31,975 nt of DNA from a virus (lineage: Duplodnaviria; Caudoviricetes): IMG/VR virus record IMGVR_UViG_3300016484_000087, positions 1 through 31,975 of that record, one strand, 5' to 3'. Positions 1 to 31,975 of this stretch are shown here, piece by piece. Made by a program: the position numbers and the translations under genes. A model generated the notes under the pieces. It worked only from the letters and a program-made list of their open reading frames with translations, was not told where the DNA came from and did no database searches. The first letter of the stretch is position 1, and each line of letters opens with the position of its first letter.

Positions 1-13
1 AATTAAAAAGGAA

Positions 14-466
14 ATGAAAAAAGAAAACAAACAACGTCTTGACGCCTTGAAGATGGCGAATGACAAGGAAAGACATCCTTCATTCCCTGAAGCTTACTTC
101 GTGAAGAAAAAATGGGACGACAAGACCGCAAATGGATTGACGAAGGCAATCACTTCATTCATCCAGTTCAATGGCTACCAAGCGGAACGAATCAATACAA
201 TGGGGGTGGCAAGGGAAAAGAAACGAACCGACGGCAAAGTCATTGGTGTGACATGGACGAAGGGAACAACAACGGCTGGTTCAGCTGACATTTCAGCGAC
301 TATTCGTGGACGTTCAGTCAAGATTGAAGTCAAGGTCGGAAAAGACCGTCAAAGCGAAGCACAAAAAAGATACCAGGAATCAATTGAACGCGCTGGTGGC
401 GTGTACTTGATTGCGCGTGACTTCGATTCGTTTGTTGAATGGTTCGACAAATACGTTCAGGAATGA
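14..466 (+). CDS. VRR-NUC-like PD-(D/E)XK nuclease / Holliday junction resolvase-like
   Basis: GSADISATIRGRSVKIEVKVGKDRQSEAQKRYQESIERAGGVYLIAR matches the VRR-NUC pattern (G..D...IEVK....QS..Q......G..Y). Confidence 0.75.
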   Translation: MKKENKQRLDALKMANDKERHPSFPEAYFVKKKWDDKTANGLTKAITSFIQFNGYQAERINTMGVAREKKRTDGKVIGVTWTKGTTTAGSADISATIRGRSVKIEVKVGKDRQSEAQKRYQESIERAGGVYLIARDFDSFVEWFDKYVQE

Positions 467-942
467 TTGAAATCAACATAACACCTGAACAAATCAAGCG
501 CGCCGAAATGCTTTACAACTTCAAAGAATTGAACAATTCCATTCGTAAAGGTGAAGGGAATTTAATCGGTGCGCTTGGTGAAATCGTCGTGTTCGATTAC
601 TACCAGAACAAAGGATGTAACGTTGAACATTGTCAACATCATGATTTCGATTTAATGATTGAAGGTTACACGGTTGAAATAAAGACGCAAGAAACGAAAT
701 CAAAACCGCTTGATTGGTTTACTTGTCACGTTTCAAACTTTAACGCAACGCAAGATTGTGAATTTTATTGCTTTCCATTTATCAACGAATCAATGTCAAC
801 GGCTTGGTTGGCTGGAATGATTACACAAACTGGATTCAAGCAATGCGCCGTGTTCAAAAAAGAAGGTGAAATCGGATTCAAGAAACCTTTCAAATGTGAC
901 ACATGGACAATTCGAATCGATGAATTGACAAAAATTGTTTAA
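463..942 (+). CDS. PD-(D/E)XK restriction-endonuclease-like protein
   Basis: GALGE...HDFDLMIEGYTVEIKT gives an E..D..ExK arrangement. Start placed at ATG 463 (ATGA overlap with the upstream stop). Confidence 0.55.
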   Translation: MIEINITPEQIKRAEMLYNFKELNNSIRKGEGNLIGALGEIVVFDYYQNKGCNVEHCQHHDFDLMIEGYTVEIKTQETKSKPLDWFTCHVSNFNATQDCEFYCFPFINESMSTAWLAGMITQTGFKQCAVFKKEGEIGFKKPFKCDTWTIRIDELTKIV

Positions 943-948
943 CTTTTG

Positions 949-978
949 TTGCATGAATAAAAACTTTGTTTATCTTTG
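949..978 (+). promoter_or_regulatory. Bacteroidota-type housekeeping promoter (-33/-7)
   Basis: TTG (949-951), a 19-nt spacer and TATCTTTG (971-978) match TTG-N19-TAnnTTTG upstream of the ERF gene. Confidence 0.7.
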
Positions 979-1000
979 GTGAAATTTAATACTTATAATT

Positions 1001-1540
1001 ATGGCGACAACAAGAAAAACGACCGACACGGTCACACCTGAAGCACCGAAAGGATTGTTTCACAAGCTTCATTCAGCGAAGCAACACATCGGAAAGGTAG
1101 CGAAGAACGCAACGAATCCACATTTTAAGAAAACATACGCGGACATCAACGCGTTGCTTGAAACGGTTGAACCGATTCTTTTATCTTATGGGTTGATATT
1201 GCTTCAACCAGTCAAGTCAAGCACCGTGTTCACAATAATAACGGACATTGATTCAGGTGATTCGGTCGAATCATTCATGGAAATTCCGATGAACATTGTT
1301 GATCCGCAAAAAATGCTTGCGTGTGTGACGTATCTTCGACGCGGAACGCTTCAATCATTGTTGTCGCTTCAGGCAATCGACGACGACGGGAACGAGGCAA
1401 GCAAACCGTGTACAAAACCGACCATTGACGAAGAACGATTCAAGAACGCTTTGAAAGCAATCGCGGACGGAAAGTTCACCGTTTCGAAATTGAAAGCAAC
1501 TTATTCGTTGACACCTGAACAAATCAATCAACTCAAATGA
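1001..1540 (+). CDS. ERF-family single-strand annealing protein
   Basis: KNATNPHFKKTYADINALLETVEPIL...TYLRRGTLQSLLSLQAIDDDGN resembles the ERF signature (TY.RRY.L.......DDDG). Confidence 0.8.
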   Translation: MATTRKTTDTVTPEAPKGLFHKLHSAKQHIGKVAKNATNPHFKKTYADINALLETVEPILLSYGLILLQPVKSSTVFTIITDIDSGDSVESFMEIPMNIVDPQKMLACVTYLRRGTLQSLLSLQAIDDDGNEASKPCTKPTIDEERFKNALKAIADGKFTVSKLKATYSLTPEQINQLK

Positions 1541-1740
1541 AAGAAATGACCGCTGAACAACGCGCAAGGTATTTGTTTGACTTGTTTGAATTCATCGAAT
1601 ACGATTCAAAGGTGAAGACATTCATGACACGCAAATCATGCGCGTTGATTCTGGTTCAAGAATTAATGAAGGACGTTGACATCAAATCGCGTGACTTCAT
1701 TTATTGGTCGAATGTTAAACTTAATTTATTAGAACTATGA
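1537..1740 (+). CDS. Hypothetical protein
   Basis: 67-aa ORF with ATGA overlaps at both ends. Confidence 0.65.
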   Translation: MKEMTAEQRARYLFDLFEFIEYDSKVKTFMTRKSCALILVQELMKDVDIKSRDFIYWSNVKLNLLEL

Positions 1741-2357
1741 AATGGCGCGCTTCACAAATCGGTAAACTCATGACAACGTCACGGTCGAAAACGGACGTCT
1801 TGTCGCAAACGGCGAAAAGCTACATTGAACAACTTGCGAAAGAAGATTTCTTCGGTTACACTTCACCGCTGGTGAATAGGTATCTTGACAAAGGAATCAA
1901 TCAAGAACTTGAATCAATCAATCTTTTGAATTCAGTTCGCTTTGAGAATTACGAAAAGAACACACAACGGATTGAAAACGATTTCATCACTGGTGAATGT
2001 GATATCCTGACAAACGATTCAATCATTGATATCAAGACAAGCTGGTCACTTGACACGTTCCCTGAATTGCCTGAAGACATCGACGCGAAGGATTACGAAT
2101 GGCAAGGTCGTGCCTACATGCTTTTATTCAACCGCTTTGAATTTGAACTGGTGTTTTGCATGGTGTCAACGTGGGACGAATTCTTGACGCAATACGATGA
2201 CAAAGCGCTTCACAAGGTTGATCACATTGATCCACGAAAGCGAATCACGTCAATCACATTTGAACGCGACCTTGAACTTGAACGGCAAATGATTGAACGT
2301 TGCCAGCTGGCGACCGAATACTATGTTGAACGAATCCAAAAACTGAACGCGAAATGA
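1737..2357 (+). CDS. YqaJ/lambda-exonuclease-like recombination exonuclease
   Basis: RASQIGKLM, KGINQE, TGECD...IIDIK and YEWQGRAYM motifs, close to the ERF gene. Confidence 0.8.
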   Translation: MKWRASQIGKLMTTSRSKTDVLSQTAKSYIEQLAKEDFFGYTSPLVNRYLDKGINQELESINLLNSVRFENYEKNTQRIENDFITGECDILTNDSIIDIKTSWSLDTFPELPEDIDAKDYEWQGRAYMLLFNRFEFELVFCMVSTWDEFLTQYDDKALHKVDHIDPRKRITSITFERDLELERQMIERCQLATEYYVERIQKLNAK

Positions 2358-2569
2358 ACATAACACACGACCAAGAACCGATTCAACATGAAGATTCAAT
2401 CTTGATTTCAGTCATGTCGAAATATCACGAACGTTCGAAACGTGGTGTTTCGAAATACGGGAAAACGCTTGACCGAACCGACGTCGATTTGATTGGCTGG
2501 TTGAATCACCTTCAAGAAGAATTAATGGACGCAACACTTTACATTGAAAAACTAAAAAAAGGACTATGA
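2354..2569 (+). CDS. Conserved phage protein, possibly all-alpha NTP-pyrophosphatase (MazG-like) fold
   Basis: RGVSKYGKTLDR...WLNHLQEELMDATLY carries an EExxD motif. Confidence 0.45.
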   Translation: MNITHDQEPIQHEDSILISVMSKYHERSKRGVSKYGKTLDRTDVDLIGWLNHLQEELMDATLYIEKLKKGL

Positions 2570-2772
2570 AACAAACCGCTGTATCTTACCTTATTGAAAA
2601 GCTTGAATTGAAAGTCATGGCGCAACACATTCCGTGGGTTGACCAGACACTTAAAGACGCGCTTGAAATGGAACGCAATCAAATCGCTGAATCTTTCGAC
2701 CACGTCGATTTTAAACTTGACAATGGATTCCATTACTATGAACAAACCTTCGAAGATGAAAGCAACTCTTGA
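2566..2772 (+). CDS. Hypothetical protein
   Basis: 68-aa ORF with an ATGA overlap. Confidence 0.6.
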   Translation: MKQTAVSYLIEKLELKVMAQHIPWVDQTLKDALEMERNQIAESFDHVDFKLDNGFHYYEQTFEDESNS

Positions 2773-2977
2773 ATTCAACTTGCCTGAAGACGACGCCGAA
2801 TTTTATTGCGCGACGAAAGGAACGGACATGCTGAACGCGTTGTTTGAAATTGAAATCGAACTTCGCAAGCTGTACAAATACGAAGAACTGAACGAAGACG
2901 AATGGAACATGGTTGAAAAGATTCGTGCTTCATTTTATGAAATTCTTGACCGAAACGATATAAATTTAAATAAATAA
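2756..2977 (+). CDS. Hypothetical protein (MKATLEFNLPED...)
   Basis: In-frame ATG 2756 of the 2639..2977 ORF avoids a long overlap with the previous gene. Confidence 0.6.
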   Translation: MKATLEFNLPEDDAEFYCATKGTDMLNALFEIEIELRKLYKYEELNEDEWNMVEKIRASFYEILDRNDINLNK

Positions 2978-2979
2978 AC

Positions 2980-3321
2980 ATGAACAAAGAAAAAGGAACG
3001 GTGATCCAAGTGACGCCATTACAAACCATTTCGGACAAATTCCGAAAACAAGATTTCACAATCAAAACGTTTGATGAAAAATTTCCACAATTCTTGACCT
3101 TTCAAGTGGTCAATGACAAATGTGACCTTGTGCGCAACCTGAACACCGGGGACGTGGTCGAAGTAAATTACAATCTTCGTGGTCGTGAATGGACTTCACC
3201 TGAAGGCGTGACGAAGTATTTCAACACCGTCGAAGCGTGGTCAATTAATCTTTCAAGCGAACCAGTACAAACAACACCAGCACAAGCGCCGAATGAAGAC
3301 GATGACGATTTACCTTTCTAA
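2980..3321 (+). CDS. DUF3127-like single-stranded DNA-binding protein (OB fold)
   Basis: FRKQDFTI...PQFLTFQ...GDVVEVNYNLRGREW...YFNTVEAW with an acidic C-terminal DDDDLPF tail. Confidence 0.8.
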   Translation: MNKEKGTVIQVTPLQTISDKFRKQDFTIKTFDEKFPQFLTFQVVNDKCDLVRNLNTGDVVEVNYNLRGREWTSPEGVTKYFNTVEAWSINLSSEPVQTTPAQAPNEDDDDLPF

Positions 3322-3502
3322 CGATACGAACGTCGTTGAATGGATGAGATTGATGACAACCAGTCGTTTGAATAAACGTTACAAGATGACACACCTTGCC
3401 GAAGACATGAAGGTAAAATACTCAATGTTGTATCGATTCATGAACGGGAAACCAGTCGGTCAGGAATTTTTTATCGCTTGGTTCAATTTTTTTGTAAATT
3501 AG
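3293..3502 (+). CDS. Small HTH (XRE-like) DNA-binding protein
   Basis: MTHLAEDMKVKYSMLYRFMNGK is HTH-like. Confidence 0.5.
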   Translation: MKTMTIYLSNDTNVVEWMRLMTTSRLNKRYKMTHLAEDMKVKYSMLYRFMNGKPVGQEFFIAWFNFFVN

Positions 3503-3505
3503 CAA

Positions 3506-3979
3506 ATGGAATTCTGGAAAGATGAAGCTTATCAAATTGCTCGGAAAATCACTTCGAATCACAATCTTCATGCGGATTTGGTTCATCACGTTTTTATTCT
3601 CATGCACCGCTTTGACTTTCATCTTTCCGACGTTCCAGCTGTTTTCGCTCGCTTCGCGTTCAATCAATGGACGTGGAAAAGGTCGGAATTCTGGCGAACA
3701 TACAAAAGCGACGGCGACGAAATCAACGACGTAATTGATTCACACGAATCACCTTCGAATAACGAATTCAGCGAAATCCTTGACGCTTACTTACATTCGA
3801 ACGACGGCGATTCATTTATCAAGGAAATAACAAAAATGCACCTTTGCGGAATGACATTCAGGGAAATCAAAGAATTGACTGGAATATCACTGGACACTAT
3901 CCACAAAGCAATAAAACAATTCAAAAATGATTTACACGATTATAGCTGTGGCGATTGCACGGGCGTTGATGTCCTTTGA
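3506..3979 (+). CDS. Phage sigma-70/ECF-like factor (candidate late transcription factor)
   Basis: N-terminal AYQIARKI...ADLVHHVFI (region-2-like) and C-terminal GMTFREIKELTGISLDTIHKAI (region-4 HTH). Confidence 0.6.
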   Translation: MEFWKDEAYQIARKITSNHNLHADLVHHVFILMHRFDFHLSDVPAVFARFAFNQWTWKRSEFWRTYKSDGDEINDVIDSHESPSNNEFSEILDAYLHSNDGDSFIKEITKMHLCGMTFREIKELTGISLDTIHKAIKQFKNDLHDYSCGDCTGVDVL

Positions 3980-4130
3980 TTTGCCGAACACGAAACCATT
4001 CAATTGTCAGTCATGCTTGTCGTTCTGGACGGCGCTGGCGATTTATCTTTTCACTGATTGGTCAATGATTCCATTTGCGTTCGTTGCCTATCTTATTTCC
4101 GATTTAATCTTGATTTATGAATATAAGTAA
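3927..4130 (+). CDS. Small membrane protein with CxxC
   Basis: Hydrophobic segments and KPFNCQSCLSFW. Confidence 0.6.
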   Translation: MIYTIIAVAIARALMSFDLPNTKPFNCQSCLSFWTALAIYLFTDWSMIPFAFVAYLISDLILIYEYK

Positions 4131-4500
4131 CGGACTTCGAATCCAGCTTGAAAACTTCGGACGACACCGATACGCGAATCTGGACGACACATTGAAAGAA
4201 GAACTTGCGATTCATTACAAAGCGCTCGGATTCGGAAAGCTGAACAAAGCTTGCGCGACGTGCGTTCGAATTGCAATGGACAAGCTGAACGAAAATAAAG
4301 ACAAGATTCGTCACGCGGTTCGTCAGGAAAACAACGAACCACACATGAAGGAACAACCGCCGAAGCTTCACTTCGTTGGCACGAAACAAAAGACGTTCGG
4401 CGAACTTCGACGTGAAGCGCTTGAACTTGGATTCAAGGGAACAAGAAAGACAACACGACAAGACATTGAAGAATGGTTGAAATCCACGAAACAGCTGTAA
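4117..4500 (+). CDS. Hypothetical protein (CxxC)
   Basis: 127-aa ORF with KACATC, overlapping its neighbours in an operon-like manner. Confidence 0.6.
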   Translation: MNISNGLRIQLENFGRHRYANLDDTLKEELAIHYKALGFGKLNKACATCVRIAMDKLNENKDKIRHAVRQENNEPHMKEQPPKLHFVGTKQKTFGELRREALELGFKGTRKTTRQDIEEWLKSTKQL

Positions 4501-4955
4501 TTTATCCAGGCGTCACGATTGGTCACAACGTCACAATCGGTGCGTTTTGTATTATTGGCGCGCCAGCGGAATCCAAACGACACGAAGGTCAAAACGGTTT
4601 CGGTGTGGTCATCGGAAACAACGTCACGATCCACGGTCACGCAACAATCGACGCTGGATGTGAACGACCGACAATCATTGACGACGGCGCGTATATCATG
4701 AAGACGGTTCACATCGGACACGACGCAATCATTCACAAGGACGTCACGATTTCACCGCACGCGGTCATCGGTGGGTTCGTTGAAATCCACGAACAAACGA
4801 ACATCGGAATGAACGCAACGATTCACCAGCGCGTCACGATTCCTTCAAAGTGTATGGTCGGAATGTCCGCGGTTATCACGAAGAAAACACCGCTTGAACC
4901 GAACACCGTCCTTGTCGGGAATCCAGCACGAATAACACGAAGCAATAACAAATGA
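4473..4955 (+). CDS. Hexapeptide-repeat (left-handed beta-helix) acyl/acetyltransferase, LpxA-like
   Basis: Repeated [IV]GxNVTI hexapeptides, HIGHDAII and a C-terminal GNPAR. Confidence 0.85.
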   Translation: MVEIHETAVIYPGVTIGHNVTIGAFCIIGAPAESKRHEGQNGFGVVIGNNVTIHGHATIDAGCERPTIIDDGAYIMKTVHIGHDAIIHKDVTISPHAVIGGFVEIHEQTNIGMNATIHQRVTIPSKCMVGMSAVITKKTPLEPNTVLVGNPARITRSNNK

Positions 4956-5587
4956 AAATAATCACCGTCACCGCCATGCATGGACGACACGACACGGTCG
5001 CCGAATGTATTGAACGCATGCCGTTCATTGACAAGGTCTATATTTATTCAAACGACGAAGACGGCACGTTTCTTGAAGGTCAAGACATTTATGCCATGGC
5101 GCAATATCGAAACAATCCGCTTTCATATAAATGGAACATGGCGATTCGAACGCTTGAACAAATCGAATTCGACGCGGTCGTCTTGTTAGGTTCGGACGAT
5201 TACATTGACGAAGCGTTCCTGAAGTACGTTGAACGAACGATTCCTGACTTCGACATGATTGGCTTCAAAGACATTTATTTCCAGCACGACGGCGCGCTTC
5301 ATTATTGGTCTGGCTACAACAACAACCGACGCGGTGAACCGTGTGGTGCTGGCAAAGTTTATTCACGTCGATTCTTGGAATGTATCAAATGGAATCTTTT
5401 CGACGTGGCGCGTGATCGTGGACTTGACAAGATTTCGTGGCAACGTGTACTTCAGGCGAAAGCAAATGTTCATGTGACATCGCTGAAGGAAAACGGTCTT
5501 TTGTTGGTTGATATTAAAGACGGCGAAGGAATGACACCTTTCAATAAATTCAAAGGACTGGAACGCGTTTCGAACAAGAAACCATAA
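4952..5587 (+). CDS. GT-A fold (family 2-like) glycosyltransferase
   Basis: IITVTAMHGRHD start, PLSYKWN, VVLLGSDDYI (DxD-like) and GAGKVYSR. Confidence 0.7.
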   Translation: MKIITVTAMHGRHDTVAECIERMPFIDKVYIYSNDEDGTFLEGQDIYAMAQYRNNPLSYKWNMAIRTLEQIEFDAVVLLGSDDYIDEAFLKYVERTIPDFDMIGFKDIYFQHDGALHYWSGYNNNRRGEPCGAGKVYSRRFLECIKWNLFDVARDRGLDKISWQRVLQAKANVHVTSLKENGLLLVDIKDGEGMTPFNKFKGLERVSNKKP

Positions 5588-5590
5588 TAA
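5571..5590 (+). promoter_or_regulatory. Candidate phage late-promoter motif, copy 1
   Basis: CGAACAAGAAACCATAATAA, starting 36 nt before ATG 5607. Near-identical copies at 8551, 16667 and 17603. Confidence 0.55.
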
Positions 5591-5606
5591 TTAGCAATAC
5601 TATATC

Positions 5607-5792
5607 ATGGAAGTTATATTCAAAGAAATCGGAATAAGAGAACAAAATTTCATCGTCGACGCAATGAAGCGCGGTGAATCATTTATTTTCATCGTTGGTA
5701 ATTCAACGAAGGAATTGAATTCATTCATGAAGTTCATGAACCGCTTGAAGAAGTCAAATGTTGAAATGAACATTCGAATGTCAATAAAGTAA
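5607..5792 (+). CDS. Hypothetical protein
   Basis: 61-aa ORF filling the gap after an AT-rich leader. Confidence 0.5.
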   Translation: MEVIFKEIGIREQNFIVDAMKRGESFIFIVGNSTKELNSFMKFMNRLKKSNVEMNIRMSIK

Positions 5793-5795
5793 ACC

Positions 5796-6203
5796 ATGCC
5801 TATACCAACACCAACACAAAACGAACCTGAAGACGATTTCATTCAACGTTGCATGTCCGACGAAAAGATGAAAAGCGAATATCCAGACGAAGCACAACGA
5901 TACGCCGTGTGTATAACGCAATTCGCACCTGAACGCGTTTCATTCGATTGGGACGGAACTGGATCAACGGCGAAAGGAAAAGAATTGATTCAATCGTTCA
6001 TCGACAAAGGCGCGAAGGTTTATATCATTACCGCAAGGTCAAGCGCTTCAGGAATCAAATTCGAAGGCGTTGAAATCATTGCGACGGGTTCAAACAAAGC
6101 AAAGATTGAAAAGATAAAAGAACTAAACATTTCGATTCATTACGACAACAATCCGAATGTGATTGATGAACTTGGTTCAATCGGACGGTTGTTCACTAAT
6201 TAG
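5796..6203 (+). CDS. Small phage N-terminal domain fused to a HAD-like domain
   Basis: MPIPTP...FIQRCMSD...YPDEAQRYAVC followed by SFDWDGT (HAD motif I), IITAR (II), K (III) and HYDNN (IV-like). Confidence 0.6.
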   Translation: MPIPTPTQNEPEDDFIQRCMSDEKMKSEYPDEAQRYAVCITQFAPERVSFDWDGTGSTAKGKELIQSFIDKGAKVYIITARSSASGIKFEGVEIIATGSNKAKIEKIKELNISIHYDNNPNVIDELGSIGRLFTN

Positions 6204-6209
6204 ATTACA

Positions 6210-6617
6210 ATGGCAAACAAACACCGCAATATCGACAAGGATGAATTGCTTCAAATGGCTTATAATTATTGCGACTATTGTATTGAGTCAACGAAGGAAA
6301 TCGCGACGAATTCAGGAGTGAAGCAAGTCAGGGAACGACACATTCCTACCGTGTCTTATTTCCTTCTTCATTGGCTTCGTCGCAACCACTTTGACTTTTA
6401 TTCCCGAACGAACTGGTACGACGCAATGAAGGACGAAACACATCCATTGTCGAACACTATAAAAACAATCGACAACGACTTCAACGCTTTGGCGCGTGAT
6501 ATCGTTGCCAACGAAGGCAAGGGAATCTTCTACGCAAAGAATAAGCTTGGCATGCACGACCGTCAACAAGTGGAAACAAGAAACGTGGAACGCTTCGATT
6601 TCGATGTCAACGATTAA
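6210..6617 (+). CDS. Terminase small subunit
   Basis: Immediately upstream of and overlapping terL. PTVSYF...GIFYAKNKLGMHDRQQVE resembles DNA-packaging small subunits. Confidence 0.65.
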   Translation: MANKHRNIDKDELLQMAYNYCDYCIESTKEIATNSGVKQVRERHIPTVSYFLLHWLRRNHFDFYSRTNWYDAMKDETHPLSNTIKTIDNDFNALARDIVANEGKGIFYAKNKLGMHDRQQVETRNVERFDFDVND

Positions 6618-7806
6618 AGGGTATCGACCGCACAAACACCAGCTTGAAATTCATCAAGCAATCAACCAAGGCAAAGAAAAGTATTTCGCTTTGAACATTG
6701 GTCGCCAGTTCGGAAAGACCATGCTTGGAATCAACCAACTACTTTGGTGGGCAATCAACGACCGCGGTTGCACGATTGCTTGGGTTACACCAGTGTACAA
6801 ACAAGGAAAGAAGGTCTTCGCTGAACTTGAACGCGCCGTGGCGAAATCTGGATTGTTTGAATTCAACAAATCCGATTTGAGAATCACGGGGTTCGGTTCG
6901 TCCATTGAATTCTTTTCAGGCGAACGACCTGACAACATTCGTGGAAATACATTCGATTACATGGTCGTGGATGAATTCGCGTTCACACGTCCTGAATTGT
7001 GGGACGAAGTGTTGTCGGCGACGGTGCTGGTTAAAGGAAAGAAGGTCATCTTCATTTCAACACCGAAGGGAAAGAATCACTTTCATCGTGTGTGCTTACA
7101 ACAAAATTACGACGACCGTTATCGGTATTTCCATTTCACGTCGTTCGACAATCCTATGATTGATCCGAAGGAACTTGAAGAACGAAAGCGGTCATTGCCT
7201 GACCATGTGTTCCGTCAAGAATACCTTGCGGAATTCCTTGACAACGCTGGTGGTTTGTTCAAGGGTGTGTCGTCGTGTATCGGTCAAGGTGAACGCACGT
7301 CACGAATGTACGGCGGTCTTGACATCGGACGCGCTGACGACTACACGGTGTTGACTATCCTGAACGAACACGGTCACATGGTTCACGTTGAAAGGTGGCG
7401 ACACGACGACTGGTCACGAATCATTGACAAGGTCGCTGGATTGATTCGCCAGTTCAACGCAATCACTACTGTCGAAGTCAACAACCAAGGTGACGTCTTC
7501 TTCGAAATGCTTCACAACACGTTGCGCAACAAGGTCGTTCCATTCGTCACCACGTCGAAGTCAAAGCCAGTGTTGATTGAAGACCTTGCGTTGTCGTTCG
7601 AACAACAAGCGATTCGTGTGAACGATGTCAAATGGTTGCTTGACGAATTGGATTCATTTACCTATATTTACAATCCGAAAACAAGGGGGGTTCAATATAG
7701 CGCACCGACTGGACTACACGACGACGGTGTCATGTCATTGGCGCTTGCGTGGAATTCCTTGAAGAACAACAAGTCAAAAGGGAAATACAATACATTGAGA
7801 ATATGA
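6604..7806 (+). CDS. terL: Terminase large subunit
   Basis: Walker A GRQFGKT, Walker B MVVDEFAF, ISTPKG, and nuclease motifs GLDIG and HDDGVMSLALA. Start placed at ATG 6604. Confidence 0.95.
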   Translation: MSTIKGYRPHKHQLEIHQAINQGKEKYFALNIGRQFGKTMLGINQLLWWAINDRGCTIAWVTPVYKQGKKVFAELERAVAKSGLFEFNKSDLRITGFGSSIEFFSGERPDNIRGNTFDYMVVDEFAFTRPELWDEVLSATVLVKGKKVIFISTPKGKNHFHRVCLQQNYDDRYRYFHFTSFDNPMIDPKELEERKRSLPDHVFRQEYLAEFLDNAGGLFKGVSSCIGQGERTSRMYGGLDIGRADDYTVLTILNEHGHMVHVERWRHDDWSRIIDKVAGLIRQFNAITTVEVNNQGDVFFEMLHNTLRNKVVPFVTTSKSKPVLIEDLALSFEQQAIRVNDVKWLLDELDSFTYIYNPKTRGVQYSAPTGLHDDGVMSLALAWNSLKNNKSKGKYNTLRI

Positions 7807-8513
7807 AAATAAAACTACCAGCGTCCATTCACGAATGTAAACCTGACCAACTTGTCAAGTGGTTGATGTTAGCCGAAGTCATCAAGGGAAATGAAGGTGA
7901 CGACGTGATTCAATTGCTTGACTTTCAATGTCAGCTTATCGCAATCTTTTCAGGACTGAAGGTGTCAAAGGTCAAACAACTTGCAATCGAAGACGTTCAA
8001 CGAATGGCAAAACATTTGATTGATATATTCAAGCGATACGAATATAACGAACCGCGTGGTGAAGTCACGGTCAACGGTCAACGCTATTTGTTTGAAAAAG
8101 ATTTCCGTTTGATAAGCACGGGACAAATCATTGACTTGAAGCTTATCGAAGACGTTGCCAGTGATCCAGTTCAAGCACTTGCGATTTGCTACATTGAAGA
8201 AGGAATGGAATACTGCCAAGAAGATTCGCGCGGTCGCGTGTTGAATCCGAACGATAAAAGATATAAGGCGTTCAAAGAAGAATTTGACGGTGAAGAATTC
8301 TTGAACTTCTTCGGTTTTTTTTTGCGCGAATCAGTGAAGCGGAATCACGCTATATTAGCGATCCAGACGTTGCGGACGATGACGATGACGAAGACGATAA
8401 ACGAAAACCTGAAGACACGGACAACGAATGGTTCACATGGACAAAAATCCTTCACCGACTCTCAAATGAATTTCGAAGACCGATTGATGAAATCACTCAA
8501 CAACCTTATGTGA
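7803..8513 (+). CDS. Putative tail assembly chaperone (gpG-like), zero-frame product
   Basis: ATGA overlap with terL. Contains GGT TTT TTT TTG (T9 run 8315-8323) followed by an open -1 frame. Confidence 0.6.
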   Translation: MKIKLPASIHECKPDQLVKWLMLAEVIKGNEGDDVIQLLDFQCQLIAIFSGLKVSKVKQLAIEDVQRMAKHLIDIFKRYEYNEPRGEVTVNGQRYLFEKDFRLISTGQIIDLKLIEDVASDPVQALAICYIEEGMEYCQEDSRGRVLNPNDKRYKAFKEEFDGEEFLNFFGFFLRESVKRNHAILAIQTLRTMTMTKTINENLKTRTTNGSHGQKSFTDSQMNFEDRLMKSLNNLM

Positions 8514-8599
8514 AGACATTGTTCTGGATGAACTACCTTAAATTGAAAGACGAACAAGATTACATAATAAGGAAACAACAATCTTCACGACATGGCTGA
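8321..8599 (+). CDS. -1 frame extension of the chaperone (gpT-like; not in the ORF track)
   Basis: Hand translation: FARISEAESRYISDPDVADDDDDEDDKRKPEDTDNEWFTWTKILHRLSNEFRRPIDEITQQPYVKTLFWMNYLKLKDEQDYIIRKQQSSRHG*. The stop overlaps the start of the next gene. Confidence 0.7.
   Translation, partial: FARISEAESRYISDPDVADDDDDEDDKRKPEDTDNEWFTWTKILHRLSNEFRRPIDEITQQPYVKTLFWMNYLKLKDEQDYIIRKQQSSRHG
8551..8570 (+). promoter_or_regulatory. Candidate phage late-promoter motif, copy 2
   Basis: CGAACAAGATTACATAATAA, starting 41 nt before ATG 8592. Confidence 0.55.
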
Positions 8600-9113
8600 C
8601 TTTGATTTCCTTGAAGAATTCGGGGTGTCTGGTGCTGAAGCTGAACAACCACAAAGTGTTTACGAAAAGTTCATTCTTGAAGTAGGGAACAAAGTCACCG
8701 CCGACCTTCGAAAATACATTGAAGAACACGCGAAGAACACTGGCGCGCTTGCGCAATCGGTCGTGTACTTTCCGACGGGTGCGTTGTCCTTTGAAATTCA
8801 GGCGGACGATTATTATAAGTTCGTCGACCAAGGTGTGAACGGAATCGCAACGAATCATTCAAGTGTGTTTTCATTCAAGACGCCGTTCGTTTCTTATAAC
8901 ATGGCGAAGGCAATTCAGGAATGGAAAGGACTTGAAATGTCACACGCGTTCGCGGTTGCTTCGAACATCAAACAACGTGGTTTGAAACCGAAGCACATCA
9001 CCGACAATGTCATCAATGACAAGGTGCTTGAAATGATTGCGAAGGACTTGACCGAAATAACTGGATTGACGTTTGAAATCAAATTCACAAAGACAACTGA
9101 AAAATGGCAATAA
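8592..9113 (+). CDS. HK97-gp10-like neck/tail completion protein
   Basis: NTGALAQSV...YYKFVDQG resembles the TG.L..S / Y..FVE.G pattern. Confidence 0.55.
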   Translation: MADFDFLEEFGVSGAEAEQPQSVYEKFILEVGNKVTADLRKYIEEHAKNTGALAQSVVYFPTGALSFEIQADDYYKFVDQGVNGIATNHSSVFSFKTPFVSYNMAKAIQEWKGLEMSHAFAVASNIKQRGLKPKHITDNVINDKVLEMIAKDLTEITGLTFEIKFTKTTEKWQ

Positions 9114-10315
9114 CAATCACACAAGAACCACAATACTTTCAACCAGCGTGCAATCCTTACGTTTGGGTTTTCGAAAGCGACCAAACCGCGCAACCGAACT
9201 TCAGCTTCATTGTTGAACTTTACGTCGGTGGTTCACTGGTGTCAACACACCAAGTGTTTAACGAATCAGCGAACTACGCGAAGTTCGACGCAAGCGGTGA
9301 TCTTCGTTGTTTGCTCACAAGTGACATGGTCACAACGGGCGCTTTGCTTACGTTTTACGATCCAGCGGTTGACGTGGTGAACATTCGCGTTTACGAAAAG
9401 TTCGGAACACCGCCAGTGTTGTCGGGAACATTTGTCACGGGAAGGGTGAATCGCGCATGGAACGCTTCGCTTCGACATCCTGACTTCATTAATTACGACC
9501 ATTTGACTTACATGGTTTCAAGGACGAATCCGAATTCAGGGAACATTCTTTTCTTGACTGACTTTCCAAGAACACGAAAGTATTTCGTCGGACTTTACGA
9601 AAACACGTTCTTGACATTCATCAATCGGTCAAAGCCAAACGTTGACTTTTATTTGAAGCTTTACGACATCACTGGTTCATTGGTGACAAGCTACACGGTG
9701 ACGATAAACGTCGGCGACCTGAATGTCATTGATTGTTCACCACAAAACTTGATTGCGAACACACCAGTCACGTTGGTTGATTTCCAGTCAAGCGCTTACT
9801 ATACGATACGCGTTCAGGGTGTTGATCCAGGTGTGAATTCAGGATTCACCGAAACGTTTACATTTTGGATTGACACGGAATGTCACCGATACGACACACA
9901 CCGACTTCATTGGTTGAACAAGCTTGGCGGTTGGGATTCCTTCACATTCACGCTTGTGTCAACGGATTCGACCAACGTCAAGACATCAAGCTACCAACGT
10001 GAACGCGGTCAGTGGGACACGTCTGGAACGGCTTGGGAATATACACGATACCACGGCGAACAAATGGCGTTCAACAAATACGCAATTGATAAGACCGTTT
10101 TGAATTCCGACTGGATTCATGAAAGCGTTCAACAATGGCTTGTTCGTGACCTTTACGAATCGCCAAAAGTTTATCTTGAAATGGGAATCGGAAAGTTCGA
10201 ACCAGTCAAGGTGACAAATGAAGATTACACTTTGAAACAACGTCGTGTCAACGGATTGATTCGTGAAGTCGTGACGCTCGAAAGAACATACACATACAAT
10301 TCACAATTGACTTAA
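9104..10315 (+). CDS. Minor tail structural protein
   Basis: 403-aa beta-rich protein with C-terminal LHWLNKLGGWDSFTF...LYESPKVY, as seen in Bacteroidota phage tail proteins. Confidence 0.6.
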   Translation: MAITITQEPQYFQPACNPYVWVFESDQTAQPNFSFIVELYVGGSLVSTHQVFNESANYAKFDASGDLRCLLTSDMVTTGALLTFYDPAVDVVNIRVYEKFGTPPVLSGTFVTGRVNRAWNASLRHPDFINYDHLTYMVSRTNPNSGNILFLTDFPRTRKYFVGLYENTFLTFINRSKPNVDFYLKLYDITGSLVTSYTVTINVGDLNVIDCSPQNLIANTPVTLVDFQSSAYYTIRVQGVDPGVNSGFTETFTFWIDTECHRYDTHRLHWLNKLGGWDSFTFTLVSTDSTNVKTSSYQRERGQWDTSGTAWEYTRYHGEQMAFNKYAIDKTVLNSDWIHESVQQWLVRDLYESPKVYLEMGIGKFEPVKVTNEDYTLKQRRVNGLIREVVTLERTYTYNSQLT

Positions 10316-12624
10316 TGGCTGGCGAACTTTACATAAACGACCGATTAATTGACATCGACCAAACGTTGCCATTCCCGTTGACGTTCAACATTGCTGACAT
10401 TCGCGATGTGTCCGCAAGGAAAGGGAACAAGTCGAAGACAATCACAATACCAGGAACGAATTCGAACAGCGCGTTGTTCCGTTCAATTTTCTTGTTGACG
10501 TACAGCGACGAAACGACACAAACGAATTCCGCGTTCCTTGACTTCGATCCTTCAATCAAAGCAACGGCGCGATATTACAACAATGGAATTCTTGAATTCA
10601 ATGGAATCGCACAACTTCAGGAATGTAAATTGATTGACGGAACGTGGTCGTTTGATTTGACGCTTGTGTCCGACACGATTGACTACATTTCCAGAATGAA
10701 CAAGGTCAAGATAAACGAACTTGATTTCACTGAATACAATCACGCGTTGACGAAGGCGAATCAATTCGAAACGTGGTCAGGATTAAACCAAGTGAACGGG
10801 GTGTCAACACCGATTCAAACGGGAACTGACTGGGACGGTGTTGGTTATTATTACGGGTTGATTGATTACGGTTATCCAAGGGCAACCGCGGACAAGTTCG
10901 ATTGTGACCAGATTCCACCGCAAGTGTTTGTGTACGGAATCCTGAAGAAGTTATTTCAATACGCTGGAATCACTTGGAATTCAACGTTCCTTGAAAGTCA
11001 ACGATTCAAGAAACTTTTAATGGCTTATTTTGGTGGGAACTTTCCGACAATAACACCAGCGCAACAAACGAATGATTCCGTTTATTCACAAGAAAACAAC
11101 AACGCAAGTGGATTCATTGTCAACGGTTCAACGAATTACACTGGATTCGGCGGTTCTGTATCTTTTCCTGACGCGAATCTTTCCGACGTGGTTGATGTAA
11201 CGGTGACAAGTGATCCATTGTCGCAAGCTACGTCAAGCACGCCGTTTAACATAACAGCGGGAACGACGGGAATGTACACGGTTGAATACAAAGGAAATCA
11301 CCAGCTTGAAATAAAGTTCGACCAAACGACATTGAACTGGTTCAACGTTCGATTGAATTTTTTAATCATTAAGAACGGAACGGTCATCGCTGGCGATGTG
11401 ATTTATCAAGATAGCGTTGTGTCGTTGTCAGGCGATTACCTGAACAACTTCACGTTTGATTATTCACGTCAAATAAATTGTGCAATCAACGACCAGATTA
11501 AATTCGGTGTGACGTTGGTTGTCGAAGCTGGTCTTTCCGTTGGCGTTGACACGTTGACACGAACGATTGAATTGACTTCGACGGGCGCACAAGTCAACTT
11601 CGTCAAGACGGTTCAAGAACTTGTTCCAGGTGGCACGGTTGCCGTTGGTTCGTTCTTGCCTGACATGACTGGTGACGTATTCTTCAAAGGTCTTGTGACG
11701 ATGTTCAACTTAATGGTCAAACCGTCAACACAAGATTCAAGCGTTTTGGAAATCGAACCATTGTCCGAATTTTACAATTCATCACAAGACGCGCTTGACT
11801 GGACGCAACTTGTTGACTACTCAAAAGAACTGAATGTTCAACCGACAATCAACTACGCGTCAAAAGAATACAATTTCAACTTCAAACAAGACGGTGATTA
11901 CTGGAACGGACAATATCAAAATGAATACCTTGACAATTACGGCGAATTCGCCATATTAAGCCAGTCGCAATATGCGACCGAAGTGACGAACATGGCGTTG
12001 CCATTCAGTCAAAAGCCGTTGGTTGAGATTCATCCGTCGTTGATTGTTCCAGCGTCTTATCAAGTCAACTTTGATTCGGCTGGCGCTGGTCAAGTCGTGC
12101 CGAAGAAGGGTAGCGCGTTTATTGTGTACGTTGGTCGCATGCGTCCAGCTACATGGAAATATCACGACGAATTCAACAACCAACACAACTTGACTGAATA
12201 TCCTTACGTCGGACATTTGGATGACATCGACACGCCGACATCGGACTTGAACTTCGGTGTTCCGCAAAAGGTCTACTATCCAGCTACGGTGTACACGAAC
12301 AACAACTTGTTGCAATATCACAACACGTTCATTCAAGAACTTGTGTCAAGATACGGAAAGCTGTTGACATGCTTCGCAAAGATTGACACGTCAATAATCA
12401 ATTCGCTTGATTTCCGCAATCTAATCAACATCAACGGCGTTGTGTATCGTTTGCAAAAGATAAGCGATTACGATTCAACAAAAGACCGCACAACACAAAT
12501 CGAATTGTTGCGATTGATCCAAGGCGAAGGGACACCGATTGAAGACGAATTCGAAACTGAAGGTTCAACACCGCAACCAATAATCACTGAAGTAAACAAT
12601 AACACAATAATAAGAGAACAATAA
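10315..12624 (+). CDS. Tail tip / baseplate hub-like structural protein
   Basis: 769 aa with N-terminal LTFNIADIRD...SKTITIPGT, located in the tail cluster. Confidence 0.6.
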   Translation: MAGELYINDRLIDIDQTLPFPLTFNIADIRDVSARKGNKSKTITIPGTNSNSALFRSIFLLTYSDETTQTNSAFLDFDPSIKATARYYNNGILEFNGIAQLQECKLIDGTWSFDLTLVSDTIDYISRMNKVKINELDFTEYNHALTKANQFETWSGLNQVNGVSTPIQTGTDWDGVGYYYGLIDYGYPRATADKFDCDQIPPQVFVYGILKKLFQYAGITWNSTFLESQRFKKLLMAYFGGNFPTITPAQQTNDSVYSQENNNASGFIVNGSTNYTGFGGSVSFPDANLSDVVDVTVTSDPLSQATSSTPFNITAGTTGMYTVEYKGNHQLEIKFDQTTLNWFNVRLNFLIIKNGTVIAGDVIYQDSVVSLSGDYLNNFTFDYSRQINCAINDQIKFGVTLVVEAGLSVGVDTLTRTIELTSTGAQVNFVKTVQELVPGGTVAVGSFLPDMTGDVFFKGLVTMFNLMVKPSTQDSSVLEIEPLSEFYNSSQDALDWTQLVDYSKELNVQPTINYASKEYNFNFKQDGDYWNGQYQNEYLDNYGEFAILSQSQYATEVTNMALPFSQKPLVEIHPSLIVPASYQVNFDSAGAGQVVPKKGSAFIVYVGRMRPATWKYHDEFNNQHNLTEYPYVGHLDDIDTPTSDLNFGVPQKVYYPATVYTNNNLLQYHNTFIQELVSRYGKLLTCFAKIDTSIINSLDFRNLININGVVYRLQKISDYDSTKDRTTQIELLRLIQGEGTPIEDEFETEGSTPQPIITEVNNNTIIREQ

Positions 12625-12625
12625 C

Positions 12626-13243
12626 ATGGCACAAATTAAGATAAGCGAATTAATACCGAAGGACGCGCCGTTGTCAACAAGCGATTTACTTCTAATCGCA
12701 CAAGAAACACCAGACGGCTTTGAATCAAGGTCAATCACTGGACGTGATATTATTGACGCGATTCCAGTTCCTGAAATCAATCCACGATTGCTTGGTTTTT
12801 CTGGAAAAATCGGAACACAAACAACGACGAATGTTATCACAATTTGTCATTCCGTTTTGATTCCAGCGAACACATTTTCAAATAATAACATTCTTGAAAT
12901 TATGTTCAGAATGTTCCGTCAATCTGGGAATCTTGGTCAAATGTACGGACGCATGTATTTCAACACCGCAAACACTTTGACGGGTGCGACCTTGTTCAAC
13001 ACGACATTCACAATGAATGGTGGTTCGACTCAATATCTTGGTTATTGTCAAAGAACTTTTAATTATAACGGAACTAACTTAACTAATTTCACAAATACTT
13101 TTTATTCAGATTTTACAACGGGAACGGTTATTAATGTTCCATTCAATGCAACGGTTGACAATTATTTGTTATTAACAATGCAATGTCAAAATGTGAACGA
13201 CATCGCGAATATCGACCTTTTTAAAATTTTAGCTTATGTTTAA
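12626..13243 (+). CDS. Minor tail / putative receptor-binding protein
   Basis: MAQIKISEL N-terminus typical of tail appendage proteins, with a T/N-rich beta C-terminal part. Confidence 0.5.
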   Translation: MAQIKISELIPKDAPLSTSDLLLIAQETPDGFESRSITGRDIIDAIPVPEINPRLLGFSGKIGTQTTTNVITICHSVLIPANTFSNNNILEIMFRMFRQSGNLGQMYGRMYFNTANTLTGATLFNTTFTMNGGSTQYLGYCQRTFNYNGTNLTNFTNTFYSDFTTGTVINVPFNATVDNYLLLTMQCQNVNDIANIDLFKILAYV

Positions 13244-13439
13244 TTTAACCACAAATCCGAACGGGTTCACAATGAACGAACTTGAATATCACTTCGACGG
13301 CGACGCTGAAATTCTCAACGAAACACAAGCGCACGTTCCAACGGATCGCGGTATGATATTCATGGACACGACCATGACCATTTACAACGAATCATTCACA
13401 AACATCAACGACTTTTTAACAAAGCTTTATGGCAACTAA
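13236..13439 (+). CDS. Hypothetical protein
   Basis: 67-aa ORF overlapping both neighbours. Confidence 0.6.
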   Translation: MFNLTTNPNGFTMNELEYHFDGDAEILNETQAHVPTDRGMIFMDTTMTIYNESFTNINDFLTKLYGN

Positions 13440-16035
13440 AGAAGCGGTTTTTAATGTAAAGGTAAACACTGGAAATTCAGTTCAAGACCTTCAAGAAACG
13501 GACAAAGCTGTCAATCAACTTGGTCAGGATTTGCAAAAAACGCAAACGACAGCGAAGGATACAACTGGAATGGACGCCTACGCGCAAAAGCTTGCGGAAC
13601 TTGACGCACGTCTTGACGCTGGTGGTTTGTCAATGCGTGAAATGACGCAATTGATGAAAGAATACCAGACGGTAGCGGTTCAAGCTGGAACGGAATCACC
13701 AATCGGTGCGCAAGCTATTCAAAGCGCTGGACAATTGAAGGATGAAATCGGTGACATCAAAGCGCAAACAACCGCGTTGTCATCCGACTTCGTTGGTCTT
13801 GACACGGCAATGGCTGGAATATCAACGGGGACGGCTGTGTTCCAAGGTATGCAATCCGCAATGGCGTTAACTGGTGGTGAAAACGAAGAACTTGTTCAAA
13901 CAATGGTCAAGCTTCAAGCGGTTCAAGGTGTGGTCAATGCGGTTTCAACCGTTGCGAATAACCTAAATAAAGAAGCGATTCTTGGAATTCAAATCCGAAA
14001 CGGATTGACCAAGATTCAAAACTGGTTGATGACTGGAACGGCTGGTGCAACTACATTGACGGCAACGGCTTCAGGTGGACTTGCAACGGCACAAGGCGCG
14101 GTTGCGGTTTCAACGAATGTGGCTTCAGGCGCGATGAAAGCTTTTCGTGGTGCTTTGCTTGCGACGGGTATCGGTGCGGTTGTTGTGTTGGTTGGTGCTT
14201 TGGTTGTTGCGTTCGAACAAATGGGTGACGAAGCTGAAAAGCAATCAGCTAAATTGAAAGCGCTTGAAGATAGTATTGAAAATCTTGGAAACGTTCAACA
14301 ATTCGAAGCGGACTTGTTGACAACATTAAACGAACGCGCCATTCTTGAAGCAAAACTTCGTGGTGCTTCGGACAATGAATTGTTGAAACTTGAAAAACAA
14401 AACACGAAAGCACGAATCGAACAACGCTGGAAACACTTGGACGAAGTCATCAAGACGAACAGCAAAATTGTCAACAATGAGAATTCAACATCCGAACAAT
14501 TAAAGAAGGCACAAGACAAAATTGCGTCGGCTCAAACGGAACAAAAGAATTTAACCTATTCAATACAAAACGAAAAATTAAAATTCCAGCTTCAAGACCA
14601 AGAAATCGCGAAGAAGCAAAATGAAGAAGCGGAAAAGAATCGTGAAAAAGCAAAACAAAACGCTGAAAAAAGAAAACAAGAACAACTTAAAATTCGTGAA
14701 GAATTACTTCGTGGACTTCAGGAATCAATCAATCGTGAAATGGAAATTCGCGAAGCGCTTGAAGACGTGAAAATAAAATTCATCAAGGACGAAACACAAC
14801 AAGCAATCGAATCGGTCAAGGAACAATACGGTGACTGGCGCGACCAGTTCATCAAGCAATCCGCGAAGAAAGAAATCGAAGCGCTTGACGAAAAGTTCAA
14901 GAAGGGAAAAATGTCCGAACAAGATTATCGAAACGAACTTCAAGCAATCATGACTGGCGCGGTTGATAAGATGACCACGTCCGAAAAAGAATTGATGACC
15001 GCGAAGAATCTTGAAATGCAAAACGACATCCAAAAGATTACGGACGAAGCGACAACAAGGGAACTTGAAAAACAAGCGGAAAAAGAAAAGAAAAAACTTG
15101 AATTGATTGACGCTTACAAACGATCCGTGAACGACGTTTATCAAAACGAATTGCTTGACTTTGAGAACGCGCAAAAGGAACAAATCAAAGCGTTGAATGA
15201 AGCACATCAACAACAGCTTATCACGGACGAAGAATATATGAAAGCGCAAGAAGCGCTTGAGAAACAATACGATGACAAGATTGTCGAATTGAATAAAAAG
15301 AAAAACGAAGCGATTGAGCAAGCGAATAAAAAGAAAAATGAAGAAGCGATGAAAGACATTCAAGCTGTACTTGACACGGCTGGAAAGTATTTCGATGAAA
15401 TTAAAAAGGTCAATGAATTATTGAACCAACTTGACCAAGTTCGTCTTGATAAAATCGCAAAGAATCGTGAAGACGACTTAACAAATCTGGACGCGAAAAT
15501 GCAAGCTGAATTAAGCGCTGAAGGATTGACCGCGGAACAAAAGAAAGCCATTGAAGAAAATTTCGCGAAACAAAAATATCAAGTTCAGCTTCAGGCGTAC
15601 AACGAAGAAGAAAAAATAAAGAAGGCGCAATTCAATCGTGACAAAGCGATTCGTATTGGTCAAATCGCAATGGATACCGCTGGCGCAATTGTTAAAGCGG
15701 TTAGCGCTTCACCATTAACATTCGGTTTACCTTGGTCGGCGTTCGCTGGTGCGCTTGGAATCGCGCAAGCTGGAATCGTTGCAAGTCAGCAATACAAGTC
15801 AGGGAAAGCGCCGACAATGCCGTCGTTGTCTGGTGGTGGTGGTGGTTCAGCAACTGGTGCAAGCGCGTCTTCATTCACGTCGTCGAATCAAGGAACTTTG
15901 ACCGCTGGATTGACTGGTGTTCAACAAGGCACGCCAACAACAACAACACCAGCGACACAAGTTTATGTTCTTGAAAGCGACATTTCAGCGACGCAAAACA
16001 AAGTTAAGCTTCAAGAATCCAAAACAAGTTTTTAA
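13429..16035 (+). CDS. Tail tape measure protein
   Basis: 868 aa with Ala/Gly-rich hydrophobic segments (ALLATGIGAVVVLVGALVVAF) and long K/E/Q coiled coils. Confidence 0.85.
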   Translation: MATKEAVFNVKVNTGNSVQDLQETDKAVNQLGQDLQKTQTTAKDTTGMDAYAQKLAELDARLDAGGLSMREMTQLMKEYQTVAVQAGTESPIGAQAIQSAGQLKDEIGDIKAQTTALSSDFVGLDTAMAGISTGTAVFQGMQSAMALTGGENEELVQTMVKLQAVQGVVNAVSTVANNLNKEAILGIQIRNGLTKIQNWLMTGTAGATTLTATASGGLATAQGAVAVSTNVASGAMKAFRGALLATGIGAVVVLVGALVVAFEQMGDEAEKQSAKLKALEDSIENLGNVQQFEADLLTTLNERAILEAKLRGASDNELLKLEKQNTKARIEQRWKHLDEVIKTNSKIVNNENSTSEQLKKAQDKIASAQTEQKNLTYSIQNEKLKFQLQDQEIAKKQNEEAEKNREKAKQNAEKRKQEQLKIREELLRGLQESINREMEIREALEDVKIKFIKDETQQAIESVKEQYGDWRDQFIKQSAKKEIEALDEKFKKGKMSEQDYRNELQAIMTGAVDKMTTSEKELMTAKNLEMQNDIQKITDEATTRELEKQAEKEKKKLELIDAYKRSVNDVYQNELLDFENAQKEQIKALNEAHQQQLITDEEYMKAQEALEKQYDDKIVELNKKKNEAIEQANKKKNEEAMKDIQAVLDTAGKYFDEIKKVNELLNQLDQVRLDKIAKNREDDLTNLDAKMQAELSAEGLTAEQKKAIEENFAKQKYQVQLQAYNEEEKIKKAQFNRDKAIRIGQIAMDTAGAIVKAVSASPLTFGLPWSAFAGALGIAQAGIVASQQYKSGKAPTMPSLSGGGGGSATGASASSFTSSNQGTLTAGLTGVQQGTPTTTTPATQVYVLESDISATQNKVKLQESKTSF

Positions 16036-16666
16036 GCCACGAACGACCGCGCGTTGTCAGGAATGAATCGGACGTTGAGAAACAACCATACGTCCGAAGT
16101 AGTTCTTCGGCTTTGGGAATGTTGTCTTTTGCAAGCTTGACGTTCACACCTTTGCGAATGAATTCAGGTGAATTCATGTTCAGGTAAATTGACTTGATAA
16201 AATGGTTGTATCTTTTCCATTCAATCAGTTCAAAGATTTCAAGCAACTTGTCGGAATTCATCAACACTGGTGAATGTGTTTCGAAATTCCACAACGGACG
16301 TTCATAGTATTTCAAGAATTCCATTGTGTTGAACATCGCTTCACGGTAGTGTGACGGGTGTCGTGGATTCAATTCAAATTCACCTGAATGAATCGGAATG
16401 TCGGCGCGAAGTTTTGGCGTGATATAAAAGTCGTCGTTCATGTATATGAAATCACCACCACGTTCACGGGCAAAGGTCAACATTTTATTTGTCACGTCCG
16501 CGCCACGAATGTTGTTTAATTGCGGACAAGGAATGTTGTCAATGGTCGCGACCTTATCGCCAACGGTTACGATGTGCGCTTCAGGGAACGACATCCGAAT
16601 GAATCGGATTGATTGTTGAATGTCGAAGTCATCGCGACTTCTTCGATAAGGGAATACAAATGTCAT
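16004..16666 (-). CDS. Stealth-like / GT-A sugar(-phosphate) transferase
   Basis: DIQQSIRFI...HIVTVG and DFIYMNDDFY resemble Stealth CR2 (LRYSLRS...FIYxNDD). It is the only credible minus-strand gene. Confidence 0.6.
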   Translation of the reverse strand: MTFVFPYRRSRDDFDIQQSIRFIRMSFPEAHIVTVGDKVATIDNIPCPQLNNIRGADVTNKMLTFARERGGDFIYMNDDFYITPKLRADIPIHSGEFELNPRHPSHYREAMFNTMEFLKYYERPLWNFETHSPVLMNSDKLLEIFELIEWKRYNHFIKSIYLNMNSPEFIRKGVNVKLAKDNIPKAEELLRTYGCFSTSDSFLTTRGRSWLKNLFWILEA

Positions 16667-16686
16667 CGAACAAATTTACATATTAT
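16667..16686 (+). promoter_or_regulatory. Candidate phage late-promoter motif, copy 3
   Basis: CGAACAAATTTACATATTAT occupies most of the 26-bp gap before ATG 16693. Confidence 0.6.
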
Positions 16687-16692
16687 AATAAC

Positions 16693-17598
16693 ATGAGAAA
16701 AGAACTACCAGTTTACGAAATCATGATTGACCTTAACGATCCAGAAACGACCGTTTCGTTCAATTCATTGGTTGAATTTCCAGCGCACGAAAAGAACTTC
16801 GAAACATTCAACAAGCGTGTCAAGTACGAATTCAACGAAGAACAACAAGTCATCACGGGAATCGCGATTTCAGCGGACACACCGATATATCGATACGACG
16901 ACGAATCAAAAGAAGAATACTATGTTGTATTCACGAAGGACGCCATTCGCGACATCGTGCTTGATTACGCACGTCGGAATAATTTCAACAACGTCAACCT
17001 TGACCACAATCCGCACCGTGTTGTTGACGGCGTGTTCATGACAATGTCTTATCAAATCGACAATGAACGTGGCTTCACCGCACCTGAACGATTCAAGGAC
17101 GCGAACGACGGTTCATGGTTGGTTAGTTACAAAGTTACTGACAAGGCGTTGTTTGAAAAAGCAAAGAACGGTGAATTCAACGGCTTCAGTATTGAAGGTG
17201 TTTTCACTTTGCTTGAAACTGACAAGACCAAGGAAAGCGAATTCGAATCAATCTTGAAAGAAGTGGAATTGTGGCGACGCAACATCGAACGAATCCGAAT
17301 GTTCAATGACTATCCTGAAGCGGTATCGAACAACGCAAAACGTGGAATCGAATTGAATGAAAAGAACGGCAACAAATGCGCCACGCGTGTCGGTCGTTTA
17401 CGCGCGACCACCTTGTCGAACCGCGACACCGTTTCGTTGCAAGTGATAAAAAGAATGTATTCGTATTTGTCACGCGCTGAAGCTTATTACAACGAAAGCG
17501 ACACGTCCGCTTGTGGAACGATTTCATTCTTATTGTGGGGTGGTAAAGCTGGACTTCGTTGGTCGGAATCCAAGCTGAAGGAACTTGGTGAACTTTAA
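16693..17598 (+). CDS. XkdF-like prohead (capsid maturation) protease with an extra C-terminal domain
   Basis: SLVEFPA, ITGIAISADTPIYR, GSWLVSYKV and GEFNGFSIEG. Extra domain NDYPEAVSNNAKRG...VIKRMYSYLSR...LLWGG. Confidence 0.7.
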   Translation: MRKELPVYEIMIDLNDPETTVSFNSLVEFPAHEKNFETFNKRVKYEFNEEQQVITGIAISADTPIYRYDDESKEEYYVVFTKDAIRDIVLDYARRNNFNNVNLDHNPHRVVDGVFMTMSYQIDNERGFTAPERFKDANDGSWLVSYKVTDKALFEKAKNGEFNGFSIEGVFTLLETDKTKESEFESILKEVELWRRNIERIRMFNDYPEAVSNNAKRGIELNEKNGNKCATRVGRLRATTLSNRDTVSLQVIKRMYSYLSRAEAYYNESDTSACGTISFLLWGGKAGLRWSESKLKELGEL

Positions 17599-17602
17599 TT
17601 TT

Positions 17603-17622
17603 CGAACAAGATTACATATTAT
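17603..17622 (+). promoter_or_regulatory. Candidate phage late-promoter motif, copy 4
   Basis: CGAACAAGATTACATATTAT, starting 32 nt before the scaffold ATG 17635. Confidence 0.6.
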
Positions 17623-17634
17623 AAAAAACACAAA

Positions 17635-18237
17635 ATGAACGCATACGAAAAAGTAATGAACGAACTTGGAAAAATCAAATCCATGTTTGAAACAGCAACC
17701 GAAGAAACGGTTCAAACTACATTTGAAACGGCGACTTTATTAGACGGTGAAACGACCATTGAATTCGAAACACTTGAAGCTGGTCAACAAGTTTTCATCG
17801 TGACACCTGAAGGTCGTATTCCAGCACCTGAAGGAACGCACGCGCTTGGTGGCGATTACACTGGTGTGACAATCGTTGTTGACGCTGACGGATTCATCGT
17901 TGAAGTTATGGACGAAAGAGGAACTGAAGAAGCACCAGCGGAACAAGCACAAGCGGAACAAGCACCCGTTGAACAATCAATGTCCGCTGACGATGTTGAA
18001 GCAATCGTAAATGGAAAACTTGAAACGTTGACAACTACTTTCGAAGCGGTTGTTGAAACATTGAAAAGTATTTCCGAAGACAACGCGTCACTTCGAAATG
18101 AAATTGCTTCTTTGAAAGCTGACTTCGAAAGCTTCAAAGCAATGCCTTCGAATGAAACAAAAGAAGGTGAGAAATTCTCACGGGTTGGCAACCTTACAGC
18201 TAAACAACAATTTTTAAAACAATACAAAAACCTATAA
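17635..18237 (+). CDS. Putative capsid scaffolding protein
   Basis: Acidic with a C-terminal coiled coil and PAPEGTH, lying between the protease and major capsid genes. Confidence 0.6.
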   Translation: MNAYEKVMNELGKIKSMFETATEETVQTTFETATLLDGETTIEFETLEAGQQVFIVTPEGRIPAPEGTHALGGDYTGVTIVVDADGFIVEVMDERGTEEAPAEQAQAEQAPVEQSMSADDVEAIVNGKLETLTTTFEAVVETLKSISEDNASLRNEIASLKADFESFKAMPSNETKEGEKFSRVGNLTAKQQFLKQYKNL

Positions 18238-18241
18238 AATC

Positions 18242-19201
18242 ATGTCTATTAAAAAGTATGTAAAGTCGAATTTCGACTACGATGTATCTGGATTAGCGCC
18301 TTACGTTGATGACCAACGTGAAGACCTTATTCACCGTTCAGTAACTGAAGCACAAACGCTTTCTTATATTGCTGTACAACAAGGAATCAAAGGAACTGAA
18401 GACCTTAAATTGTTAAACGATTCAATCGTTTATCAAGCTGGTGATTGTTCCATGTCACCTTCAGGCGACACAATCTTTACTGACCGACAAATTTCCGTTG
18501 AAACAATCGGTTACTTGAAGAAGTTTTGTCAAAAAGATTTAGCTGGATTCTGGACACAATTAGCACTTCGTCCAGGTGCAATGGCTGAAGACAAGACGTT
18601 ACCATTCGAGCAAGTATTAATCAACTACTTATTAGAGTTACACGCGTTCGAATTAGAAAAATTAATCTGGCAAGGTAACAAAGTTTCAGGTTCAGGAAAC
18701 TTGGCGTTCATGAATGGATTCAACAGCTTCTTAACGGTAGCGAACGGATGTGTTGACTTGAACACTTCAGGTGCGACATCGATCGACGCAACCAACGCGT
18801 TTGACATTTTCTACGAAGCGTTTGTTAACACACCAGCAAACGTTGCTGAAGGTCAAGATTTCATTTGCTTCACTGGTCGTGAAAACTTCAACTACTTATT
18901 GAAGAACTTGGTTGACTTGAACATGTTCAACTACAATCCAGCGCAAATCGCAACCATGAATGAAATCCTTTTACCAGGAACAAACATGAGAATCGTGAAA
19001 GTAAACGGATTGAACGGAACTTCTAAAATCTACACTGGTCGCGCTTCACATTTCTACTTCGGAACTGACTTATCAAGCGACTTCGAATCTTACGATTTAT
19101 GGTATAGCTTCGACGACGATGTGATTTATTTACGTTCTAAATTCCGCGCTGGTGTTCAAGTACCATTCTTGAACCAAGTGGGAACATTCGAAGGAATCTA
19201 A
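18242..19201 (+). CDS. Major capsid protein
   Basis: 319 aa, positioned after protease/scaffold, with ELEKLIWQG...NGF and YFGTDLSSD. Followed by a stable hairpin. Confidence 0.8.
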   Translation: MSIKKYVKSNFDYDVSGLAPYVDDQREDLIHRSVTEAQTLSYIAVQQGIKGTEDLKLLNDSIVYQAGDCSMSPSGDTIFTDRQISVETIGYLKKFCQKDLAGFWTQLALRPGAMAEDKTLPFEQVLINYLLELHAFELEKLIWQGNKVSGSGNLAFMNGFNSFLTVANGCVDLNTSGATSIDATNAFDIFYEAFVNTPANVAEGQDFICFTGRENFNYLLKNLVDLNMFNYNPAQIATMNEILLPGTNMRIVKVNGLNGTSKIYTGRASHFYFGTDLSSDFESYDLWYSFDDDVIYLRSKFRAGVQVPFLNQVGTFEGI

Positions 19202-19203
19202 TA

Positions 19204-19240
19204 AACAAAATTAACGGCGCGTTTCGGCGCGCCATTTGTT
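19204..19240 (+). terminator. UUCG-capped hairpin after the capsid gene (weak terminator or mRNA stabiliser)
   Basis: GGCGCGT-TTCG-GCGCGCC (19216-19233), flanked by AACAAA/TTTGTT, with only a poor U-tract. Confidence 0.6.
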
Positions 19241-19263
19241 AAACTTAAAAAAATAAAAAAACC

Positions 19264-19797
19264 ATGTCTTGTTTAATGACAACGGGGTACAACGACAGAA
19301 CATGTACCAACGGAAAAGGTGGAATCAAAAGCGTGTTGTTGTTTCCTTTGGGTGCGACTTCAGGCGCGGTTGTTTCCGCTTCAAACGAATTGACTTCTTT
19401 GACCGTAACTGGTGAAACATTCCTTTACAAATTAAAGTCAAATTTATCAAGCTACACCGCACCGATTCGCGTTGACAAAAACAACGGTACTTTGTGGTAT
19501 GAACACGAATTGTCAATGATCTTGGCAAGTGATTCAAAAGAATTGCGCGCTGAAATTCACTTACTTGCACAAAACGAATGTGTTTGTTTGGTTGAAAACG
19601 CTGACGGTTCAATCGTTGCGCTTGGTCTTGGCGAAGGTCTTCAGGTTGCGGACGCTAACGAATACACTTCAGGCGTTTTAAAAAGCGACCGAAAAGGACA
19701 CGTTATTGTTCTTCGTGGAATGGAAAACGACGAAGTTCCTGACGTTAACGCAACGCTTTACAACAACTTGTTATTACAACAATCACCAGTTATTTAA
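19264..19797 (+). CDS. Major tail (tube) protein
   Basis: MSC...C.NGKGGIKSV, NGTLWYEHELSM and LVENADG...LGLGEGL, a pattern seen in Bacteroidota siphophage tube proteins. Confidence 0.65.
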   Translation: MSCLMTTGYNDRTCTNGKGGIKSVLLFPLGATSGAVVSASNELTSLTVTGETFLYKLKSNLSSYTAPIRVDKNNGTLWYEHELSMILASDSKELRAEIHLLAQNECVCLVENADGSIVALGLGEGLQVADANEYTSGVLKSDRKGHVIVLRGMENDEVPDVNATLYNNLLLQQSPVI

Positions 19798-19816
19798 TTA
19801 TAACATACACAATTTT

Positions 19817-19849
19817 AAGGGGATGGGCGTTGTCCCGTCCCTTTTTTTT
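19817..19849 (+). terminator. Rho-independent terminator
   Basis: GGGATGGG-CGTTGT-CCCGTCCC followed by T8. Confidence 0.85.
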
Positions 19850-19864
19850 GTTTAATTTAGTCGT

Positions 19865-20107
19865 ATGGAAATTAAAAAAGAATTTATCGGTTGCAAATGT
19901 TGGTCGCCAACTATGGAACGATACGTCAAAATTGAAGCGGACAAAGGTGATTTATATTTGTCACTTGGAATCCTTGACATTTACGAATTTGAGAAACCGA
20001 ACCTTGTAAAAAAAGACAATGTTAAAAATACAAAAAAACGGAACAACACCGCTGGTGGTAACGGTGACGGAAATGACAACAATTCCGAATCCGAATTACT
20101 TGTTTGA
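19865..20107 (+). CDS. Hypothetical protein
   Basis: 80-aa ORF whose C-terminus overlaps the next gene. Confidence 0.5.
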   Translation: MEIKKEFIGCKCWSPTMERYVKIEADKGDLYLSLGILDIYEFEKPNLVKKDNVKNTKKRNNTAGGNGDGNDNNSESELLV

Positions 20108-20387
20108 GTTCATTCATGAACAATCGTTTAACACACAAACGTGTGTCTTGACGAACATTTCACAAGGCGTTCCGCGTTACGATGAATTTGTCTTGGTCGA
20201 CGGCGTTGACGTGACCTTCATTTACGACGGCTTTTATATTTACAACATTTACCAACAATCTTCACCAGCGAATCTTGATCCAGCGCAATCACAAGGACTT
20301 GTCGAAACGGGACGCGCGCATGTGATTGAAGCGGATTCACCGTCTTACGAATACGATTCACCGATTTATTTCAATATATATGAATAA
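20019..20387 (+). CDS. Hypothetical virion-associated protein
   Basis: 122-aa ORF directly upstream of and overlapping the portal gene. Confidence 0.6.
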   Translation: MLKIQKNGTTPLVVTVTEMTTIPNPNYLFEFIHEQSFNTQTCVLTNISQGVPRYDEFVLVDGVDVTFIYDGFYIYNIYQQSSPANLDPAQSQGLVETGRAHVIEADSPSYEYDSPIYFNIYE

Positions 20388-21912
20388 CAAGCTTACGTCC
20401 TTATCATTTCGCAAGGACTTTCAAAAACCTGAAGAAGAAAAAGACCGTTCACTTGGCTTCACGAAGTGGGGAAAAAAGAACGATTATCCTTTTTTCTTGG
20501 TTGATCTTTACAATGGTTCAGCTTATCACCAAGGAATAATAAAGAACAAAACATTCTACATTGCTGGTGGTGGTCTTCAAATCGTTTCTGGAATGGTTCA
20601 ACCATTCATCGACAACAAATGGTCGGACTTCGACATGAACGAAATCGCTGAACGAATGGCGTTCGATCAAGAATTGTTCGGTGGCTTCGCGGTCAAAGGA
20701 ACGTGGAATAAGGAACAAACGAAGGTTGTCATGTGGGAACACATTCCGCTTGACATGATTCGCGCGTCGGTTGATGAAAGAACTTACTATATTTCGGACG
20801 ACTGGACAGCGTTGAATCAATCGCCTGAAAAAACGAATCTTCGAATCTTACCAGCTTACGACAAGGACAATCGAACTGGTTCGTTCATTTTATATTACAA
20901 AGAACCACACCTGAAAGGTAAAAAAGAACTTGGCGTTTATCCGAAGCCGTCTTATTACGGTGGAATCACGGCTATTCAAACGGACGTTGACATTTCGAAA
21001 TTCCACATGTATGAATTGCAAAACGGATTCAAGTCGGGTACATTGATAAACTTTCCTTCAGGTTATCCAGAAACAACCGAAGAATTGAATCGATTGAAGG
21101 ACAATGTCAAAGGACGTTCACAATCGGTTGAAGACGCTGGCGAAATCATTTTGACATTCAGCAACGGCAAGGACGAAGCGCCTGAAGTGTTGTCATTGAA
21201 CGGCAACAACCTTGACCAGCGATATTTGGCGACTGAAAAAAGCGTTCAACAAAACATTCTTGTGGCGCATGCAATCACTTCACCACAATTGTTCGGTGTG
21301 AAGGTTGACGGTTCGTTCAATTCAGCGGAATCGGACGACTTGTTCAACATTTTCAAAGCGACTTATGTGAACACGAAGCAAAGACGAATCGAATGGATGT
21401 TGAATTTAATGCTTGAACTTGGTGGGTACGTTGGCGAAGTGAAGCTTCGTGACGTTGATCCATTACCGAAGGACGCACCAGCTACACAAGCACCAACAAC
21501 CGAAGGACAACCAACAACCGAAACGGTTGACGTTGCGAAAAGCGCGTTGAATGGCGCACAAATCGCGTCGTTGATTGACGTGGTTGCAAAGATAAAAGAA
21601 GGAATCTTGACGCCGAATTCAGCGCTTTCAATCTTGTTAGCTTCATTCCCTACCATTGACGAAGCAACAGCGAAACGAATTGTCGGATTGCCAGCGAACA
21701 CGATTCCCGTGGTTCAATCATGTGACAAGCACACGTTCAGCGACGATGAAATAAAAGTGTTCAGCGAATTCGGTGAATCAAATGAAGATTACATTGTTCT
21801 AGGAAACGTTCCGATTGAATGGAATACACCAGACGAAGAAGTCAAGAAACGACATCAACAACTTTTCGAAACGATTGGCACAATAACTGGAACGACGACG
21901 GGGGGAAAGTAG
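20380..21912 (+). CDS. Portal protein (510 aa, zero-frame product)
   Basis: WGKKNDYP...SAYHQGII, YPKPSYYGG, NGFKSGTLI and ILVAHAITSPQLFG. Start placed at ATG 20380. Confidence 0.85.
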   Translation: MNNKLTSLSFRKDFQKPEEEKDRSLGFTKWGKKNDYPFFLVDLYNGSAYHQGIIKNKTFYIAGGGLQIVSGMVQPFIDNKWSDFDMNEIAERMAFDQELFGGFAVKGTWNKEQTKVVMWEHIPLDMIRASVDERTYYISDDWTALNQSPEKTNLRILPAYDKDNRTGSFILYYKEPHLKGKKELGVYPKPSYYGGITAIQTDVDISKFHMYELQNGFKSGTLINFPSGYPETTEELNRLKDNVKGRSQSVEDAGEIILTFSNGKDEAPEVLSLNGNNLDQRYLATEKSVQQNILVAHAITSPQLFGVKVDGSFNSAESDDLFNIFKATYVNTKQRRIEWMLNLMLELGGYVGEVKLRDVDPLPKDAPATQAPTTEGQPTTETVDVAKSALNGAQIASLIDVVAKIKEGILTPNSALSILLASFPTIDEATAKRIVGLPANTIPVVQSCDKHTFSDDEIKVFSEFGESNEDYIVLGNVPIEWNTPDEEVKKRHQQLFETIGTITGTTTGGK

Positions 21913-21931
21913 ACGGGGGTGGCGAACCCCC
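21903..21931 (+). promoter_or_regulatory. Candidate programmed -1 ribosomal frameshift signal
   Basis: G_GGA_AAG (21903-21909) in the portal frame, TAG at 21910-21912, and hairpin GGGGGT-GGCGA-ACCCCC (21915-21931) 5 nt after the heptamer. Confidence 0.75.
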
Positions 21932-22946
21932 AGCTTTTGAAATTCGCTATTCTTATCGGACGCGACCAAACGTTCCCGAACCGATTACGCAATCACGCGC
22001 GTTTTGTGAAAAATTGCTTGAATTGAATCGGACGTATACGCGTCAAGATATTGACAACATTTCCGAACGTGTGGATCGTGACGTGTGGAAATATCGAGGT
22101 GGTTGGTATACGAATCCTGAAACACATGTGACAACACCTTATTGTCGTCACGAATGGGTGCAACAAATCGCAATCAAACGACCAGCTGTTGACACAACAC
22201 AACCTGAAGAACCATTGATTCAAGTCGGAACGGTTACAATTAAGACAATCGCCGAAGGAAAAGAACTTGCGAAACAAATCATTGAAGAAACATTCGGAAC
22301 GAAAGCGAAGATTGAAGTGAGTTCAAAAATATCAAAGGAAAGTTTTGAAAAACGATTGAATCAATTCAAGAACTTAACTGAAGAATATCAAGTCGGAAAT
22401 GAATTTGAAGGTGAAATTAAATTCATGTTCGAATCAAAAGGAAACACATATGGTCGCGTTGTTCAATACGGTAAACAAACAATTCAAGGAACAAAATTCA
22501 AAATAAGAGAAATCAATCTTGGACATGAGAATTCACCAGATACAATAAAAGGTGATCGATATTCCATTGATGAATTTGGTCGTGTTCGTGAATCATGGTC
22601 ACCGAAGATTGACGCTGAAAATTATGAACTTGGAACATTGACACACGAATTTGCGCATGTAATTACGAATAGCAAAGTGTCTCGTTTATATAGCAACGAC
22701 GCAAATCAAAAAGCGTTTTGGAATAATTTGAAACAAGTTCGCGCGGAATACAATAAGGATTTGACAACACTACGTCAAAAGAATGACATTGAAGAACTAA
22801 ACAAAGTTTTTTTAGGACAGTATTCAGCGACAAACATTGATGAATTCCTTGCCGAAGGATTTACGGAATATAAATTGAATTCAAATCCTTCGAAATACGC
22901 GAAGAAAATTGGTGAATTAGTAGACACACATTTTAAGAAAAAATAA
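21909..22946 (+). CDS. -1 frame portal extension: MuF-like Cys/His domain plus HExxH zinc metalloprotease (lethal-factor-like) toxin domain
   Basis: SRAFCEKL...WKYRGGWY...PYCRHEW, then THEFAH (H at 22644) and YSATNIDEFLAEGF. No plausible independent start: after ATG 21819 the next in-frame Met is ~600 nt downstream. Confidence 0.7.
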   Translation, partial: VDGGGEPPAFEIRYSYRTRPNVPEPITQSRAFCEKLLELNRTYTRQDIDNISERVDRDVWKYRGGWYTNPETHVTTPYCRHEWVQQIAIKRPAVDTTQPEEPLIQVGTVTIKTIAEGKELAKQIIEETFGTKAKIEVSSKISKESFEKRLNQFKNLTEEYQVGNEFEGEIKFMFESKGNTYGRVVQYGKQTIQGTKFKIREINLGHENSPDTIKGDRYSIDEFGRVRESWSPKIDAENYELGTLTHEFAHVITNSKVSRLYSNDANQKAFWNNLKQVRAEYNKDLTTLRQKNDIEELNKVFLGQYSATNIDEFLAEGFTEYKLNSNPSKYAKKIGELVDTHFKKK

Positions 22947-22947
22947 T

Positions 22948-23148
22948 ATGAGTAAAAATTTAGACGCGATTTGTTTTTCATGCGTACACTTTGACGCAAT
23001 TCTTGGATGTCCAGCTTTTCCAGACGATATTCCTGAAGAGATTTTGCTTGGTGAAAATGACCATTCACAAATAATAAAAGGTCAAGTCGGAAAATTTATT
23101 TTTGAACCTATAAAAGAACAAACAAATGAACTACCTATTGAGCGTTGA
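22948..23148 (+). CDS. Small Cys/His-rich protein, putative immunity/partner of the upstream protease
   Basis: CFSCVHF...CPAFPDDIPEEILLGENDH, beginning 1 nt after the toxin-domain stop. Confidence 0.6.
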   Translation: MSKNLDAICFSCVHFDAILGCPAFPDDIPEEILLGENDHSQIIKGQVGKFIFEPIKEQTNELPIER

Positions 23149-23644
23149 AAACCTAAAAAAATTAGGTCTTATTCACCAAAACACCGACACGAAGATTCTC
23201 GCCGTTTCAATTCGTCGAAGTCAAGACATTAACATTCAACCAGCGCTCGGAACACCGCTTTACAAGGCGTTGTTGCAACGCGTTCAAACGAATACATGGA
23301 CACCGACTTATTTGACGTTAATGAATGATTACGTTGTGCCGTGTTTGGTTGCCTATGTTGACTACCGTTGTGCGTTACTATTGAATGAAAAGCTGACAAA
23401 CAAATCGGTCGGACGTGTGAACGACGAACACATTCAAGCAAACGACGACAAGATGACCTTTGTTCTTCGTGACCAATTATTGAAAGACGCACAATTTTAC
23501 AAAGAACGTTTAATCGGTTTCCTAATGGACGACAACGGCGACAACTATCCTGAATACATTGATTGTTGTGGTTCGCCGTCCATGTGTCACGAAAAGGTTG
23601 ACAAAGATAAAACTGGTTATTCGCCTTTAAATTGGATTATATGA
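23126..23644 (+). CDS. Putative head-tail adaptor
   Basis: SQDINIQPALGTPLY...YVVPCLV...AQFYKERLIGFL...YPEY; helical protein downstream of the portal. Confidence 0.55.
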   Translation: MNYLLSVENLKKLGLIHQNTDTKILAVSIRRSQDINIQPALGTPLYKALLQRVQTNTWTPTYLTLMNDYVVPCLVAYVDYRCALLLNEKLTNKSVGRVNDEHIQANDDKMTFVLRDQLLKDAQFYKERLIGFLMDDNGDNYPEYIDCCGSPSMCHEKVDKDKTGYSPLNWII

Positions 23645-23787
23645 GTAAAAGGTTCACACCAAGCAAAAAAGACATTGAAAAACTGAACAAATACCTGAAG
23701 AATGGAAAAGACGTTAAACCAGTTAATGAAGGAATTCGAAATAATTGCAACGGAACACCGACAAATAAACAGCTTCTTTCAAGGTGA
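23641..23787 (+). CDS. Small basic hypothetical protein (MSKRFTPSKKDIEKLNKYLK..., 48 aa; not in the ORF track)
   Basis: ATGA overlap with the adaptor stop; fills the gap before 23702. Confidence 0.4.
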   Translation: MSKRFTPSKKDIEKLNKYLKNGKDVKPVNEGIRNNCNGTPTNKQLLSR

Positions 23788-24166
23788 CTATCTTGACGCG
23801 GTGTCACGCGACGCGGTTGATTATCCTTTAATGGTTGTCACGTTGCAACCTGGACAAATAAGTGACTTCGGTGTTCAGGTGAACGCAATCATTTCAATCG
23901 CGGACAAATACAACATTCAGGAATATAGACAAATCAATGAAATTCATTCCGATTGTTTGTCCATTTGCAAAGATATTCATGTGATATTGAAGCAATGGCG
24001 ATTCGAAGATTTCCTTGATGTCGAAGGAACAATGGCAACAACGCCATTCATCAACCGTTCACACGACGTGACGGCTGGCTGGACAATGAACATCGCGATG
24101 AATGTCTTCGACGCTGAAGATTGGTGTCAAATTCCTATGGATCAATACAGCTTCGGAAATGATTAA
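23702..24166 (+). CDS. Putative tail terminator / head-tail joining protein
   Basis: 154-aa acidic protein with YPLMVV...TPF...TAGW. Confidence 0.5.
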   Translation: MEKTLNQLMKEFEIIATEHRQINSFFQGDYLDAVSRDAVDYPLMVVTLQPGQISDFGVQVNAIISIADKYNIQEYRQINEIHSDCLSICKDIHVILKQWRFEDFLDVEGTMATTPFINRSHDVTAGWTMNIAMNVFDAEDWCQIPMDQYSFGND

Positions 24167-24344
24167 TCAAGACCACCTTCGATTCCTTGCGGTTGCTTAC
24201 TATATTGCAAGCTTCACAACGGCGGTGGCGTTGTGGTTCAATAATTCATTTCACATGATCATGTTCGGTTGGTCAATTTTTCTTTTCAATTTATATCAAA
24301 TTTTTACTGAATTACATGACAATCAAATAAACAATGAAAACTAA
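24159..24344 (+). CDS. Small two-TM membrane protein (lysis cassette)
   Basis: Two hydrophobic helices. ATG 24159, directly before the holin. Confidence 0.55.
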   Translation: MINQDHLRFLAVAYYIASFTTAVALWFNNSFHMIMFGWSIFLFNLYQIFTELHDNQINNEN

Positions 24345-24753
24345 CTTGACCTTACTTGGCGTTTCTTTTTTATCAATTCTCGCACCAGTGAAAGGAATGG
24401 TTGCAATAACTATCTTTTTTATATGGCTTGACCTTTGTGTCGGAATTTGGCGAAGTAAAAAATTGAAATATCCATTGCGGTCAACTGGATTCAAACGAAC
24501 CGTGTCAAAGACATTGCTTTACGCTGGTGCGATTGTGTCCGTTTTTTTCCTTGAAATGTATGTGCTTGCCGACTTGATTGGCTTATTCGTATCGGTTGAC
24601 CTTGTCTTGACCAAGGCGTTCACATTCTTTTGTGTTTTCGTTGAACTAAAATCAATCAATGAATCTTATTTCGACGTGACAAAGAAGGACGTCTTGAAAT
24701 CATTCAAAGAATTTATAACAGCAAAACACAAAGAATGGGACGAATTCAAGTAA
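24334..24753 (+). CDS. Holin (phage holin family 4-like)
   Basis: WLDLCVGIWRS...STGFKRTVSK...ELKSINES with multiple TM segments, upstream of the endolysin. Confidence 0.75.
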   Translation: MKTNLTLLGVSFLSILAPVKGMVAITIFFIWLDLCVGIWRSKKLKYPLRSTGFKRTVSKTLLYAGAIVSVFFLEMYVLADLIGLFVSVDLVLTKAFTFFCVFVELKSINESYFDVTKKDVLKSFKEFITAKHKEWDEFK

Positions 24754-25391
24754 ACGATTTGAACTTGATTCAGGAACGATTGTCACCTGGTCAATTCATT
24801 CCTGAAGAACATCCAAAAACACAAGTGTATCTTCACCACACCGCTGGCGGTGGTGACGCTCGAAGCGTGTCAAAGTTTTGGAATTCGAATTCATCCAAGA
24901 TTGCGACCGCGTTCGTGGTTGGTGAACGTGGCGAAATCGTTCAATGCTTCAGTTCGAAACACTGGGCGTGGCACTTGGGCGTCGGTTCGGAAATCTTCAA
25001 AGCGAATAAGATTCCATTTCGTGACCTGAACAAGACGTCAATCGGAATCGAATTGACGAACTGGGGAATGTTGAAACAAGTGAACGGGAAATTTTACAAC
25101 TACGTCAACCGTGTTGTTCCTTCGTCAATGGTCACTGAACTTGAAGAACCGTTCAAAGGTCACAAGTTTTGGTTGAAATATACCGACGAACAAATCGAAT
25201 CGACACGAAAGCTTGTGACGTACCTTTGCGAAACATACGACATTCCGCTTGAATACCGTTCGGAAATTTGGGACATTGATTTGAACGCGCTTAAAAATGA
25301 AAAAGGAATTTTCACACACAATTCCGTTCGTCGTGACAAGTCGGACGTATATCCATGTCCACGTTTAATCGAAATGCTGAAGAACTTATGA
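24735..25391 (+). CDS. Endolysin, N-acetylmuramoyl-L-alanine amidase (Amidase_2)
   Basis: LHHTAG, AWHLG, SIGIEL and THNSVRRDKSD. Confidence 0.9.
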   Translation: MGRIQVNDLNLIQERLSPGQFIPEEHPKTQVYLHHTAGGGDARSVSKFWNSNSSKIATAFVVGERGEIVQCFSSKHWAWHLGVGSEIFKANKIPFRDLNKTSIGIELTNWGMLKQVNGKFYNYVNRVVPSSMVTELEEPFKGHKFWLKYTDEQIESTRKLVTYLCETYDIPLEYRSEIWDIDLNALKNEKGIFTHNSVRRDKSDVYPCPRLIEMLKNL

Positions 25392-25846
25392 AAATAATTT
25401 ACGCCATTTTAATCACATTTGCCGTCGTTTCGTGTTCATCCGAAAGGAAAGCACAATATCACGTCCGAAAAGCGCTGAAACACGGCGCAAAATTAACACA
25501 AGACAGCGACACAATTCGAATCGCAACCGTCGATTCTTTTCCAGTCATCAAACACGATTCAATCGTTTGGGAAAAATTCATAACAACTAAAGACACAATC
25601 GTAAATTTCAAGAACGTGTTTGTGCCGACGACACGTTTTCAGGAAAGAATACGATACAAAGAACGCGTGAAGACACTTCGAATTGAAGGAAAAACAAAAT
25701 GGAAAACAGCGAAGGCGGTTCAGGTTGTGAAATATCGAACGAACTGGTGGATCGTATTCATCGCGTTCGTGGTTGGTTTCATTCTTCGGTTCGTTTTGAA
25801 TTCAACATTCTTGACACGCGTCAAGCTATTCTTTAGATATTTATGA
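25388..25846 (+). CDS. Lipoprotein with C-terminal TM helix; putative unimolecular spanin
   Basis: MKIIYAILITFAVVS-C lipobox-like signal and C-terminal WWIVFIAFVVGFIL; follows the endolysin. Confidence 0.6.
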   Translation: MKIIYAILITFAVVSCSSERKAQYHVRKALKHGAKLTQDSDTIRIATVDSFPVIKHDSIVWEKFITTKDTIVNFKNVFVPTTRFQERIRYKERVKTLRIEGKTKWKTAKAVQVVKYRTNWWIVFIAFVVGFILRFVLNSTFLTRVKLFFRYL

Positions 25847-26874
25847 AATACCGACCAAGGTTGACACCAGACGAATTCGAAGTGGTGCAACAATATCGCG
25901 CAATCAAGCGTGAATGTGACGACCAAGATATTGACCTGAAGACCGTCAAACATGGTTGGTTGAAATCGAAGAACACCAGCTTGTTTTTTAAGAATCCTAA
26001 CTTCGAAGATAATGAATCGAAGAAACTTGAAAACCTGAAGGTTGATATTCTCAAAGCAATCGAAGAACATTCACCAGTTTATCCAGCAATCAAACGAACG
26101 CAATCAAGCGAAGGACATTTACTTGTCATTGATCCAGCTGACGTTCACATCGGAAAACTGGCTACTTCGTTCGAAAGCGGTGAAGATTACAACCAACAAA
26201 TCGCCGTTAAACGCGTTCATGAAGGTGTTCAAGGAATTCTTGACAAGTCAAGCGGATTCCAGATTGACAAGATTCTTTTCATCGGTGGGAATGACATCCT
26301 TCACATTGACACACCGAAGCGACAAACGACTTCAGGAACACCACAAGACACCGACGGAATGTGGTATGAAAATTTTCTAAACGCAAAACGGCTTTACGTT
26401 GACATTCTTGAAAAGCTTGTCACAATCGCGGACGTCCATTTCACATTCAATCCGTCAAATCACGACTACACGAACGGCTTTTTCCTTGCGGACGTGATTC
26501 AATCATGGTTTCGTAATTGTCCGAACATCACATTCGATTGTTCAATCGCACATCGAAAGGCGTTTCAATACGGGACAAGTTTAATCGGAACGACACACGG
26601 AGACGGCGCGAAGCTTCAGGACTTACCATTGTTAATGGCTCAAGAATTTCCGCTTGAATGGTCGCAAACGAAACACCGTTATGTGTACACACACCACGTT
26701 CACCACAAAATGTCAAAGGATTTCATCGGTGTCACGGTTGAATCTTTACGTTCACCGTCTGGAACGGATTCATGGCATCACCGCAACGGCTACCAACACG
26801 CACCGAAGGCGATTGAAGGATTCATTCACCACAAACAACACGGTCAAATCGCACGATTGACACACCTTTTTTAA
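25843..26874 (+). CDS. Calcineurin-like metallophosphoesterase
   Basis: ADVHIG, GNDILH, SNHD, THGD and HHVHH motifs. Confidence 0.75.
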   Translation: MKYRPRLTPDEFEVVQQYRAIKRECDDQDIDLKTVKHGWLKSKNTSLFFKNPNFEDNESKKLENLKVDILKAIEEHSPVYPAIKRTQSSEGHLLVIDPADVHIGKLATSFESGEDYNQQIAVKRVHEGVQGILDKSSGFQIDKILFIGGNDILHIDTPKRQTTSGTPQDTDGMWYENFLNAKRLYVDILEKLVTIADVHFTFNPSNHDYTNGFFLADVIQSWFRNCPNITFDCSIAHRKAFQYGTSLIGTTHGDGAKLQDLPLLMAQEFPLEWSQTKHRYVYTHHVHHKMSKDFIGVTVESLRSPSGTDSWHHRNGYQHAPKAIEGFIHHKQHGQIARLTHLF

Positions 26875-26920
26875 GGTTATTCCCTGAAATTTACTGACTT
26901 TATTAAGGTTATTCCCTGAA
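26871..26920 (+). repeat. 18-bp direct repeat (2 copies)
   Basis: TTAAGGTTATTCCCTGAA at 26871-26888 and 26903-26920. Confidence 0.9.
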
Positions 26921-26926
26921 TTCCTT

Positions 26927-26945
26927 ATTTAGAATCATTCTAAAT
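26927..26945. promoter_or_regulatory. Perfect 9-1-9 palindrome, Fur-box-like operator
   Basis: ATTTAGAAT-C-ATTCTAAAT in the AT-rich intergenic region upstream of the small early genes. Confidence 0.6.
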
Positions 26946-27034
26946 TTGTGTAAAAATTAAAATTTTTGTGTAAAAAGTTTTTCAGTTATGAAACATTTTG
27001 TAATTTCACCACGTTAAACACTTAAAAAAACGCT

Positions 27035-27319
27035 ATGAAAACAACAGATTTCACCTTAAAATTCGGTAAGTACAAAGGACAAAACTTCCTTAACACTCCT
27101 AAATCTTACCAAGATTGGTTATTGAATCAAGATTGGTTTAAGATTCCTTCTAATGAAGAAAAAATGCCACGTATATCAAAGTCGTGGGATGGTTACTCAC
27201 GCAAAGGACAAGCACAAGAATGGGCTGTTTTTGAATGGGAACAAAGACAAGAAGCAAAACTTGACTGCAAAAGAGGCATTTGTTCTTGTTGTGTTGATTC
27301 AATGTATTACGGAATTTAA
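27035..27319 (+). CDS. Small protein with FGKYKG motif (DUF3820 / exonuclease X C-terminal-like)
   Basis: LKFGKYKGQ....PKSYQDWL. Confidence 0.6.
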   Translation: MKTTDFTLKFGKYKGQNFLNTPKSYQDWLLNQDWFKIPSNEEKMPRISKSWDGYSRKGQAQEWAVFEWEQRQEAKLDCKRGICSCCVDSMYYGI

Positions 27320-27370
27320 TTTAATAAAACGGGGGGTGCGCATCCGTAACGCACAATTAATTTAAACGCT

Positions 27371-27532
27371 ATGAAAACTTTTAAAATTGAATTTCAAGAC
27401 AATGACCAGAACGAATTGTTCACAAAAGTGGATGAATTCGTCAACATTGAAAGTGCTGAAATTTACGCGCAATTATTTATTGCAACCAGCAATATCAACG
27501 ATTTATCAACCTATAAAATAACTGAATTATGA
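27371..27532 (+). CDS. Hypothetical protein (53 aa; not in the ORF track)
   Basis: MKTFKIEFQDNDQNEL...KITEL. Same AAACGCTATGAAAAC start context as 27035, and ATGA-coupled to the next ORF. Confidence 0.7.
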   Translation: MKTFKIEFQDNDQNELFTKVDEFVNIESAEIYAQLFIATSNINDLSTYKITEL

Positions 27533-27702
27533 ACAAAGAACAAATGATTGAAATCATTCTTCAAGAAGAACGTGAAGCGTTTGAATTAATGAAAGAAATG
27601 ATTGAAAGCTTCGGTCGTTCCGACCAAGGAACAAAACGAGCAATAACACAATGGTGTGTGATTAGTGACTTAATTGATAAACTTAAAATTGAACAACAAT
27701 GA
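27529..27702 (+). CDS. Hypothetical protein (57 aa; not in the ORF track)
   Basis: MNKEQMIEIILQEE...KLKIEQQ, with ATGA overlaps at both ends. Confidence 0.7.
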   Translation: MNKEQMIEIILQEEREAFELMKEMIESFGRSDQGTKRAITQWCVISDLIDKLKIEQQ

Positions 27703-27818
27703 AAAATCTTGATCCTGAAGTAAAATTCGCTTTAAAACAATTCGCCGAATTCGTTAAATTCGTCGCAATGGCAACCGCATTCACTATTTTATCACTTTAT
27801 TTAATTTATATCCTATGA
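27699..27818 (+). CDS. Small membrane peptide (39 aa; not in the ORF track)
   Basis: MKNLDPEVKF...AFTILSLYLIYIL, with ATGA overlaps at both ends. Confidence 0.65.
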   Translation: MKNLDPEVKFALKQFAEFVKFVAMATAFTILSLYLIYIL

Positions 27819-28165
27819 AAGTAACATTCGACAAAAACAAGAAAAACTTTACCTTTGAATTCGACTTCGACAAATTCGGTGAAGGTTCATTCAACTTCGT
27901 GGACGTGAAATGTCTTGACCATGATATCGTTGACGTGACCATTGAATTCGAAGACGTTTGGACGACACAACACATCGGTGAAATCGAAATCGATTACATC
28001 CTGAACGAAGATGAATGGCAACAACTTGAAAACGAAGTCAAGCGACAAATTTTTGAAGACACCTTCGGATTCGACGCACATGAATTCATGTCCGACGAAG
28101 AACGCTGGAAATGGCACGAATACGAACAACAACAAATTCAACAAGCAAATGAAGATAAATTCTAA
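27815..28165 (+). CDS. Highly acidic hypothetical protein
   Basis: 116-aa D/E-rich ORF in the early cluster. Confidence 0.7.
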   Translation: MKVTFDKNKKNFTFEFDFDKFGEGSFNFVDVKCLDHDIVDVTIEFEDVWTTQHIGEIEIDYILNEDEWQQLENEVKRQIFEDTFGFDAHEFMSDEERWKWHEYEQQQIQQANEDKF

Positions 28166-28301
28166 ACCAAAGGAAAAAATGACATTACCGACAATGGTTC
28201 GGTGGTGGTCACGTCAAAGCTTTACGCATGACAAAGGTGGATCGTTCAACGTCCAGCTGTATTTGAAAATTTGTGAAATTAAACTTTTGAAAAATGTATA
28301 A
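28149..28301 (+). CDS. Hypothetical protein
   Basis: MKINSKPKEKMTLPTMVRWW..., from the in-frame ATG 28149 of the 28011 ORF. Confidence 0.55.
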   Translation: MKINSKPKEKMTLPTMVRWWSRQSFTHDKGGSFNVQLYLKICEIKLLKNV

Positions 28302-28437
28302 ACTACTCTATTTTTACGACGGGCGCTTGTCCGAATCTTATGAATTCCCAACGAAAGCGCTTTGTCAATGGCAAGTGAATCAATTCACGAAGCTTGGAAC
28401 GCACATTTATGGTCACTTTGTAATTCAAAAAATATGA
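28294..28437 (+). CDS. Hypothetical protein (47 aa; not in the ORF track)
   Basis: MYKLLYFYDGRLSESYEFPTK...FVIQKI, ATGA-coupled to 28434. Confidence 0.6.
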   Translation: MYKLLYFYDGRLSESYEFPTKALCQWQVNQFTKLGTHIYGHFVIQKI

Positions 28438-28688
28438 AAATACCACAATTGAAACGATGTTATTTAATCGTTGACATCCTGAACGATATGCAACCGCACA
28501 AAACGAAAGACCTTCAAGCAAAAATCAACGAAAAAATGGACGCTAATTATTGTAAAAGTCAAATTGAAAAAGACATTTATTGGTTGAAATGGAACATGGA
28601 CATGGACGAATACAAAGCAAGCGGTGAAGGAATTCAGTTACTTGAAAAGATTGACTTCTTTGAACGCTTAAAAAACTACTTACAATGA
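28434..28688 (+). CDS. Winged-HTH protein resembling the N-terminus of WYL regulators
   Basis: RCYLIVDILN....KTKDLQAKIN......CKSQIEKDIYWLK. Confidence 0.5.
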   Translation: MKIPQLKRCYLIVDILNDMQPHKTKDLQAKINEKMDANYCKSQIEKDIYWLKWNMDMDEYKASGEGIQLLEKIDFFERLKNYLQ

Positions 28689-29095
28689 ACGAAGACATCA
28701 AAGAACTCATTGCTGAATTTAAACTGGACAAACCGAATCGAAAACGTGATATCGTTTACAAGCGTTATTACTTAATGCACATCCTTCATTGCCGTTCACG
28801 GCTTTGCTTGCGTGAAATCGGTGAAATGTTTAACCGTGATCATTCAAGTGTGATTCATGCGTTGAAAGAACACGAACGGTGGTGGTCGCAATTGGACGAA
28901 GAATACCTTCGCGCCATTCATCCATTGCCTGAACTGGTGACGGACGAAGGTCGGATTCCGAAGAATCAGTATTTCGAATGTGAAACGACTGAAAACAGCG
29001 TCACAATTCACGGAAAGTTTACGAAAGAAGTTTTAAAAGAATTTGAAAAACCATTGACAAAGAAAGATATTTCACTTATATTTGCTCATTCATAA
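28685..29095 (+). CDS. DnaA C-terminal (domain IV)-like HTH protein
   Basis: RKRDIVYKRYYLMHIL...LREIGEMFNRDHSSVIHA matches the DnaA domain IV signature (IG..F.RDH.TV.HA). Confidence 0.8.
   Translation: MNEDIKELIAEFKLDKPNRKRDIVYKRYYLMHILHCRSRLCLREIGEMFNRDHSSVIHALKEHERWWSQLDEEYLRAIHPLPELVTDEGRIPKNQYFECETTENSVTIHGKFTKEVLKEFEKPLTKKDISLIFAHS
29054..29084 (+). promoter_or_regulatory. Bacteroidota-type promoter
   Basis: TTG (29054-29056), a 20-nt spacer and TATATTTG (29077-29084). Confidence 0.55.
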
Positions 29096-29114
29096 CATTT
29101 TGTTTAATTGGTTG

Positions 29115-29141
29115 AAAGCGCTGGGAAACTGGCGCTTTTTT
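29115..29141 (+). terminator. Rho-independent terminator
   Basis: AAAGCGCTGG-GAAA-CTGGCGCTTT followed by a T tract; GAAA tetraloop. Confidence 0.8.
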
Positions 29142-29317
29142 GCGTTACAACGCGACAAAGTTACAATTCCTTTTATATACCGCCGTGAAAAAAAAAGCGG
29201 TATTTTTAAGGGGGGGGGTAAAAACTTTTGTAATTTTGTCGCGCTTTGTGTCAAACGTAGTGTGGTATTGATTTATAGGCGTTACAAAATGCGTTACAAA
29301 AAATTATTTTTGTCGCG
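29142..29317. repeat. Putative replication origin: direct and inverted repeats
   Basis: GCGTTACAA at 29142, 29279 and 29291. 16-bp inverted repeat CGCGACAAAGTTACAA (29151-29166) / TTGTAATTTTGTCGCG (29228-29243). A further TTTGTCGCG near 29309, plus A9 and G9 runs. Confidence 0.6.
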
Positions 29318-29343
29318 GTGTGTTTATGAATGAAATTTATTTT

Positions 29344-29437
29344 TACTTTTGTCGACATGGCGCAATTAACAAAGAACTTATTAAGGGAATTGACCGAGTA
29401 AACACGCGCCATTGTTGAAAGGTCAGTTCCTTTTTTT
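29344..29437 (+). promoter_or_regulatory. -7 promoter box and structured leader/attenuator of the primase-helicase gene
   Basis: TACTTTTG (29344-29351), a 13-bp stem 29383-29395/29421-29433 ending in a T7 run, and a loop GCGCCAT complementary to ATGGCGC at 29357. Confidence 0.6.
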
Positions 29438-29449
29438 ATTGATATTAAT

Positions 29450-31837
29450 ATGATTCCAAACATTTCGGTCTTCAGGTCGTTATTTAATGCAAAAGAAACA
29501 CCGTTCACGATGAACGTGGTCGAAGTTTACAATCGAATCAAGAACGGCTATCCTGAACTGGTTTCGAAAATTAACCGACTTCGTGAAATGGACGAATCAA
29601 CCGAATCTTATCGTTCATTGAAGAATTCATTGCTTGCAATCATGTTCAATGGAACATTCAACCAGCGAACCGACAACGGCTTGATTGAACATTCTGGTCT
29701 TTGTATTCTTGATTTCGACGACTATCCTGACGAAGCAACAATGAACGAAGACAAGCAACGGTTCAAATCATTGCCATTTGTATTCATGGTCTTTACTTCA
29801 CCTTCGAATAAAGGACTGAAGGTTGTTGTCAAGATTCCGAAATCAACCAAAGAAGAACACAAGCGACGATTCAAAGCGCTTGAAATGGAATTCAATTCGG
29901 AATACTTCGACACGTCAAGTCAAAACGTTTCACGGGTTTGTTTTGAATCTTACGATCCAGACGCCTACATGAACGAATTTTGTGATGAATTCACAACCAT
30001 TGACGAAGAACGTGGACATGTTTTTCTTGAACGTCCACCAGTGTGTCGATTAGTGGACGAATCAAAAATAATTGAACGAATCATGAAGTTTGATTTCGGT
30101 GGTGAATTCAATTCAGGGAATCGGAACAATTACATTTTCAAGCTTTCCGCTTGTTTGTGTGAATACGGAATCACGCGCGACGTTGCTGAATATCACCTTG
30201 AACAATTCGTGTCAAGTGATTTCACAAAAGCTGAACTGGCGAACACAATTAAAAGCGCGTATCGAACCGCTGAATTCAAAGTGAAGTATTTCGAAGACAA
30301 CGAAAAGCTGACGAAAGCGAAGATGAAAATTCGTCAAGGTATTTCAACCAAGGACATCACCGAAGCGCTTGGACTGGATGAAGAACAAATCGAGGAAATC
30401 AAATCGGACGTTGAAAACAATCAAGACGTTTTCTGGACAATCACACAATTGAAAACTGGCGAAAAGATTACAATTGAACCGAATGAATACAGCGCCTTTT
30501 TATCAAAGCACGGATTCGGGAAATACTATCCAGAACGCGCTTTGTCACCGACCTTTGTGGTGGTGAATGAAAACAAGGTTCGCTTATCTTCGGTTGAACA
30601 AATCAAAGATTTCGTTTTGAAATACCTTGAAAAGCGTGGTGAAATTAGTGTGTGGAATTATTGTTCACGTTCGACGTATTTATTCAGTGAAAATTTCCTG
30701 AACATGATTGATTCGATTGACGTAAAAATGCTTCAGGACACCAAGACCGAATCGTTCATTCCATTCAAGAACGGCGTGGTCACAATCACGAAGAAGGACG
30801 TCACGTTGAAAAGTTACATTGATGTGAACGGCTACATTTGGGAAAATCAAATTTTGAACCGTGACTTCGTGAAGCTGGACGACCACAAGAACGACTTTCA
30901 AGATTTCATTTTTAAGGTATCGAATCAAGACCAGACACGAAGCGAAGCGCTTGAAACGACGCTTGGTTATTTAATGCACACTTACAAAGACAAGACCGAA
31001 CAAAAAGCAATCATTTTCAATGACCAAGAAATCGACGACAACGCGAATGGCGGTTCAGGAAAGTCATTGATGTTGACGGCAATTAATTACTTCAGGAATC
31101 TTGTGACTGTGGACGGCAAGCAATTCAATTCAATGAAGAATGACTTCGTTTATCAACGTGTGAATCTTGACACTCAAATTCTGGCGTTCGACGACGTGAA
31201 AAAGAACTTCGACTTTGAGCAACTTTTCAGCGTGGTTTCACAAGGAATCACGGTCAACCGAAAAAACAAGGACGAAATTTATATTCCATTCGAGCGTTCA
31301 CCGAAAATTGTTATCACAACGAACTATGTAATTGCTGGCGCTGGATCAAGTCACGACCGAAGACGACATGAACTTGAATTTTATCAGTATTTCAACGCGC
31401 AACATTCGCCATTGAAGGAATACGGTCGTTTGTTATTTGATTCGTGGTCACAAGATGACTGGTCAAAATTTGACAACTACATGATTTCGAACGTTCAAAA
31501 ATACCTGAATGAAGGATTGACCGCGACGACATCAATCAACGCCGACACGAAGAGATTCATTCAAGCGACTTGCAAGGATTTTTATGAATTCGTGCGTGAA
31601 GGGAATCTTGAACTTGATATTTACCATTACAATCAAGCGAAGCTTCAGGAATTCCAAAATGAAACGAATTCATTCAGGGACTTGTCAACACAAAAGTTCA
31701 AAAAATGGGTGAAGGAATACGCGAATCACAAAGGTTACAAATACACCGAAGGACACAATCATTCAGGTCGTTATTTTATCTTGACCGAAGGATCACCAGC
31801 GAATGAATTTACACCGAAAAACGATTGTCCATTTTAA
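29450..31837 (+). CDS. Primase-helicase (BT4734/VirE-N-like primase domain, PriCT-like domain, SF3/D5-like helicase)
   Basis: HSGLCILDFD, FTSPSNKGLKVVV, SRVCFESYDP, GNRNNYIF, Walker A GGSGKS, LAFDDV and KIVITTN. Confidence 0.85.
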   Translation: MIPNISVFRSLFNAKETPFTMNVVEVYNRIKNGYPELVSKINRLREMDESTESYRSLKNSLLAIMFNGTFNQRTDNGLIEHSGLCILDFDDYPDEATMNEDKQRFKSLPFVFMVFTSPSNKGLKVVVKIPKSTKEEHKRRFKALEMEFNSEYFDTSSQNVSRVCFESYDPDAYMNEFCDEFTTIDEERGHVFLERPPVCRLVDESKIIERIMKFDFGGEFNSGNRNNYIFKLSACLCEYGITRDVAEYHLEQFVSSDFTKAELANTIKSAYRTAEFKVKYFEDNEKLTKAKMKIRQGISTKDITEALGLDEEQIEEIKSDVENNQDVFWTITQLKTGEKITIEPNEYSAFLSKHGFGKYYPERALSPTFVVVNENKVRLSSVEQIKDFVLKYLEKRGEISVWNYCSRSTYLFSENFLNMIDSIDVKMLQDTKTESFIPFKNGVVTITKKDVTLKSYIDVNGYIWENQILNRDFVKLDDHKNDFQDFIFKVSNQDQTRSEALETTLGYLMHTYKDKTEQKAIIFNDQEIDDNANGGSGKSLMLTAINYFRNLVTVDGKQFNSMKNDFVYQRVNLDTQILAFDDVKKNFDFEQLFSVVSQGITVNRKNKDEIYIPFERSPKIVITTNYVIAGAGSSHDRRRHELEFYQYFNAQHSPLKEYGRLLFDSWSQDDWSKFDNYMISNVQKYLNEGLTATTSINADTKRFIQATCKDFYEFVREGNLELDIYHYNQAKLQEFQNETNSFRDLSTQKFKKWVKEYANHKGYKYTEGHNHSGRYFILTEGSPANEFTPKNDCPF

Positions 31838-31848
31838 TTTTATATCTT

Positions 31849-31975
31849 ATGAATTACTTACTTATTTTAGCGCTTATCTTGACCGTCTTCATTTGGACGT
31901 TGTCAATTTACTTGTTCGGTTGGTGGGGTGCGATTGCGTGTCTTGTCATCGGAATAAGTTCAACATTGTGGATTG
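31849..31975 (+). CDS. Small membrane protein, continuing across the window junction to position 17
   Basis: MNYLLILALILTVFIWTLSIYLFGWWGAIACLVIGISSTLWI, then ELKRK* using bases 1-17. Confidence 0.65.
   Translation, partial: MNYLLILALILTVFIWTLSIYLFGWWGAIACLVIGISSTLWI

Follow-up and report, generated by a model that had tools for sequence, protein, structure and literature searches.

Closest Described Systems

In MuF polymorphic toxins, a head protein encoded at the portal locus carries a variable tip and is followed by a small downstream gene (Zhang et al., 2012, PMC3482391; Jamet et al., 2017, PMC5576092). Metallopeptidases account for 20% of these tips (Jamet et al., 2017, PMC5576092). The locus described here shares this layout. 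Different from the MuF toxins, its carrier is a portal with a Cys/His domain that has no Pfam MuF match, and its tip would be reached by recoding. Moreover, MuF toxins have been reported on temperate phages (PMC5576092), whereas no lysogeny genes were found here. The word "frameshift" does not occur in Jamet et al. (2017, PMC5576092). The cultured Flavobacterium phage vB_FspM_lotta8-1 encodes a MuF-peptidase (gp028) followed by a small gene (gp029), and the tip of gp028 is 34% identical to that of the window, its partner 47% identical to the 66-aa protein of the locus.

In T7/T3 gp10A/10B, Lactobacillus phage A2, Listeria A118/A500 and lambda gpG/gpGT, a slippery heptamer ends a structural gene and gives a fixed ratio of short to long product (PMC5009743). 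The extensions of those virion proteins are Ig-like or chaperone domains, whereas here the extended protein is the portal and the added part is an enzyme accompanied by a partner gene. The word "portal" is absent from the 300,000 of 449,034 characters of this recoding review that were covered (PMC5009743). Similar to what is proposed here, one site in dnaX yields the long and short forms tau and gamma, and the shift truncates or extends the product depending on the lineage (PMC5009743). Different from dnaX, the gene here is a phage structural gene, and the two polarities appear as alleles among close relatives with different 3′ stems.

Portals covalently joined to a head accessory domain, as here, are known from single-ORF portal-MuF fusions of Microbacterium clusters EA3, EA5, EA8 and EB (PMC7302621), and PBECR and 2H fused to portal/MuF are further effectors on a portal (PMC5512222). 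The parts covered of both papers describe these as plain fusions and do not mention a frameshift between their parts. Single-ORF DUF935-MuF-peptidase fusions were also found in this study (P0234 and P0245). In the part covered of the description of PRFect, MuF-like genes are among the plausible false positives. A full-text search of the literature, in which few subscription papers were covered, returned no description of a portal frameshift. The locus adds to these systems the peptidase/partner cargo, a single heptamer used in two polarities that each have their own stem, and an origin that can be traced.

Features of the Locus and Its Genome

The window, which is the whole stretch of DNA analyzed (31,975 nucleotides), is a near-complete virus record of 32 kb with an estimated completeness of 98%. 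Terminase, XkdF-type protease, portal, amidase and a BT4734-like/PriCT protein were identified in the genome; neither integrase nor repressor was found among the 41 ORFs scanned, many of which had no match. Freshwater metagenome runs X1 and X2 contain the full record and are possible sources. The cultured relatives found were Bacteroidota phages only, namely Nonlabens phages P12024S/L (portal, 21%) and Flavobacterium phage lotta8 (peptidase, 37%), and we infer a host among the Bacteroidota, probably a flavobacterium. A scan of GTDB genomes gave, among the matches listed, only two distant peptidase fragments from Actinomadura and no host or prophage. Shine-Dalgarno (SD) motifs were upstream of 2 of 47 genes, so start sites in these phages are hard to judge. 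The features of the locus are the following.

20380–21912, plus strand: portal gene, 510 aa, starting with the ATG at 20380 and ending Gly-Lys-stop (PHROG portal matches, E 1.9e-29 and 1.4e-17; relatives)
21903–21909, plus strand: slippery heptamer G_GGA_AAG, read in the portal frame and unchanged across 12 of 12 aligned junctions
21910–21912, plus strand: 0-frame stop directly 3′ of the heptamer, TAG here and TAA in a second clade
21915–21931, plus strand: predicted stimulatory hairpin, 5 nt 3′ of the heptamer (folding and core-pair conservation)
21909–22946, plus strand: −1 frame of 345 codons without a conserved start (codons 21909–22943, stop 22944–22946)
21936–22184, plus strand: Cys/His domain (SRxFC...GG...CRHxW), possibly a divergent MuF core (homolog clusters and model)
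22239–22943, plus strand: predicted zincin metallopeptidase domain with HEFAH at 22644–22658 and downstream Glu residues
22948–23148, plus strand: gene for the Cys-rich partner of 66 aa (CxxC...CxAF...H), a putative inhibitor or immunity protein

The positions given in the initial annotation for the heptamer, the stop, the hairpin, the 345-codon −1 frame and the start of the 66-aa ORF were all correct. The 510-aa portal lacks the winged helix and the Cys/His domain that most relatives have in frame. A run of six G residues (21900–21905) leads into the heptamer GGGAAAG, the slippery sequence of lambda gpG/gpGT. In Escherichia coli, G_GGA_AAG is highly shift-prone (PMC5009743). The heptamer by itself is not rare in the genome (3 found vs. 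2.3 expected), and among the 47 listed genes none other than the portal has a stop that immediately follows an X_XXY_YYZ heptamer. Behind the stop, GGGGGT (21915–21920) pairs with ACCCCC (21926–21931), and the only C5 run of the genome sits in this stem. The hairpin folded alone has −12.7 kcal/mol and a z-score of −1.9, and in contexts of 51 and 96 nt its z-scores are −0.5 and +0.4, i.e., not unusual; that it is short and unremarkable in wider context speaks against a frameshift. The combination of heptamer, stop and hairpin is unique in the genome.

Assembled contigs, rather than reads, of runs X1, X2, X3, X6 and X18 span the site with no G6 indel among the indels listed, where X3 is from the same study as X1, X6 and X18 are diverged strains and X1 and X2 are possibly the source itself. 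Runs labeled as RNA likewise consisted of contigs, which say nothing on transcription, and habitat was judged without the runs that had small shares. A seventh G miscalled in the homopolymer, which the initial annotation had considered, does not explain the frame offset, since many relatives without G6 keep the heptamer and the stop. In the second clade, TCG or AAG precedes GGA AAG, there is no G6 and the stop is TAA; GGGAAAG is retained, as is the spacing of 33 nt to the domain. At the level of sequence, the observation is confirmed as real and not as an assembly error.

Portal-End Types and Their Relatedness

Three types of portal end were distinguished. Type A has an in-frame winged helix, identified by Pfam HTH matches, followed by the Cys/His domain without a tail. 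Type B has the peptidase tail in frame with the heptamer kept, and type C is the layout of the window, with heptamer, stop, hairpin and −1 tail. Among the 80 closest portals, 72 were of type A (70 ending after the Cys/His domain and 2 cut by the contig end), 5 of type C and 3 of type B, one of which was cut short. Protein searches and tail alignment identified 35 tail-type loci, comprising 20 of type C, 14 of type B and one without a visible junction. GGGAAAG was found at the junction in 34 of the 34 tail-bearing loci with a visible junction, a count restricted to loci from protein searches because DNA-pattern scans select for the heptamer. Outside the family, such scans returned mostly chance matches and no new tip type.

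The portal core of the window was 96% identical to that of type-A locus L004, and the portal core of type-B locus L209 was 98% identical to that of type-A locus L053. In addition, the type labels interleave on the portal-core tree, and type C occurs in two well-separated clades. Judged by these identities, types A, B and C are alleles among close relatives. The portals at the 20 distinct stop-type junctions, some of which came from DNA-pattern searches, were ~58–100% identical to that of the window. The type-C junctions form 7 clusters at 90% identity and 5 at 80%; given that junctions are related and swapped by recombination, junction counts overstate independence.

Evidence for −1 Frameshifting in Type C

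The proposal of the initial annotation, a −1 frameshift giving a fusion of ~855 aa, is strongly supported by comparative evidence. Alignment of the portal 3′ ends of relatives showed the heptamer, stop and hairpin to be conserved, and the tips vary among relatives. The heptamer is conserved beyond the need of the protein: in 8 stop-type lineages, 0 of 16 four-fold control columns with an invariant residue had an invariant codon. The structure 3′ of the heptamer is also conserved by pairing, with modest support from shuffling. Its five core pairs formed in 59 of 60 cells of the 12 aligned type-C junctions, and two pairs showed two-sided changes (G-C to C-G, and A-U/G-C/U-A). The covariation of 0.169 was reached by 17 of 500 shuffles and two two-sided pairs by 154 of 500, and slid controls were far below the real stem. 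The outer pairs were often broken (77% paired over 8 pairs).

Moreover, the −1 frame is a conserved ORF without a start of its own. As had been noted for the window, a convincing start is missing: in 16 of the 20 junctions, the −1 frame contains no start codon ahead of the domain. Codons 10–21, which lie upstream of every internal start and encode the first strand of the Cys/His domain model, showed 18 synonymous vs. 4 amino-acid variants among 18 distinct junctions, and codons 15–21, which were not fixed by the search pattern, showed 16 vs. 3. From this comparison, the conserved recoding signal at the portal end is real, and ribosomes very probably slip by −1 at the site.

Probable Inverted Polarity in Type B and Possible Origin of the Site

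All 8 distinct type-B junctions and that of L046 read GC CTG GGA AAG, and CTG is rare in type-B portal cores (0–5 of 23–34 Leu codons). A long stem lies 5–6 nt downstream and, when 9 complete loci were folded, had z-scores between −1.3 and −6.0. It was paired in 62 of 64 cells and had two two-sided pairs (7 of 500 shuffles), and it differs from the type-C stem. Given that the tail is already in frame and the heptamer is kept, a −1 shift in type B would truncate the product, the −1 frame having a stop within 1–8 codons. A shift in type B would thus probably reach the same portal mixture by the opposite polarity, and dnaX offers a precedent for this reversal. The early stop itself was rejected as evidence, the null probability of a stop within 8 codons or fewer being 0.71. 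Type B comprises 4–6 independent clusters, which have diverged less at synonymous sites, with 4 of 17 four-fold columns invariant. Because the early stop is expected by chance, the clusters are few and the divergence is low, truncation in type B is likely and stands below demonstration. An SD-like motif was also seen ~13 nt upstream in the in-frame loci; it was disregarded, given how little SD motifs are used in these phages.

Type A has an equivalent Gly-Lys at the end of the winged helix. Among the type-A clusters reading xGK, 9 of 10 had G_GGA_AAR vs. 1.7 expected from codon use. Shared ancestry could inflate this enrichment. The Lys is absent in 10 of 20 type-A clusters, and the 7 loci folded had no stable 3′ stem (z-scores from −1.2 to +1.7). 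A heptamer that is family-wide or obligatory was dropped as an interpretation, as half of the tail-less clusters are without it and without a stable 3′ stem. The type-A site may be latent or weak, and types B and C would have retained it after loss of the winged helix, with a separate stimulator acquired in each type.

Cys/His Domain, Peptidase Tail and Partner Gene

The domain called MuF-like in the initial annotation turned out to be the usual in-frame C-terminal domain of this portal family, and its MuF label is weakly supported. It was found in 737 clusters at 50% identity and lay at or near the C-terminus in 149 of the best 150 of these. A similar motif occurs at the end of the P12024S portal, with a weak profile score. 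Such wide C-terminal occurrence on portals marks the domain as a normal portal appendage. Its model had a pLDDT of 92.5, and no solved structure was matched by sequence or Foldseek. Pfam MuF was absent from the top 25 families for 56 members, and hhalign against MuF gave a probability of 6.5% with only CRH/NCRC aligned; further profile comparisons to MuF were likewise weak or negative. An ESM feature score of 0.94 connected the domain to a cluster with 41% PF04233, and BFVD matches to head-morphogenesis proteins were weak (E 1.5–3.3). The fold is also present on XkdF-type proteins. Finally, the domain lies directly downstream of the portal, a MuF-like position. Kinship with the MuF superfamily (PF04233/PF06152) is hinted at.

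The HExxH protease recognized at the outset has the predicted zincin fold with HExxH and a downstream Glu. Tail residues 111–345 were modeled with pLDDT values of 83–98 per block, and the model matched zincins of the lethal-factor/MtfA/PPEP type with middling Z-scores (8.6, 8.0 and 6.6). The HExxH and Glu residues were invariant, and the catalytic residues were intact in 42 sequences. Of the 80 longer peptidase homologs, 68 contained PF04233 MuF, one contained PF06152 and 11 had no Pfam entry. The peptidase and small ORF of the window are a module also found at the tip of bona fide MuF proteins, among them that of the cultured Flavobacterium phage. Similar to MuF toxins, a constant carrier bears variable C-terminal enzymatic tips, which include a second HExxH type and an ADP-ribosyltransferase (P0386, E 3e-10). 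The second peptidase type was not found behind a stop-type junction, although P0040/P0041 resemble such a locus.

A cognate small downstream gene, another feature of MuF toxins, was found with this peptidase in 26 of 26 distinct complete loci and otherwise in 0 of 56 (0 of 54 loci without a tail, and 0 of 2 that have the second peptidase type). Homologs of the 66-aa partner formed 106 clusters, and no Pfam entry was associated with any of them. The predicted peptidase-partner complex scored 0.58 vs. 0.22 for the best control, the runs agreeing in at least 88% of contacts with a partner pLDDT of at least 72; of the pairs used to calibrate the tool, 116 of 157 solved ones reached the mark, as did 2 of 215 mismatched ones, both scoring at most 0.60. 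The prediction thus gives a weak indication of a complex. The 66-aa protein would likely act as an inhibitor of the peptidase.

Proposed Mechanism and Alternative Explanations

The best joint explanation, which we regard as reasonably likely, is that the portal end is recoded, that the tailed form of the portal is an effector and that the partner is its inhibitor. At the conserved slippery site, stop and hairpin, a fraction of ribosomes would step back one base; most would stop at 510 aa and some would slip to yield a portal-Cys/His-zinc-peptidase of ~855 aa. This form would join the portal ring in few copies as effector cargo, and virions probably contain mixed rings. Portal rings generally have 12 subunits. 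Slipping at 5–20% would give one to two tailed subunits per ring. This number is near that of SPP1 gp7, of which each capsid contains one to two copies (PMC5576092). Most plausibly, the shift limits the number of subunits with a bulky or harmful tail. Since a portal-fused tail cannot exit the head without cleavage, delivery would require cleavage, which may be by the peptidase itself or by the head protease; this requirement counts against the explanation. We slightly favor a tail that is released by proteolysis and acts on a host protein after infection, with the partner neutralizing it in the producing cell. A fuller version is tentative and somewhat less probable: the slippery site, derived from the wing of the portal-fused winged helix, would be a dose dial that is retained, with an RNA stimulator of its own and in one polarity or the other, in every portal bearing a peptidase tail. 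Only some subunits would then have a protease, which would be released by cleavage and enter the cell along with the injected DNA. The lack of a partner gene with the second peptidase type (0 of 2) speaks against an effector and its inhibitor. The report of MuF toxins on temperate phages, with no lysogeny genes found here, is likewise a point against.

Given that the target could be a host or a phage protein, the main rival, although unlikely, accepts the frameshift and regards the peptidase as a morphogenesis or self-processing enzyme, or as an actor in the producing cell late in infection, with the small protein as cofactor or timer. Self-processing has been proposed for zincin MPTases of phage polyvalent proteins (PMC5512222), and both the Cys/His fold on XkdF-type proteins and the 41 scanned ORFs, among which no lysogeny genes were found, would suit such a role. 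However, the tail is dispensable, being absent from 72 of the 80 closest portal relatives, it is swapped for another peptidase or an ADP-ribosyltransferase, and its layout, with the tail at the very C-terminus and a downstream gene dedicated to it, is that of polymorphic toxins. Alternatively, the −1 ORF could be translated alone, as a separate minor head protein, from the ATG at 21819 or an internal GTG/TTG. The window does have this in-frame ATG, databases list the tail as free-standing proteins of 230–345 aa in ~35 clusters, and the scarcity of SD motifs (2 of 47 genes) leaves starts hard to judge. Such separate translation, including the initiation at 21819 that the initial annotation raised as a threat to its reading, is nevertheless very improbable: the equivalent ATG occurs in 4 of 20 junctions, one of which is identical to the window, and the internal starts are scattered from codon 22 to 108, cutting into the domain, whereas codons 10–21 are under selection.

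A change of frame by transcriptional slippage, or by other recoding at the same place, could draw on the G6 run of the window, but the second clade lacks G6 and keeps the heptamer with a 3′ hairpin at ribosomal spacing, and the runs on which slippage has been described in bacteria consist of about 9 A or T (PMC5009743); we consider it highly improbable. The probability of an assembly error or a decayed in-frame fusion is close to negligible. In-frame fusions do exist in relatives, and the L013 portal has a premature stop absent from L011, which shows that these contigs are not free of errors or nonsense alleles. However, the same frame offset recurs in 20 distinct junctions, the catalytic residues remain intact in 42 sequences, variation is biased to synonymous changes and no indel was listed in the contigs of other runs.

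Significance

If the proposed recoding is true, the portal would join the phage genes under programmed recoding, and recoding would determine how many copies of an effector sit on a ring of fixed symmetry. Annotation pipelines would miss this portal isoform, as in the ~35 database clusters in which the tail is a free protein. The two polarities, on portals that are ~60–70% identical, may serve as a natural experiment on the origin of frameshifting and on its selected efficiency. Finally, the peptidase and its candidate inhibitor would provide a small, testable pair for the question of how MuF-type cargo functions.

Gene Layout of the Window

The portal gene of the window lay ~12 kb downstream of the terminase genes, and an AT-rich stretch was found upstream of a gene encoding a primase-like polypeptide of 795 amino acid residues. 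The features concerned were as follows:
6210-7806, terminase genes
16004-16666, 220-aa gene, on the strand opposite to the head genes
16609-23644, head genes, in the order protease, probable scaffold, probable capsid and portal
29189-29218, A run and G9 run within the AT-rich stretch

The AT-rich stretch is probably non-coding, and positions 29189-29218 may serve as an origin or have a regulatory role. A second in-frame G_GGA_AAG was identified at 7068-7074, inside the large terminase gene, where the 3' structure was weak (-8.0 kcal/mol). This second heptamer probably occurs by chance.

Portal C-termini of Relatives

The portals of the window's family possessed a winged helix-turn-helix in type A loci, in which the Cys/His domain follows in frame and no peptidase tail is found. 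G_GGA_AAR was over-represented at the end of this winged helix-turn-helix; for instance, in L004 it was 43 nt upstream of the Cys/His domain. In BFVD, the predicted model of the Cys/His domain matched by fold several proteins from other uncultured phages, namely proteins of the XkdF type and one that is HAD-like. Codon ~391 of the L013 portal was a premature TAA, which is CAA in the near-identical L011; it is either an error or a nonsense allele.

A third type of tip, an ADP-ribosyltransferase, was found in the database protein P0386, where it follows the winged helix and Cys/His domain, all in frame. P0234 and P0245 were DUF935 portal-MuF-peptidase proteins of 945-957 amino acid residues, each encoded by one ORF, and might conceal a slip site. 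At the junctions of the in-frame portal-tail fusions (L070, L078, L208-L214, L248-L250, L255, L256, L356, and L046), the heptamer was retained, as was a long covarying stem. A -1 shift at such junctions is predicted to yield a truncated product.
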